Assembly: GCA_951406725.2 (NCBI GenBank)
Contig: OX597821.1
Location: 110,236,001 to 110,300,000, forward strand
From: Octopus vulgaris
Taxonomy: Eukaryota
DNA length: 64,000 nt
Reading direction: 5' to 3'
Part shown: positions 1 through 64,000 of the stretch, one piece after another
Numbering within the stretch: position 1 is the first letter of the stretch
Layout of the letters: each line of letters starts with the position of its first letter
Notes under the pieces: generated by a model
The model's database searches: none
Told to the model about the DNA's origin: nothing
What the model saw: the letters and a program-made list of their open reading frames with translations, nothing else
Translations under genes and position numbers: made by a program

Positions 1-336
<336 letters not shown>

Positions 337-439
337 AGTAGTGAGCTGGACAATGCCTAGCAGCATTTCGTCTGTCTTTCCTTTGTGGTCGACTTTGTTC
401 TTCCTTTCAGGGTCAATAAATATATATATATATCATGGA

Positions 440-745
440 CCCTCCCGTTATTAGACTAAGTATAAGGGTTCGGTTGTTCCTAGCTGAACAATCACAGAGA
501 TGATTCGTTTATAGTGATCAAATGTTCGTGTTCACATAAGCTCACTCCTTCCATCAAATCGACATTACATGTACACATGCCACATGTACAGGTGTCACAT
601 GTCAGATAACGAAATGATCGCAGAGTAATGTGAAATAAAGTGCTTTGCTCAAGAACACAACGCAACGCCTAGTTTGGGAATCGAACCCACTATCTCGCAA
701 TCGTGAGTGCAACACCCTGACCACTAAACCATGCAACTCCACAAC
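440..745 (-). mobile_element. tRNA-derived SINE (family C), degenerate
   Basis: Minus strand reads TTTAGTGGTCAGGGTGTTGCACTCACGA...GGTTCGATTCCC (A/B-box-like), then TGTGTTCTTGAGCAAAGCACTTTATTTCAC. Related copies lie at about 19990-20245, 25555-25700 and 49200-50030. Confidence 0.7.
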
Positions 746-767
746 ATATGCTCAGGAATAGAAAAAA

Positions 768-806
768 GTCTTTTACGTTTCGAGCCTACGCTCTTCTACA
801 GAGAGG
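768..806 (-). ncRNA. Minimal type I hammerhead-like motif (Penelope pLTR remnant), variant core
   Basis: Minus strand: CTGTAGA-A-GAGC-GTAG-GCTC-GAAACGTA; abuts (TA)n. Confidence 0.55.
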
Positions 807-820
807 GACACAGAAAAAAA

Positions 821-877
<57 letters not shown>

Positions 878-888
878 TAGATATATAA

Positions 889-947
<59 letters not shown>

Positions 948-1374
948 TAGATAGAGAGATACACACGCACATACATACATACTTCGTTGTTATTTTTATT
1001 ACGTTAGACGGCCTTCCATAAACTTCTCTATAGGCCTAGGATTGGCCTGTAGGATATATATATATATATGTTTATAAGCAATATGAATGCAACGAAGGGT
1101 ATAGGAAGGGCATATGGTGTAGCTACGTTCATTTTCTGAATAATCCTCTGTATAAACCGAATGACTTCATTTGTCAGTCAGTGCACATAAACATGTTTTT
1201 AATGCATCCCACTTACGTATTTTTCAACTATTTTCTGACACTATTTACTGTGTTACGCACGTACGCGCACGCTCAAACGCGCGCACACACACATAGGCAT
1301 GTACTTATATATGCACGTACATATTTATACATATACATATACATATAATTATATATATATATATATATAGGGTG

Positions 1375-1426
<52 letters not shown>

Positions 1427-1552
1427 CACAGACATATGATTATACACATACACACATATGTATGTAAATATACATATTTACGCATGTATATATGTATATG
1501 CAAATAAAGTAAATACATACACACATATATATATATGTATACATACATACAT

Positions 1553-1645
<93 letters not shown>

Positions 1646-1653
1646 ATAGATAA

Positions 1654-1729
<76 letters not shown>

Positions 1730-2110
1730 ATAGATAAATAGATAGACAGGTGGATTATATACACGCACACATACACACGCAAGCACACACACAAAACACA
1801 TACAAACAGGCGCGCGCGCACACACCCCCACCCACACACACACACATGAGGTTGCCCGCACATGTTTTGACTGTAATCTGAAGATTTCGTAACATCTGTT
1901 CTGTGTACCAGTTCTGTAATATTGCCAATACTATCGCAGTGCAAGTGGATTTCAACCTGTGCAATATCAATGTGTTTATTAAACCCACTCAGAGTCAACG
2001 ATGAGGTAATTCCTTCCTCTAGGTAACCGTTCAATTTGCTAGAAATAGCAGTTAAATCTACCCCTCGTTCAAATCCCGCCTTAATCTAAGTCTATATCTA
2101 TCTATCTAAA

Positions 2111-2273
2111 AAAAAAAAAATGATCAAAAGGGATCGTGTCTCACAGAAGAGCTTTTAAAAATGTAAAAAGTAAGATTAGGTTGTTGTTTTTTTCCACGGA
2201 TAAACCTAATCTTACTTCATACATTTTAAAAACTCTTCTGTGATACACGATCCCTTTTGATCGTTTTTTTTTT
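2111..2273. repeat. Foldback inverted repeat with ~70 bp arms (MITE-like)
   Basis: GATCAAAAGGGATCGTGTCTCACAGAAGAG...AAGTAAGATTAGGTT (2111-2182) is nearly the reverse complement of 2203-2273. Confidence 0.85.
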
Positions 2274-2433
2274 CCGGATCCCTTTTGATCGGAATTTTAC
2301 CTATTTCCTTATTTTTCCATTTTTTTTCCATTTTCGAAAAGAAAAGCTCTCCATTTGTATTTGTCCCCTCTGTGTTCAGCCCCGTGTGGCCAATAAAGAA
2401 AGTTATCTATCTATCTATCTATCCGTCTATCTC

Positions 2434-2522
<89 letters not shown>

Positions 2523-2529
<7 letters not shown>

Positions 2530-3402
2530 AATAAAATATATGCATATATATAAACATATATGTACGTACCTACCTCTACATGTACATATACACGCATATA
2601 TGTGTACAGGACACCAAAAAGACGTCGAACACATAGAGAGACGAAAAACATAGACACAAACCAAGGAACAAGACAGGCAAAAAAAAGAGATACAGGACAA
2701 TAAGCACAACGAAAAATCCCCTTCTTCAGTCGCTAAAGTTTCATCTACTAAACGTTTCGAAGGATAAAAGCGAGACGTATACTTCGAATGAAAAATTCCT
2801 TCCTGCGAAAAGCAAATCAATTAAAATTCTGAGATCTTTTCGCAGAGGGGTAAAAAAAGCAAGACGGTAACGACAGTACAAACATATAAACAGTAAAAAA
2901 TATATATATAAACAGTAGAAAAATAAATATATAACAGTGAGAGACAGGACAAGGAGAACAAGATAAGAAGGGCTGTTAACGCCAGACGAAAAAAGTATTG
3001 CAAACGCTGGATTATAGTGGACGACGAGAGAGGAAGATGTCGACCAGTGGCCTTAGAAGGCGGGCGAGAAAGGACAGGATAGCAGTACGACGGAAGTAAC
3101 GTCGCAGATGGACGACGGGAATGGGGGAGGAGGAGCAAGAGGAAGAGAGAGAAGAAGGGGAATGGTGCGAGGAGACCATGAAGAACAGTGAGGGGGAGAG
3201 AGAGAGGAAGAGACAAGTTAAGTGAGGGAAAAAAAGACGAAAAAGGGAATGGGAGAGAAAGAAAGAAAGATGCAGAGTCGCGTGAGAGTTAATATCAAGG
3301 CGAACTTGATAAACAGAACAATCTTACTTAATAGGGTGCGTGCGTTTAGTCGTATAATATGTTAATAAAATATATGCATATATATAAACATATATGTACG
3401 TA
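2523..3402 (-). mobile_element. Non-autonomous ribozyme-bearing retroelement (Penelope-like/retrozyme-like, family 1) with 46-bp terminal direct repeat
   Basis: ATATGTTAATAAAATATATGCATATATATAAACATATATGTACGTA occurs at 2523-2568 and 3357-3402. Both ends abut (TA)n. It carries the hammerhead-like motif and is homologous to about 15990-16375 in the opposite orientation. Confidence 0.7.
2718..2850 (-). ncRNA. Putative hammerhead ribozyme with non-canonical pseudoknotted topology (family 1, copy 1)
   Basis: Minus strand: CCCCU-[CUGCGAAAAG..CUUUUCGCAG]-GAAGGA..UUUCAU..ACGU C^UCGCU-UUUA-UCCUUC-GAAACGU..AUGAAA..AGCGA-CUGAAGA-AGGGG. Core CUGANGA, GAAA and GUC are intact. Predicted cleavage is between 2774 and 2773. 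Confidence 0.75.
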
Positions 3403-3414
3403 TATATATATATA

Positions 3415-3679
3415 ACGGGAAGCTTTATGAAAATAGACAAAAGACGAAGGCAGGTGGAAAACAAACGAACAATTGTATTAGTATGGCGCTCAGGAAATAT
3501 AAATAAAACAAGTCTTTAACGTTTCGAGCCTACGCTCTTCAACAGAAAGATACACAGAGAGAAAAAAACACAGAAAGAAGGAGAGAAAAAAATGCGTGCA
3601 GTAACTAACGAACCAACATGGCGATCTGATTTCGGCCAGAAGTCAAAGATCAAACATGAGACGCGAGAGCGAAATTAGG

Positions 3680-3680
<1 letters not shown>
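3415..3680 (-). mobile_element. Penelope-like pLTR remnant with minimal hammerhead (about 3512-3550)
   Basis: Minus strand: TCTTT-CTGTTGA-A-GAGC-GTAG-GCTC-GAAACGT-T-AAAGA (stem I TCTTT/AAAGA, palindromic stem III); flanked by (TA)n. Confidence 0.65.
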
Positions 3681-3760
<80 letters not shown>

Positions 3761-3846
3761 TGTGAGAGAAAGAGTGAGAAACATATATACATACATACAT
3801 GCATATATATACATATATACGTGTGTGTGTGTGTGTGTGTGTGTGA

Positions 3847-3964
<118 letters not shown>

Positions 3965-4147
3965 CACAAAATATGGGGGTTTAGTTCACAGGTGATCTAA
4001 ACGACTAGGTACGCTGGGTAAGTGCTGCAACGTATTACCAGGGCTCCAAAGTCATAACCGAGACGGAAGCTATGGAACCATTTCAAATTTCTGATATAGT
4101 GGATATATAATAGTTAAAGAGGACAACAAGCATTAATGCAAGGCAAA

Positions 4148-4670
4148 CATCTCAAGTCATATACATTATTATTCCTTAAATCCTTAAAAATTATTGAAAA
4201 ATCCAAAGTCTTACAGCTGTTTCTGGGATAATCCAAAGTATGTGATATTCCATCATCGGAGACAAATAGGGAAAATGTGAAGGGTAGAGATTAATGAAAC
4301 GATGATATAGAGGACAGGAGAAAAGGAATAAAGAAATGAAGAAAAACAAGAAAGAAGAAGTATAAAAGTTCACAGTTCAACTTTCCGATAGTGTAGATGT
4401 TAGTCCATAAGTCCTTAGGTGTAATCCTATGTAAGTCCATGTCTGGTAAATATCCAGAGATAAACGCAAACGTATCGAAGTTTCGTAAGACAAAGATCTC
4501 AAGTCATATACGTTATTATTATTGGAAAAATTCAAAGTCTTACAGCTGTTTCTTGGATATCCCAAAATATGGGATATTCCATAATCGGAGACAAATAGGG
4601 AAAATGTGAAGGGTAGAGATTAATGAAACGATGACATAAAAGACAGGAGAAAGGGAATAAAGTAATGAAG
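4148..4670. repeat. Direct duplication of ~190 bp (4148-4342 vs 4496-4670)
   Basis: Both copies share ATCTCAAGTCATATAC...AAAGTCTTACAGCTGTTTCT...ATCGGAGACAAATAGGGAAAATGTGAAGGGTAGAGATTAATGAAACGATGA. Confidence 0.9.
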
Positions 4671-5400
4671 AGATGGTTATTAAGAAATAAAGAGACCATT
4701 GTCTTTACTTTCTATGTGTATATTATTTGTTGCAGTCATTGGACAACGGCCATGCTGTGATACCACATCGACCTTGAAAAGTTTTGCCGAACAAAATCTA
4801 CTGCAGTATCTTTTTCTTTTAATCTGTGAACTTATTCCATCGATACTTTTTTATCGAACCGTTATGCTATGGAGTCATAATCAAATCAATGCCGGTTGGC
4901 AAACGGTAGTGAGGAACAAATATACAAACACATACGCACACATACATCCGTTCAATAAAACCCTTCAGAGTGTTACTCCAGCATAGTCGCAGTTCAGTGA
5001 CTGAATCAAGTAAAAGATCAAAGAAATGGCAGGATGATCACTACTGGAATGTCTTTGATTAAACGTGTATTATTGGATTACAGAAGCTTTGTTCTCATCT
5101 CTTGGCCAAACAAAAACAATTAAAAAATAGATTTTCTATCTGTACGTACACACAGAATCTGCTAGAAATAGCAACCAAATCTTCCCATCTCTCTCGAACT
5201 ACAACTTATTAAATACAACGGAAATATTGAGCATTTTAGATAATGGTGTCATATATGCACTATTTGTTGGGGTAGAGTGGTTAGAAAGATAAAAAGGTGG
5301 TCTCTCCCAGGGCCAATTGCAGGGTTGGGAACAAAAGTTTATGCCCTACAAACATGAACGGCCTGAGATCCTATAATAACACCAAGAAATGTTGAAGTTA

Positions 5401-5559
5401 CCGTATTTTCTTGTATATTTGTCGAACTATTTTATAAGTGATTTTAACTGCAGAAACTAGGATGTGACGTATACATAGGGCTACGCTAAAACAATAAATG
5501 GAAAATAATTTAAGGATGCGACTTACACACGGAGGCTACATATAAACGGGTAAACATGG
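5401..5559. mobile_element. Degenerate pogo/Tc2-type MITE
   Basis: TA|CCGTATTTTC... and ...GTAAACATGG|TA imperfect TIRs; internal GCGACTTA-like repeats. Confidence 0.5.
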
Positions 5560-5689
5560 TATATATTAGGGTATGTTATGCTAAACTGATGTAATATCAA
5601 CCGTATTTGACGGCTTGTTAGGAGACATTTTTTAACCACACCCCAAAAAGTTCTTTGACAAGTGGTAGTTCATGAAAGGAACTAATTCT

Positions 5690-5850
5690 TGAATAATTTC
5701 TTTAAAAAATACCTAGACAAATTCCCTCAAGAAATGCCATACAAACCACCGACCCTTGGATACATCAAGGAAAATTAAAAAAAACTCCCTGAGTGGGCGT
5801 GTGATGCCTTAAAGCAGGACTTAAAAGATTAGTCTTAAAAGGTGGTACTA
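5690..5850 (+). mobile_element. 3' end of CR1/L2-like LINE, interrupted by the piggyBac
   Basis: Translates to FKKYLDKFPQEMPYKPPTLGYIKEN, resembling a CR1-group ORF2 C-terminus. The 3' UTR appears to resume at 8428 after the TTAA. Confidence 0.5.
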
Positions 5851-5854
5851 TTAA

Positions 5855-8423
5855 CCCATTCGTGCTGAAATTTTTCTAGTGAATGAAATTACCTGAAAAT
5901 GCACAGATATTATTATTTTGACCCAAATAACATCTGAAATAAATTTCATTGAAATCCGTTTGATATTTCCTGAAATAATCACTGTCAGTTATAACATACA
6001 TCACGCACTGTGCATATGAATCTTTAATAAGCTTGTTAACTTTGCAATTTACTTATTTAGAGTATAATCAAAGTATTATATCTGACCATAGCTTTACTAT
6101 GAAAATGATTCCTCTTCACATAAATAAGATATCAAGGAAAACAGAAAATTTATTTAGTAAAATATATCCTTTTGAAATGAAACTATTCAGCTTTGCTAAA
6201 CATGATAATTCTTGAAACATTTAGGATGAACTGCTACATCACATTTTTTACATATGAAATGACGTTTCCCAGAGCACTCATTGCATCTCCGTTCATTTGG
6301 AATATATTCAATCCAGTGCTCAACACCATCATACCTTGCATTGTCTTTCAAATTAGATGTGCGTTTTCTTTGTTTTCTTTGAAATTTTGGAGTGCCATAC
6401 TTTTTCATTAGAGTTAGAGACATGTTTTCGATGAAATTGCATAATGTAATTTTGTGCCCTGCTCTATTCATCAAGATGCATGAATTTCGGGTTGCCACAG
6501 ATACAAAATATGACAAAATAGGACACCATTTATTTTGCCACATTAGAATCCTATAGGAACCGATCTTATGACCCAGAAGGTCAGCAAATCCCATATATTT
6601 GTTGTAATTTTGGATGTTTTCAGGCTGTGGAACTGGAACATATTTCTTTTGAGGCCTGTCATAGCGCTCAACCGTGGACATTTTATAGGTTTCAAAGTTC
6701 GATAGCAGAACAACATCGTTATTATCTTTCCATTTCACAGCGACTATATTTGAAGTGGACTTGAAGTCAGCTGCCCCTCTGAGGCGTGCTTTCATTTCAG
6801 TTTTCGTTTTGAAAGGACATCTAGCTGTCTTATTTTCTCTGCAGGTTCTCGATGCACAGATTCCTTTCTCAAAAAGTTTCTCCATCACTTGAATACTTGT
6901 GAAATAATTATCAAAAAATATTTCGAAACCTTTACTGTCTGGTGCTCCTACAGCATCAATGAGATCAAGGACAACGTTCCCACCGAGGCCAAATGCATTT
7001 TCGGTTTCATTGGGACCGTCTTTCTTGCCAGTGTAGATGTCAAAAGCATGTATATTTCCCTGTTGACAATAAAGGACCCAAATTTAGAAACTAAACCGAA
7101 TTGGTTTCCCTTTTATAAATTGTTTGGCATAGGGCTTGCCATAATATGGAGCCATACTTTCGCCAACATAGATGTTCTCCCAAGCCACCATATTCCTTGA
7201 ATTTTCTTTTTGTAAGTGGCCAGGTAGAGGTCTGAGTTTGAATGCACGATCGTCTCCTGAAGCATTGGCATCATCCACTAAATGGATATTTCTTAATATA
7301 CTCTCAAATCTGTCTCACCTCATGCTATTTTGTAAACTTTTTGGAACATTGTCTTCAGATGACCACTGCCTTCTTTTATTAGGAAGTGGACAGTGAGCTG
7401 ACAGAAGCAATCCACCTGAAGAATTCATACAGCTCTGATTTGTATACATTCAGAACTTTACCGTTTTGTACAGCATATCGGTTTGTTTGTTCTACAATGT
7501 CATCCAGTAATTCATCTGTGGAGAACAAACTAAATTGGATAATACTGGATTCGAGCAAGATTTTGCTTCCTCAGATATATCTACAGGCTCATATGAAGTT
7601 GAAACACGATTCGCCGCTTCGTTTTTCTTCCAATCTCTTGTTTTACTGAATTTAGTTTGTTTTAGATTTCCTGTAACTTCTTCAATTTCTTCAGGCACAT
7701 CCTGTTGACAAGAAATTCGTGCGTCAGTTTCCACAAGCCCTCTTTTCAGTCGAACCGAGGAACCTACAGCCTCATCATCTGAAGCACCACTATCGCCATC
7801 GAAGAGTTCTATATTGTGAAGGAGACCAATGTGAACATCGCCTCTGTTGCTCAGCTCTTCCAATAATGCTAGGGCTTCTGTTGTTTTAAGACTGAAAGAA
7901 AAAATTACAATGATATAGAGATGTGTGGACGCAAAATTTATTGTAAATAAAAACCAGACTATTTCAAATAAATCATATTGGCTATTTATAATGCGAAACT
8001 ATATCAACACCTAAAATATTAGGTGAGTTGTTTTATGTCTAAGTTTGCTGCGGATGTCCGTTATAAAAGACAGGGTGTTATATTTTATTTTGTTTACAAC
8101 ATAAATCTCAAATGGTAACAAATTATGCATCTCACCTATGATCATAAAAACACATAAGAGACCACAACAATGCCTACATGATTAAATAATTATAAATGAT
8201 TGGTTCACCATTTACCGCGCGTCCTGCTTGTACTCGCCACGTTGCTCAACTGTGGTTGTTACAAGTTATAGTGTAAGCATTTATTCAAACAGACTGCATG
8301 CACGTTAAGAACATGTTTCATTCTTTGATACAGATCATACACAAATCATAATTTGTATCAAGTATTTGTTTTATACCCTTATAAATTAAGTGTCAGTTTA
8401 ACCGGACGACCGGCATGAATTGA
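5855..8423 (-). mobile_element. piggyBac DNA transposon (PGBD3-like), decayed
   Basis: TTAA at 5851-5854 and 8424-8427. Imperfect TIRs CCCATTCGTGCTG and (rc) TCAATTCATGCCG. Contains a fragmented transposase. Confidence 0.88.
6196..7890 (-). pseudogene. piggyBac transposase pseudogene (frameshifts/stops)
   Basis: Motifs ESMAPYYG..KQFIKGKPIRFSF, WKDNNDVVLLSN, NYNKYMG..DL and the C-terminal cysteine-rich domain RRCNEC..FICKKCDVAVHPKCFKNYH, spread over ORFs 7492-7863, 7084-7278 and 6196-6888. Confidence 0.92.
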
Positions 8424-8963
8424 TTAATTTAGGTATGGCCTGGGCTAATAATGGTTTCAAATTTTGCTATAAAGCCAGCAATTTTAACGAGAAAGAGTTG
8501 ATCGTTAACGCTGACTCCAGTACTTGATTGGTATTTATTTTAAGCATGAAAGGAAATGTTTATCCTTGTGGAATTTGAACTCGGAACTAATAAGTCAAAA
8601 GAAATAACGCTAGATATTTAGTCTGACGCTCTAACCACTCTACAAGCTGACCGCCCTGGCTTGGACCCATTAAAAGCCAAAACCTATCTAAGCTATGGGA
8701 ACAATTTATTTTTATTCGCTCACAGACATTTTGCGTCTAGAAAAACAAGTTAGACAGAATCCTCATAGAAGAAAAGACAGAATCCTCATAGAAGAAATGT
8801 TATTGATTCATCGATCTACTGGACCAAGACTGAGATAGGATTATACAGCGGACATGGAAAACTATCAGCCTCAAGAGCTACGGAAATATTTTGTACATTA
8901 TAGTAATTTTATTTCGCTGTTCCCTCAAAGAAATTAAAATCAACATAGGGAAATAATGGTAAT

Positions 8964-9609
8964 ACTTTCTACCATAGGCACAAGGCCTGAAATTTGGGGG
9001 GCGGGGACTAGTGAAGTACGTCGACCCCGATGCGTAACTGGTACTTAATTCATCGAAGGCGACGAGCTGGCAGAAACGTCAGCACAGCGGCGAAATGCTT
9101 AGCGGTATTTCGTCTGCCGCTACGTTCTGAGTTCAAATTCCGCCGAGGTCGACTTTGCCTTTCAGCCTTTCGGGGTCGATTAAATAAGTACCAGTTACGC
9201 ATTGGAGTCGATATAATCGACTTAATCCGTTTGCCTGTCCTTGTTTGTCCCCTCTATGTTTAGACCCTTGTGGGTAGTAAAGAAATAGATACTTAATTCA
9301 TCGATTCTGAAAGGATAAAAGGCAAAGTCGACCCCGGCGGCATTTGAACTCAGAACATGAAGGCAGACGAAATACCTATTTCTTTACAACCCACAAGGGG
9401 CTAAACACAGAGAAGACAAACAAGGACAGACAGACGGATTAAGTCGACCATATCGACCCCAGTGCGCAACTGGTACTTAATTTATCGACCCCGAAAGGAT
9501 GAAAGGCAAAGTCAACCTCGGCAGCATTTGAACTCAGAATATGAAGGCTGACGAAATACCGCTAAGCATTTCGTCCGGCATGCTAACGATTCTGCCAGCA
9601 CGCCGCCTT
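8964..9609. mobile_element. Nested/tandem tRNA-derived SINEs (family A, OR1/OR2-like)
   Basis: A + copy at 9057-9289 sits inside a - copy, with TSD TACTTAATTCATCGA; a - strand dimer follows. Core GCCTTTCATCCTTTCGGGGTCGATAAATTAAGTACCAG resembles the Meta/MESC SINE domain (from memory). Confidence 0.9.
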
Positions 9610-9689
9610 GAATAGAGAAATAATGATAATGAAGGCAAAGTAATGTCATTTGAGGGTGTCCATGTGACCGACATTCCACAGTGAGTGAA

Positions 9690-11150
9690 TTAAGGATTTT
9701 GAGGTGGATGGATACCAGTATTCAGGTATTTTGGAGTACGACAAAATCAAGGTGAGTGAAATGAAGGAAAGTTTTAGACGAGAATACCTGAGGAGAATCA
9801 AGTTAATTATGAAGAGTAGATTCAATGGAAAGAACAAGATCAGGGCAATGAATACGTGGGCTGTCTCCTTAATGCGATACGGCGCAGGTGTTGTTAGATT
9901 GAGAAAGAAAGAGCTTGAGGAAATGAACAGAAAAAACAGAAAAATTACGACAATGAACAAGGAACCGCACCCCAAGGGCGATGTTGATAGATTGTATATG
10001 TCAAGAAACAAAGGAGAATTCATAGGAAACAAGGTCTGTGTTGTCAAAGAGGAGAACAGTTTGGGATGATACGTCAAACAGGAGACTGAACCTTTGGTTG
10101 TTGCTGTTAAGAATAGATAGCAACATGATACCCAGTGAAAATGTGACACACCCAAAAGCATTTAAGAAATAAGTTGGAAAACAAAAACTTAACGATTGGA
10201 AATTGAAAGCGATGCATGGACAATATGCCTCAGAAAAAGAGCAGAGAAAAAACAAGAGCAAACACAGAGAGGTGGCCAAGGAAAAGTGATTTGGTAGCGT
10301 GCACTGAGGCGTTGATATTCAGCGCTCAGGAACAACATTCGAGAGCTAATTACACCAAGTTCCAAATAGATAAGAGTACAGAATCACCCCGCCCCCTTGT
10401 GGGATGTGTGGCATCAAGAATGAAACAGGATCACATATTGTAAGTGTAGCAAATCGGTTCAATAACGTAGCTAAATACTTCATGGGACATTGAACTGGTA
10501 GAAGCATAAACCAGGTACCACCAAGAATGAATGAATGGATGTTTTTGTAAGATTTTATAATCTAACGATTCAGTGATTTATGCTCGGAGACCATTGTTCA
10601 TCCCCTCCTCCTCCTCATCATCATCATTATCATCATCATTTAACGTCTGCGTCGTAGTTGATAAAATGATGAAGATATTGCCATGTAGGGATGCACGAGT
10701 GTATGATAAAGAACTGGAAAAGTACAAGGAGTCACTACAAGATGAGATAGCATGAACGTGGGCAATTAAGAGAGTAGCGGTCTTCTACATAATTGTAGGG
10801 ACATTGGGGGCACTAGCAACTAGGTTTGAATGTTTTGTTAGAGAAATTCTTTTCTACTCTAGGCACAAGGCCCGAAACTTTTGGGGAGGTGGCTAGCCCG
10901 GTACGCAACTGGTACTTAATTTATCGACCCCGAAAGGATGAAAGGCAAAGTCGATCTTGGCGGAATTTGAACTCAGAACATAAAGACAGACGAAACACCG
11001 CCAAGAATTTCGCCCGGCGTGCTAACGCTACTGTCATCTCACCGCCTTAATTTATTGGAGAAACTGAGATCGGTATAAGGGTTGAACATATTCAGAAAAC
11101 TGCTCTACTGGGAACAGGGATGATTTTGAAATTGGTACTTGGATGTTAAG
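9690..11150 (+). mobile_element. 5'-truncated R4/Dong-clade non-LTR retrotransposon (RT thumb, CCHC, RLE), decayed
   Basis: YQYSGILE..EMK..EY.RR..IMKS..N.KNKIRAMNTWAV..HPKGDVDRLY, then CGMCGIKNETGSHIV and VYDKELEKY..IIVGTLGAL. A family A SINE is inserted at about 10847-11047. Confidence 0.88.
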
Positions 11151-11349
11151 TATCGTGGAAAGAAATCCGGTGAGACCCCACTTGACAACGCGCCATTGTC
11201 CACCCTTACAGAATTAGCCAGAGCAAGTGAAATCGAGAGCTCTGAGGAATGAAATGCACAGAGTGCGTACAATATTTGAGGACAGATTTATGTTTATGTA
11301 AAAGACATATATATAATAACAGTTAACTTTATAAAAAAATGCTACGAAG

Positions 11350-12030
11350 ATTTTCAACACCCAAATCTTCGCAAGACGTTGGCTGCGATAGCTGGGGATT
11401 AAGAAGTTGCCATTCCTCAAAGTGGACGCGGAATTACACCTGGCTTCTTCTTCCGTCCCAAATCTCACTTCAATAGTTCCAGACTTCTTTCCTCGGGTGA
11501 TGTCGGTCTTTTGTTCCCAAACGCTCCCGATACATTTTTGGATTTCGCTCTCAGGAGCATCTTCCACCCGGCATGATTTAACTCCAATGCAGTGGTATGT
11601 AACCGAACATCTTAAGATATTTTCTATCAAGTCGGATGGAGAGCTTAGAGCTACCCTTCTACCATTCCTTTTTACAATCTTCCTTGTCATTTTTATATCT
11701 TCATCTATGCGAAAAGTTTCCATATTTCCTGCCGCAAACACAAAAGAAGCGGAGGCGATATTCGCGTTTTTATGTTTCATTTCTTTACTGTTGTTGTTGT
11801 TGTTGTTGTTTTGCTGTCACTACTGCTGCTGTTACTGTTGTTGTTATTGTTGTCGACACTGAAAGTTGTGACGTTGCTTAGAGACGAAATAGTATTCGCT
11901 TGGGTGACATCATTAAGTTTAAGCCATTCGTTATTCTTGCTCTCATTTTCTTTTCGACGAAGAACGCGCTTCTTTGTCGAACATTATGATGGCTCCTTTC
12001 TCAGCAGCAAAATATTTTTTTCGAAAGTTG
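11350..12030 (-). mobile_element. Probable 5' fragment of an L1/Tx1-type LINE ORF1 (RRM-like)
   Basis: ORF 11214-11780 has complex sequence (TIEVRFGTEEEA..LIPSY..KIWV) reminiscent of ORF1 RRM; no clear host-gene features. Confidence 0.4.
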
Positions 12031-12271
12031 TTAAGATGGAAAAAAAATATTGATGCGCATCTCCTGCAAAACAGGGGGTCTTTCTACCCAAAAAACTATC
12101 TGCGTACTTCAGCTAATCTCAGAAATGCAATGGTAACAATGAAATGAAAACACGGGACCTTAGAAGGCCGAAAAGATTACAAATACTATATCAATTTAGA
12201 TCCAAATTTCTGTGACTTTACAGTATGGCAGCCATAATAAAAATAATAATAATAATTATTATTATTATTAT

Positions 12272-12504
12272 AATCCTTTCTATTATAGGCACAAGACCTG
12301 TTATTTTGGGAAGGGGACTAGGCGATTACATCGACCCCAGTGTTTCACTGTTACTTAATTCATCACCACCACCACCCCCACACCAAAAAAAAAAATAACA
12401 GGCAAAGTCGAACTCGGAGGAATGTGAACTCAGAACGTAACGACGAGCGAAATACCGTTAAGAATTTCATCCAGCGTGCAAACGATTCTGCCAGCTCGCC
12501 GCCT
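12272..12504 (-). mobile_element. SINE family A (tail type 2)
   Basis: Minus strand starts GGCGGCGAGCTGGCAGAATCGTT and ends CTTGTGCCTATAATAGAAAGGA before (ATT)n. Confidence 0.8.
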
Positions 12505-12532
12505 AATTATAATAACAATAATAATAATAATG

Positions 12533-12572
<40 letters not shown>

Positions 12573-12699
12573 TTTACATTATTTACATTTTAAACCCAAC
12601 CCTGGGTTCACATTCCTAGCCGGCAAATAGCGTAATGGTTAAGAGAAAGGGACACTAACCCCAAGATCGCGAGGTCAGTTCTAGGCAGTGCCTTGAATA

Positions 12700-12950
<251 letters not shown>

Positions 12951-13262
12951 AACTTAATGCTCAGATGTTAATTTAATTACTTAATGATATAGCAGTCTTC
13001 TTTTTCTATTTCTTTGTTTTATTTTATATTCTAAGATTTTGTTCCAAAGTTTAATTATAAAATGAGGCTCTGTAAATGTCAATGTGAATTTAAGAAAATA
13101 TATTTAATGAAAAGTCAATATTACAGAACTTTCAAACAGACTTTTCTTCGTGTATACACACGTACATACATACGTACAAACATTCATATGTACGCATACA
13201 GACATATACATATATATATATACATACATACAAACATACATACCCCCCACACACGCATGCGT

Positions 13263-13296
<34 letters not shown>

Positions 13297-13382
13297 GCGT
13301 ATTTAATTTACAGAGGGTAATGCTAATATATTAATGACAAACATAGCAAAAATGCATACACACACACACACACACACACACA

Positions 13383-14268
13383 CAGGATGCGATGGGTTAA
13401 ATATTGCCGTTTTATATTTTTAATTTCGCACATGCGCATGGTTTGTATTTCACATTGTCGACTACATAGTATAGTAGGATCAGTTGGGCACCGTCTGTGA
13501 GAAAAACAGCACCATGACGCAATTGACTCTGCCAGAAATTTGGAAACGACATGTTGTACTGCTTTGCATTCGCGCCGAAAGCTCCAATACGAACATTTCA
13601 GAATGTTTGGGTATCAACCTGAGGACAGTGCAACCTAAGGGCATGTACCGAGAGTGATAAAAAATCAATCATCCACTCAGCATCATGTTTGGAGTGATCA
13701 CTAGCGATGGCGACGTTATGCCTCCATTCATCTTCCCACATGGTTTCACCTTCAACATTGAGGCCTACATCAAGCGGCTGGAGGAGATAGCGCTGTCCTG
13801 GGACAAGAGGGGGCTGCTGGAAGACCCTATGTCTGGCAACACGACTCTGCACCATGCTACACAAGCAGGAGAACCCAGTCCGGGTTGTCAGACAATTTCT
13901 GCAATCACATCACTCCTAACATCTGGCTACCTAACTCCCCAGACTTCAAACCCCTTGATTTTTATGTGTGGGGCACAGTTGAGTGAGAGACCAACAATAC
14001 ACCTTGTAACACCAAAGATGAACTGAAGGCAAGGATTATGGCAGCATTCAGCAACTTAAACAAGGAGACCATCTAGAAAAGTTTCAGGAGATTAGGAAGT
14101 CGTCTGGAGGCCGTTGTTGAAGCCAATGGCGATTTTATTGAATAAAGTTAGTCTTTAGTATTTCAAGATATTTTTACGTAATTTTGGTAAATATATATGT
14201 TAAAATGAGATGTCAGTGTTATTTTCATTTTTGCGTAATTTAGACGACAGTTTATTCACCACACCTTG
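13383..14268 (+). mobile_element. Internally deleted maT (DD37D) Tc1/mariner element
   Basis: Imperfect TIRs at both ends. Transposase remnant MTQLTLPEIWKRH.. and FGVITSDG..WQHDSAP(37 aa)..SPDFKPLDFYVW..LEAVVEANGDFIE. Confidence 0.85.
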
Positions 14269-14645
14269 TGTGTGAGTGTGTGTGTGTGTGTGTATCTGTG
14301 TGGTTGCATGACTTGTTTCCACGCTGTTTCTGCATACTAAATGCACTCAAAAGGTACAAGGTGTTCCTGACCTACAGTACAAGAAACGTGCCCAACCTAT
14401 CACGCAGCAGTGTGTGTATGTAAATATAAACAAACTCACGTTTGTTGTTATTGGGAGCGCCGAAATGTGTACTGTACGATACAAACAAAGTGATATTTTT
14501 TTCGAACGCAGTACTGCTGTTAGAACAGCACACAAGGGTAATTTACCCATTACGGACAGGCGAAATAACCCACCTTTAATCCCATTTAAGAGCGGTGAAG
14601 ATCGATGATTCGTCATCCTTGTGGCTTGTCGACATCATTTACCTA

Positions 14646-14688
<43 letters not shown>

Positions 14689-15011
14689 ATTTGGCTCAAA
14701 AGCAAATAGCAAGGCCATGTAGGGGGACATGGAGTTAAGTACAGGGTGGTGTTCATGTAAAGAGTTCAGGCCACTTGAGGTCCAGATTTCTGCTGTTCCA
14801 ACAACAATACTGCGTTCAATAAAAAAATCACATTCTTTGTATCGTACAATACACCTTTCGACGCTTCTAGTAAAAACTAATCTAATTTTGTTTATATCTC
14901 TACACATGCAGTTGTTCAATAAACTATTCAGTCTCTACAGTTCTATATTTAAGAGACGAGGAATGATGTACATTATTTACATTATTTACATTTGACGGAT
15001 ATTTGCCCTCA

Positions 15012-15153
15012 AGTAGCTTGCTTACCAACCATATGGTTCCGGGTTCAGTCCCACTGCGTGGCACCTTGGGCAAGTGTCTTCTACCATAGCCTCGGGTCGA
15101 CCAAAGACTTGTGAGTGGATTTGGTAGACGGAAACTGAAAGAAGCGCGTCGTG

Positions 15154-15189
<36 letters not shown>

Positions 15190-15428
15190 AGGGTGTGTGT
15201 GTGTGTGTGTGTGTGTTTGTGTGTCTGTGTTTGTCCCCCCAACATCGCTTAACAACCGATACTGGTGTGTTTACATCCCCGTAACTTAGCGGTTCGGCAA
15301 AAGAAACCGATAGAATAAGGACTAGGCTTACAAAGAATAGGTCCTAGGGCTGATTTGCTCGACTAAAGGTGGTGCTCCAGCATGGCCGCAGTCAAATGAC
15401 TGAAACAAGTAAAAGAGAGAGTAAAGAG
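15012..15428 (+). mobile_element. tRNA-derived CORE-like SINE (family B)
   Basis: GGTTCCGGGTTCAGTCCC B-box, CACCTTGGGCAAGTG core, internal (TA)/(TG) tract and GGTGCTCCAGCATGGCCGCAGTCAAATGACTGAAACAAGTAAAAGAG tail. Confidence 0.88.
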
Positions 15429-15769
15429 ATATGCGCACTAGGATCATATAAGTGGTCGTAGACTGGTGAAATGATTAATGATTCATGGTCGGGTAAATGG
15501 TGTCGACAAGTCACAAACACGGCATATCAACGATGCCCATCACTCATATATGGGAGTAGAGATGGGTTATCTCCCCTGTCCATGAGTCTAAGGTGTTTGA
15601 ACACCTGGCGTTCTCAGAGGAGTATGTGCGTTAAGTATATAAGGATGATAATGCACATTACACTAGTGCTGCTTCTATTTCATATATGAATATATATATA
15701 TATATATATATCATATAATATATATGTACATGCATACCTAAATGTATATGTATATATATATATATATCT

Positions 15770-16375
15770 CACACTCCTCCTCATCTCTCTCACAACCGGC
15801 CAAATACTTCCTTTTGCATGCGGCCTTCTAACTGTAAATACACGGCTTTCTTGCGCTCCTTGAATCTCTCTTCGTCTAGGCAAAAGAGGCCATCTTTGGT
15901 TGTTTTCTTGTGTGTTTTTATTTCTTGTATTGTACTTTTATTTTGTATTTTATTTTGTATTTTATTTTTTATTTTATTTTGTAATTTTATTTGTATCGTT
16001 TTTACGTCCTGTTTGTGTCACATTTTGTTCTTTCCTTGTTTTTACCCCTCTGCGAAGTAATTTCCTTTAATTTCTTCGCAGGAAGGGCTAGTTCGACGAG
16101 TCGTGTTCTGTCCTCACCTTCGAAACACGCTGGAGTTGAACTAGGGACAGCTGATGAAGGGGATTTTTCCTTGTGTAGTTTGTCTAGTACTCTGTTTTTT
16201 CTTTGTAAAAAAAGGTTCGTTCCATGCTCGTTTTTACGTTTTCGTTCTCGTTGAGTTCTGCGTCTATTTGTGGTGTCCTGTACTCACGTATATATATTTA
16301 TATATGCATGTATATATACATATAGATGTATGTACGTACATATATGTATGTATGCATATATTTTATTTATTACAC
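15770..16375 (+). mobile_element. Ribozyme-bearing retroelement family 1, copy 2
   Basis: Homologous to the reverse complement of 2523-2860 (GGGGATTTTTC.TTGTG, GGTGTCCTGTAC, GTACGTACATATATG, ATGCATATATTTTATT); 3' end abuts (TA)n. Confidence 0.65.
16045..16162 (+). ncRNA. Putative pseudoknotted hammerhead ribozyme (family 1, copy 2)
   Basis: CCCCU-[CUGCGAAG..CUUCGCAG]-GAAGG-G-CUAGUUCGAC..CGUGU U^CUGUCC-UCA-CCUUC-GAAACACG..GUUGAACUAG-GGACAG-CUGAUGA-AGGGG. Predicted cleavage after 16107. Confidence 0.78.
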
Positions 16376-16433
<58 letters not shown>

Positions 16434-17162
16434 TTAGAGATAATATATATATATATATATATATTATATTAAATTAGAGATAAAAACCACTATTAGGCAA
16501 ATCAAACAGTGAAAAAATAAGCCAATACATAAAATTAATTTAAAAATATAAAAGTTAAAAATAAAAAATTATTTAAGTAGTTTAAACTTATAAATTTTAT
16601 ATATATATACAAATATATATATATATATGTATGTATGTATATTTTTATATTTATATATTATTTTATTTATTAATTTATTTATTTTTTTATTTTTCTATTT
16701 TTTTTTATTTTTTTATATTTAAATATGTATCAAAAGTATATATACATACACAAACGAATCCGTACATATACGTTCTTACATGTATCCATGTGTAACAGTT
16801 TTCAACTGATATCATTTGATATGCAAGGAGATAAAGCCGATGATACATAACAAGAGAAGCAATATACGTATATCTCTGAAAACATGTATAATTAAAAATG
16901 ATTTAAAATAGAAGTAAAACAGCAACAAAAAAATACAGAATAAAAAACGAGATAAAATAAATAGATATATATTTTCCTAAAAGGACACGGATGTACGAGG
17001 ACGTTATTACCGAAGGATCTCTTACAAGGGCTAATAACCAATCGGCAGATAATGACGTCAAATCTCACTTGTGGGGATATGTACGGCAAAGCATTATAAT
17101 GACACGCAGAAGCAGAAAGAAGCAACCTTTACATTATAGTAATAATAATAATAATAATAATA

Positions 17163-17199
<37 letters not shown>

Positions 17200-17212
17200 G
17201 GATGAGGATGAT

Positions 17213-17277
<65 letters not shown>

Positions 17278-17463
17278 TAATAATAATAAAAATAATAATA
17301 ATAATAAAAATAATAATAATAATAATGAACTTCTAACTTGTCTCTTGAGGTCTCTGGGTGAGACTTGGCGCCAACTTGTGCTAATACAAAACAAAAGTCA
17401 AACTTATAACAAATGAAGATGATGATGATGATGATGATGATGATAATAATGATGATAATAATG

Positions 17464-17533
<70 letters not shown>

Positions 17534-17689
17534 GGACATTAAAAAGAAAAACAATACATAGAAAAACAGGAATGATGTAAAAAGAAATATTTAACAAAGG
17601 TAAAGGTGGAATTGTTCTGCATTGTTGCGTCTCAGGTGTTATGTTTTAGCTGTTTGATCACAAACTTATACAGTTGCCTACATATGTGT

Positions 17690-17736
<47 letters not shown>

Positions 17737-17738
<2 letters not shown>

Positions 17739-17929
17739 TAATCCAAACATGAAAGCACAAAAAAACACAACAACGTGAGGACGTGGAACAAATATAGTAT
17801 TATTGGACGCTCAGGAAAGAAGGAGGGTTTAACGTTTCGAGCGGAGCTCTTCGTCGGAAACATAGGAGAAGGAAAGATCCAGAGAAGGGAAGACAGAGGA
17901 AAAAAATCGCCAACGGTGCACACGCGGTC

Positions 17930-17930
<1 letters not shown>
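17737..17930 (-). mobile_element. Penelope-like pLTR remnant with minimal hammerhead (about 17827-17861)
   Basis: Minus strand: GTTT-CCGACGA-A-GAGC-TCC-GCTC-GAAACGT-T-AAAC; flanked by (TA)n. A related copy lacking the motif is at about 43843-43980. Confidence 0.65.
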
Positions 17931-17968
<38 letters not shown>

Positions 17969-18037
17969 GGTGGGTGTGTGTGTATGTATGTATGTATGCA
18001 TATATATACGTGTATGTATGTATGTCTGTATGTATGA

Positions 18038-18068
<31 letters not shown>

Positions 18069-18499
18069 GATATGTACATTCGTCATGCCTATATTGTTTG
18101 TCTTTTTACTTCTATACCCGCCCGATTTCGATCGTTCTTTTAGCCTTGCCAATCGCCGCCCAGCCCTAACCTGATGAAGTTGCAGTATCTGATCTACGAG
18201 CACTACTTGATGTCTATACCAGGTTTAATTAGCATTTTATCAACCATTCTCTATATATGTGCATGTATGCACGCACGCACACACACATCACACACATACA
18301 CACACACACAGTACTGTTCCGTGATGGCAAAATAAAAAAAAATCTACCCTTTCTGCTGAGAGATGAATTTTATTTAAAAAACGATATAAGTTTCTATAAG
18401 TTTCATGCCAATCAGTGTTTTTAACCCGTTTGGTGTCCTAGCACAATCATCAGACACTACCCATGTGGCATAACGAAATAAATTGATATATATATATAG

Positions 18500-18746
18500 T
18501 CATGATATATTCTGTAAAGAACGTAGTAGAGTATAGTATCGAACTCGTCCACATTGAGATTTACTCTATGCTATCGGAGCCAATATTTACATATCACCTG
18601 AGGAAATGCAACTAGATCTCATAATGCTGTTACATAATCAAATACCTGCACACCTGGAGAACTATGTTCCGTGGAAACAACTGTGGTGATTAAGAAATAA
18701 ATGTCTAACCGTACCCGTACCCCCTCTTGTTGACTACAATTTCTTC

Positions 18747-18750
<4 letters not shown>
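18500..18750 (+). mobile_element. Penelope-like pLTR remnant with degenerate hammerhead
   Basis: CAC-CTGGAGA..GAAACAACTGTG-GTG (compare the GAAACAGCTGTC palindrome typical of PLE hammerheads), followed by AATAAA and (TA)n. Confidence 0.4.
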
Positions 18751-18795
<45 letters not shown>

Positions 18796-18847
18796 AATAC
18801 AAAAAATGAACAAGAACGCAACAGGTGACAGCAAGACATTCAGACAG

Positions 18848-18969
18848 TTTCTTTCCTCAGTCGAGTTCCAGATTTCTTTGCAGTTTCATCCGGTTATACT
18901 CGAGACTGCTCCAATCTGGCCAGCCACAAGGTAAATCTAAGCTAAGAGCACTAGATTTCTTGGAAGAAA
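18848..18969 (-). ncRNA. Putative pseudoknotted hammerhead ribozyme (family 2, copy 1), within repeat ~18793-19120
   Basis: Minus strand: UUUCUU-[CCAAG..CUUGU]-GGCUGG-CCAGAUU-GGA-GCAGU C^UCGAGU-AUAA-CCGGAU-GAAACUGC-AAAGA-AAUCUGG-A-ACUCGA-CUGAGGA-AAGAAA. Predicted cleavage between 18904 and 18903. Confidence 0.75.
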
Positions 18970-19199
18970 ACAGAGAATGTATACGAAAACAAAGACGGAA
19001 AAAAGGAGAAATGGTACACAAATACAAATGTAAGCAACATGACATTAACAACAGGTGTCTTTCAACTAAGGACGAATTAAATTAAGCTGGCGTGTGTGAA
19101 AGTGAAGCCTTGCTGCAGGAACAGCGCAGGTGTGGGTGTGTGGTAAGTAGCTTGCTTACCAAGTAACCTGCATACTTCCCATGAGTCTTTGAGAATTTC

Positions 19200-19522
19200 C
19201 CATGAGTATTTGTTGTCAGCGTACGCATATGTCATTGTGTTGTGCTTTGGTACGGCTGTTACGCTTCCATCCTCAGTCTCTAGCTCCTTATAAACTTTGT
19301 AGACGAAAGATCAGGCAACTTTTAAAAATCAAGATAGTTGTAAATCGCTGTGCTCAGCCTTCATAACCACAATAACTATATGCCTCTTCATTTCTTGTGT
19401 AAGCTGAGGGTCTACCATAACAAAGATTATCTTTCTGAAACAAAGATTATACAGAGTTAGCAAAAAAAAAAAATGCAGCAATGACCCCAAAAGCTATGTC
19501 CTCAAATATCTTACGCACCCTA
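19200..19522 (-). mobile_element. 5' fragment of a maT/Tc1-like element
   Basis: TIR-like TAGGGTGCGTAAGATATTTGAGGAC. N-terminus QLTQEMKRHIVIVVMKAEHSDLQLS.FLKVA.SFVYKV resembles the N-terminus at 13513. Confidence 0.6.
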
Positions 19523-19560
19523 TATATAAATATATATGCATAAATAAATTTTTATATATA

Positions 19561-19684
<124 letters not shown>

Positions 19685-20722
19685 TAATCATGTGTTTGAG
19701 TCGGTCGTCCCCACCACTTGACAACCCGTGTTGTTTTGTTTCCGTCCCCATAACTTAGTGTTTCTGCAAAAGAATCAGATTATGTATCAGACTTTGGATC
19801 GATATTTTTGCCTAAAACCTTTCGTGTTGGTGCTCTGGAAAGGCCGCAATCCAATGACTGAAAAAAGCGAAATATAGAAGAACTTACTTTATGTCGTAGT
19901 TTCTGAGTTACTGAGAGATGAAAGAAAACAACAAATATATAAATGATGGCAATCTTGTCATAGACCGAGAAAGATGGGTCTGCAATTTCTTGTGGAGCAA
20001 GCCACTCGAATGGTTTGCTAATAGCGATCAGATATTTGAGGTGTACATATGAGCCCAGTCCTTCTATCAAATCGGCGATACCTGATCGTGTGTATGATGG
20101 ACCACCCGTCAGATATCGAAGTGAACGCAGAGCAACGTGAAATAAAAAATATTTCGCTCAAGAGCACAACGAGCCATAGCGTCTAGGAATCGAAACCAAG
20201 CTTTCGCTCTCGTGAGTGCAACGCTCTAACCACTAGGCCATGCACAACCCAATACACCCGGAATTAAATAGGCAAATAAATAAATCTCAAAGCAGGCACC
20301 AGACAAGCCGGAAAAATAACCAAATGCAAAATATACGAATCTAAGCGCTCATTGGTTAACTGCATCAGCCAATGGCTTTAAGCGAAGAGCGAAATGTAGC
20401 CACTTGTTAATATTCTTTCCGTGTCTTATATACGAATGTATAAAGTTACACTAAAATTTCTGCTATTTTTATGATTTTGTTGTTGTCATCGTCAGCGCTT
20501 GCTGCTGTCGCTACTGCTGCTGCTGCTGTTGCTATCGCCGCTGCTGATGTTCCCATCATTTAGATCCAAATCAGCTATTTTCTGATATTTTATGAAATGA
20601 CATTCCAGTGGAGACAATCTCGTATCTATCTACACACCAATCTATCTGTCTGTCTGTCTTTCAGTCTATCTATTTCTCTATACACATACACACACATAGA
20701 TACACACATACATATATACACA

Positions 20723-20839
<117 letters not shown>

Positions 20840-20849
20840 TATACATATA

Positions 20850-20903
<54 letters not shown>

Positions 20904-20939
20904 TAGATAGATAGATATAGATAGATAGATAGATAGATT

Positions 20940-21342
20940 TTTTACTTGTTTCAGTCATTTGACCGTGGCCATGCTATAGCTCCGCCTTTAGTCGGACTAA
21001 TCGACCCCAGGGCTTATTCTTTGTAAGCCTAGATACGAGGACGTAAACACACCAACATCGGTTGTCAAGTGATGGTGGAGACACAAACACAGACACACAA
21101 AAACACAAACATACACCCCAACACACACATACATATATATAATTGTGATAACTGATAGGTTTCGGTCAGTATATGCCCACAACGGGCTTCTTTCAGTTTC
21201 CGTCTACCAAATCCACTCACAAGGCTCTAGTCGGCCCGAGGCTTATAGTAGAAGACACTTGCTCACACTGCCACGCAGTGGGACTGAACCCGGAACCATG
21301 TGGTTGGGAAGCAAGTTTCTTACCACGCAGCCACACCTGCGC
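20940..21342 (-). mobile_element. SINE family B
   Basis: Reverse complement of the family B head, core and tail. Confidence 0.85.
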
Positions 21343-21403
21343 CTACACACGCCTACACACACATCTATATATACAAACGCGCACATACATACACAGTTAC
21401 ATA

Positions 21404-21705
21404 TCTTTATATATAAAAGTGAAATTGTGTGTTTGTCTCCTACAATTTAGATTCCTAACTACTCCCACATTTTGCGGTGCAGTTTAACCAAAAGCGGGTA
21501 TCTTATAGTTGTGATTCATATCGAGCCCTTCTGCGTATTAGCGCGCGTCTACGATGAGTCTACAATTAAAAAAAAAAATTGCCATCATTTTTTCCCATTT
21601 TTAATGCATTTTTCTTTTGCTATTATATAAGGGAAGTAACTCTCTAAAAATGCTTATATAGTTATTTCCCTTACAAACCCGAGCAACGCCGGGCGATACT
21701 GCTAG
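21404..21705 (+). mobile_element. Non-autonomous Helitron
   Basis: A|TC 5' end, 3' hairpin CCCGAGCAACGCCGGG and CTAG|T end; closely matches 53941-54455. Confidence 0.88.
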
Positions 21706-21745
21706 TATATATATATATTATATAACATATATTATATATATATAT

Positions 21746-21808
<63 letters not shown>

Positions 21809-22679
21809 TACACAAACACACATATATATATATATATATGTATATACGTCCTTCATGTAACAGCTTCCAATTTTTTTCCTCGTTCTCTTTTTCTCTGCTT
21901 ACCCCTTTTTTCTTTTCTTTTTCATTTACATTCCTCTGACTCCCACCCATCCATGCGTATAACTTATACCCCCTCCTATACACAACCTACTTATTAACTC
22001 ACACGCGTTTGCATTTAGCATGTACAAAATCTCAGCGCACACCCGTACACACACACCCACATGCAAACTCACATGGAGACACATACATACACACACGTAC
22101 ACACCTGCACACAAGCACTCACGCGTACTTATACGCAAGCACAAACAAACACATACGTACATCCACAGTTAACATACATACACATAAACGTACACACATA
22201 TTTACATATCTTTCATTCTTTTACTTGTTTCAGTCATTTGACTGCGGCCATGCTGGAGCACTGCCTTTAGTCGAACATATCGACCCCAGGACTTAATCTT
22301 TGTGAGCCTAGTACTAATTCTATCGATCTATTTTGCCGAAGCGCTGGTGTTACGGGGACGTAAACACACCAGCATCGGTTGTCAAAGGATGGTGAGGGGA
22401 CAAACACAAACACACAAACATATATATATATATATATGGAGGCTCAGTTCACATGTGATCTAAATGATTAGGTACGCTAGATAATAATAATATTGTATAC
22501 GACTTGAGATGTTTGCCTTGCGTTAATGTTTACTGTCCTGTTTAACAATTATATATATATATGTAATACAAAAATAGGACAGGAACGCAAAACATCCAGA
22601 CAGTTAGGTGATACAAAAAATGGACAACAAAGCATCTAGACAGACGATACAAAGTAAACAAGAACGGGTCAATCGGAGT

Positions 22680-22802
22680 TTAGTTTCCTCAGTCAAGCTC
22701 CAGATTATCTTTATAATTTCGGCTGGTTATACTCGAGATTACTCCAACCTGACTAGCCCCAAGGAAAAACTAAGCTAAGAGAACTAGATACCTTAGAAGA
22801 AA
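22680..22802 (-). ncRNA. Putative pseudoknotted hammerhead ribozyme (family 2, copy 2), within repeat ~22563-23050
   Basis: Minus strand: UUUCUU-[CUAAGG..CCUUGG]-GGCUAG-UCAGGUU-GGA-GUAAU C^UCGAGU-AUAA-CCAGCC-GAAAUUAU..AAUCUGG-A-GCUUGA-CUGAGGA. Compensatory and wobble changes relative to copy 1; P0 is decayed. Confidence 0.72.
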
Positions 22803-23705
22803 GCAGAGAATGTATACGAAAACAAGGACGAAAAAAACCGGAGAAATGGTACACAAATACAAAAGCAAATAAGGCCATTACCAACAGGTGTCTCTCGACT
22901 AAGGACGAATTAAATTAAGCTGGTGTGTTTGGCAGTAAAGCCTTACGGCAGGGACATATGTTTTGACAGGCACGGGGAAGAATATAGATGTTGCACGGAT
23001 TGTAGACGAACCAAGAAAGAAATGTCAGGCTTGGTCGAACACCGGTCATGCGACAGGCTTCTTTCAGTGTTCGTCTACAAAATACACTCATAAGGTTTTG
23101 GTCAGCTCGAGACTATAGTAGAAGACGCCTGCCCAAGGTGCCATGCAGTGGGACTGAACCCGGAACCATGTAGTTGGGAAGCAAGCTTCTTACCAGAGCC
23201 ACGACACTTCACACACACACACTCTCTCTCACACACACACCAACACTCTATCTATCTATCTCTCTCTCTCACACACATACATTCACACACACAGTGACCA
23301 TTTGTACACTCTCCTGCCTTCAAAAAGACACATCTCTTTCCATATCTCTTTCCACCTACCGGTCAGTCACTTTTCGGTCATGCAATGACACACGTGCGTT
23401 TCTTTGGACTATCTCTCGTTTCTGCTTTTTCTTTCTCTTGGGACTTTTTCCTGTTTCCGGCCATTCTCGAAACGTCGTTTCCACTCCAATTTTCCCCTCT
23501 AACACTTTCACTGACATCACTGTAGTATATTGATTGTGTACGTCTCATTGACTTTAGCTATTTATTCCTATTTTTTAATTTATCACATACAAGCATGTGC
23601 ACAAACATATCCACATACTTATCTATCCAGCTAGCTATCTAGCTACCATCCTAGAAATTTATCTACTTACCTCTCTACTCATCTCTGCTCACCTACTCAT
23701 CTATC

Positions 23706-23812
<107 letters not shown>

Positions 23813-24151
23813 GTCTATATCTCTTCAGATGCAGTGAATTTCAACTCCAATCGTCCAGCATTACGAATAAGGGAAGTGTGCAATTTCAACTTTGGCTGCT
23901 ATTTTTAGCAGCTTTTACTACGACGAAGAAGAACCCTCGTTGCTTAGTAACAACTCACGCAGTTTTATTTTATTTTATTCTATTTTATTTTTTTCTGTTC
24001 ATATTTTTTTCTAGAGAGTTCATTAAGTGCAACCAAAATCCTGTCGTTGTTGTTATCTGAAACATAAAACTAATAAATTCCACAAAATTTAACTGAAATA
24101 AAACTTATGCCATGTAGACGAGGCTTGATAGATTGGTTGGCACCAAGCCAC

Positions 24152-24154
<3 letters not shown>

Positions 24155-24189
<35 letters not shown>

Positions 24190-24209
24190 GGATGGAGAGA
24201 CAGAGGGGA

Positions 24210-24242
<33 letters not shown>

Positions 24243-24250
24243 AGAGGGAG

Positions 24251-24287
<37 letters not shown>

Positions 24288-24374
24288 GAGAGAGAGAGGA
24301 GAGAGACAGAGAGAACGATTGTGGATGAGTGTGTATATATAGGAGAAACAGAGAAAGATAGGGATAAAAAAGAG

Positions 24375-24414
<40 letters not shown>

Positions 24415-24800
24415 GGAAAGAGAGAGGAAGAGAGAGAGAGAGAGATAGACAGAGAAGGAGCGAACGATTGTGGATGTATGTGTGTATATATAGGAAAGAG
24501 AAACAGAGAAAGATAGGGATAAAAAATGAGAGAGAGGAGAGAGAGAGGGAGAGAGAGAGAACGAGAGAGAGTGAAGGATGGAAAGAGAGAGGAAGAAGAG
24601 AGAGAGAGAGGGAGATAGACAGAGAAGAAGCGAACGATCGTGGGTGTATGTGTGTATAAATAGGAGAGACAGAGAAAGATAGGGAGAAAGAATGAGAGAG
24701 AGAGAGAGAAAGAGAGAGCGAGAGAGACAAACAGAGAAAGATAGAGAGAAAGAATGAGAGAGAGAAAGAGAGAGAGAGAGGGTGAAGAATCGAGAGACAA
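24155..24800. repeat. GA-rich tract containing three diverged ~150-170 bp units
   Basis: GAACGATTGTGGATG..GTGTATATATAGGA..ACAGAGAAAGATAGGGA recurs near 24312, 24462 and 24632. Confidence 0.85.
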
Positions 24801-25256
24801 TCGTTAAAATGCGATTCTAGAACTCGATTGGGTTTTGATGTTGGAGCAGAAAGCATTCCGGATGTTTCGAAAGCAAACTTGTTGTCAATAGAAATTCTTA
24901 AATTTCAAAGATTTTACTTCCGCATTTTAAAACTCCATCGATGCAAAACTGCATCAACTAAACGTTGCTGCTGTTACTACTGCTGCTGTTTTTTTTAATT
25001 TATAACAATTGATGTTGATGTTGTTGTTGATGCTGATAATGGTGATGATGTTGCTGAAGTTGTTGTTGTTGCTGCTGTTGCTGCTGCTGTTGCTGCTGCT
25101 CTTGTTCTCGTTGTTATTGATGTTGTTGTCGTTGTTGTTGATTTGCTACAACTTATTCGTAGTCGAACAGAGCTATGGTCCTTAGGTGTTCCAGACATGA
25201 CCATCTCGTCGTCTTCTTTCAGGACGAGGAGAAGAGTAAAGGAAGAGGAGAAGGAA

Positions 25257-25312
<56 letters not shown>

Positions 25313-25807
25313 AAGGGAGGAGGAATCGGAGGGAGTTGGCTATGGTGGACTTGACCGATACCTAGTATATCACTGGTATCTTGTCATCGAATCCAGAGGG
25401 ATGCCGTCCTCGGTATATAGGTTTCAAATCCGGAATACAGTTGATGTGACTAAGAGCTGAAGGCACTTTGTATATAATCTCACCGATTGTGTCACCATCA
25501 CCAAATACAAATGACGCTCACATACACTAACACACACACACACACACGAAAGTGTGTAGACAGTGGTTAGAGAGTTGGTTTGACGATCGTGAAGTCGTGG
25601 GTTCGATTCCTCGACGAGGTGATGCCATAAGTCTTTGACCAAAATATGTTCATTTCTACTCAGGTGCAAATGAATACCAGTTGGTCCACTTCCTCTGGCA
25701 GCTTGAAGAAAAAATATACACGCATACACACGTACATAGATATACAGATATACACACACACACACATACAGATATACACACACATACAGATATACACACA
25801 CATACAG

Positions 25808-25908
<101 letters not shown>

Positions 25909-25984
25909 TACATACATGTTTTTAGGCTTTTGAGTTATAAGAAAAGGTTTGCTCGTTTATCTTATAGTTCGATATAGAAATCGG

Positions 25985-26540
25985 AAATTTAGTGTTGCAA
26001 ACTAGTTTTTCTGAACTGTTGTGTGTGTATGAGGTTTTGCATGCATAGGATAGCTTTGCAATAATAGCCAGTCGGCTGCATGTAGCGCGGCTCTGTTTTT
26101 AATACGTGGACTTGCTAATGATGTTGGCTTCTTTTATTCTCAGGTTGCCAATGTTTCATGCTGTAACATCATTGGATACCAGGATGTCGTGAGTGTTGCA
26201 TTTCCGTAGGTGTTTTTCCTCGACAGTAGAAGCATCCCCATTCACTCCACAGAACGAAACATTTGGAAACTGAAAGTAAAAGAAGCCATCATCATTAACA
26301 AGATCAATGCACATAATAACTACAGGACCGAGCTGCACGCAGCCGATAGGTTATTACTGCAATGTCACTTCACGCATGGAAGGGTTCTTCTAACCCAGCC
26401 ACAATATAACCACACGCATACACAACAGAGCAGAAATACTTGCTTTCAACGCCATATGTCCAACATCTTTTTCCTGAAAAAGGGGTCGTAACCCTGATAT
26501 ATTAAAACAATAAGTGTGAAACCATTGTCTTTTTATTTCT
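25985..26540 (+). mobile_element. Penelope-like element 3' end (GIY-YIG C-terminus plus pLTR) with inverted partial copy
   Basis: ERNIWKLKVKEAIIINK resembles the end of a PLE GIY-YIG endonuclease. Downstream CTGAAAAAGGGGTCGTAACCCTGATA is a decayed hammerhead. 25985-26085 is an inverted diverged copy of about 26335-26455. Confidence 0.6.
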
Positions 26541-28235
26541 TATAACTTGCATTGTTTTAACTTTTCAGACAGAGATACGAAAGATTTTATACATATGTAG
26601 ATTACCATTAGTAAAATTAATAACAACAACAATAATATAAGTGGCCGGTACAACCTTTGTTGACCACAGGTTGGGAACCATTGATCTAAAACGCTAAAGA
26701 TAACTTCAGCAGGACTGGAACCTGAAACGTAATGAAAATTCGCACAGTAGTTTGTGAGGTGCTTTAGTGATTCGGCCAGTAGGCATATCTCGAGTGAAGA
26801 TATTAGCAATGGTTTTATTGGTAATGTTGGCTCTGCTTTACGGATATTTTACCATACGTAAATGGAAGTCACCTTGGATCTGAGATATTTCATTGCCAAT
26901 CCCTTAACACGACGTGCTTATCCCTAATTAACAGGTCGTTAATTAATTGTGATTGTAGGCAGGTAAGTGGGGAGAGACACGCTGGAAGTTGGGAGAGGTA
27001 GGGAGAAATATAGAACGAAAGATTAAGAGAGGACAGAAAAGAAAAAAAGATGAGAAAACGAAAGTAAGAATGGTTAGAAAGAGAGAGAGAAAGAGAGAGA
27101 GAGGGAGAGGAGAGAGAGAAAGAGGGAGGTGATGAGAGATATAATTAGAAACATAGACAGATGGAAGATACAGATAAATAAGGATGTAGATGAATCGATA
27201 GAGGTTATATATACATACATATATTCGTATATATACATGTATGTACATGTATACAGACATAGATAACATAAATATGCATTAACATTCATTACTTGTACAT
27301 ACGTAGCTTACAAATACACTACATACTTACGCACACAAATATGCATTACGTATACATACATACACACACATGCATATAATTATACAAATAGTTGTGGATT
27401 TGTATAAAATAGATGTGCGTGTGTGTGTGTGTGTGACTCTGTGTGTGTGTCTGAAGAGAGAGAGAGAGAGAAAGAAAAAGAGGAGAGAGAGGGAGATAAA
27501 CATATATATCAATAGATAGATAGATAGATAGAAAGATAGACAGACAACAGATCATCAGGCACACGGACAGACAGACAGACAGACAGACATTAGTGATAAA
27601 TAAACCAGATATGCGACAAACAAAATTACGACTTCGTTAAGCGACCTTCCTATATTATAAAACAACATTAATTAATTAATTATTTCCAGAGAACGCGGAT
27701 TTTATTAATTGATTTTAATCAACACACTTGTGTTAATTAAAGCTGTTGCCATTATTATTATGCCATTAAGTTGTCATTATTGCCGTTTTAATGGAAGTAT
27801 GAAACAGTGAGGTGTGACAGACCGGCAGCCATGACAGGTTTTGCCATGACGCAGCCGTTTATATGTATGCGTGCATGTATGTATGTATGTATGTATGTAT
27901 GTATGCATGTATGTATGTTTGTATGTATGTATGTATGTATGTATGTATGTATGTATGTATGTACGCATGTATGTATGTATGTATGCATGTATGTATGTAT
28001 GTATGTATGCATGCATGCATGTATGTATGTATGTATGTATGTATGTATGTATGTATGTATGCATGCATGCATGTATGTATGTATGTTTGTATGTATGTAT
28101 GCACGTATGTATGTATGTATGCATGTATGTATGTATGTATGTATGCATGCATGTGTGTATGTATGTATGTATGTATGTATGCATGCATGTGTCTATGTTT
28201 GTATGTATGTATGTATGTCTTCGTGTTTTTAACTA

Positions 28236-28757
28236 CCGTAAATCCTCGAGTATAATCCGCATTGTTTTCCCAAAATTTAAAGGTCAAAATCCCTAGTGCG
28301 TACTATATACGACGTTAAAAATGAAAAATATTTTCTAAGCAATGTCCTAGTTTCTATTTGACGTCCGGCAATGTTTATTCAGATGCATTTTGTGATGTCG
28401 GGCGCGAAAATACCTTAAGCTAAGCCTGAAAGCAATGAAGTCATAAAAGAATCATCCATAACTTGCAATAGGCAACATTTATTAAAATAAAAGTATTCAG
28501 AACACAGAATAACATGTAACAAAAACAATTTGCAAACATATTTAAATTTCCATATAACAGTTAAGAACATCACCATTATTGTATTACGCATGCGCGGAAG
28601 TGTTTGTTCGGCTAGGTGCTGGTGGCTTAATTACGCACGACTGAAGTTAGAGAAGGGGTGCGTATTATACACAAGGTTTAGGTTTTTCAGATGTACAGCC
28701 CCCTAAAAATCCCCTGCGCATTATATTCAAGGGCAGACTATACTCGAGGATTTACGG
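28236..28757. mobile_element. pogo/Tc2-type MITE
   Basis: TA|CCGTAAATCCTCGAGTATA ... TATACTCGAGGATTTACGG|TA, perfect 19-bp TIRs with TA TSD. Confidence 0.92.
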
Positions 28758-28962
28758 TATTTATATTCCCCCTCCGATAAAGGAGTTGGTTTTTAACAAA
28801 GATAAAAAGCTGCGTCGCTGGAATGGAGATAGCAAAAACAATGTCGCATTTTAAACTTAACAAAAGTCTTGCATATTTTTATTGTTCCACTTGAAAATCA
28901 TATTTGTAGTGTGCGAGTTAGTTGGTTGATTTCTATTTCCGAAAACCCTTATGCACGTATGT

Positions 28963-29442
28963 ATGTCATTATTCAGTTTATTTCAAGATTTCTTGCCAGT
29001 AGAGAAAGAGCCAGTCTCTAACCTAGATCAAAGGTTCCTTCATTGGAATTTCAACATCAACAACAGGATATTTTTGTTTGTATGTATGTATGTATGTATG
29101 TATGTATGTATGTATGTATGTATGTATGTATGTAGGTAGGTATGTATGTATGTATGTATGTATGCATGCATGCATGTATGTATGTATGTATGTATGCAGA
29201 TTTGTATGCTTCATGCATATATTCTCATGCATATAGTTGCATATCTAGACATGCTCATATATATTTAAATGATAAACTTCTGGAAAGTTTTATAAATTTT
29301 TACAGTTCTAGTGATGGATTGGATCTGCAGTCTTCGAATTAGCTTTCTTCTTTCTTGTTTTGCGAAGCCTAATTTCTCAAGATTGGAATTTAGGCAGTGT
29401 GTTACATATCCCAGACCCCAATAATTACAGATATAAACCTGC
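28963..29442 (-). mobile_element. 3' fragment of an RLE-type (R4/NeSL-like) LINE embedded in (CATA)n
   Basis: Minus strand: RFISVIIGSG..LEKLGFAKQERRKLIRRLQIQSITRTVKIYKTFQKFII* followed by a 3' UTR containing (CATA)n; homologous to 58013-58530. Confidence 0.7.
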
Positions 29443-29906
29443 ATGTATGTATGTATGTATGTATGTATGTATGTATGTATGTATGTATGTATGTATGTAT
29501 GTATGTATGTATGTATGTATATAGGATCACCTAATGAAAGAATGATTGTGACTCAAGCTCTCAGTTCAAATTCATAACAGTGAACTTGGATGGCAACGGA
29601 GAATCGTGAGAATCCATACAAGCAGTGGGTCTGTACATTTATCGCCGATTCCGCAGAAGCACTGAAGAAGTGTACATTACAATCTTCAGGTCACGTTGAT
29701 CTCCAAATGTCACTGAAACTCTCAAGAAAAATCCATGTCTTCGTGACTCGAATTTTTACAATTTCTTTTTATTTATTTATTTATATATGGATGCCATGTT
29801 ACTTCCTAAGACAAAGGTATCAATGTCGATATTTGTATTGCCATCGCCGTTGTTGTCGTTGTCGTCCACGTGACCAGTATCAACACAGTGTCGTCACTAG
29901 CTATCA

Positions 29907-29921
29907 ATGTCATCGTCATCG

Positions 29922-29986
<65 letters not shown>

Positions 29987-30090
29987 GTCATCGTCATCGT
30001 CATTGTCATCGTCATCATCATCATCATCATAATCATCATCATCAACAGTAGCAACAACACCATAGCATCACCATCATCAGCATCCTCATC

Positions 30091-30157
<67 letters not shown>

Positions 30158-30244
30158 ATACTTTCATCATCGTCGTCGTCGTCATCGTGAGCAGTAACTG
30201 AGTCAGCAATCCCACGACCACTAACGCCGCCGTTGACATTATTG

Positions 30245-30277
<33 letters not shown>

Positions 30278-30670
30278 CCATCATCATCGTCGTCAACATC
30301 ATCATCATCATTATCATCGTCATCATCATTATCATCATCATCGTCATCATCATCATAATCATCACCTTCACCGTCATCATCACCACCATCACTACAACGG
30401 CGACGACCACCACTTTCATCACCATGATGATGATGATCATCATCATCATCGTCATCCTCCTCCTCATCATCATCATCATCACCAATGCCATCACTATAAC
30501 CACCACAACTCTCAGCAGCAGCATCATCTCCATCATCAATCACCATAAAGATCGTCGGCACCGACTTCGTCCCTCATGAGCATCAGCATCAACATCTTCT
30601 TGGTGATACTGGAGTGGTGATGACGATGGCGATGATGATGGCGAAAGTTATCGTCGTCGTCGTCGTGATT
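29907..30670. repeat. Long degenerate (CAT/CGT/CAC)n array
   Basis: Directly visible; source of spurious poly-D/H/M ORFs. Confidence 0.93.
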
Positions 30671-30832
30671 GTGATGGCAGTTGTCGAGTGTTAGCGACGC
30701 GTGTGTGTATCTGTGTCCATACACATGTTTAGGTGTATATGTATGTGTGTGTGTGTCTGTGTGTGTATTTGAGTGGGAGGCGAATGAGTTTAACCTGCCA
30801 CTGTATCCTTCCCCAAACATCACTAGCTCCCC

Positions 30833-30878
<46 letters not shown>

Positions 30879-30999
30879 ATTCTCTTTTTTCTCACTTCCC
30901 CAAAACTTTCTGTCTAATTCCCCCCTCTTCTTTCTCTGTCTTTCTGCATATGCATATGTGTGTGTGCAAATGAATATGTATATGTTATGTATATATGAC

Positions 31000-31064
<65 letters not shown>

Positions 31065-31949
31065 TATATATATATGCATATATATATATAAATATATATA
31101 TATACATATATATGTATATATATATATACATATATATATATACATATATATATATGCACACACATATATATATATACATATATATACATATATATATATA
31201 CATACATATATATATATATACATGTATATATATATACATATATATATATATACGCACACATATATATATACATATATATAAATACATATATACATATATA
31301 TATATATACATATATATATATACATATATATATACATATATATATGTATATATACATGTGTATATATATATATACACACATACACATATATGTAAGTATA
31401 TGTATATACATATATATATATATACTCATTTTTTCTCTTTCTATATATATATATATATGCACATATAGATAAAAGCATATATATATATATATATATATAT
31501 GTATTTATATGTATATTTCTGCACATATTACATATATATAAATCACACACATATATGAGTGTATATGTACATATATGTATAAATATATATACATACATAT
31601 GTACATACACACGCATATATACACACATATAAGATGTCTAATTCTTTAAACGGTTTCTCCTTTCTCCTCTCAGTAGTTAGCGTAGCGTCTAGAATTTCTC
31701 AAGACTTCTCTGGAATAAATACAATCAGTTTCCTGACATATTCCAACTTCAAAGAGAAATATAAAACCAAAAAATGTCGATTCTTATCGGGTTTCCCTTA
31801 CCGTTTCTAAAAGAAAAAAAAGACATACAAAGACAAAAAAAAAATGAGACGCAAGAATGGAACAGAAATATCTCTGGAAAACAGAGCTCAGAAAAATACA
31901 TGATGAGGTAGATGATTCAGGGAGGTGCTGATATTTGTCAGGAGAAGAC

Positions 31950-32010
31950 TAAGCTTTTCTGATGAGGCTTAATAAGATCGAAACAAGTCCGTGGTTATCC
32001 AGAAGTCTGC
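31950..32010 (+). ncRNA. Hammerhead-core-like motif, degenerate
   Basis: GCTTTT-CTGATGA-GGCTTAATAAGATC-GAAAC-AAGTC..AGAAGT; stems are imperfect. Confidence 0.35.
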
Positions 32011-32397
32011 TTTCAAAGATTAGATTTTCCCCTTAAGTACAAAAATGAAATTTTAATCTTTTTTAAATCGTCACTCCTGCTTTTTTGTGTTTGTTAGTAG
32101 CTCACAATTTTGTAAGGTACAATACTTGCGTTTTCCTTTACCTACTTTGAGATGAAGTTTTGTTTATTGAGAATTATTTCTGAATTTATCGTTCAATGCA
32201 TTCATCGTTCAATGAGCAACGTAAATTCTAAGTTTATAATTCTCTTTATCTGTTTATGTATATTTTTACTTCTTTTTTTTTTTCTGTCATTTCGATGGGA
32301 TTTCAACTTATTGAGGCGCGAAGCTGAGTATCTTGACATTTTAGTTCAGTTTCCTAACATTTCTGCTCGCCATTAATTTTACTGTAATAATAATACA

Positions 32398-32760
32398 AAA
32401 CAAGAGCACTCAGAAAGTGCAAACCTCCGCCATGGTATCACCAACGTCCTCTCAACGATTAGCCAGAGATGATTTTTAAAATGAGGATATCTGAAATAAA
32501 CTCGACTGCTCTCACAAACAAGAATACTAAAAATGAACCCGACCGCTTTCAAAAATTAAAAAAACAGGAAAAATAATCCAGAATCCTTGTTCAGTACCGG
32601 ATCGATCCCAAAATCTAACCAGTTTGTGCCAGGCACGAGGTCAAACATCCCTGATAGTTTCATCAAAGTCTATTCAGTGGTTTTTGCGATATCTTGTCCA
32701 CGGTCAAACAAACAAACGCGACTGAAAACAATACCCACGCCTTCGCTAACGGAGATAATA
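32398..32760. mobile_element. Helentron-associated (HINE/DINE-1-like) non-autonomous element
   Basis: Subterminal ACCTCCGCC repeat at one end and terminal stem-loop C.CGCCTTCGCTAA.CGGAG at the other; second copy at 54646-54977. Confidence 0.6.
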
Positions 32761-33064
32761 AGCTGACGCCGTAGATATTCTACAATTTAAAGAGAAGCAA
32801 CCACACAAGTATTAAAGATCAAAATGACATTTTAAACAATTTATATTTATTATATACAAGTGTTTGACAAAATAATGGAAACAGCAAATTTTATTCCACT
32901 TTGTTTTGTATTGGCAATATGACGCATTCAGAATTATTCTAGTTTGAATATTTGTGTTCATATGCAATATGTATGCCTTGTATTTATTGATAGAACTCTG
33001 AGTTTTCATTTTTTTTATTATTTAAATATTTGCAGTTATCTATATTTGAATAAGCTGATAGTCG

Positions 33065-33975
33065 TAACATCTGATTTTCAAGGAGAAATTATTGGAGCGG
33101 AGATGGCTGGAGCATCAGTCACTAGAACTACAGAATTGTTTAATGCTTCGAAAGTTAGTCTGTAATAGGATACTGGCATTCCAAAGCCTAAGTAAATTAG
33201 CTCTGCCAAGCATAATTCATGACGGAAATCAAAGCTAGCAGAGTGGGGCAGTAGGAGAAAGAAACGAATTTTGTCTAAACGCCACCAAAATTTGACAGCA
33301 AAATGACAATAGAGCTAACCCACTACCTAACCAATCCTGTGGCGTCTTGAGCTCCATAAAGCTGGATGGCATGGAAGATGGACAATTGTTAAACCTCTCC
33401 TGTCCCCCATCAACACTGAAGAGTGAGAAAATGGTGCCTAGACTATCAGAAATGGTAAACTGCTCAGCGGAACAATATCCTCTATGATTACAAGGCGGCG
33501 AGCTGGCAGAAACTTTAGCATGACGGACTTTACGTTCTGAGTTCGAATTCCGCCGAGGTCGATTTTGCTTTTCATCCTTTCGGGGTCGATAAATTAAGTG
33601 CCAGCTGCGTACTGAGGTCGATTTGATCGACTGGACCCCCTCTCCTAAAATTTAGGGCCTTGTGCCCAGAGTAAGAAAGAATGTCCTCTCTGATGAAACT
33701 TCATTCACCATTTCTCACTTCGGAGCGAGTTTATGTTTAAAGACAGATCAAACAAGCATTTGATCCTGACTGATTGGCCCCTATCCTGAAGAATGGAGGT
33801 AGATCCCTTTGGACTTCGGCAGCAGCTATATCACGGTATTCTCTTGACCCTGTAATTGTTCTATATGGCAGAGTTAACGCCTAGGATTATTCGAGTATTT
33901 TGGTCGATCATGTCACTCTTATGATACTAACATTGTTTCCTAATGTCAGTACAATCTTCCACGACGATAATACAA
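33065..33975 (+). pseudogene. Tc1-type transposase remnant with inserted SINE (33494-33680)
   Basis: IIGAEMAGASVTRT, LHKAG..KPLLS, SDETSF, KNGG..GRVNA.DYSSILVDHV..IFHDDN. SINE TSD AATATCCTCTATGAT/AATGTCCTCTCTGAT. Confidence 0.8.
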
Positions 33976-33981
33976 ACTTCT

Positions 33982-34106
<125 letters not shown>

Positions 34107-34112
34107 TATTAC

Positions 34113-34153
<41 letters not shown>

Positions 34154-34164
34154 GTATTAGTATT

Positions 34165-34335
34165 GATACATCGATTAGAAAGCATTTTTTCTTCTTGATC
34201 TCTGACAACTATATCTGGCCTATTGGCCTTAGTTTCTCTATCTCTGTGTATTGACATGTCCCAGAGTACGGTTGCTTCCTCATTTTCTGTGACCTTTTCT
34301 GGCGTGTGCCTATACCATCTTTTTGCTGTTGCTAA
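34165..34335 (-). mobile_element. R4/Dong LINE RLE-domain fragment between (TAA)n tracts
   Basis: WYRHTPEKVTENEEATVLWDMSIHRDRETKANRPDIVVRDQ. Confidence 0.85.
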
Positions 34336-34343
34336 TATTATTA

Positions 34344-34434
<91 letters not shown>

Positions 34435-34659
34435 CATCATCATCATCATTATTCAAAATTGGTTTTAATGCGGCGAGCTGGCAGAATCGTTACCGCGCTG
34501 GGCAAAATGCTTAGCGGTATTTCGTCCGTCTTTACGTTCTGATTTAAAATACTGCCGAGTTTGACTTTGCTTTTCATTTTTTCGGTGTAAATAAGTACCA
34601 AAAAGTCTCTCCACAGTATTTTATTGCAAAATAAATATTTATAAGATGGTATAAGACTA

Positions 34660-35075
34660 CAAAAGAATATAATAGACTTTACAAGACTCCAGAAAAACTT
34701 TATAAGAGGTGTTGAAATACATAAGCTGACTCTTCTCCACATGTTTTGAAATACATCTTGGAGAGTCTGATGTGGAATGGACCGTGTGAAGGTTATAATT
34801 GCGTCTTTTAGCTCATTAATGGTTTTTCGGGTGATTCTTGTACACTGGTCCTTTATTTGCAGTCTGGCAGTGTTAAATCAGGTGATCTTGGTGGCCAAAG
34901 TCCCTTCGAAACAATCTGTTCACCGATAAACTCTTGAAGTAACGCCACGGTGATGCGCAAAGTATATGCTGTAGCTCCATCTTGCTGAAAGTATGCATCA
35001 TTACTTTCACTTTCAGTGAGTTGGCCTACAAATGGATAGACAATATTTGAGCAATATCTCTCGGTGTTGATGGTG
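34660..35075 (-). pseudogene. Tc1/mariner (rosa-like DDxD) transposase C-terminal fragment
   Basis: TINTERY..YFQQDGATAYT..GLWPPRSPDLTLPD; 38 residues lie between the last two aspartates. Confidence 0.8.
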
Positions 35076-35556
35076 GAGGGGAAGTCTTCAAAAAGTTCAC
35101 TGCGGAGAGACTTTTTGAACATCCGGTATGTACCTAACTGAAATAGGCACAGGGAGTATTGTGGTTCACTGACATTCTTGCTAACACCTATCCTGCATGA
35201 CCGCAGCCCAATAAGTGAGACCAGCGAAAAGAATTCTTTAAAAAAAAGTGGAATGTTCGTGATTGCAAAGCGGGATTCTCTACTACAAAGAGATGCCTGC
35301 AGCTATGGTAACAGGATAAAAAAAAGGAAAAAATTCTGCCGCTACATGAAATTGAACCAGGAAATATTTGACTGAGAACGAGTTTCTTGACATCACAAGT
35401 ACGTTTAGGCCGATGGTAAAACATGCAAATTCTTTGTAATGTGAGAAAGAGACACTGACTTGGTTAAGAGAAATCTCAACAATGATGTACACACCACACA
35501 CACCAACATATATACATACATACATACATACATACATACATACATACATACATACA

Positions 35557-35589
<33 letters not shown>

Positions 35590-35665
35590 GTATATATAAA
35601 AACAATTTGTGTAGCCCTCAATGAATCATTATATCTTTCTTCTCTCCCGTGTGTATATATATATA

Positions 35666-37062
<1,397 letters not shown>

Positions 37063-37139
37063 TATATATGTATATATGTATATATATGTGTGTGTGTGTG
37101 TGTGAGCGTGAGTGTGTGTGTGTCTGTGTGTGTCTGTGT

Positions 37140-37180
<41 letters not shown>

Positions 37181-37314
37181 AACACACACATAAAGAGAAA
37201 GCAAGCGTTAAAGAATAAAAGAGAGAAGATGAAACTGAAACAGATAGAGAGGCAAAAAGCTAAGAAAGAGAGAGAAAGACAGAAAGAAAGAAAGAACGAA
37301 AGAAGGAAGGGAAG

Positions 37315-37349
<35 letters not shown>

Positions 37350-37559
37350 CAAGCACACACGTACAAGAAAATTTATATGTACATACATTTGTTGATGTAC
37401 TCAGAGAAGAGAGAGAAAGAAAGAGAGTGAGAGAGAGGGAAAGAAAGAGGGAGAGAGAAGTTGGCTCTTGTAAACAATTGCATCTATTTTTATATATAAT
37501 CCATGTAGCCATAGATGCTAGGAAAAAAATGATAGATCGATAAGAGTGAAGAAGAGAAA

Positions 37560-37624
<65 letters not shown>

Positions 37625-37650
37625 TAGATAGAGACAGACAGATAGACAGG

Positions 37651-37694
<44 letters not shown>

Positions 37695-37739
37695 CAGATA
37701 GACAGACAGACAGGCAGACAGACAGAGAAACAGAGAGAC

Positions 37740-37830
<91 letters not shown>

Positions 37831-37867
37831 CAGATAGATAGATAGACAGACAGACAGAGAAACAGAC

Positions 37868-37946
<79 letters not shown>

Positions 37947-37973
37947 CAGACAGACGGAGACAGACAGATAAAG

Positions 37974-38075
<102 letters not shown>

Positions 38076-38486
38076 GCTTTATTGACAGAATTGCCAGTCG
38101 ATTGGCGTTGGAAATGCTTAATACCTACAGGAAATTGGTCTGGAAGAAACGTGCTTCGTAAAGGATTTGTCAGTCTTGGAGATACTCATTTGAAAGAGCT
38201 CAACTGTTAATGGAAATTGGCGAACATTTCATAGACCCACAACCTCCCACCAACACACCCACCTCTCTCTTCCTCTCTCAGTCTCTCTCTCTCTCTCTCT
38301 CTTCCATTCCTTCTTCCGTTCTTTCTTTCTTTCTGTCTTTCTCTCTCCTTCTTAGCTTTTTGCCTCTCTATCTGTTTCAGTTTCATTTTCTCTTTTTTTT
38401 TCTCTTTAACGCTTGCTTTCTCTTTATATTTGTCTTTGTTTAATGCCTGCTTCTTCCTTTCTCACTTTCATGCATCTCACACATAA

Positions 38487-38547
<61 letters not shown>

Positions 38548-39139
38548 ACACACACACACACGAACGCGTACGCACGTACACATGCACATACTTAAATTGA
38601 CACGCGCGTTTTTTTGTTCAGCTCCAGTTCTCTTGCCGCATCTCTCTCTCTCTTTCTCTCTCTCTCATTTTCTCTCTCTCTATCTGTCTATCGATTTATC
38701 TATCTGTTTGCCTCACTCACTCTCTCTCTCTCTTTCTCTTTCTCATACTCATTCTTTCTTTCTTTCATTGTCTTCCTCTCCCTATATATATGCTTTCTTC
38801 TTTCTCTACGCATTTGCATATACGTATTATGTATGTATATGTGTGTGCATGTCCTCGATATACATGTATACGTACATACCCGCAAACACATATATGTATA
38901 TGCATATATACAACACACGCACACACTCACACATTTATAGATATAATGTATACAGAGAGAGAGAGAGAGGGGGAGGGAGAGAGAGACATGCAGACAAACA
39001 GAGAGACAGAGAGTAAAAGAGAAACACGTTTGGGGTAATGAACGGAAGAAAAGTACTTAATACTAGTGGGAGAGTATAGTTAACATTTTATTTGAGAAAT
39101 TAATCTTTAGTCGTTAATCAAGGTTACTCGTCTTAGTAA

Positions 39140-39390
39140 CGAAAGCCATCAGAGGAGGCGTGAACTTGCGCCGAAGAAGCAGGTGTTTTGAAGACAATGC
39201 GAAGATGAAGGAAGCTATGACAAGGGACTCAGACTCCTTCATTTTGAGATGACTTGTATGAGGACTTCACGAAGTGGCTATGGTGCTACAAGTGAATTGA
39301 GGACAGAGGGTCCTACTCTGAAGGAGGTTAGATTTTAGTACTCCTTAGAAATTAACGTCTCTCCTGGAAAATTCTTAGAGATAGCTGCTA
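39140..39390 (+). mobile_element. mariner 3' end fragment, decayed
   Basis: RCFEDNAKMKEAMT..DFTKWL..IEDRGSYSEG resembles a mariner C-terminus. Confidence 0.5.
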
Positions 39391-39608
39391 AACTCCTTTG
39401 TTAGTTGTGAGGAAGTAGATAGTTACATAGGTAAATAGGTATCTATATAGTTTGATAGACAGAAGAGAAAATCTTAAAGATATATTCGGACAAAAGGCAG
39501 GTAATTGTATATGGAAACAGGTACTTAAGGATAAATATCACGAGCTACATACGCATGCAATATAGATTCATATACAAGTGTATAATAATGTAGAATAATT
39601 GCAGGTTA

Positions 39609-39675
<67 letters not shown>

Positions 39676-39678
39676 ATA

Positions 39679-39754
<76 letters not shown>

Positions 39755-40403
39755 AAGAAGGCAGAAATTGGAGAAATATTACTTATTAATTCAAAACAAA
39801 TAGACTGTTTCGAATTAATAAATAATATTTTCAATTGTTGTTCATCGATATTTCTCCATTAAATTTTGGTTCTTGATAAACCCATGTTTATCCTTGTCTT
39901 TACCCATAATTTATGAGCATTATTATGCTTGCATATGTATACCCATGGTTAAACATACGTAATATACCGGTAGTGCAATGGATATTTCTATCCCTTAGAC
40001 GGTTATTTTAACCTTTCAGTTAAATTCTTATATATATATAATTATTTGAAGGAATATTATTCCTAACTTACAGGGAAAAAAATCAATTCAGAAATACTAA
40101 ATCAAATTTCACAAAATATATTATATATATAAAAATTAGAAAAAATCTATCTTTTATCAATTCAATACACCATCTAGAAAATTATATATAATAGAAATAT
40201 TAAAACAATAATATACCAATGATTAAGTAAATTGTAAAATAATAATAAAACCAACTATATACGTTTTTATTATTATTTTGCAATTTACTTAATCATTGGT
40301 ATATTATTGTTATTTTAATTTTAATATTTCTATTATATGTAATTTTCTCGATGGTGTAAATTAATTGTTCATTTTGAATTGACAAAAGGTGTTTTTTTTC
40401 TAA

Positions 40404-40448
<45 letters not shown>

Positions 40449-40744
40449 GTGTGTGTGTGTGTATACATACATATATATACATATACACACACACATATAC
40501 AGAGAAAGGCGAGTATGACATTATGTTTGTGTACAGGTGCGTATGAACAATTTTAGATGTCGAATTAAAAAAAAACTAAGCTTACCCACTTGAGTATTCT
40601 TTATTTTTATACTCTACGTAAATTTATCTACGCGCATCTTCGTTTTGGGATCACCACTACTTTATTATCTCCCCTTCTTCCAGGCTCTTCTGTGTGAGGC
40701 CTCTGTCCGGCATTCGCCATGATAGATCCCTGTTTATTTCTGTG

Positions 40745-40785
40745 TTCCTTTCTGTCGAAGAGCGTAGGCTCGAAACGTAAAAGAT
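40745..40785 (+). ncRNA. Minimal hammerhead-like motif in pLTR remnant (~40640-40870)
   Basis: CTTT-CTGTCGA-A-GAGC-GTAG-GCTC-GAAACGT-A-AAAG. Confidence 0.6.
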
Positions 40786-40866
40786 TTTCTCACCTCTCGA
40801 ACGTTAAACTAGTACATCTGTTTGTTGCTTATACACGCGTGTTTGTATTTTGTTTTTTCTAAATTC

Positions 40867-40909
<43 letters not shown>

Positions 40910-41451
40910 TTATTCTTTTCTTTGTTTCACTCATTTGACTGCTGGCATGCTGGAGCACCACCTTCAGTCGAGCACATCGACCCCAGGACTTATTCTTTGT
41001 AAGCCTACTACTTATTCTATCGTCTCTTTTTCCATAGCATTAAGTTACGGGGACGTCAGCACACCAGCATTGGTTGCCAGGTGATGTTGGGGGGGGGGGA
41101 CAAATACACACACACACACACATATGCAAGCTCACCGCCATTCACATTATACACTTACACACACCATACTCACATACACGCCCATGCCTTCGCATCCTAT
41201 TTCAGCTGCGTCAAAGTTATTATCTCCCTTTTACTCAGCCTCTTCCTTCCGGTCATTTCATCGTATTTAATCTTTAAGATTAAGATTAATGTAAAAGATT
41301 AATAACGCTGAAGCAAAGTAACACCAAACATATAGTGCGTGCGTTTGATTGGTTAAACTGGCAAAATCACCATTCCTAAATACAACAATATCTGTTTCAA
41401 CGCACGAGTTCACATCAAAAATCTTGCAAAACAAATATTTATATATATACT

Positions 41452-41520
<69 letters not shown>

Positions 41521-41738
41521 TTGTAAGTATGTGTTAATCTGTAGCTTTCTTTCCATTTTATATATATTTAGTATATTATATTTTATGTGTGTATTTGTGT
41601 GTGTGTGTGTGTGTACATTTGTAGATAGAGAAAGAGGTACGAAACATACGTAATTATGCATTTATAAACTTTACTGGATAGACAAATAGATAGATAGATG
41701 GATATTTAGATAGATAGATATATAGACAGATAGATAGG

Positions 41739-41774
<36 letters not shown>

Positions 41775-41796
41775 CAGATAGATAGAAAGATAGATG

Positions 41797-41835
<39 letters not shown>

Positions 41836-41836
41836 G

Positions 41837-41953
<117 letters not shown>

Positions 41954-42632
41954 GTAGGTAGATAGGTAGATAGATCGGCAGGTAAAAATGTAAGTAGGTA
42001 GGTAGGTAAATAATAAGACAGATAGAGAGAGAGAGAGGGAGGCGTGGAAAGGTAATTAAGTGCATTGCCGAAAACTGTTTCTGTAATCTACAAATCAAAC
42101 AAAAAGACAAAAAAAAAAAACATAGAAAACAACGTACAATAGATTTACAGTTGATTAGTCGTGCACAGAAGAAGTGAGAAAAAATGCACCTCGGCTGCAA
42201 ACCAGAAAGGCGAAGCATGCGCTTATTCTGATGCAGGAAACAAAAGATGAAAATATTTTAGGAAAAGAATGAATTAAATGTTAAAAAAATGCAACACTAA
42301 ACATGTGCATATGTTGAAAATGGAGTGCACTTAAAGCCTTACAAATGCATTCGTTAGTCTGGTGTGGTTACATAGATGCATATATATATATGTATATATA
42401 TACATATACATATATATATATATATATATGCATATACATATATACATATACATATATATACATATACATATATACATATACATATACATATATATACATA
42501 TACATACATATATATATGTATACATATATATATACACATATATACATATATATATATACATACATATAATATGTATATACATATCCATATATATATGTAC
42601 GTATATATACATATATATATATATACATATGT

Positions 42633-42697
<65 letters not shown>

Positions 42698-42865
42698 TAT
42701 ATATATACATACATATATATAAATACATATCTATATACACATAAATATATGTAAATATGTACTAATATATACACCTACATATATATATATACATATACAT
42801 ATATCAATCAATCATATGCACATGCATACATATATGTATTTCAGACTGTATATGCGTATGCATGA

Positions 42866-42909
<44 letters not shown>

Positions 42910-43043
42910 CAGAGAGAGAGAGAGAGAGAAAGACGTAGATATAAATATATACATACTTATTTACATGCATTTATGATGCAAGTGTGTGTATGTGTGTGTG
43001 TGCCTCTATGTGCATATGTACTCATTAATGTATTAACATGTGC

Positions 43044-43106
<63 letters not shown>

Positions 43107-43195
43107 CATACATACGTACATATATAAATATTACATATATATATATACATACACATATATTTCTATCTGTGTCTGCCTATCTGTCTATCTATCTG

Positions 43196-43262
<67 letters not shown>

Positions 43263-43541
43263 GTTTAGCAATGTTTATTCGTTATATAACATATGAATGC
43301 ATAACACGACTTCTCTCGATGTTACATGCTGTTCGCCATTTTTACATTAATGTCTATATTCAAAAGCATGAATATATTTCCTCGCTCTTTGAATTCTTAC
43401 ATAACGTTAGCACACTACCATTATATTTTCACGACATCTCGGAAATATCTACACAAACACACTCACACACACATATACACTCACTCATATATTTGCATGT
43501 ATGTATATGTATATATACGTGTGCGTGTATATATATATATG

Positions 43542-43592
<51 letters not shown>

Positions 43593-43810
43593 CACCACCA
43601 TCTCACACATATATGGAGGCATAAAGATATGCGTATCAAGTCGTATGCGTTTATCAATTCTGTATAAACGCACATTTGCGCATGCGTACGTTGTGGTGCA
43701 AAATTCTATGCATTCAAGTGTATGCAAATTTGTTTATCGATGACCAGTAATTGAGTGGAAATGTTTTGCAGCTGCTCATATTGATTGTTGCAGGACATAC
43801 ACACACATAA

Positions 43811-43847
<37 letters not shown>

Positions 43848-44267
43848 ATCCAAACATGGACAGAGTGAAAACACAACAACGCGAGGACGTGGAACATGTA
43901 TAGTGCTATTGGACACTCAGGAAAGGAAAGGAAAGAAGGAGAGTCCAAAGAAGGGAAAACGGAGAAAGAAAATCGCCATATATATGGGGTCGATTAGTTC
44001 GGCTAAAGGCGGTGCTCCAGCCTGGCCGCAACCAAATGACTGAAAAAAGTAAAAGAATAAAAGAATATATATTTCTCTTATTCTTTTACTTGCTTCATTC
44101 ATTTGGTTGCGGCCAGGCTGGAGCACCGCATTTAGTCGAACAAATCGACCCCAGGACTTATTCTTTTGTAAGCTTAGTATTTATTCTCTCAGCCTCTTTT
44201 GCTGAACTGCTAAGTTACAGGGCATAAACTTACCAACATCGGTTATATGTACATATGTATGTATCAT

Positions 44268-44574
44268 TTAATGATGACAATACAAAGATATTGGCTACTA
44301 ATAGTTTTTTGTTGTGAAGACGTGTCTTGGCAGGTTTTTCACAGCCCGCAGATATTCTTCGGACTCTGAGCACATGGTCTGTTCAATTAGAAAATCAGGA
44401 CATTGGTACATGAGAAATCACGGGACAATACGAGAAGGTTCAACCGATGAGACCATGTGACCAGAGCCCGTAGATTGCTTGGAGACACAAGGCATTTTAT
44501 AAAACCCTTCCAAGACGAGTGTCTTCACAGAAACAAACTGTTAGTAGCTCATATCTTGTTACTGTGTTCATTAA
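44268..44574. mobile_element. MITE-like element with ~75 bp imperfect inverted arms
   Basis: TTAATGA..AAGATAT.GGCTACTAA..TGTGAAGAC..GTCTTGG is matched by the reverse complement of 44500-44574. Confidence 0.7.
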
Positions 44575-44873
44575 ATGTCGATTTGTTCGACTAACTGTGG
44601 TACTCCAGCATGGCCGTAGTCAAATAACTGAAAAAAATAAAAGAACAGAAGAATGAAAATATTATTTTAGAACGGAAATAATTCTAGGTTTGGTAAAAGC
44701 CAGTAATTTTGAGGGGAGGGGTCTTGTCGATTATATCGATCCCAGAGCGTGAGTGCTAGTTTATTTGATTGACCACCCCAAAAGAATGAAAGACGAAGTT
44801 GACCCGCGCGGCGTTTTGAACCCAAAACGTAAAGAGACGGATGATATACTGCTAAGCATTTCGTCCGACTCGA

Positions 44874-44991
44874 GAACGATTCTGCCGACTCATGAACGAT
44901 TCTGCCGACTCATGAACGATTCTGCCGACTCATGAACGATTCTGCCGACTCGTGAACGATTCTGCCGACTCATGAACGATTCTGCCGACTC
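44874..44991. repeat. 20-bp minisatellite x6 derived from a SINE A head
   Basis: GAACGATTCTGCCGACTCAT tandem units, continuous with the - strand SINE at 44682-44890. Confidence 0.93.
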
Positions 44992-45124
44992 GAACTAACA
45001 GAATTAAGACAGCAGAGCACGTATCGAGTTCAAAACTAAACCAGTAAGAGTACAGAAAACGCCATGCCAAAGTATCGCAACGAGCTCATAAGGAGAAGTG
45101 CAGGAATTAAAGGCTAGAGTGAAC

Positions 45125-46640
45125 TGATAAGTGGTATGAATGCCAACCGTTATCAATCACAGACAATGATCAACTGACAATCTGTACCAGTGGTTCTCAA
45201 CAAGGGTCCATATAAGATGTTGCTGTTAAAGCTTACGTGTAATAAATTAGTTACCCTAGGGCGGTGAGCTGGCAGAATCGTTAGCACGCCGGGTGAACTG
45301 CTTAGCAGTTTTTCGTTTGTCTTTACGTTCTGAGTTCAAATTCCGCCGAGGTCGACTTTGCCTTTCATCCTTACGATGGCGAGCTGGCAGAAACGTTAGG
45401 ACGCCGGGCGAAGTGCTTAGTGGTATTTCGTCTGCCGTGACGTTCTGAGTTCAAATTCTGCCGAGGTCGACTTTGCCTTTCATCCTTTCGGGGTCGATAA
45501 ATTAAGTACCAGTTACGCAATAGGGTCGATATAATCGACTTAATCCGTTTGTCTGTGCTTGATTGTCCTCGCTGTGTTTAGCCCCTTGTGGGCAATAAAT
45601 AAATAAGAAACGTTAGCATGCTGGGCGAAATGCTTAGCGGTATTTCGTCTGCCGTTACGTTCCGAGTTCAAATTCCGCCGAGGTCGACTTTGCCTTTCAT
45701 CCTTTCGGGGTCGATTAAATAAGTGCCAGTTACGCACTGGGGTCGATATAATCGACTTAATCCGTTTGCCTGTCCTTGTTTGTCCTCTCTGTGTTTAGCC
45801 CCTTGTGGGTAGTAAAGAAATAGGTATTTCGCCTGCCGCTACGTTCTGAGTTTAAATTCCGCCGAGGTCGACTTTGCCTTTCATCCTTTCGGGGTCGATT
45901 AAATAAGTACCAGTTACGCACTGGGGTCGATATAATCGACTTAATCCGTTTGTCTGTTCTTGTTTAGCCCCTTGTGGAAAGTAAAGAAATAGGTATTTCG
46001 TCTTTCTTTACGTTCTGAGTTCAAATTCCTCCGAGGTCGACTTTGCCTTTCATCCTTTCGAAGTCGATAAATTACGTATCAGTTGCGTAATCGACGGGAC
46101 CCCCCACCTCCCCCAAAATTTCGGGCCTTGTGCCTAGAGTAGAAAAGAATAAATTGGTTACGCTTCTACAATTCACAAAATATTCTAATTGTTTTTATAC
46201 AATTTCTAATGATATTTAATTATAAAATTATATTTTTGGAAATACCGAATGGCTGTAGAGGTCCAGCAGTGTAACATAGGAATCAAAGGTGTCCATAGAT
46301 AAAAAAAATGGTTGAGAACTATTGATTTACACAGATAAGAAGTTGTAATATTATCGATTAGCTATCACTGTTTTCCAGAAAGAGACTAAAAAATGGATCT
46401 TCATTGACATAGCTGAACCAGAAGACGAGAACTTTATAAAACCGGAGAAAGCGGAAAGGCATCAAGACCTGGCATAGGGCCTCAAGAGCGAGTGTAATAC
46501 TCATCGAGATTGGGGCACTTGGAACCATCTCAAAGAAGACTGAAACCTAGTGCGAGAAGTTGGAGCTACCAGACATCGTTGGAAGCACATAGTTGGCGGT
46601 CATAGTCGAAACAGCGCATGCGTTGTGAAGAGTGTTTGCG
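45125..46640 (+). mobile_element. R4/Dong RLE fragment containing a hAT-type MITE (~45188-46324), which contains a tandem SINE A array (45259-46150)
   Basis: DKWYECQP before the MITE, WIFIDIAEPED..IEIGALGTISK after it. MITE ends CAGTGGTTCTCAAC / GTTGAGAACTATTG. Array TSD AATAAATT(A/G)GTTAC. Confidence 0.8.
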
Positions 46641-47244
46641 TTGCTAAGCTGCAGGAAGGAACAGAGACATGACAAAGATGAACAGAAGAACATCAAAACT
46701 GGGGAGAAGCGTGGTGATGATAATTGTATTGATACTTAACATTCATGCTGGCATTTTTCAGAGGTAAAACCATGAATAAATGAATAAAATTAATAATTTA
46801 ATTATTAGAATAAATAAATGATTTCAATTTTCAAAAATAATTCAATTTAACAACAGACAAATTAACGAATTAAGTAAATAGATAATTAATTCTTCAATTA
46901 TAGTCACGAATCACAAAAGTTGTAAGGTACTTCGGGTGATTATAACAATGGTCTTCTTAATACAGTGTATCAAGCTTTCTTTTGGATAGGCGGCGGGTGT
47001 AATACAGATTACAAGCGCTCAGCAGAGTTTAATAAGCGTTAGATGAGGGGCTATTCTTCAAGTTTTTCAGCTATTAGTAATTTTTAAACATATCTTATGT
47101 AATTTATGACACATAATCCTTTATATGCTATGTGATACGAAGTGGAGTGATATTGACGCAATTGTAACCAATATTAAACATATGCTATATTCACATCATC
47201 ATAATATTTGTCTTGTATATCACTGATATCACTATACGAAAATA

Positions 47245-48250
47245 CGAGGTGCGTTCAAAGAGTATCCGACGTTATTTTTTCCCGTAAAAACTAATATTGC
47301 GTGGGTAAAATTCTTTGAGTGGAAGGTCACCTCACCCTTCCAGCACGTGCGTGAACATGTTCGCATCGGCAAACCGTATCAGTTCCCGACTTCTGCGCCC
47401 AGAGTGTAGTGCACGCTCGTCGGATTTTCGTTGTCACACAAGATGAGCGAACGCGTCGAGCGGAGACCATAAACCGATGTCTCATCTTCAGTGAAGTCTG
47501 AGTTGTAGTTTGCACAGTCCAGCATCTCCTGAACGATGTTGCTTTTGCTGCGGTTGCTGTTGCTGTTGAGCGAACGGTCTTCGTCCCAGAGCTCGCAAGA
47601 TAGGAGAAGTCCGAAACGTGGTCCTTTGCTATTCGTAAGACCCGCAGAAGAGAAAGCAGATCAACCCCCGACACCGAGAGCATCAACGGATGGATGAATT
47701 CGCATCCAGGCTCAGCGGTTGCGTAGGAAGTCGGGGAGCTTTTGCTACTCCGCTAGCACCTCGGGGACGAATCCCGCCGACACCCTCGCTTAAAATGGAA
47801 TGTACTGATCAGATGCTTATTTCCACTTCGTAAGTAATTTCCTGGATTGTCACACGACGGTCACCTTTGGATATTCACCGAACCTTCTCAATCGGATCCG
47901 CGTTTCGGCTTGTGGATGACCTGCCTGAGAATTTCTCGCTCTCCACTGAGATGCGACCATGTTTGAAGCTGTTGTACCATTCCTTGATCTGAGTTTTGCT
48001 CATGGCATTCATGCCAAATGCCTACTGAATCTTCTGGACGGTTCCAGCTTGAGTATCACCTAGATTTTGACAAAACTTGATGTAATATCTCTGCTCAGCG
48101 TGTTCGCTCATCTTGCGGGAAAACGAAAATTTGACGAGTGCGCACTACATATCAAGGTGTATAAGCCGGGAACTGACACGGCCTTCAAGCGCAAAAATTC
48201 TTGCGCATGCGGAGGAAGGGTGTTGTCACCTCCCACCCAAAGGATTTTCA
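47245..48250. mobile_element. mariner derivative with two convergent 5' ends
   Basis: Left TIR TA|CGAGGTGCGTTCAAAGAGTATCCGAC and + strand ATGAGCGAACGCGTCGAG. The - strand has MSEHAEQRYYIKFC..IKEWY..SGRSSTS..DRRVTIQE (47790-48110). Confidence 0.75.
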
Positions 48251-48671
48251 AGCATGCGCAGGAATGAGCAGAGACATGACAAAGATGAACAGAAGAACGT
48301 TAAAACTGGGAAGAATTGTGATTGTATTGATAATCAACATTTTATGTTAACATTTTTTAAAAAGGTAAAACCATGAATAAAATAAATAAATAAATAAATA
48401 GATAAATAAAATCAATAAACAATTTCATTTTCAGAAATAATTTTAATTAAATAATTAACGAATAAAAGAATTAGCTAATACATATATAATTAATTATTTA
48501 ATTAGAGTTACGTTTCACCAAAAATGTCAGATACTTCGAGTGATTCCTATGAGTTTATTTATTCAGAGAGTATCATGCTGTTCTATGCGGGCGGCGACCC
48601 GGCCGTAATGAAATATGGATTAAAAGAGCTCAGCTGAGTTTTGGTGTCAGATGAGGTATTATTCTTCATTT

Positions 48672-49097
48672 CACTCTTACTCTTTACTCTTTTACTCTTT
48701 TACTTGTTTCAGTCATTTGACTGCGGCCATGCTGGAGCACCGCCTTTAGTCGAGCAAATCGACCCAGGGACTTATTCTTTTGTAAGCCCAGTACTTATTC
48801 TATCGGTCTCTTTTGCCGAACCGCTAAGTGACGGGGACATAAACACACCAGCATCGGTTGTCAAGCAATGCTAGGGGGACAAACACAGACACACAAACAT
48901 ATACACACACACTTATATATATATATGCATATATACGACAGGCTTCTTTCAGTTTCCGTCTACCAAATCCACTCACAAGGCATTGGTCGGCCCGGGGCTA
49001 TAGCAGAAGACACTTGCCCAAGATGCCACGCAGTGGGACTGAACCCGGAACCATGTGGTTGGTTAGCAAGCTACTTACCACACAGCCACTCCTGCGC
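48672..49097 (-). mobile_element. SINE family B, full length
   Basis: Head GGCGCAGGAGTGGCTGTGTGGTAAGTAGC through the (AGAGTAAA)n tail. Confidence 0.92.
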
Positions 49098-49351
49098 CTC
49101 TTGCATAATTTTTATACATATCTTATGTAATTTAGTACACACAAACAATTCTTTATACATAGTACGGTAAGAAGCGGATTGGTAATGAAACAATTGTGAA
49201 GGTGCATGGCTATATAGTTACAGTAATCGATTCATGATCGTAAAGACGTGAGTTCGTTTCCCAGCAGCGCGTTGTATCCTTGAGCAAGATCTTTTATATC
49301 ACGTTGCTCCAGTCCATTCGCTCGGCAGAAAATTAGTAGTGCCTGTAAAAC

Positions 49352-49770
49352 GGCGAGCTGGCAGAAACGTTAGCACGCCGGGCGAAATGCTTAGCGGTAT
49401 TTCGTCTGCCGTTACGTTGTGAATTCAAATTCCGTTGAGGTCGACTTTGCCTTTCATCCTTTTGGGGTCGATAAATTAAGTACCAGTTACGCACTGGGGT
49501 CGAAGTAATCGACTTAATACCTATGTCTGTCCTTGTTTGTTCCCTCTGCGTTTAGCCCCTTGTGGGTAGTGAAGAAATAGGTATTTCGTCAGCAGTTACA
49601 TTCTGAGTTCAAATTCCGCCGAGGTCGACTTTGCCTTTCATCCTTTCAGGGTTGATAAATTAAGTACCAGTTGCGTTACGCACTGGGGTCGATGTAACAG
49701 ACTTAATCCCTTTCTCTGTCCTTGTTTGTCCCCTCTATGTTTAGACCCTTGTGGGCAATAAAGAAATAAG
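49352..49770 (+). mobile_element. SINE A dimer inserted into a family C SINE
   Basis: TSD AGAAAATTAGTAGTGCCTGTA on both sides; the host SINE spans about 49200-50030. Confidence 0.88.
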
Positions 49771-50297
49771 AAAATTAGTAGTGCCTGTATTTCAAAGGGC
49801 CAGTCTTGTCACATTCTATGTCCCGCTGAATTTCCCCGAGAACTACGTTAATGTCACACGTGTTTGTGGAGTACTCAGCCACTTTCACATTAATTTCACT
49901 ATCGGGCTGTTCCGTCGATCGGATAAACTGGAACGCTCGTCGTCGCAACCGACGGAGAGCCATTGTGTGACTATACCAACATAAATTCCAGTTCATTCGA
50001 TGAGTAACAGGTAACACGATTTCCTGCACCAATGGAGCAGATTATCCTAACGTTTAACATGGCAGATAGTTGGGAATTCGTTTCGAGCGCTGCCTAACAA
50101 ATACGCTGCAATTTTAGCTAATCCAAACTTACATTCCATGTTATATATATGTGTGTATATACATATATATATATATATGTGTGTATGTATGTATACATAT
50201 ATGCGTGTGTGTGTGTATAAATGTTTATATATATAAATATATATATGGGGGCTGTGTACATATATATATGCACACACAAACATGTACGTGTATATGA

Positions 50298-50335
<38 letters not shown>

Positions 50336-50411
50336 GTTTGTGTATATACCAACACGTACACACACATTTTAATATATACATCTACATACACGCACGTACA
50401 TACATATATAT

Positions 50412-50473
<62 letters not shown>

Positions 50474-50568
50474 TGTGTGAATCTATATTTATGAGCTTAA
50501 ATGCACAGTGCACGCAGATATATGATTTTAAGCATGCACAGAACATAAAAATACGCACGCTTTCGCGC

Positions 50569-50633
<65 letters not shown>

Positions 50634-50949
50634 CGCGCTCGTGTGTGTGCATGTGTGTGCATACATGCATATAATTGCACACGTATTTACCAATGTCTTA
50701 ACGAGCATCAAACTAAACAAACAAGAACAAAATGAGAACGACGATCCCCCCCTTTTCACCCCAACTCCATTAAATTCAACTTAACGTATCGTTTCGATCC
50801 AAAATAACCTTCCGCTCTCAAAGGGGCCGTTCTCGCCAAACAGGTTTGCAATATATAAATTCTCCCTACCTTTTCTTCTCTCTTGCTCTCATTTTTCACT
50901 CTCATTCACACTCTCTTTCGATCTCTCTCACTCTATCTTCGTACCGTCG

Positions 50950-50999
<50 letters not shown>

Positions 51000-51004
51000 G
51001 CTTA

Positions 51005-51040
<36 letters not shown>

Positions 51041-51168
51041 TTCTCGCTTTCTCTCCCTCTCCCTCTTGTCCCATCTCTCTTCCTCTCGTAAATTTCCCTG
51101 TTTTCCATTGTCCATCTCTCTTTGTATCAATCTCTCTTCTGTCGTTTCCTTTTCTGTCCCTTTTTCTC

Positions 51169-51199
<31 letters not shown>

Positions 51200-51936
51200 C
51201 ACCACTCTCTCTCTTTCATTTTCCCGATGTCCAACTCTCTCCTTCATTTTTTCCCCTCGCTCTATCCCCGCCTCGCCCATACCTTCCCTCGTTCCTCTCT
51301 CTCTCAGTCTTTCTCTCTCCTTTCCCCCTCTCTCTCTCCTTCATTCTTTTCCCTCTCTCTCTCTCTCTATCCCCTTCATTCTTTTCCCTCTCTCTCTCTC
51401 ATTCTCCCTCCTTCGTTCTTTTCCCTCTCTCTCTCTCACTCACTCTCCTTCATTCTTTTCCTGCTCTCTCTCTCTCACTCTCTCCCATTCATTCTTTTCT
51501 CTCTCTTTCTATCTCTCTCCACCTCTCCCATATCTTTTATCGTGCATCTCTCTATCATTCCCACTCTCTCCCTTTCTCCCACTCCCTCTCTCTCTTCATC
51601 TCCCTTCTCTTCCATTCTTCTCCATCTCTTTTCTTTCTTTCTGTTTCTCCGACACACATACACAAGCACACACCCCACCACACACCTTTCTCTTCCCCTT
51701 CTCCTCACCCATTATCTCTCCTTTTAATCTCTTATTCCTCACCATTTCACCCATATCCCTTTTCTCTCTCCCTCTGCCTCTCTCCATTTTCTCTTCTCCC
51801 TCTTTCCCTTCCTCCATATCTCCCTCCCTTGCTCTCCATCTCGCACTCCCCCTCACTTCGCCTCCACCTCTCCCCTCCCCACAGCTTACTCCCCGAATCT
51901 CCTTTCACCCACCTCTTCATATCTGCTCTTTTGAAT

Positions 51937-51974
<38 letters not shown>

Positions 51975-51978
<4 letters not shown>

Positions 51979-52187
51979 TCCTCTAATTTCTCATTCCTTT
52001 CTCCCCATCTCTCTCTCCCTCCCTCCCTCCCTCGCTTCTCTTACCCTCTCCCTCCGTCTTCCCTCTCTTCTTCTCCATTTCATCCTTCCTCTCCTCTCCT
52101 CTCCTCCCATCTCTCGCTCCCTATCTTACTCTCCAAATCTCCTTTTACATATCTCTTCATCCCTGCTCTCCTTTTACTCCTTACACA

Positions 52188-52224
<37 letters not shown>

Positions 52225-52460
52225 TCCTCTAATTTCTCATTCCTTTCTCCCCATCTCTCTCTCCCTCCCTCCCTCCCTCCCTCGCTTCTCTTACCCTCTC
52301 CCTCCGTCTTCCCTCTCTTCCTCTCCATTTCATCCTTCCTCTCCTCTCCTCTCCTCCCATCTCTCGCTCCCTATCTTACTCTCCAAATCTCCTTTTACAT
52401 ATCTCTTCATCCCTGCTCTCCTTTTACTACTTACACACACACACACACACACACACTATC
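51975..52460. repeat. Near-identical ~245 bp tandem duplication in a CT-rich tract
   Basis: ATTCCTCTAATTTCTCATTCC...CCTTTTACATATCTCTTCATCCCTGCTCTCCTTTTACT occurs twice, separated by (CA)n. Confidence 0.92.
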
Positions 52461-52726
52461 TCCCTGTTGCCATGACTTGCTGCACTAATATAGTGCAGCT
52501 GTTGCACAATATTAGCTTTTTCTAATGCACCCGTAATACGTTAGCATGTCTCCTTATTTTCGACACGATGCGAATGCACAGGAATTATATAAATGCATTG
52601 AAACGTGGGTTGCCATAGCAACTTCTATTGAACGCACGAAAACAATCGCAGCAGATTCGCACACACCCACGCATGCATAGACTTAAATACCACACCACAC
52701 ACACAAGGTGTGCATGCTATGTATAC

Positions 52727-52759
<33 letters not shown>

Positions 52760-52805
52760 AACATATACGCACATACTTATATGTATATATATATCTATAT
52801 CTATA

Positions 52806-52844
<39 letters not shown>

Positions 52845-52847
52845 TAT

Positions 52848-52887
52848 ATAAGAATGGTGAATCTGGGAGGCTGATTTCTGCTGCACC

Positions 52888-52927
<40 letters not shown>

Positions 52928-52967
52928 GGTGCAGCAGAAATCAGCCTCCCAGATTCACCATTCTTAT
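52848..52967. repeat. Perfect 120-bp palindrome centred on (TA)19
   Basis: ATAAGAATGGTGAATCTGGGAGGCTGATTTCTGCTGCACCG-(TA)19-exact reverse complement. Confidence 0.95.
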
Positions 52968-53006
52968 TGCCTTTGAATATGAGAAATTTTTTTCTGTGGC
53001 AATCAC

Positions 53007-53062
<56 letters not shown>

Positions 53063-53071
53063 ATATAAATA

Positions 53072-53151
<80 letters not shown>

Positions 53152-53239
53152 TAGATAGATAGATATAGATATATATATATGCACGCCAAAACGTATCCGT
53201 ATTTCTATGTTGCGCATGCCTAAAAACTCAAACATGTAC

Positions 53240-53291
<52 letters not shown>

Positions 53292-53620
53292 GCGCACATA
53301 TATGTGTATGAATGTATGCATGTATGTATGTATGTATATATGTATGTTGAGAGAGAAGGGCATAGAGAGAGGGGAAAAGAGAGAGGTTGACAGAGAGGGA
53401 GACAGAGAGAAATATACTGACAGGAATTATTTCTTATTCCAGGAGTAATGTGTGAAGACAAAAATGCTTTTTAAAAGATATTCATAAGGCACACAAATAC
53501 ATACACACACACACACACATATACATACATATATATATATATATATATGTATGCATATTTATATATATATATGCATTTATGAATATGTATACATGTGTGG
53601 GTATCTATCTATCTATCTAT

Positions 53621-53655
<35 letters not shown>

Positions 53656-53880
53656 TATATATATATATATATATATGTATATACATATATATGTATATAC
53701 ATATATATCTATATACATATATATGTATATATATGTACGTGTGTGTCTGTGTTTGTATGTGTTCTTAATGTAGTGGGGAGTACGAGAAATGTTTAATGCA
53801 AAGTAATCTTGAAATACTGATGCTCCAGCATGAGCGCAACCTCCAGGCTGGACCAAGAAAGATATTCAAGGCACTTTAAT

Positions 53881-53914
<34 letters not shown>

Positions 53915-53940
53915 AGACACACACAAACATTATACGCATA

Positions 53941-54455
53941 TCTATATATATAAAACTCTAGTTGTGTGAGTGTCTGTCCCCTTCGATTTAGATTCCTAAC
54001 TCCTCCCACATTTTGCGGTGCAGTTTAACCAAATTCGGGTATCTTATAGTCGTGATTCATATCGAGCCCGTCTGGCTATTAGCGCGCGTCTACGATGAGT
54101 CTACGATTTTAAAAATAATTTAACATCATTTTTTATTCCATTTTAATGCATAAAATGCATCGTGTGTCGATGGCAGCGGAGTTGGCGTCCATGGTCACAC
54201 CTGCACCTGTTTGCTTCTCCCCCTTCTTCCCTCCCTCGTGAAGCTGTGGGGAAGGGAGTGTAAAGAAATCAACGTCGTAATGCGTTGTCAAGGAGACCAG
54301 CGTTCTTTTAGAACAACGACTTCATGGCTTGAAGACACCAAAACAGAAATGGCTAAGAAAGCCCGAATTGGCATCTATAAGGGAAGTAACTCTCTAAAAA
54401 TGCTTATATAGTTATTTCCCTTACAAACCCGAGCAACGCCGGGCGATACTGCTAG
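53941..54455 (+). mobile_element. Non-autonomous Helitron (longer variant)
   Basis: A|TC start, CCCGAGCAACGCCGGG hairpin, CTAG|T end; carries about 200 bp of internal sequence absent from the 21404 copy. Confidence 0.88.
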
Positions 54456-54645
54456 TATTATAATAATTTTATTATTGGTTTATTAATATATTTATTAATA
54501 CAGTAATCCCTCGTCATATTGCGGCTCACATAACGCGGTTCACCTATCGATATTTATTATTTAAGCTTACGTCGATTCCTCAGTGGTGTTGTTTTGCATT
54601 TATAATAGAATAAATATATACAAATTATGATAATAATTTTAAAAA

Positions 54646-54977
54646 AAAGAGCACTCAGAAAGCGAAAACCTCCACTAAGGCAACACCAACATGAGAATAT
54701 CTGAAATAAACTCGACCACTCCCACAAACGAGAATAGTAAAAATTAACCCGAACGCTCTCAAAAATTAAGTTTAAAAAAATGGAAAAATAATCCAGAAGC
54801 TTTGTCCGGCACCGGATCGATTCCCAAATCTAATCAGTTCGTGCTAGTCACGAGGCCAAACATCCCTGAATGTTTCATCCGAATCCGTCCAGTGGTTCTT
54901 GAGATATCTTGTCCATGGGCAAACAAACAAAAACGACTGAAAACAATACCTTCACCTTCGCTAAGGCTGAGGTAAAA
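54646..54977. mobile_element. Helentron-associated element, second copy (inside a Tigger-like remnant starting TA|CAGTAATCCCTCG at 54501)
   Basis: Homologous to 32398-32760; ends in the hairpin ACCTTCACCTTCGCTAAGGCTGAGGT. Confidence 0.6.
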
Positions 54978-55053
54978 ATATACAGTACTGTATAAACATT
55001 TTTCCGGCGTACTAGGGATTCTGTCAGCTTCTGACGATAACCTATAACCTATA

Positions 55054-55640
55054 ATCTTTTCTACTATAGGCAGAAGGCTTGAAAGTTTGGGATGGGGGAC
55101 AGTCGATTACATCGACCCCAGTAATTAAATGGGACTTATTTTATCGACCCCGAAAGGATGAAAGGCAAAGTCGACCTTGGTGGAATTTGAACTCAGATCG
55201 AGCAGACTGACGAAATGCCGCTAAGCATTTTGCCCGGCGTGCTAACGATTCTGCTAGCTCGCCACCTTAAATAATTTTACCGTGTCCTTTATTTCGTCTG
55301 TCTTTATGGTCTGGGTTCAAATTCCGCAGAGGTCGACTTTGCCTTTCATCCTTTCGGAGTCGACAAATTAAGTATCAGTTGCGTACTGGGGTCGATCAAA
55401 TCGACTGCCCCACCCTCCAAACATTTCGGGCCTTGTGCCTGGAGTAGAAAAGAATATTACCGTGTCCCTTATTCCGTCTGTCTTCGCATTCTGAGTTCAA
55501 ATTCTGACGGGGTTGACTTTGCCTTTCATCCTTTCGGGGTCGATAAATTGAGTATCAGTTGCGTACTGGGGTCAATCTAATCGACTGGCTCCCTTTTCCC
55601 CAAAATTACGGGTCTTGTGCATAGACTAGAAAAGAATATT
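55054..55640. mobile_element. Cluster of SINE A copies (one -, two tandem +)
   Basis: Family A core and tail type 2 repeated. Confidence 0.85.
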
Positions 55641-56787
55641 ACCATGTCACTATACTCAGACCGATCTGTGTGAGATGAGTGAGAATTGGTTGTTATTTCT
55701 AGCTGACTAAATGGCCACTTTCAAGTCTCCCGGTCTCCCTTTTTTAAACAGTTGTTGCTTTTGTTGTTGTTGTCTTTGTTTGAACAAGCAAATCTTTTCC
55801 GGCCGTGACCATCCAGTCTCTTTATTTCGAAGCTTAAATATATCCCGGACTTCATTATACAATGTCTCCTTCTTTCGTTAAAGAAAATGTGGTTTGAACA
55901 CGAGGGAGATTCAGCAGTTGCTTCTAGCCTGTCGAGCAACTACGTATGGGCTCTCTTTCATTTCTGGTAATGGTGGTGGGGGATGGGGGACTGATGATGA
56001 TGGTGGTGATGGTGGTGGTGGTGATGGTGTGGTGTGAGCGTAGGTTGCGATGATGGTGGTAGCGGTAGTTATTGGTGGTGATGGTGAAAATGGTAGCGGT
56101 GGTAGTGGTGATGGCGGTGATGGTGGTTGTGGTAATGATGGTGTGGTGGTGAAGGTGGCTGAGGTGGTAGTGGTGGTGATGCAGATGTCAGTGGTAATGA
56201 TGATGGTGGTGGTGGTGGTGGTGGTAGTGGTGGCGGTGGTAATAGTGGTGGTAGTAGTGGTGGTAGTATTGGTGGTGGAGGTGGTGGTGGAGGTAGTGGT
56301 GGTGGTGGTTGTGGTGGTAGTAATGGTGGTGGTGGTGGTCGCTATATGATGCAACTGTTTTGCATTCTCGAGTTGGGTGGGCGGTCGTCGTGCGCTCGTT
56401 TTTAAATGCATCTGTGCATGCATGCAGCAGATAATGTATACAACATGCAGCAGCAGTGCGTCTTGACCGGACTTTGTGCAACGTGCATGCACGGGCATGT
56501 TGCACTGCAAGAAAATACATGCAGGAAAAACACCTCCTCCACAGGTAGTCCCATCTTAGCTTCGGTAGTCGTTTATGTACGTCTACATGCATACATGCGT
56601 CTGTGTATGTGTGTGTGTATGTATGTATGCTTGTATGTATGTATGTATGTATATATTTATGAATGCATGTATGTATTTTTGTATGTATGTATACGTTTGA
56701 CTATATAAACATATATATATATGAATGTATTTGTCTGTATGCCTGTATGTATGTATGTCCATGTATGTGTGCATATGTATGGTTTGA

Positions 56788-56910
<123 letters not shown>

Positions 56911-57068
56911 TTGGAGATGATGTACAGGTATTATATATTAGAAGAAATGACGTACTCAGAAAAAAATGTAACGTACAAATAAATATCTGTAAATATAAAC
57001 CATCCGATTTTCTGAGTACCTCACTTATTCTAATATAAATATATATACATATAAATATTTATGTATAT

Positions 57069-57191
<123 letters not shown>

Positions 57192-58012
57192 GTATATATA
57201 TATACATATATATATGTATATGTATATATATATATACATATATATATGTATATGTATATATACGATAGCGTATATTCATTTGTGAATATTTGTGCGTACG
57301 TATACATTGGTATATCAATGTATTTCAGCTTATATATCTATATTTGTATGTATAAATTTATGTATGTATGTTTGTGTGTGTGTGTGTGTGTGAGTGAAAA
57401 GTTATGCATGCATGAATACATATAGGTACGTTCATATGTATGCATGTTAAACATACACGTATGTATGCAACAAGAAGTATGCATATGCATCAGCATTTCT
57501 ATGAGTGTATATATATATATGTATGTATATATATATATATGTATGCATGGACGTATATATATTTGTATTTATGAATGTATGTATAGTTGTGTGTGTGTTT
57601 ATGTATATCTTTATGTATGAATATATGCATGTCGATATATATAAATGTAGCTAAGCATGTATGTATATATGTGTGTATTTTGTACGTAAATATGTAATGA
57701 TGTATACTTTTTTGTAGTTATGGAAATATACATACATATGTCTATGTATGTATCTTTGTACGTGTGTGTAATAGATATGTAAATGTATCAAGTATTGAAG
57801 TTGTATGCGTTTTTATAAGTATGTATATCTGGACTGATGTATGTATATGTGTCTGTATGTACGTATGTTTGTATACGTGTATGTATGTATGTTGTATGTA
57901 TGTTTGTATGTATGTATGCATGGATGTATGTATGCATGTATGTATGCATGTATGTATGCATGTTTGTATGTATATATGTTGGTATTTATATATTTATGTT
58001 TTTATGTTTGTA

Positions 58013-58112
58013 TGTCATTGTTCAGTTTTATTTCAAGATTTCTTGCCATCCAAAGCTCCGTTATTGGAATTTCAACATCAACAACAGGGTATTTTTGTTT
58101 TGTATGTCTGTT

Positions 58113-58147
<35 letters not shown>

Positions 58148-58530
58148 ATGTCTGTCTGTCTGTCTGTCTGTCTGTATGTATGTATGTATGTATGTATGTA
58201 TGCATGCATGTATATACATGTACAGATTTGTATGTATTTCTTTACGCATATATTCTCATGCATAAAGTTGCATATCTAGACATGCTCATATATATTTAAA
58301 TGACAAACTTCTGGAAAATTTTACAGATTTTTACAGTTCCAGTGATGGATTGGATCTGTAGTCTTCGAATTAGCTTTCTCCTTGCTGCTTTTGAAAAGCC
58401 TAATTTCTCAAGATTGGTTTTAAGGCTGTGTGTGTCCATATCCTAGTGTCCCAATAATTACAGGTATAAACCTGAACTTGTAATCTGGATATAGCAACTG
58501 CGGATTTCTCAATAGTTCAGCGTAGACGAG
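58013..58530 (-). mobile_element. 3' fragment of the (CATA)n-associated RLE LINE, copy 2
   Basis: Minus strand: YAELLRNPQLLYPDYKFRFIPVIIGTLGY.. and KLIRRLQIQSITGTVKICKIFQKFVI*. A third remnant is at about 59280-59440. Confidence 0.72.
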
Positions 58531-60480
58531 CTGGCAGAATCGTTAACATGCTGTGCAAAATGTATGAATGTATGTATGTATGTATGTATGTATGTATGTA
58601 TGTATGTATGTATGTATGTATGCAAGTATGTAAGTATGTATGCATGCATGTATGTATGTATGTATGCATGTATATATGTATGCATGCATATATGTATCTG
58701 CATTCATATTTCTATGCAAATTGCCTTAAAAAAATGCATATATTATTACATATATGAATCGGTATATTTTGACCTAAATATATGTATATAATATCCATAT
58801 ATTTCCCATGTCTTTACAATTCTATAAGTATATATACTGCAGGCCAAATATTTAGAATACGCAGCATATATTTACAGATCCATTAACGTCTCGTAATGGC
58901 AATTTTCTAATGTGTGTGTATTTGTTCGTTTGGATTTTTATGTTTAATATGTCGCGCCAATACATAAAAAGACGCTCTTTCAGCCAGGATTATGGCTGTA
59001 TTATTAAAATTTGTCTAGTTAATAATGTATTAACTGGCAGAATCGTTAACACCCCGGGTAAAATGCTTAGCAGCATTTCGTCCGTCTTTACGTCCTGAGT
59101 TCAAATTCCACTGGGTTTGACTTTGCCTTTCAACTTTAGGGGTCGATAGAATAGATAAGCAGTTGACACTGGGGGTCGATATAACTGATTAGTCCCCTCT
59201 CCCAAAATTGCTGGCCTTGAGCCAATATTTGAAGCCAATATCTTAAGTATGTATTTATGTATATCTAGTTATGTTTTTAATTATTTAAATTCTTCATTCG
59301 ACGAAGGAGCAGGTTTATAACACAGCTACAAAGCTCCAACGTTGCAATGTATGTATGTATGTAAATATTCATATTTTTACCTCTGTAAGAACTAAACGCT
59401 AGAGTTTTCGAAAGTTTCACATATTTTTATAGTTCCACTTACCACTTATGATAATATTTTTCTAACTAATCGTATCTTTTCTAGCTTGACCAAGTCCAGT
59501 TTCTCAAGCTTATGCATGTGTGTGTGTATGTATGTATATGTGTGTATGTGTGTTTGTAAGAGCGTGACAGAGAGAGAGAAAGAGAGAGAGGGAGAGAAGG
59601 AGTGTATGTGTGTTTGTGTGTGGATACATATATATGCAGTGCATCTATAAATCAACCGCTCAGTGTTTGGGGTTATACCAGGGACGTAGGAGGACATAAC
59701 TACGAAGAGAATATCGGCCATATACGTTTACCTCTCGTTAAATATTTCGCTTCGATCTTTCTTTTCTTTATCTTTTCTTCCATTTTGGTGCAACCCCCCA
59801 CCCCACCACTCACATTCATGTTAGTCCCGATGAAGTAGTCCTGTTTATGATTAAAAAATGTTCCAGCTTTCTTTTTCTAAGTTCAGCGTTAAACAACAAA
59901 AGTATCCTTCATATTTGTAAGCACCACAGTTGCGTCAGACAAATGGTACAATCCATTGCCATTTCTGCAGTCACGTGACTATACACTGCACCCATACCGG
60001 TCCTTTATTCTTTTATTTTGTTTTGTTTATTTTTGTCATTTTCCCCCTAAGATTCTTCCATGACCGATTTTTTAAAATATTTCTACCAAATTTAATCCAT
60101 TCACTGTGTCTTAGCATGACCAAAATTCACGAAGAATTAAAAAGTGTACATATATTTTTAGCTAAAATCATTTTTTTCATTCGTAACTTCCGCCATCTTG
60201 TATTTTTTCTAACCCAAATACATTTCATTTAGAACGCGAAAATAATTTACTTTGGCAAGTTATTTTTTCATAAGCGATCTAGACCCAACATGCCCACAGC
60301 ATTCTAAGCTGGAACCAATGAAAGACTAAAATGGTAAATAAAAGACTGAATTTCTTAGCGAAATTAATTTTCTTATATTTTTTTTCTTTCTCTTCTTCTA
60401 CCGTCTTGGTTTATTTATAGAATTTAATTATTTTTTATTCCACAGATATTTTTAACTCAGAACGAAAAAAGCCACACATG

Positions 60481-60560
<80 letters not shown>

Positions 60561-61488
60561 TCTTACTCTCACTGCTTTATTTCATTCATATTGTTTTTTA
60601 AATTTTTTATTTGATAGTAAATTCTTTTTTTTTTAGCTTATTATATTTTTAACGGTCTTCCATGTAACTATTCTTTCATTTTTCTTTCTTTACCGATATT
60701 TATTTATTTATTTATTTATTTATTTTGCATTTTTTTCTTTTTACTCTCAACATGGCATTTAATTTTCCGTTGCTTGTTACACGACTTCATTCATTCTTTG
60801 GAAGATTCCCACGCTCATTCATCCATTCATTCTTTCAATTAAACTGTTCCTTCCTTCATTCATTCATTCAATCACTCCAGCTAGTCATCAGTTGTATCAT
60901 TCTTTCATTCTTTCTCTTGCTAATTCATTCCTTTTGGTTACAATCCCATTTCTTTCATTATATTCCTTATTGGAGACTTCTAACTTGCATAAGAGGCGAA
61001 GGATTAGCAGAATCGGTAGAAAATCGAACTAAAATTTCTTACTGCGCTATTTAGTTTCGTCCCGTTCAAATCCTACCGTCTGAGTTCAAATCCTACCAAA
61101 GTCGATGCTAGCTTCCTTTCTGCCTGGAGTCAAACTAATTGAATACATCCAACCCATCATTCCACACCATCTTCCTCCCCATCATCTTCTTCTTCCATCA
61201 CCTTTTCTTTCTTTATATTTCTTGCTTTTCTTCTTCCTCTTATTCTTTTTCTTTATCCTCCCAGTTTTTTTCTTCTCCATTATCCCCCTCCTCCTCTTCT
61301 TTCCTATTTTTCTCCATCTTATGTCCTCTCGTATTTTCGTCTTTTTTTAAAATTTCTATCCCGGTCCTCCTCTTTTTTCTTTCTTTTCTCTGTCTCTCTT
61401 TATTATCTTTCCTCCTCCGCTTCCTTCTTTCACTTCTTTTCGTCCATCAGCTCATTCGTTTCTTCTTCTTCTTCTTCTTCTTCTTCTT

Positions 61489-61572
<84 letters not shown>

Positions 61573-62230
61573 ATTGTTATTATTATTATTATTATTATCA
61601 TTATTTTTCTTCTTCTTCTTCTTTTTTCTTCTTCTTCTTCTTCCTTTTATTTTTCTCCCTCTCCCTCCTTTTCTTTCGTAGTCTCCTCACCTTTCCAATA
61701 AAATTTGAACTCAATATACAAAACCAATATTGCAACGAATACCTCAACCCCCTCTCCACATACTCGATATATCGATTTCCAAAACCGTTAATCTCACCAT
61801 ATCCACTACTTCATTGGTTCTTCATTTTATGAAGTATCAGTTAAGCATAAACTTTACGAAACATAAAAGTTGAAATCTCCTTGAGATTTGAACTGAGAAC
61901 GTAAAAGAGCATAGCAAGATGCTGAATGTGGAATGGGACTATATGGCGTAGCTCTTGGGGCGCAAGCCATTTGGCACGGCTGACTGGACATTCTGTCTGT
62001 TTTGCTACTAGAGGTAAACACACTCATACGTACATACACACACACATACACACATACACACACACACACACTCATGCACACGCACACACACGCTCACACA
62101 TGCAAATGGGTGAACGCACGTGCGTGAAGAAATTTGCACATGAAAATAGGAAAGTGACTGTGTGAGAGAGAGTAGAAGAGAGAGAGAGAGAGAGAGAGGG
62201 GGGGAAGAGAAAAAGCGACTGTGTATGTGT

Positions 62231-62271
<41 letters not shown>

Positions 62272-62409
62272 CAGCATTACATTTTATTAATTGCACATGT
62301 TTTAAATAAATATTTTCCTTCTCCTCATGCACATAGTAAACGGAAATATGCTTCCCCAAGTAAACAGAAAGAGAGAGGGAGGAGGAAAAGGAAGGAAGGA
62401 AGGAAAGAA

Positions 62410-62455
<46 letters not shown>

Positions 62456-62469
62456 ATGAGAGAGAGTGA

Positions 62470-62563
62470 AATATTAAAATGCCTGATGTCAAATATGTCA
62501 GCGTCGAATCGGCGACGCCAATCATGCGGCGACAAAACAGCTGTGCCATAACGTCCCATACCC
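62470..62563 (-). mobile_element. Possible DNA transposon terminus (Mutator-like subterminal repeats)
   Basis: Minus strand GGGTATGGGACGTTATGGCACAGCTGTTTTGTCGCCGCATGATTGGCGTCGCCGATTCGACGC, with ~14-bp periodic motifs; no partner end seen. Confidence 0.3.
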
Positions 62564-62950
62564 TACTGCAAAGTCTTTGGTCTGTAATTCTAACCATTTT
62601 GCAGATTCCCTACTTTTAATAAACTGAGTTTTATTTTTATTTTTGTTTAAGTAGGCAAAAAGCCAGAAAATTAATTTAATATGGTTGGTGCCTTCTATAT
62701 TTACACTGGAAGCATGAAAGACAATTTAATCATGGTGCCATTTGCTGTTCTGCCAGAAATGATGGCCTTCTTTTTATCAAAATTATTTCTTCTTTTTCTT
62801 TTCCTTCCCCTCTTCCTCTTCTTCTTCTTCATTTTTCTCCTCTCCCTTTTCTTCTCCGCCCCTCCTGTTCTTCCTGTTCTTTTTCGTCTTCTTCTTCTCC
62901 TTCTTCTTCTTCTTTTTCTTCTTCTTCTTCTTCTTATTATTATTATTATT

Positions 62951-63043
<93 letters not shown>

Positions 63044-63061
63044 GTTATTGTTATTATTATT

Positions 63062-63735
63062 TTCTTTTTATCACAGATTGTGATACCTGTAGCCTACGGT
63101 ACCATACTATCCGTTCTTTTCAGCTATTTAATACTTTCCTTATTATTCTGGCCGTGCCAAGGAGGCAAACCTCTTGTAACAGTTCTACTGGGCATTCTAT
63201 TCCAATTTCCTTTACATTTCTCTCGATGCCTTCTGATACTGTTCCCAAGGACCCAACATTATTTCGCACTATCTCCACCTTCTTCATTTTCCATAGCCGG
63301 ACTATTTCGTACTTAAGAGGGTCGTATCTATCTTTTCGCCTTCCTTCTTGACTATTCGTGGGTCAAAAGGGCATGCAACATCAACAATATAGCGTATGTG
63401 GTGCACCTTGTCCAGCATTATGTCCGGTTTGTTATGCTCTAGCACCTTATCTGTTTCGATTGGGAAATCCAAGGGGATTTTGTTTGTCTCCAACTCCGTC
63501 ACACTGTGGTTTGTGCTCATACTACGTCTTGCCTCTCTCTCTAGCCCCCCCCTTTCACATAGATTCTAATGTAGCGCTTTCGCTACCTGCTCGTGTCGCC
63601 ACAACTTGTAGTGGTTTTGGGCAAGTCTAGGACATTCACTCCTAATATGGGCAATGGCTTCATTCACTCTATTGCAGATGCGGCACAGTGGTGATATTTG
63701 CTCATTCCAAAGGTTGACGGTCCAGTCCGTAGACA
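63062..63735 (-). mobile_element. R4/Dong LINE 3' end (CCHC plus RLE) flanked by (TAA)n
   Basis: CRICNRVNEAIAHIRSEC, DFPIETDKVLEHNKPDI..IVDVACPFD..KEGEK, CLLGTARIIRKVL*; the 3' end runs into (AAT)n. Confidence 0.88.
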
Positions 63736-63756
63736 TTGTTATTATTATTATTATTC

Positions 63757-63899
63757 GAGGTCGACTTTGCCTTTCATCCTTTCGGGGTCGATAATGTAAG
63801 TACCAGTTGCGTACTGGGGTCGATATAATCGACTTAATCCGTTTGTCTGTCCTTGTTTGTCCCGTCTATGTTTAGCCTCTTGTGGGCAGTAAAGAAATA

Positions 63900-63900
<1 letters not shown>
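63757..63900 (+). mobile_element. 5'-truncated SINE A (tail type 1) in (TTA)n
   Basis: Core plus CTTAATCCGTTTGTCTGTCCTTGTTTG tail. Confidence 0.88.
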
Positions 63901-63997
<97 letters not shown>

Positions 63998-64000
63998 TTA

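Follow-up and report, generated by a model that had tools for sequence, protein, structure and literature searches.

Metazoan non-LTR retrozymes are described, in the accessible parts of two sources (PMC7229834; bioRxiv 10.64898/2026.07.22.740005), as carrying a type I hammerhead ribozyme in a unit of ~170-400 nt with a GC content under 50%, and as being expressed as linear and circular RNA of unit length. For hammerheads of type SGC, Eckert et al. (2023; PMC10085705) assume, in the available text, that the CUGAnGA block cannot be split, and the same text gives no SGC ribozyme in the genomes of known organisms. Among the Penelope-like elements, Craig et al. (2021; PMC8557442) report, in the portions of the paper at hand, Naiads that are without canonical hammerheads, that prefer (TA)n and that have left remnants in cephalopods, and they also describe non-autonomous, head-to-tail Chlamys derivatives.

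The element studied here lies in a 64,000-nt stretch of octopus DNA (the window), from a genome of 2.8 Gb, and it is a variant of the non-LTR retrozyme. As in the metazoan non-LTR retrozymes, as far as those partial texts go, it is non-coding, has no LTR features and is low in GC (40% in the unit), its units stand head to tail with a hammerhead in each, its dispersed copies range from monomers to multimers, and a circular intermediate and a Penelope-like helper are proposed. It differs from them in a unit of 834 nt against ~170-400, in a hammerhead that is not type I, and in a strict (TA)n target with a single fixed 3' end. Since neither the type of hammerhead nor the unit size is that of the described group, the element is not a plain member of it. 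When the unit was folded as a circle, 47% of it was predicted to be paired, unlike the highly self-paired circles of the retrozymes known from the same texts.

The whole insertion occupies positions 2523..3402 of the window on the minus strand and comprises a full 834-nt unit together with the 46 nt that begin a second pass. An exact 46-bp direct repeat bounds it (2523-2568 and 3357-3402, offset 834, not extendable on either side), just as a sequence-only reading of this DNA had reported, and the other observations of that reading on the locus were reproduced. There is no credible ORF (the longest stop-to-stop frame inside has 155 aa and is of low complexity), (TA)n adjoins the element on either side, with ~23 repeats at 2477-2522 and 6 at 3403-3414, and the predicted ribozyme is internal, at 2718-2850 on the minus strand. 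The first copy of the repeat (2523..2568, minus strand) is the fixed sense 3' end of the family, where a T-rich run and AACATAT lead into the TA tract at 2477..2522, the target at the sense 3' junction. The second copy (3357..3402, minus strand) is a partial second unit and represents the variable 5' end of the window copy; it stops at a TA dinucleotide beside the (TA)6 at 3403..3414. This (TA)6, at the sense 5' junction, is likely the leftover TA tail of the neighbouring repeat copy at 3415-3680, into which the window copy was probably inserted. The neighbour (minus strand) belongs to another short repeat family, with further copies near 801 (minus), 17839 (minus) and 40752 (plus), which ends in (TA)n and has a type I hammerhead in the ordinary, minimal form of the Penelope kind.

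The split ribozyme is also present in three older carriers in the window, at 16045-16170 (plus), 22680-22800 (minus) and 18845-18965 (minus); one of them, with 74% over 286 nt, is a family A relative, and the others belong to family B. That all four ribozyme-bearing copies have their sense 3' end at a (TA)n tract, as had been claimed, was confirmed, with (TA)5+ downstream of each of them. The distance from GAAA to this tract is 233 nt for the window copy (2758, minus strand), and 257 nt (16122, plus), 159 nt (22720, minus) and 94 nt (18887, minus) for the others; as background, 27% of random positions reach (TA)5+ within 330 nt. No tRNA was found in the 64-kb window, and Rfam gave no ribozyme and nothing at gathering level in it, the matches by E-value being to simple repeats only. 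Elsewhere in the window, the frames at 6196-7083, 34449-35302 and 33946-34452 (all on the minus strand) resemble, by sequence motifs, what we take to be piggyBac-type, mariner-type and HERO-type fragments, and a tandem repeat array at 45266-46084 (periods of 115-217 nt) is presumably SINE-like.

Searching the genome with the unit returned 2,024 candidates, and the best 40 loci scored contained 49 near-full matches at 98-100% identity, most of which continue into part of another unit. A 39-mer near the 3' end has at least 899 exact matches in the genome, with none in the control. Ends were mapped on 71 insertions from the first 100 of the 899 39-mer matches, an anchor chosen to avoid a bias towards long copies. 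The 3' end lay beyond the fetched stretch in three insertions, which left 68 resolved (one insertion ends at unit position 350), and in 65 of the 68 the sense 3' end falls no more than 10 nt from unit position 1. It runs into TA repeats in 67 of 68 insertions by eye, and a strict pattern detects this in 60 of 71. The 5' ends, in turn, are scattered over unit positions 30 to 834 and adjoin TA in 48 of 71 cases. The unit junction is crossed in 33 of the 71 insertions, and head-to-tail arrays reach ~3.6 units, some 3'-anchored insertions having three. Dispersed over many chromosomes, the copies of this young family number in the hundreds, and in them one end is fixed and the other variable. A second copy in facing orientation is present in 2 of the 71 insertions, and inversions at the ribozyme in 3 of 94 older copies; at loci L210/L211 and L232 the two copies stand 3' end to 3' end, with a short gap between them.

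Because the 3' end is fixed and the 5' end may fall anywhere, the 46 nt are just the stopping point of the window copy, and across copies the redundancy varies between 30 nt and over two further units. A fixed 46-nt LTR was rejected, since the 5' end varies among the 71 insertions. The sequence-only reading had proposed a non-autonomous element derived from a circular or tandem RNA and targeted to (TA)n; these parts stood, as did its multi-copy nature, and what had to be given up were the fixed 46-nt redundancy and the circularly permuted ends, because in the collected copies only the 5' end varies. A 46-bp repeat produced by local duplication, which it had named as the contrary outcome, is excluded. 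More generally, it is very improbable that local duplication, an assembly artefact or a DNA-level satellite gave rise to these copies, the ribozyme-like motif being incidental. Such an origin would suit a microsatellite-rich genome, where gene conversion might homogenise adjacent units, but it is contradicted by the hundreds of dispersed copies and the polarity of their ends, as well as by the compensatory changes in the core helices and by more than 17,000 motif matches against 46 in controls, both detailed below.

Unit-versus-unit comparison was possible in 41 insertions with overlapping units. Units within an insertion differ at 51 of 18,430 positions (0.28%), against 1.5% between insertions. 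Rare variants, present in at most two of the 41 insertions, are shared with the neighbour unit in 27 of 45 cases, compared with 28 of 1,903 in the control with other insertions; the remaining 18 of 45 have no neighbour match. The low divergence and the shared variants indicate that one template was read repeatedly, and a circle read more than once is, judging from these copies, most likely that template, as the simplest account of the homogeneity of the units. About 56 of the 71 insertions traverse the predicted cut, which lies just 251 nt from the priming point, so that a simple linear RNA running from cut to cut could not be the main template.

Other linear templates, belonging to the same element and copied by the same helper, seem unlikely. 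They would be either an uncut multimer transcribed from a tandem master, or a cut monomer whose 5' and 3' ends are kept together by the ribozyme's own stems, with the enzyme jumping from the former to the latter. Multimer masters do exist, for two or more whole ribozymes are present in at least 14 of the 71 insertions and three units in some, and these masters are homogeneous already; the excess of ends near the cut, described below, reflects either linear 5' ends or stalling at that place. Yet the 27 of 45 rare variants shared between units include many in copies less than two units long, and arrays of three or more units would require all ribozymes to stay uncut. As for the jump, template jumps frequently add bases, whereas 48 of 50 young anchors keep the sequence over the cut intact. 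The circle is accordingly kept here as the preferred template.

The ribozyme at 2718..2850 (minus strand) is a predicted hammerhead of reversed order with a split core. Reading along the minus strand, it begins with an upstream splint (2798..2850) made of strand a (2850-2846), a hairpin (2845-2803) and strand b (2802-2798), which starts with the G of the conserved G10.1-C11.1 pair. The cleavage block (2769..2778) follows, with a stem III strand, the GUC triplet, the predicted cut at 2774/2773 and a stem I strand; next comes the segment at 2751..2763, with the stem II strand (2763-2759), GAAA (2758-2755) and a stem III strand. The last segment (2718..2744) holds the interaction strand (2744-2739), whose partner is at 2793-2788, a stem I strand (2734-2730), CUGAAGA (2729-2723) and strand a' (2722-2718). 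The minus-strand order of the blocks, cleavage site, GAAA and CUGAnGA, is the SGC order of Eckert et al. As in the type-SGC hammerheads of the available parts of PMC10085705, the S-G-C order is accompanied by a conserved core, by stems I and III and an interaction helix, by a short linker between stem I and stem II, and by an extra helix that ties other strands. Unlike them, the stem II strand lies upstream of the cleavage block and not after CUGAnGA, two further helices close the gap, and many thousands of copies are predicted in one animal genome.

Conservation of this arrangement was evaluated at the level of the core, the stems and the genome. The copies keep CUGAnGA, GAAA and UH with H other than G, with the triplets GUC, GUU, GUA and AUC; a G at H is barred by the descriptor itself, and the alignment column likewise shows no G. 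Pairing in stems I and III and the interaction helix reaches 91% across 20 copies of family A, against 30-44% in slid controls, and compensatory changes occur in 11 of the 17 pairs, while a shuffle test on the family A stems was inflated by the relatedness of the sequences. A descriptor with stems I and III was matched by 48 of 50 young anchors, 56 of 94 copies of family A and 23 of 30 of family B (shuffles ~1%), many of the misses being truncated copies. In the genome, exact motif patterns gave 4,788 and 12,539 matches versus 0 and 46 in the controls. Pattern matches in metagenome and viral contigs (34) were taken as chance, the stems being present in 0 of the 29 anchors tested.

In the proposed stem II, the partner of the strand before GAAA lies upstream and begins with G, the strand after CUGAnGA has its partner still further upstream, and the hairpin sits between these two partners. 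The three junction helices are 95% paired in family A, although two of them are partly fixed by the search pattern. The junction recurs in families B and C with wholly different sequence, and was detected in 26 of 57, 8 of 23 and 12 of 18 core-positive copies (shuffles 1-3%). A direct stem II of at least 4 bp after CUGAnGA can be formed by none of 30 family B anchors, by none of 30 family B/C anchors and by 77 of 96 of family A; in family A its energy is -9.6 versus -20.3 kcal/mol for the junction. According to these pairing and energy models, families B and C could not build stem II directly, and in family A such a stem would be weak. The fold of lowest predicted energy for the ribozyme region differs from the catalytic one, and the program that produced it cannot form pseudoknots. 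The predicted ribozyme is, in this modelling, a reversed-order hammerhead with the stem II strand shifted upstream and closed by a four-way junction, which places it outside the six published orders. No published description of the split order was found in the open-access literature; related motifs may be contained in the supplements to the Eckert et al. paper and to the bioRxiv preprint. A kink-turn fits families B/C and the Naiad tails by eye, and not clearly the window copy. Naiad-type 3' tails with the same split fold were seen at loci L397, L408 and L413 near 1500.

The 5' ends of family A, mapped by BLAST with the TA flanks masked, are unevenly distributed around the predicted cut. In 25 of 94 copies the start falls in the 11 nt on the 5' side of the stem II strand, which places it on the cut or shortly past it, against 6 in the next 29 nt, an excess with a p value of 1.6e-8, or of 1e-5 without seven rearranged copies. 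In a separate 3'-anchored sample, whose loci are partly the same, 11 of 30 copies start, by eye, within ~25 nt past the cut, while the preceding 60 nt contain a single start, and five further 5' ends lie inside the GAAA block. The young subfamily has 6 of 71 starts in a 20-nt interval that was picked after seeing the data (p 0.011). This cliff of 5' ends at the cut site suggests real RNA ends. Most of the piled-up ends lie 3-10 nt past the cut and few exactly on the site, so that part of the pattern, the five ends inside GAAA included, may come from an enzyme that stalled in a tight fold.

Comparison with the Penelope-like elements bears on the enzyme. Like Naiad and other elements of this group in the accessible parts of PMC8557442, the octopus element has a partial tandem, pseudo-LTR anatomy, a fixed 3' end and a (TA)n preference; unlike them, it has no ORF, no tail of 30-40 nt was seen (and none of 22 nt or more in 107 loci), and it showed no 3' similarity to an intact partner in the two families compared. 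The same split fold can be recognised by eye in the Naiad tails, in agreement with the 'half core' notes of that paper. An autonomous element with RT and GIY-YIG domains and the same ribozyme, for which the earlier reading had recommended a search, was not found intact: the Naiads recovered were remnants, and the intact Penelope-like families carry a different motif of ordinary order. In the genome, Penelope-like copies with open frames of 781 and 784 aa recur, forming two families. The 781-aa protein has RT and C-terminal GIY-YIG domains together with the CX2-5CxxC linker of Neptune and Nematis, and in each of the 8 copies fetched with this frame the 3' end is fixed and lies at (TA)n, two of them also carrying partial terminal repeats, one of 379 nt and one of 241 nt. 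Besides the open 781-aa RT plus GIY-YIG frame, the element at L121 379-5166 (G000:C16:20835000-20841500) has a 359-aa frame upstream of it, a pseudo-LTR of 379 nt and the degenerate core of a type I hammerhead, and it exists in many near-identical copies. No sequence similarity was detected between the 834-nt unit and the two intact Penelope-like families, 3' end included. Since their anatomy and (TA)n target are those of the studied element, the helper in trans is, by analogy, likely one of these intact Neptune/Nematis-like families, the fold of the ribozyme being of the Naiad kind.

An intact Naiad or HERO-type element missed by the searches, which would fit both the Naiad-type ribozyme and the TA target, is quite unlikely to be the helper. 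Five Naiad consensus sequences in the accessible supplement of PMC8557442 have a 3' end in which the split fold is readable by eye, and two of the five are from octopus and listed there with (TA)n preference; matching tails occur in the genome, where L397 and L408 pass the descriptor, and the genome searches score only the best candidates. However, the Naiad-like pieces recovered with an endonuclease query among the best candidates scored (~14) all have frames of at most 183 aa, and cephalopod Naiads are remnants in the available text of the same paper. A search with a back-translated Naiad motif gave one fragment, and the Naiad pieces in the genome match the published octopus Naiad sequences by eye. 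Moreover, no coding frame joined to the ribozyme was found within ~1.5 kb in 257 anchors and 60 further loci, and the sole nearby HERO-like frame is a separate element ending in (AAT)n. The Neptune/Nematis-like families remain the favoured helper.

We consider it probable that the locus holds a young non-coding retrozyme, with an 834-nt unit that is likely cut by the predicted hammerhead and likely circularised; its copying into TA repeats is likely the work of a borrowed RT and endonuclease of the Penelope type. At loci with two whole ribozymes, double cleavage would free an RNA of unit length, which would then be ligated into a circle. The endonuclease would nick a TA tract, and the nicked end would pair with an AU-alternating spot of the RNA, thereby fixing the 3' end. 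The 3' end of the family coincides with such a spot, so this pairing would set the 3' end without a free RNA end. The enzyme would next circle the RNA over a variable distance, with the 5' end being joined at a short TA match, and RNA that was cut and left unligated may account for the surplus of copies starting just 3' of the cut. In these terms the window copy would represent 1.06 turns; because it has one ribozyme, it would not free a circle alone. A bolder proposal, which we put forward tentatively and hold to be somewhat doubtful, is that a seventh hammerhead wiring, with the catalytic strand open between A9 and G10.1 and closed by the four-way junction, cuts in vivo and yields the 834-nt circle. 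This ribozyme would have been born in Naiads and would have outlived them in octopus on non-coding circles that are now copied into TA by a different Penelope clade.

The element is real and mechanistically informative. If the proposals above are true, retrozymes would extend to a ribozyme type missed by the standard type I-III descriptors, with more than 17,000 motif copies in one animal genome, the published assumption of an unsplittable CUGAnGA block would be broken, and the missing ribozyme of the Naiads would be supplied. The locus adds a carrier in which the priming site is fixed, the number of turns varies, rare variants are shared and the helper has probably changed, and the first three of these features offer a testable model for how Penelope-type pseudo-LTRs may arise from circular templates.

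Follow-up and report, generated by a model that had tools for sequence, protein, structure and literature searches.

A candidate hammerhead ribozyme with a re-permuted type SGC layout in abundant retrozymes of Octopus vulgaris

RESULTS AND DISCUSSION

A hammerhead-like motif at four loci

Four loci in the window (the whole stretch of 64,000 nt of Octopus vulgaris DNA analyzed here) carry a motif that is most probably a self-cleaving hammerhead ribozyme, with a re-permuted type SGC layout (IIa-X, block S, block G, stem I-CUGANGA), borne by non-autonomous non-LTR retrozymes. Judged by its sequence, the motif is SGC-like in its working, yet its block C is interrupted, and its host is a very abundant group of animal retrozymes. 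The copies, their helices and the insertions that contain them are as follows.

16045..16162, + strand, copy A ribozyme, clade 1, forms every helix
16045..16049, + strand, 5' strand of P0 (P0a) of copy A, pairs with 16158-16162
16050..16081, + strand, P1 hairpin of copy A, flush with both P0a and IIa
16082..16086, + strand, stem II strand IIa of copy A (from G10.1), displaced to the 5' side of the site, partner strand 16117-16121
16088..16097, + strand, 5' strand of helix X (Xa) of copy A, pairs with 16135-16144
16102..16113, + strand, block S of copy A: stem III strand, triplet GUU, predicted cut 16107^16108, stem I strand Ia
16117..16129, + strand, block G of copy A: IIb, GAAA (16122-16125), stem III strand
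16135..16162, + strand, 3' part of copy A: Xb, Ib (16145-16150), CUGAUGA (16151-16157), P0b (16158-16162)
15772..16383, + strand, family A retrozyme insertion, a 5'-truncated part of a 790-nt monomer with (TA)n tracts on either side
2718..2850, - strand, copy B ribozyme, intact, GUC, predicted cut 2774^2773, CUGAAGA at 2729-2723, all helices form
2518..3402, - strand, family B insertion, one complete 834-nt monomer with a terminal redundancy of ca. 50 nt, flanked by (TA)n on either side
18848..18969, - strand, copy C ribozyme, clade 2, GUC, predicted cut 18904^18903, stem II decayed
18778..19123, - strand, family C insertion with copy C, a truncated part of a 768-nt monomer terminating at (TA)n
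22680..22802, - strand, copy D ribozyme, clade 2, AUC, predicted cut 22737^22736, mismatches in II and P0
22549..23048, - strand, family C insertion with copy D, same family as the insertion of copy C

The coordinates, strands, core motifs and strand order that a sequence-only reading had given for these loci are correct at all four. Its statement that every helix pairs holds for copies A and B and fails for C and D, both of which have faults in stem II. The top of this stem in copy C is a G-U pair followed by a mismatch, while copy D has one mismatch in it and a weak P0 that pairs at only three of five positions when placed flush. Copies C and D are decayed. The stem II pair GGCUGG/CCAGCC had been put together from strands of these two copies, but it is the pair typical of the family, present in intact relatives (loci L032, L034, L039, L047 and others). 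The division into two unrelated families was roughly right, although many more subfamilies exist across the genome: A and B, 72% identical across 251 nt, represent subfamilies of a single clade, C and D belong to one family within a second clade, and a covariance model of clade 1 did not detect clade 2.

On this folding, P0 of copy A is the helix that connects the ribozyme to the remainder of the RNA. P0, P1, X and III form the nested part, which coincides with the minimum-energy fold of copy A; stems I and II are the pseudoknots. The nested helices alone are worth about -9 to -10 kcal/mol. Nested folding gave z values of ca. -2 for copies A, B and C and 0 for D, a weak signal that is expected because two helices are pseudoknots, and we did not count it as support. 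A full descriptor (stems I and III, upstream II, X) matched copies A and B in the window, C and D failing it, and had no match in 6.4 Mb of dinucleotide-shuffled window. It also matched none of 120 viral stretches (among the matches listed for the clade-2 pattern) and none of 117 metagenome stretches (clade-1 pattern), negatives that are little guide to the range of the motif because the search patterns are family-specific.

Covariation and core rules

The identification as a hammerhead, the set of helices and the predicted site are well supported by covariation in both clades, by the NUH rule and by the 5' ends of genomic copies. The clade 1 alignment consisted of 26 diverged genomic copies, i.e., 24 of 29 picked at <90% identity and two from the window. 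In it, 93.5% of the cells are paired, both partners vary in 16 of 27 pairs and the covariation score is 0.49; for the 20 diverged copies of clade 2, the values are 88.0%, 17 of 31 pairs and 0.29, all these counts being of non-independent events, as the copies are related and the structure was drawn on one of them. None of 500 shuffles reached the score in either clade, and registers slid along the alignments were 28 to 51% paired. The helices covary in both clades.

Stem I is paired in 97% of the cells in clade 1 and 94% in clade 2, stem III in 87% and 93%, both with compensatory changes. Stem II, with its upstream strand, reaches 98% and 93%, three of its pairs having compensatory changes in clade 1, and helix X, which joins stems I and II, 92% and 86%, with changes on both sides. 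P0 is 96% paired in clade 1, where its outer pair is C-G in 13 copies and A-U in 10, and three of the four P1 pairs change on both sides in that clade.

The core of the class (CUGANGA, GAAA and NUH) is complete and flanked by stems I, II and III, but CUGANGA and GAAA (and AGGG in clade 1) were imposed by the search patterns and are no evidence in themselves. The triplet was absent from the search anchors, the site being placed via stem pairing alone in 101 copies. Position 16.1 is U in 98 of them and position 17 is other than G in 100; AUC (39), GUC (26), AUA (11), GUA (10) and GUU (9) make up 95 of the 101 triplets. N7 takes all four bases.

The motif does not have the nested three-way junction with cyclic order C-G-S of types I, II and III (Rfam). 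Rfam gave no match at its gathering score for five loci, and, searched on the window at E ≤ 5, no hammerhead among the best 150 of 448 matches, which were microsatellite-driven miRNA matches.

Comparison with type SGC and the splitting of block C

The sequence-only reading had taken the reverse cycle UH-GAAA-CUGANGA as undescribed. It is already known as type SGC, validated in vitro by Eckert et al. (2023, PMC10085705), and since this S-G-C cycle is published, the novelty of the strand order is gone. In that work, the hammerhead is split into blocks C, G and S, and the non-circular order S-G-C is reported. Type SGC (the HRIMA-1 motif and variants; Eckert, Friedrich, Weinberg and Weinberg 2023, PMC10085705) comprises 583 sequences, five of which cleave in vitro. 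Its stems I and II are linked by 3 nt, and their other ends are connected by a helix. According to the accessible text of PMC10085705, none of these RNAs lies in the genome of a known organism save one GCS candidate, the SGC sequences being from metatranscriptomes. The same paper assumes that CUGAnGA and the neighboring paired strands are directly consecutive, so that block C cannot be interrupted, and the descriptors that it gives, CUGAUGAG or CUGAUGAUG, i.e., CUGAUGA(U)G, place stem II immediately after; CUGAUGAUG allows one extra U between A9 and G10.1.

The octopus motif shares with type SGC, as described in PMC10085705, the order of site, GAAA and CUGANGA, the linker of ca. 3 nt between stems I and II, the helix joining these stems (helix X of copy A is its counterpart) and all the core nucleotides. 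Blocks S, G and C follow each other 5' to 3' in both. It departs from that type in that IIa and Xa sit 5' of block S, whereas in SGC they are 3' of CUGANGA, and in having two added helices, P0 and P1, at the opening A9|G10.1. Its block C is therefore not an uninterrupted one with stem II after 0 to 2 extra nucleotides, and the descriptors published in PMC10085705 would miss it, as they require stem II right after CUGANGA. The setting is also different, >20,000 copies in an animal genome against the 583 metatranscriptomic sequences of that paper.

The earlier reading had drawn IIa 5' of the site with P0 and P1 at A9/G10.1, without singling this out, and the pairing counts confirm it. The upstream stem II pairs in 127 of 129 cells in clade 1 and 93 of 100 in clade 2, with compensatory changes. 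Counting Watson-Crick pairs only, the upstream partner (22 to 29 nt 5' of the site) pairs in 121 of 130 and 89 of 100 cells, respectively, the partner right after CUGANGA in 38 of 130 (46 in the register one position along) and 9 of 100, and a flank window of equal length, the control for the upstream partner, gave 48 and 60. The two strands co-vary across subfamilies (GAAGG/CCUUC, GAACG/CGUUC, GAGCA/UGCUC, GGCUG/CAGCC). The bases that follow CUGANGA have another partner, the 5' end of the motif, with which they form P0, and the P1 hairpin lies between P0 and IIa.

These counts bear on the possibility that the motif is an ordinary type SGC ribozyme, whose stem II uses the bases just after CUGANGA (0 to 2 extra nucleotides), the upstream strand, P0 and P1 being incidental or a switch. 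The downstream register shifted by one pairs in 102 of 130 clade-1 cells if G-U is counted, and published SGC descriptors accept an extra U at the same place (CUGAUGAUG, PMC10085705). Yet only 46 of 130 of those shifted pairs are Watson-Crick, against 121 of 130 upstream, and the run of G in clade 1 was imposed by the search pattern. The downstream registers of clade 2 pair in 9 to 29 of 100 cells, against 93 of 100 upstream, and it is the upstream strand, not the downstream one, that changes together with IIb. We consider this explanation highly improbable, and a canonical SGC with downstream stem II was rejected on the pairing counts of both clades.

In the preferred reading, that of a re-permuted SGC hammerhead, the layout is, to judge from these pairings, a circular permutation of SGC, with the ring joined between Xa and stem III and broken open at A9|G10.1. 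Some viroid and satellite hammerheads also have a single additional nucleotide between A9 and G10.1. The opening point would be the very place where type SGC already accepts one extra U (PMC10085705). Block C would thus be split, a feature that appears new relative to Eckert et al. (2023). In clade 1, the junctions A9|P0, P0|P1 and P1|G10.1 are all flush in the alignment. In a putative four-way junction, the A9.G12 pair would stack on G10.1-C11.1 and P0 on P1, so that A9 and G10.1 would hold their usual places though unbonded. P0 is 78% paired in clade 2, where the pair proximal to the junction is U.U or C.U in 11 of 20 copies, so the putative junction is imperfect in some copies.

Abundance and anatomy of the elements

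Two exact core patterns had 8,829 and 13,675 matches across the genome (2.8 Gb), ca. 22,500 in all and a lower bound on the number of copies, against 0 and 66 for reversed controls. They comprise many subfamilies beyond the families of the window. There is one motif per non-coding monomer, many copies are dispersed, and others form head-to-tail arrays with tandem spacings of 699 to 875 nt (and a single one of 1,135). The monomers have 38 to 44% GC and are 65 to 70% pyrimidine on the ribozyme strand. Copies sit in (TA)n, with 3' ends at a few AT-rich points and variable 5' ends, and in 8 of 93 truncated copies an inverted segment of the same copy lies at the 5' junction. Family B is young, as 39 of its top 40 matches are identical across the full 156-nt query and the 40th across 154 nt. 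Such anatomy, absent from the earlier reading, is that of non-LTR retrozymes with Penelope-like hallmarks, which, as far as the sequence can tell, are the carriers of the motif; the type I hammerhead of known retrozymes is replaced in them by the split SGC layout.

Some other repeats were seen alongside. In one locus (L213:440-470), a near-perfect palindrome arises where two retrozyme copies are joined head to head 7 to 10 nt past the predicted cut. A further common repeat, inserted in (TA)n, starts at window positions 3415-3500 (+ strand), head to head with copy B, and also flanks many other copies (L002, L021, L225, L233). The window has in addition a piggyBac-type transposase fragment (6196-7083, - strand; Pfam DDE_Tnp_1_7, E 2e-24) and copies of an abundant SINE-like repeat (9277-9605, 33.5k, 45378-45909, 49351-49679 and 55.1k) that are 85 to 88% alike. 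The genome is very rich in ribozyme-bearing repeats: several more families bear hammerheads whose strand order is the ordinary one (23,704 pattern matches genome-wide, redundancy included, versus 5,481 for the control), e.g., C1:823325, C1:1066669, C1:1583304 and loci L092, L112, L119 and L123.

Penelope-like elements as possible partners

The genome holds intact elements with a reverse transcriptase (RT), a GIY-YIG endonuclease at the C terminus and a CX2-5CxxC linker, i.e., of the Neptune type. One intact family stands out.

L111-L126, L128 and L130 (C2-C17), intact Neptune-type family with an upstream ORF and a 781-aa RT/GIY-YIG frame

Among the 148 GIY-YIG matches listed, 16 lie in that 781-aa frame. 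The family inserts in (TA)n and has a pLTR with CCAAT/CRE/TATA-like repeats, which carries its own minimal type I hammerhead with U3-A8 in place of the C3-G8 pair and a palindromic stem III. The monomers have no clear sequence homology to this pLTR, and the family was rejected as direct parent on both grounds.

Two junctions connect the two kinds of element. In L097 (105-1790), an inverted 5'-truncated retrozyme dimer is fused directly, without (TA)n, to a 5'-truncated Neptune fragment, a single event that has given no family. In L003, a retrozyme and a Neptune coding fragment lie head to head with a short (TA)n between them. This suggests shared machinery, two cases and a common targeting falling short of proof.

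The repeats could instead be the pseudo-LTR of an autonomous Penelope-like element (PLE), e.g., a Naiad, the ribozyme being active but the units not free-standing retrozymes. The Naiad clade is (TA)n-targeting, with no hammerheads detected according to the accessible text of Craig et al. (2021, 10.1101/2021.04.23.441226). Retrozymes are derived from pLTRs by Li et al. (2026, 10.64898/2026.07.22.740005), and PLE insertions often leave terminal pieces alone. Against this stand the head-to-tail arrays of whole non-coding monomers in several families. A translated search with three Neptune proteins against the motif-bearing loci found PLE fragments in just three, in each case separate from the monomer. 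Among the 30 GIY-YIG loci inspected, 29 are of the Neptune type with C-terminal endonuclease, none bears the motif as its own pLTR and none is N-terminal GIY-YIG (Naiad type). We regard a pseudo-LTR origin as quite unlikely and free-standing retrozymes as the better description.

Other fragments deserve mention. At L275:1000-2550, (TA)n tracts join clade-2 retrozymes to both sides of a pyrimidine-rich, decayed Penelope-like RT fragment whose end resembles a minimal hammerhead, and a related fragment is present in L284; the one in L275 is a second candidate partner because its strand bias resembles that of the monomers. The GIY-YIG exon at L098:1500-1650 is unlike the Penelope ones and presumably belongs to a host SLX1-type nuclease.

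5' ends of genomic copies and transcript data

If the RNA is cut, a reverse transcriptase working on the 3' product must halt at or shortly after the site. We located the 5' ends of copies with two sets of anchors, mostly within the first 30 to 44 Mb of contig C1; the two sets overlap. With anchors in the core (GAAA..CUGANGA; 2 of 169 dropped as chance matches), 53 of 167 copies start at -4..+13, at least two of them internal deletions, and 31 at -100..-5, while two more starts, mis-extended through (TA)n, belong at the site. Starts at -4..-1 mostly show microhomology with the flank.

Since the core anchor is blind to the downstream rate, the count was repeated with anchors ca. 105 to 140 nt 3' of the site; a first downstream control, swamped by microsatellite matches, was discarded. 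This set, from two older families, had 36 and 44 anchors near the C1 start, partly the same loci, with one 3' tandem unit left out per family. Of its 80 copies, 20 start at -4..+13, 12 at +14..+40, 8 at -99..-5 and 8 beyond +40; another 25 extend upstream of -100, and 7, judged by eye to be internal deletions, were excluded. From the flanking rate, 1.6 starts would be expected in the site window, against the 20 seen (Poisson p about 1e-15); relative to the rate at +14..+40, p is 0.008. The peak lies at +3..+12, with mode +6 and not 0; its upstream edge is sharp, and downstream it tails off to +40. Family B has no pile-up: its 59 ends spread over the whole monomer, with 4 at -4..+13 (p 0.2), a pattern that fits copying from circles or slow cleavage, and also an inactive motif. 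The ends of truncated copies in the older families suggest that the ribozyme cuts itself in the cell.

Internal deletions in or just after the ribozyme are frequent (L231, L267, L361, L362, L374, L375, L391). Several remove ca. 60 nt between short repeats and may be template jumps across the folded motif.

At least half of the family B words occur in the contigs of 19 of the 24 public runs listed, all from organism A. Contigs of X2 and X8, RNA by our guess, cover the whole monomer and an 833-nt back-joint, which is also present in a DNA run. There is no consistent drop at the site in the guessed-RNA contigs, and those of X2 and X7 run across it. A dip at the site in X8 (depth 2.5 versus 97 and 7 nearby) is absent from X2 and X7 and was not counted.

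A fold that is real and selected but does not cut or has ceased to cut, e.g., a protein-binding or RT-pausing structure, would turn the peak of 5' ends into a footprint of RT stalling. The offset of ca. 6 nt with its downstream tail, the flat distribution of family B and the contigs that cross the site in X2 and X7 all agree with this, as does the cleavage of just one of nine Xenopus retrozyme dimers in Li et al. (2026, 10.64898/2026.07.22.740005). What speaks for catalysis is that the triplet varies yet obeys NUH and that N7 varies, as catalysis requires, and that the upstream edge is sharp (8 ends in 2 x 95 nt upstream versus 20 in 2 x 18 nt). Besides, no helix would be left to stall the enzyme at +6, because Ib, Xb, III and IIb should already be displaced by then. 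We thus judge a non-cutting fold unlikely and retain the self-cleaving hammerhead.

Proposed mode of propagation

Transcription through an array would give multimers, cut after NUH at each unit into monomers with a 5'-OH and a 2',3'-cyclic phosphate. Circularization of the monomer might be the work of RtcB, which has been proposed for type I retrozymes, or of the ribozyme. Stem I would stay inside the 3' product, while P0, II, X and III would hold both products together; as these helices (ca. 20 to 27 bp) clamp the products, re-ligation may be favored. A Penelope-like RT/GIY-YIG endonuclease, most likely of the Neptune type, would then prime at AT-rich points 100 to 300 nt downstream of the site, by target-primed reverse transcription at (TA)n. 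On linear cut RNA, the enzyme would run off at or just after the site; on a circle, it would pass the site and yield full copies and tandem arrays.

A bolder reading, which we hold to be possible but rather doubtful, combines a fourth hammerhead opening (a new helix at A9/G10.1, with block C as two blocks and more permutations) with a monomer that ligates itself without a protein ligase and a motif widespread in invertebrate PLEs that are considered ribozyme-free, such as Naiads. The motif may be overlooked in invertebrate PLEs because all standard descriptors miss it.

Relation to known retrozymes and meaning of the finding

Published animal non-LTR retrozymes have type I hammerheads only, as reported in the accessible text of Cervera and de la Peña (2020, PMC7229834) and Li, Clavereau and Pollet (2026, 10.64898/2026.07.22.740005). 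They were searched for with type I descriptors, and their monomers are mostly of 150 to 450 nt (51 to 972 in Li et al. 2026). The octopus elements resemble those described there in their non-coding, low-GC tandem monomers with one hammerhead each, both dispersed and arrayed, and in the presence of PLEs in the genome. They differ in their monomers of 700 to 875 nt, 65 to 70% pyrimidine, and in the split SGC motif. With PLEs, as described in 10.1101/2021.04.23.441226, they share the (TA)n target bias and the tandem and inverted 5'-truncated insertions; unlike PLEs, the monomers encode neither RT nor endonuclease. The same source reports minimal type I hammerheads in the pLTRs of the Neptune clade, whereas the octopus monomers carry another motif.

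Tolerance of the core to insertions is common to this motif and to the hammerheads of Perreault et al. (2011, PMC3088659), where the core insertions listed are of 1 to 2 nt only; here, two whole helices are inserted. The literature consulted, which includes few subscription papers, had no description of the split layout or of a cephalopod hammerhead retrozyme, and Eckert et al. (2023) were alone on type SGC. No hammerhead with a helix at A9/G10.1 appears in the accessible text of PMC3088659, PMC6765202, PMC6155905, PMC10162972, PMC13725137 and 10.64898/2026.09.16.752053. A precedent for an extra helix alone is possible in Weinberg 2015, cited in PMC13725137 for hammerheads with "additional helices" apart from permutations.

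If true, an animal genome would for the first time have yielded a non-circularly permuted hammerhead family, with ca. 40 times as many members as all the published SGC sequences. The finding would run against the explicit assumption that CUGANGA is inseparable from its stem II strand, so the permutation space would grow, and current ribozyme scans of animal genomes would undercount. At the A9/G10.1 metal site, a natural four-way junction would be a ready insertion point for engineered switches. The footprint of 5' ends would be a rare case of germ-line cleavage seen in genomic data, and the octopus elements would provide SGC-like ribozymes with a biological setting, the processing of retrozymes, and with a deep natural alignment.

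Follow-up and report, generated by a model that had tools for sequence, protein, structure and literature searches.

A candidate split-core hammerhead, opened between A9 and G10.1 and closed by a helix, in repeat families of the Octopus vulgaris genome and in Naiad elements

The minus strand of positions 18848-18969, within the 64,000-nt stretch of Octopus vulgaris DNA analysed here (the window), carries all the core elements of a hammerhead ribozyme in the order S-G-C, and raises the question of how a hammerhead could be wired when the bases that follow CUGANGA pair elsewhere than in stem II. In the published scheme (Eckert et al. 2023, PMC10085705), hammerheads consist of three blocks, C, G and S, held to be uninterruptible; with unbreakable blocks six permutations are allowed, including the non-circular classes SGC, CSG and GCS, and the order SGC has been validated. 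According to the available text of that study, natural CSG sequences number two only, no genome of a known organism was found to contain SGC RNAs, and non-circular permutations are known from metatranscriptomes. An earlier note on the window had proposed that two extra helices, P0 and P1, are grafted into the catalytic core between A9 and G10.1, and that both ends of the RNA leave the core at this position.

Read 5' to 3' on the minus strand, the motif starts with P0a (UUUCUU, 18969-18964), the 5' strand of a helix by which the opened core is closed, and ends with P0b (AAGAAA, 18853-18848), which comes immediately after A9; the two form six Watson-Crick (WC) pairs out of six, as the note had read them, and delimit 18848-18969 exactly. 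The hairpin P1 (18963-18926; arms 18963-18956 and 18933-18926, 5/8 pairs) is flush between P0a and stem II, and the spacers of zero nucleotides reported on both its sides are confirmed. Upstream of the cleavage site are found Xa, the 5' strand of stem II, whose first base is G10.1 (18925-18920, pairing with 18888-18893), Ya (18919-18913), which belongs to a helix between the distal sides of stems I and II, called 'I' in type SGC, and forms 7/7 WC pairs with Yb, and the 3' strand of stem III (18909-18905, 5/5 WC with 18880-18884). The GUC triplet places C17 at 18904, with a predicted cut at 18904/18903, and is followed by the stem I strand 3' of this site (18903-18898, 6/6 WC with 18861-18866). 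Block G (18893-18880) comprises Xb, the 3' strand of stem II (18893-18888), GAAA (G12-A15.1, 18887-18884) and the 5' strand of stem III; then come Yb (18874-18868), stem I' (18866-18861) and CUGAGGA (C3-A9, 18860-18854). Four nucleotides link stem I to stem II. An outer stem on the same strand (18980-18975 with 18841-18836, 6/6 WC) prolongs P0 past an internal loop, a feature of the A/I/G lineage described below, found in the folds of families A, G and I. The copy at 18848-18969 is decayed in stem II and P1: stem II contains three WC pairs, two G-U pairs and one mismatch, position 10.1-11.1 is G-U and not G-C, and the junction pair of P1 is broken.

This copy sits in a shortened, older member of a repeat family (family A; 18848-19123, minus strand), which matches 22684-22956 at 83.6% and a tandem unit at 86%; the second family-A copy of the window (22680-22802, minus; position 22692) has a decayed P0b. 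Intact motifs are contributed by two other families: family C at 16045-16162 on the plus strand (position 16151; predicted cut 16107/16108) and family D at 2718-2850 on the minus strand (position 2729; predicted cut 2774/2773). All six helices are complete in both and the flush layout is that of family A with other helix sequences, which bears out the note's statement that the families of the window share it. Over 181 nt, 4 of the 40 best genomic matches of family C and 37 of the 40 best of family D are identical, the window copies among them, and the family-D motif belongs to a young retrozyme-like insertion (2477-3402, minus) of about 1.1 units of a ~835-nt repeat with a (TA)n end, 99% identical to the tandem array L094.

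By itself, CUGANGA occurs in the window about as often as expected by chance (35 observed vs 29.9 +/- 4.8). Rfam gave no match, to hammerhead models or others, at gathering threshold in the 64 kb, as expected for a motif whose order is permuted and which is pseudoknotted. Unconstrained folding (z = -1.87) did not recover the core, nor did unconstrained folds of the four window copies, as is to be expected when helices cross; a core with two pseudoknots is beyond what nested folding can display. Just one canonical-order hammerhead-like motif passed in the window, at 31959 (plus strand), with stems I and III present and a weak stem II; it is unrelated to the split-core motif. The minimal motifs with an extra A to which the note pointed do occur, at 3545 (minus), 17857 (minus) and 40752 (plus), but each has one core mismatch and none has an exact core. 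They are of the type found in Penelope-like elements (PLEs), with the extra A after A9 and a palindromic stem III stub, and the one at 3545 lies at a pile-up of many contigs. Also in the window are an abundant interspersed repeat of ~330 nt that carries CUGACGA without a hammerhead layout (9277-9605, 45378-45909, 49351-49679, 55080-55260) and a stop-free frame of 295 aa (6196-7083, minus), which resembles a fragment of a piggyBac-type transposase.

Family queries were run on the 2.8-Gb genome, keeping the best 40 matches per query (one query matched only itself), so that these match lists are no measure of copy number, and new families were found with a descriptor requiring the S-G-C core only. 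Nine families (A, C, D, E, F, G, H, I and M), with 14-64 unique copies each, were compared; family J (4 poor copies) stands outside this comparison, and the P0 and P1 of F, G and H were parsed in a second pass after the first automatic parse gave none. The nine families represent about four sequence lineages: A/I/G, C/D/E/H, F and M. A MAFFT alignment across families was out of structural register. Twenty 10-kb stretches chosen irrespective of the motif contained a single partial match to family H and a single weak descriptor match, which indicates that copies are unevenly spread.

In all nine family majorities, CUGANGA, GAAA, the NUH triplet (A15.1-U16.1) and G10.1-C11.1 are conserved, and core variation is confined to N7 (G, U, A) and N17 (C, U, A), while all helix sequences differ. 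Stems I, II and III measure 5-6, 5-6 and 4-6 bp with family-specific sequences, and the Y helix 5-10 bp in eight of the nine families and three consecutive pairs in family I; in families A, C, D, E, F, G, H and I, stems I and II are connected by 3-5 nt. Stem II built with the upstream strand has 5-6 bp and starts with G10.1-C11.1 as a G-C pair in every family; the partner strand lies 65-80 nt upstream. Sequence comparison gives the order P0a-P1-IIa-Ya-IIIb-NUH-Ia-IIb-GAAA-IIIa-Yb-Ib-CUGANGA-P0b.

P0 is present in 9/9 families with pairs as different as UUUCUU/AAGAAA, CCCCU/AGGGG, GACCCU/AGGGUC, CCCU/AGGG, CCUUU/AAAGG, CCUUC/GAAGG, GGGG/CCCC and the 10-bp CCCUAAUUCU/AGAAUUAGGG. In six families (A, C, D, E, H and M), none of the three joints around P0 and P1 has a gap, and the gaps there are 1/1/0 nt in F and 2/0/2 nt in I. 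Family G has P0 without P1, joined by 3 and 2 unpaired nucleotides (20/21 copies). Two added helices, as claimed in the note, are not obligatory. In family A, the majority has 6/6 pairs in stem II and 8/8 in P1; 362 of 383 cells are paired in P0 (64 unique copies) and 473 of 508 in P1, and both AUC/GAAAU and GUC/GAAAC combinations are present. Family M, found by the scan for the S-G-C core only, has a P0 of reversed polarity with gaps of zero. This GC-rich family (L252, minus strand, core at plus-strand coordinate 2828; L258-L277) shows covarying Y-helix letters, and the hexamer GGGGCC is shared by Xa and the stretch made of P0a and the start of P1, which looks like a duplication and permits an alternative fold.

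The motif is not a product of chance. In Markov-resampled sequence totalling 3 Mb, core plus upstream stem II came up 4 times, and when the upstream 75 nt were dinucleotide-shuffled, a control that breaks P1 along with P0, the observed P0+P1 score was reached in 0/400 shuffles in seven families and in 1/400 in family M. In a P0-only control, which took in families A, C, D, E and I (the parser gave no parse for F, G, J and H), other upstream anchors with an equally long P0 were rare in A (4/63) and absent in C (0/59), D (0/55), E (0/58) and I (0/62). When P0 strands were swapped between families, pairing was kept only inside a lineage. Predicted folding depended on how the core was represented. 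With the core modelled as a 75-nt unpaired loop, P0 was predicted in 3/27 copies of C and 1/14 of D, and another register was favoured in 23/57 copies of A; with the core replaced by a 3-nt spacer, a model that favours P0 by construction, it was predicted flush in 37/57 (A), 22/27 (C), 10/14 (D) and 13/26 (E) copies, and was predicted in 9/24 (F) and 2/5 (I). Altogether, the comparisons indicate that the motif is a real, conserved RNA structure.

The note had itself named the alternative, stem II formed from bases 3' of CUGANGA; read in this manner, the motif would be an ordinary type SGC with stem II past one extra A, and P0 and P1 would be chance pairings in pyrimidine-rich flanks. Such flanks do supply alternative partners, and past the extra A, families C, D and H could form a 4-bp stem with two G-U pairs (G-C, G-U, G-U, G-C). 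However, 3' bases offer 0-2 WC pairs of 5 in all nine families, without any run in A, F, G, I and M, where such a stem is impossible, whereas the upstream strand covaries with Xb in 9/9 families, and Ya comes next after it, as it does in SGC. An ordinary SGC hammerhead with a 3' stem II is largely refuted by these counts and we regard it as highly improbable; the split connectivity of stem II is very probably correct. It follows the note's proposal that the RNA enters and leaves the core at A9|G10.1, closed by P0, which is supported by the nine genomic families and by six published Naiad tails.

In known hammerheads, CUGANGA is continuous with stem II or separated from it by 1-2 inserted nucleotides at most, a continuity that is lacking here. 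Neither is the motif one of types I-III, which have a cyclic C-G-S order and a three-way junction without core pseudoknots, since its order is S-G-C and its helices cross. It has the order, the short linker and the joining helix of type SGC; Block C, however, is not intact, and for this reason we do not file it as type SGC. As read from its strand order, the motif is best described as a CSG-class hammerhead circularly permuted at A9|G10.1, and no derivative of types I-III. The note's suggestion of an opening point beyond types I-III therefore stands for the opening point itself, but the motif belongs to the non-circular SGC/CSG/GCS class by its S-G-C block order.

The split-core hammerhead would be a new topological variant and its wiring seems undescribed. 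Core insertions of 1-2 nt only are listed in the accessible part of PMC3088659. 'Variants with additional helices' are mentioned in PMC13725137, citing Weinberg 2015, Eckert 2023 and Forgia 2023, and the available portions of Eckert 2023 and Forgia 2023 yielded no description of such a helix-added variant. Neither a split-core hammerhead nor a fold for the Naiad half cores was found in the literature covered, which left most subscription journals and the supplements of Eckert 2023 outside.

The note had also invoked, as a precedent, the nucleotide inserted between A9 and G10.1 in the plus strand of CChMVd, the chrysanthemum chlorotic mottle viroid. Insertion at this position is indeed tolerated, and an extra nucleotide there is conserved in minimal PLE motifs (PMC4209133), but the precedent is weaker than stated, as its effect depends on the nucleotide: an extra A lowers the rate moderately, U is favourable, and C or G is strongly detrimental (PMC3705267). 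By analogy, nucleotides other than A or U after A9 would count against the full model proposed below.

We consider it likely that the motif is a self-cleaving, non-circular (SGC/CSG) hammerhead permuted at A9|G10.1, with the rest of the RNA inserted in the catalytic strand, a P0/P1 junction, and a role and origin linked to Naiad elements. The core would fold like that of other hammerheads, where G12 is the base, the 2'-OH of G8 the acid, and A9-G12 lies under G10.1-C11.1 (PMC11300833), here as a sheared pair; P0 would keep A9 beside G10.1. In families with a flush P1, P0, P1, stem II and A9-G12/stem III could form a four-way junction in which P0 stacks on P1. With zero spacers, P0a-P1a and C11.1-G12 would be continuous strands and A9-P0b and P1b-G10.1 would cross over; such a strand path suggests a stacked four-way junction geometry, of which families G, F and I would be looser versions, P1 being a stabilising option and no requirement. 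The ribozyme would serve to process multimeric transcripts into single units. P0, II, Y and III would still hold the 5' product once the RNA is cut, so that the ends would be clamped and ligation into circles favoured; circles could then be copied into (TA)n by target-primed reverse transcription with a Naiad-type Penelope-like RT/GIY-YIG endonuclease.

The split-core hammerhead is probably active, and the two explanations that also accept its connectivity differ in what they make of P0/P1 and of catalysis. P0 and P1 might be peripheral: a bare break at A9|G10.1 would be tolerated since II, Y, III and I pre-organise the core, and P0/P1 would act in end-clamping, circularisation or RT recognition without a stacked junction. 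Family G, which lacks P1, is nonetheless young and abundant (its best 40 matches are 96-100% identical), gap lengths vary in F and I, P0 has 4-5 bp in families C, D, H and M and 3 bp in the octopus Naiad, and the catalytic groups are G8 and G12, not the A9-G10.1 link (PMC11300833). Yet P0 is found in every family, and spacers of zero nucleotides at all three joints in six families with unrelated sequences, as well as in the coral Naiad tail, argue that stacking geometry is under selection; we hold this explanation to be unlikely. The other one, which appears quite improbable to us, is that the fold is non-catalytic or conditionally so, a signal for protein binding or packaging that derives from a hammerhead, or a ribozyme dependent on a protein cofactor, kept for recognition by the Naiad enzyme. 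Slow rates are on record for SGC and CSG ribozymes (0.004-0.19 per min, PMC10085705), minimal hammerheads of metazoan PLEs cleave poorly in vitro (PMC4209133), and unconstrained folds of the four window copies lack the core. The last point has little bearing on a core that is invisible to nested folding, whereas variation exactly at the catalytically free N7 and N17, with the catalytic positions, NUH and G10.1-C11.1 fixed in all families, is what an active ribozyme predicts, and monomer processing fits one motif per tandem unit.

The carriers themselves, judged by their sequence organisation, are retrozyme-like. They hold a single motif per tandem unit of ~835 nt (D), ~790 nt (C) or ~775 nt (A), and the stop-free frames seen over the units are of low complexity only, none of them protein-like in appearance. 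Insertions have a fixed 3' end, in (TA)n, and scattered 5' ends: the 3' ends of family D fall at +210/211 in 21/23 loci where the array ends, and those of family C at +231 to +236 in 16/30 loci. A fixed 3' end with variable 5' ends is the signature of target-primed reverse transcription in non-LTR elements, and the pattern observed here is the signature of this process acting on multimeric or circular RNA. A circular-RNA model has been proposed for PLEs (PMC4209133). Contigs of four presumed RNA runs cover the family-D element, contigs being unable to show ends or circles and tandem DNA mimicking back-joins. Some family-A copies (L008, L263 region) carry inverted 5' pieces of their own element, as described for PLE insertions. 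A Penelope-type GIY-YIG fragment was considered as the partner of family G and rejected: it lies upstream of just 2 of 26 G loci, with microsatellite and other sequence in between and no Pfam match. Fragments of Penelope-like endonuclease frames are seen near family-G copies at L137:2-763 (plus), L124 and L128:304-1068 (minus); the L128 frame has a weak GIY-YIG match under the cut-off (E 0.002) and the L137 frame none.

Naiads are PLEs that target (TA)n and lack a canonical hammerhead, eight of them being annotated with an 'HHR_half_core' (Craig et al. 2021, PMC8557442); in the available text of that study, the core halves are unexplained and no fold is given. We parsed by eye the tails of 25 of the 54 consensus records in its File S5, the identity of each being taken from table order. 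Six are split-core, one is a degenerate split-core, five are intact CSG and 13 gave no parse. The split-core tails, as read by eye, come from a coral (P0 8, P1 6, no gaps), a hydrozoan (P0 8 WC, P1 8), a cubozoan (P0 5, P1 9), a ctenophore (P0 10, P1 8, with a stem I of just 2 bp) and octopus (two records, P1 8/9, P0 with 3 WC pairs and a mismatch); the degenerate-looking one is from a squid. The nematode and spider tails, those preceding Naiad_Asuum, Naiad-1_Nbra, Naiad-3_Nbra, Naiad_Hcon and Naiad_Lpol, read as complete CSG with a Y helix, and the spider CSG tail has one extra U after A9. Ostracod tails (Naiad-1, -2 and -3_Dst) have, in the same reading, a helix-flanked CUGACGA behind a run of C that fits neither fold and may represent a further arrangement.

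A 16-mer taken from the octopus Naiad motif matches the octopus genome exactly at 456 places (reversed control, 0). At one of these loci, L279, a script parse gave an upstream stem II of 6/6 and a P1 of 8/9, a 3' stem II of 5 pairs including a G-U being also possible. No RT frame was found within 1.4 kb upstream at the 5 Naiad-type loci examined out of the 456. The layout of the Naiad 3' ribozyme is common to Naiads (published tails parsed by eye, L279 by script) and to the carrier repeats. The fold most likely derives from a Naiad 3'-UTR ribozyme, and its intact CSG form would have survived in nematode and spider Naiads. Together, the split fold and CSG would explain the 'half cores' of Naiads and their apparently missing hammerhead. 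A wider reading, which we find somewhat more probable than its contrary, is that an active discontinuous-strand hammerhead, organised around a P0/P1 four-way junction at A9|G10.1, represents the overlooked ribozyme of ctenophore, cnidarian and cephalopod Naiads and of non-autonomous elements derived from them; taken with the CSG of nematodes and spiders, non-circular permutations would then be common in animal genomes, the three-block rule would be broken, and a step from one permutation to another would be recorded.

These findings provide a testable answer to why Naiads seemed devoid of hammerheads and to what the half cores are. Since the split-core motif breaks Block C, existing descriptors and Rfam models miss it and more permutations are possible. 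Non-circular permutations are now seen in repeat families within an animal genome and, from tails parsed by eye, in Naiads of several phyla. The arrangement suggests a route by which tandem or circular elements could give rise to permutations, and it marks a core site where helices or aptamers might be grafted.

Comparison with known systems places the motif next to several of them. With type SGC (HRIMA-1, PMC10085705) it shares the S-G-C order, a linker of 3-5 nt between stems I and II and the helix joining these stems, here Y; in SGC, however, the 5' strand of stem II follows CUGAnGA, and the study takes Block C to tolerate interruptions of no more than 1-2 nt, whereas here Block C is opened and closed by P0 (and P1), and the motif occurs in high-copy repeats of an animal genome. 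Its cyclic block order equals that of type CSG, and a CSG ribozyme turns into the split-core motif when Yb-I'-CUGANGA is shifted from its 5' end to its 3' end, but CSG opens between stem III and the C block and leaves A9-G10.1 intact. CChMVd (+) and the minimal PLE hammerheads tolerate an insertion at A9/G10.1, the position opened here; theirs is one bulged nucleotide in a canonical order, while the split-core motif has an open strand closed by helices. An extra helix and a pseudoknotted stem II region are also found in the hammerhead with helix IV (PDB 8YDC; PMC11300833), where C3-A9 runs into G10.1-C11.1 and the extra helix lies outside that link. Among mobile elements, the Naiads with an 'HHR_core' or 'HHR_half_core' (PMC8557442) have (TA)n targets in common with the carriers described here, but are autonomous RT/GIY-YIG elements. 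Animal non-LTR retrozymes (Cervera and de la Pena 2020, PMC7229834; Li et al. 2026, bioRxiv 2026.07.22.740005) are non-coding and, like the putatively non-coding carriers, consist of tandem repeats with one hammerhead per unit and a proposed mobilisation by PLEs through circular RNA; theirs is a type I hammerhead in units of 150-450 bp, in contrast to the 775-835-nt units reported here, whose non-circular split core is missed by type I descriptors.

Follow-up and report, generated by a model that had tools for sequence, protein, structure and literature searches.

A hammerhead-type motif with a split, non-circular block order and a k-turn sequence at its hinge in repeats of Octopus vulgaris

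Results

The motif and its surroundings

The stretch of DNA analysed here, which we call the window, comprises 64,000 nt of Octopus vulgaris sequence, and all coordinates given below are positions within it. Four repeat copies with the motif or a variant of it lie in the window:

22551-23050, minus strand: family A copy, 5′-truncated and solo, about 500 nt; identity to 29 other copies goes up near 23050 and drops near 22550
18854-18926, minus strand: another copy of family A, in which IIb is broken and the base strands are intact (descriptor match)
16084-16157, plus strand: same architecture in a B-like lineage with unrelated stems (descriptor match)
2723-2802, minus strand: same architecture in the young family C (descriptor match); matches copies elsewhere at 100% identity over 181 nt

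In the first of these copies, the motif runs from 22758 to 22686 on the minus strand, and its upstream flank occupies 22759-22802. The parts are listed 5′ to 3′:

22771-22759, minus strand: pyrimidine tract able to base-pair with CUGAGGA and the bases after it; candidate OFF helix Z
22758-22753, minus strand: IIa, the 5′ strand of stem II, with G10.1 at 22758; detached from CUGANGA
22752-22746, minus strand: X5′, the 5′ strand of a 7-bp helix linking stems I and II at their far ends
22745-22743, minus strand: GGA, the non-bulged k-turn strand (3n G, 2n G and 1n A in 54, 52 and 51 of 55 rows)
22742-22738, minus strand: IIIb, the 5′ strand of stem III, whose last base is U16.1
22737, minus strand: C17 of an AUC triplet; cut predicted between 22737 and 22736 by analogy to hammerheads
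22736-22731, minus strand: Ia, within the apical loop and followed by a 4-nt linker
22726-22721, minus strand: IIb, in the apical loop and followed by GAA
22720-22718, minus strand: G12-A13-A14 (GAA), in the apical loop 3′ of IIb
22717-22713, minus strand: IIIa, whose first base is A15.1
22712-22707, minus strand: bulged k-turn strand of 6 nt, the 3-nt bulge AAA followed by G1b, A2b and U3b
22706-22700, minus strand: X3′, the 3′ strand of X, 1 nt before Ib
22698-22693, minus strand: Ib, at the base of the hairpin and adjoining CUGAGGA
22692-22686, minus strand: CUGAGGA (C3-A9), with no stem II strand after it

An earlier note on this DNA had described X and III as one long hairpin with the substrate half in its apical loop and the enzyme half at its base. 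The hairpin is present, with X and III both in the predicted fold of the window copy at high pairing probability, but it is not continuous, in that a 3x6 internal loop with a k-turn sequence separates the two helices. It closes a 20-nt loop holding the cut site, Ia, IIb and GAA as the note had it, although this loop also contains G12 of the GAAA. Similarly, IIa and Ib-CUGANGA do lie at the base, joined by linkers of 0, 1 and 4 nt (in agreement with the range of 0-4 nt given previously), but IIa is found 66 nt upstream of CUGANGA instead of after it, and the catalytic strand is thus broken at A9/G10.1. The core of the description, a hammerhead-type center with this hairpin anatomy in a repeat linked to Penelope-like elements (PLEs), stands.

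The anatomy of the motif is not due to chance. A descriptor of the block order finds four matches in the window, three of them at strict thresholds, as compared to none in 40 shuffles, and it finds 119 strict matches in 640 kb of fetched loci as compared to none in 5 shuffles. A search of the window with Rfam gave no match at the gathering threshold and no hammerhead at E values up to 5. Twister, pistol and HDV-like folds were dismissed by eye against their consensus, as well as by Rfam.

The copy in the window is decayed and probably switched off. Compared with the majority sequence of 27 relatives, it has differences at 11 of 108 columns, and its duplexes are weaker than those of the relatives' majority (stem II, -5.0 vs -10.1; stem I, -4.6 vs -6.4; stem III, +0.4 vs -2.9 kcal/mol). 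Its overall fold is no stabler than that of shuffles (z +1.04), and the core is buried in the predicted structure. Pairing of the upstream tract with CUGAGGA has an energy of -8.8 kcal/mol, a value reached by 9 of 500 shuffles. We rejected such an anti-core helix Z as a general feature of the motif, since it is strong in the window copy, in the B-like copy of the window and in family E, but not significant in A2, B, C and D.

Copies, families and units

The element in the window, which ends in (AT)n, is a copy of a retroelement with a non-coding tandem unit of about 770 nt, which we refer to as family A. A first look at the genome gave 3041 candidates for this family, the best other copy being 89% identical to that of the window. 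Units are spaced by 768 nt in locus L014, and related loci carry the unit of about 770 nt in partial tandems along with inverted, truncated copies. Since tandem and inverted copies occur without an ORF, we take the element to be a non-coding tandem-unit element with Penelope-like insertion habits. No sense ORF of any kind was found within about 1.5 kb upstream of family A copies, and a search for an ORF partner using PLE proteins with a C-terminal EN domain found none, though these queries would miss most of a Naiad ORF.

These repeats are not pLTRs in the sense of flanking an RT/GIY-YIG ORF in sense orientation. They share with non-LTR retrozymes the non-coding tandem units with one ribozyme-like motif each, as seen in L014 and in arrays of family C. 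The pLTR and tandem repeats invoked by the earlier note thus do not apply to the window copy, which is a solo, 5′-truncated, non-coding unit with neither an ORF beside it nor a tandem partner. In fact, most copies are solo. A second whole motif on the same strand and within about 1.5 kb of the first was present in 1 of 30 loci of A1, 2 of 30 each of A2 and B, 1 of 25 of D and none of 12 of N. In family C, two whole motifs within this distance were present in 14 of 30 loci, some of which come from the same arrays.

Families A2 and C are young and have near-identical copies. In family C, whose tandem units measure 835 nt, 43 of 50 copies are identical over 150 nt, and the 100% identity of the copy at 2723-2802 over 181 nt likewise indicates that this family is very young. 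Its arrays cross up to six cut sites, and units differ less within arrays than between them (2.4 vs 4.7 substitutions, 23 units). The 3′ ends lie mostly about 254 nt past the cut, and the 5′ ends are scattered. These arrays fit copying round a circle, as is the case for retrozymes, though not uniquely, and shared variants within an array could also arise from local duplication. Contigs resembling family C were found in four sequencing runs that we guess to be RNA, and they show neither ends nor circles; no run listed as RNA contained the window copy.

Across families, the 5′ ends of inserts do not pile up at the cut. Seven of them lie in the 10 nt before CUGANGA, as compared to 1-9 in other bins, which is not significant. 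Several partial copies (L191, L192, L198, L099, L204, L157, L277) start within a few bases of CUGANGA, as if the reverse transcriptase had stalled at stem I, and such starts were not significant in the pooled count.

Some further features of the window deserve mention. The second family A copy lies 3.8 kb from the motif and on the same strand. A SINE-like repeat at 23060-23220 (minus strand) directly borders the element at its 5′ end, and SINE-like units are clustered in tandem at 45266-46084.

Conservation of the core and covariation of the stems

The same wiring was found in seven sequence lineages of the genome (A1, A2, B, C, D, E and N). For family A, 57 of 70 loci were aligned, leaving out 11 with indels and two that are truncated; 21 of the rows derive from a pattern that fixes Ia, IIb, GAAAC and CUGANGA. 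In the four helices of this alignment, 94.7% of the cells are paired, as compared to 11-41% in slid controls, and 45 cells are changed on both sides, as compared to 12.7 in shuffles. The number of pairs with a double change (eight) was not above shuffles (71 of 500). In B, C and D taken together, 14 of 26 pairs are changed on both sides vs 5.3 in shuffles. Because related copies inflate such counts, we place the weight on lineages whose stems are wholly different.

By this measure, helices I, II, III and X all covary across the seven lineages. Stem I is paired in 96.4% of family A cells, with both-sided changes in two of its six pairs, and helix X shows such changes in two of seven pairs in family A and in six of ten in B/C/D. 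Stem III, which has 5 bp in family A, covaries as well, an A-U pair being replaced by G-C in 14 of 55 rows. For stem II, where IIa and IIb are paired in 94.5% of family A cells, covariation is found mainly between lineages. The upstream IIa reads GAAGG in B, GAACG and GAGCG in D, ACGCC in E and GACACC in N, and its partner IIb changes along with it both between B and D and among D copies, as well as in E and N.

The core behaves differently from the stems. C3-A6, G8, A9, GAAA, U16.1 and a non-G at position 17 are kept across lineages while N7 and every stem change. In family A, N7 is G in 28, A in 15, C in 10 and U in two of 55 rows, with the other core positions kept. The same holds in family E, which was not selected by pattern, where N7 is U in 10, C in nine and A in six of 25 copies and other core positions are conserved in 21-24 of 25. 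The C17 column is invariant in the A1 alignment; other lineages have C, U or A, and G never occurs as the state of a lineage. The motif thus has the conserved CUGANGA, GAAA and NUH of a hammerhead, its free N7 and its covarying stems I-III, but it lacks the stem II strand that follows CUGANGA after 0-2 nt. It also departs from types I, II and III, since its blocks follow the order S-G-C instead of the circular C-G-S, and it has no Rfam match.

Several ways of repairing the split were considered and rejected. A stem II formed from the bases after CUGANGA reaches at most two pairs with IIb in family A. In B it can form four pairs that do not covary, in D it breaks at the fourth pair, and in A, A2, E and N it is absent. 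Covariation was not above shuffles for a fourth helix closing A9/G10.1 (IV), nor for a helix from the hinge to the tail (Y). Splicing that would join CUGANGA to IIa was discarded as well, because there is no donor after A9 and no such joint in contigs; in C and in part of the B and D copies, IIa is preceded by an acceptor-like YAG, and many copies have GG.

Two minor observations concern the same region. A G just before position 10.1 is kept in A, B, C, D and E (25 of 25 in family E), but not in family N, and the bases preceding it can pair with CUG of the core. Furthermore, two single descriptor matches with unrelated stems, L031 (minus strand) near 1823 and L036 (minus strand) near 2100, may represent further lineages or chance.

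A k-turn sequence between helices X and III

When helix III is taken as the canonical stem, the 3x6 loop separating X and III has the sequence of a standard k-turn, namely a 3-nt bulge followed by G.A, A.G and U.G. Of 55 family A rows, 45 have both GA steps, and four of 42 family A matches have a hinge with a plain 3-nt bulge. Family E, in which X, I and II are all different, has the same k-turn sequence, with G.A in 22 of 25 copies and A.G in 14 of 25, another eight having A.A at a CpG. In family N, the non-bulged strand is TGA in nine of 10 untruncated loci and shifted in one, the GA of the bulged strand being fixed by the search pattern. The X/III joint therefore has k-turn sequence in three lineages, A, E and N.

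The hinges of B, C and D do not have this sequence. They are near-symmetric and often AGUA/GAA (e.g., L149 about 1570-1615), which presumably resembles the loop E/sarcin-ricin motif, and they may be straight. From 10.1 to IIIb, the path is 16 nt long in each of A, E and N, the families with a shorter X having longer spacers.

Like standard k-turns, the majority sequence of the family has a 3-nt bulge, G.A, A.G, 3b.3n = U.G and a C-G before the bulge. It differs in its setting, since it would here lie inside a predicted hammerhead and close a ring, an arrangement for which a literature search gave no example. K-turns with 3n = G are reported to adopt their fold with metal ions only (PMC4382518), which predicts ion-induced folding of the family A k-turn.

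Discussion

Relationship to known hammerheads

The closest relatives of this wiring are the ribozymes described by Eckert, Friedrich, Weinberg and Weinberg in 2023, who defined the blocks S, G and C and validated the types SGC and CSG (PMC10085705). The octopus motif shares with them the reversed S, G, C cycle, an Ia-IIb link of 3-4 nt, a helix that joins stems I and II at their far ends (our helix X is the counterpart of the "I" helix in SGC ribozymes) and a short X-III link. It differs in that it is opened inside block C at A9/G10.1, such that IIa and X5′ are found at the 5′ end and the intact 3′ block C of type SGC (Ib-CUGANGA-IIa-I helix) is missing, and in that both X-III links are present and form the predicted k-turn. 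Also, SGC and CSG are reported only from metatranscriptomes and metagenomes (PMC10085705), whereas the octopus motif occurs in thousands of copies in an animal genome. Among the papers found by literature searches, no title or opening of an abstract describes this split-core wiring, though subscription papers and supplements may. Judged by its sequence, the wiring is the non-circular order of SGC and CSG opened at A9/G10.1.

A second comparison is with the minimal type I hammerheads of PLEs, in which the core likewise lies near the 3′ end of PLE-related repeats and an insertion at A9/G10.1 is tolerated. These have the circular order and form dimers by a swap at a missing or weak helix III, whereas helix III of the octopus motif has 4-6 covarying bp and any dimer would form via stems I and II. 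Lunse et al. 2017 reportedly also studied PLE hammerheads that are minimal or have a short helix III.

The organization of the repeats resembles that of animal non-LTR retrozymes (PMC7229834; bioRxiv 10.64898/2026.07.22.740005), which are PLE-linked, non-coding tandem units with one hammerhead each, present as monomers to multimers. Those units measure 170-400 nt and carry a canonical type I hammerhead, and their circular RNAs have been demonstrated (PMC7229834; bioRxiv 10.64898/2026.07.22.740005), whereas the octopus units measure 770-835 nt, carry a permuted ribozyme and are known here from genomic sequence.

Cleavage by a single molecule or by a dimer

The best explanation, to which we give even odds, is that intact copies form a non-circular, hammerhead-type RNA that folds back at the k-turn and cuts after C17 as a single molecule. 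In such an RNA, the k-turn would bend helix X back along the stack of III, core and II, which would let IIa and Ib-CUGANGA dock into the molecule's own loop, and the rest of the element would leave and re-enter at A9/G10.1. Two cuts in a tandem transcript would yield a unit-length RNA that would be ligated to a circle, and a Penelope-like reverse transcriptase, probably that of a Naiad, would prime at (TA)n and copy round the circle. A rod fold with the upstream tract paired to CUGANGA may keep circles and old copies, including that of the window, switched off.

Cleavage in cis would require a sharp turn, the point on which the earlier note based its case for a dimer. The k-turn sequence encoded at the X/III joint in family A, and also in E and N, would provide for it, the included angle of a k-turn being 50 degrees (PMC5061560). 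A rough triangle estimate without atomic coordinates lets the ring close in cis at 40-60 degrees, provided that the sixth, weak pair of stem II opens; with a stem II of 6 bp and a link of 0 nt, closure at 50 degrees fails by the same rough estimate, the gap being 9.9 A and the reach 6.5 A. Cleavage in cis is also argued against by the hinges of B, C and D, by the four family A matches with a plain bulge, by the frequent tandems of family C, by the lack of insert 5′ ends piled up at the cut, and by the break at A9/G10.1 with its long flanks, for which we found no tested precedent. In the portions of PMC10085705 and PMC4209133 considered here, only 1-2 extra bases are reported, and in the former A9/G10.1 was assumed to take no more than this, block C being otherwise uninterruptible.

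The alternative that fares best is the one put forward in the earlier note, an obligate, reciprocal head-to-tail dimer in which each loop docks on the base of the other molecule, such that solo copies and monomer circles would be silent and tandem transcripts would cut. We regard it as unlikely, though as a serious contender. The strain on cis closure with an intact 6-bp stem II speaks for it, as do the hinges of B, C and D if they are straight, and the k-turn would also suit the corners of a reciprocal dimer. Two corners of 50 degrees leave 19 A between the II-III stacks in A and E by the rough estimate, which is close to helix contact. In family N, however, the arm of 8 bp reduces the spacing to 15 A, a poorer fit, and Naiad_Ovul, with this tail, is listed as complete without a pLTR.

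A dimer would furthermore solve a problem of the SGC and CSG ribozymes, which cleave at 0.004-0.19 per min, also during transcription and with X-III links down to 0 nt, a short link that in the authors' hands did not fit the crystal structure (PMC10085705). We found no concentration series for these ribozymes in the portions of that paper considered, and they could therefore be dimers, too. Stable circles, as expected under obligate dimerization, would also explain arrays that cross many cut sites. On the other hand, both models require two cut sites for a unit to be released, and the tandem arrangement thus does not separate them.

What speaks against a dimer is that the sharp bend needed for folding in cis is encoded in family A, and that helix III, with 4-6 bp, is not weak as it is in hammerheads known to depend on dimerization; the architecture thus does not predict cleavage by dimers only. 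In minimal PLE hammerheads, dimerization is attributed to a missing helix III (Cervera and de la Pena 2014, PMC4209133), and the need for dimers in amphibian retrozymes to a short one (PMC7229834). Those helices are missing or have 1-2 bp with a palindromic loop, as compared to 5 bp in family A; a palindromic stem III of 4 bp, like that of minimal PLE hammerheads, is found in family C only, and there it speaks for the dimer. Contrary to what the earlier note took as established, PMC4209133 reports only low activity for dimers of minimal PLE hammerheads. Invertebrate retrozyme hammerheads are reported to cleave as monomers, that of a coral alone at about 0.8 per min (PMC7229834). In addition, we found no sequence feature that would forbid self-docking. 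The proposed copy-number sensor is not supported. Under the dimer model, the copy at 18854-18926 could dock on the loop of 22737 one way only.

A further, rather improbable explanation is that the motif is a hammerhead-derived, conserved structural signal, recognized by the reverse transcriptase or by a k-turn-binding protein, that cuts rarely or never. This would be in keeping with the broken catalytic strand, with inserts that extend across the cut site instead of ending at it, with predicted ground states that often pair CUGANGA, and with the fact that Naiads have spread without recognized hammerheads (PMC8557442). However, the retention of the core while N7 and the stems change is the pattern expected under selection on catalysis.

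The least probable reading, and one to which we give little credence, is an SGC-like fold across units of a tandem or circular RNA, with S, G and Ib-CUGANGA from one unit and IIa and X5′ from the next, or else with a weak downstream stem II in B, C and D; it would free one X-III link, as in the validated SGC ribozymes, and B and C can form four pairs (two of them G.U) after one extra A, a known PLE trait (PMC4209133), but the downstream stem II is without covariation, and it breaks off in D when the fourth pair is reached and does not exist in A, A2, E and N. Moreover, both X-III links have to belong to one molecule for the k-turn to form, and a local X would form first during transcription.

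Significance and the link to Naiads

With this motif, there would be a hammerhead wiring beyond the six enumerated, the catalytic strand could be opened at A9/G10.1, and non-circular hammerheads would be present in an animal genome at thousands of copies. The k-turn could bring cleavage under the control of proteins of the L7Ae family. Whether the motif acts as a monomer or as a dimer also bears on the open geometry problem of SGC and CSG. If an obligate dimer were true, the thousands of solo copies would remain silent in host transcripts, tandem transcripts would cut themselves and monomer circles would stay closed. This would amount to a new mechanism of dimerization via stems I and II, explain the short link of SGC and CSG, and supply the missing ribozyme of Naiads.

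In either case, the motif is a candidate for this ribozyme. Craig et al. 2021 described Naiads as having (TA)n targets, partial tandems and inverted truncated copies (PMC8557442), as is the case for the octopus elements. They are reported to lack canonical hammerheads, with Naiad_Ovul given as complete, without a pLTR and with HHR_half_core (PMC8557442). By eye, the consensus 3′ ends of Naiad_Obim and Naiad_Ovul (PMC8557442 supplement) have the same wiring and k-turn pattern as the octopus motif, such that the wiring is found in Naiad tails as well as in the non-coding tandem-unit retroelements of about 770-835 nt. A pattern derived from this type of tail has 266 matches in the octopus genome and none in a reversed control. 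One locus of family N carries a C-terminal ORF fragment 1.3 kb upstream that is Naiad-like by eye, with no Pfam support. Family A differs from Naiads in having no ORF and unrelated stem sequences. Since there is no ORF upstream of family A, it is from family N that we infer a Naiad partner which would mobilize it.

Naiads may use more than one hammerhead wiring, to judge from their 3′ ends. Several bivalve Naiad tails have no obvious core in the stretch displayed (PMC8557442 supplement). In the same supplement, several nematode Naiad 3′ ends show the canonical order of CUGANGA and GAAAC, along with a stem II region that is long.

Finally, other hammerhead-like sequences were encountered in the window and in fetched loci. 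At about 3545-3515 (minus strand) of the window, the short stretch CUGUUGAAGA...CGAAACGU in another repeat resembles a minimal type I hammerhead of PLEs in degenerate form, and it lies directly upstream of the family C unit. A young full-length PLE with many copies encodes a 781-aa RT + GIY-YIG ORF and a second, upstream ORF of 359 aa (L299; L094). Both of its terminal repeats carry a minimal hammerhead-like motif in which U3 and A8 replace C3 and G8 (L299:1280-1310 and 6065-6095; L094 about 2670-2700). At L094 2950-3110, an inverted repeat CUGAAGA-GGGG...CCCC-GAAA lies antisense and downstream of a PLE.
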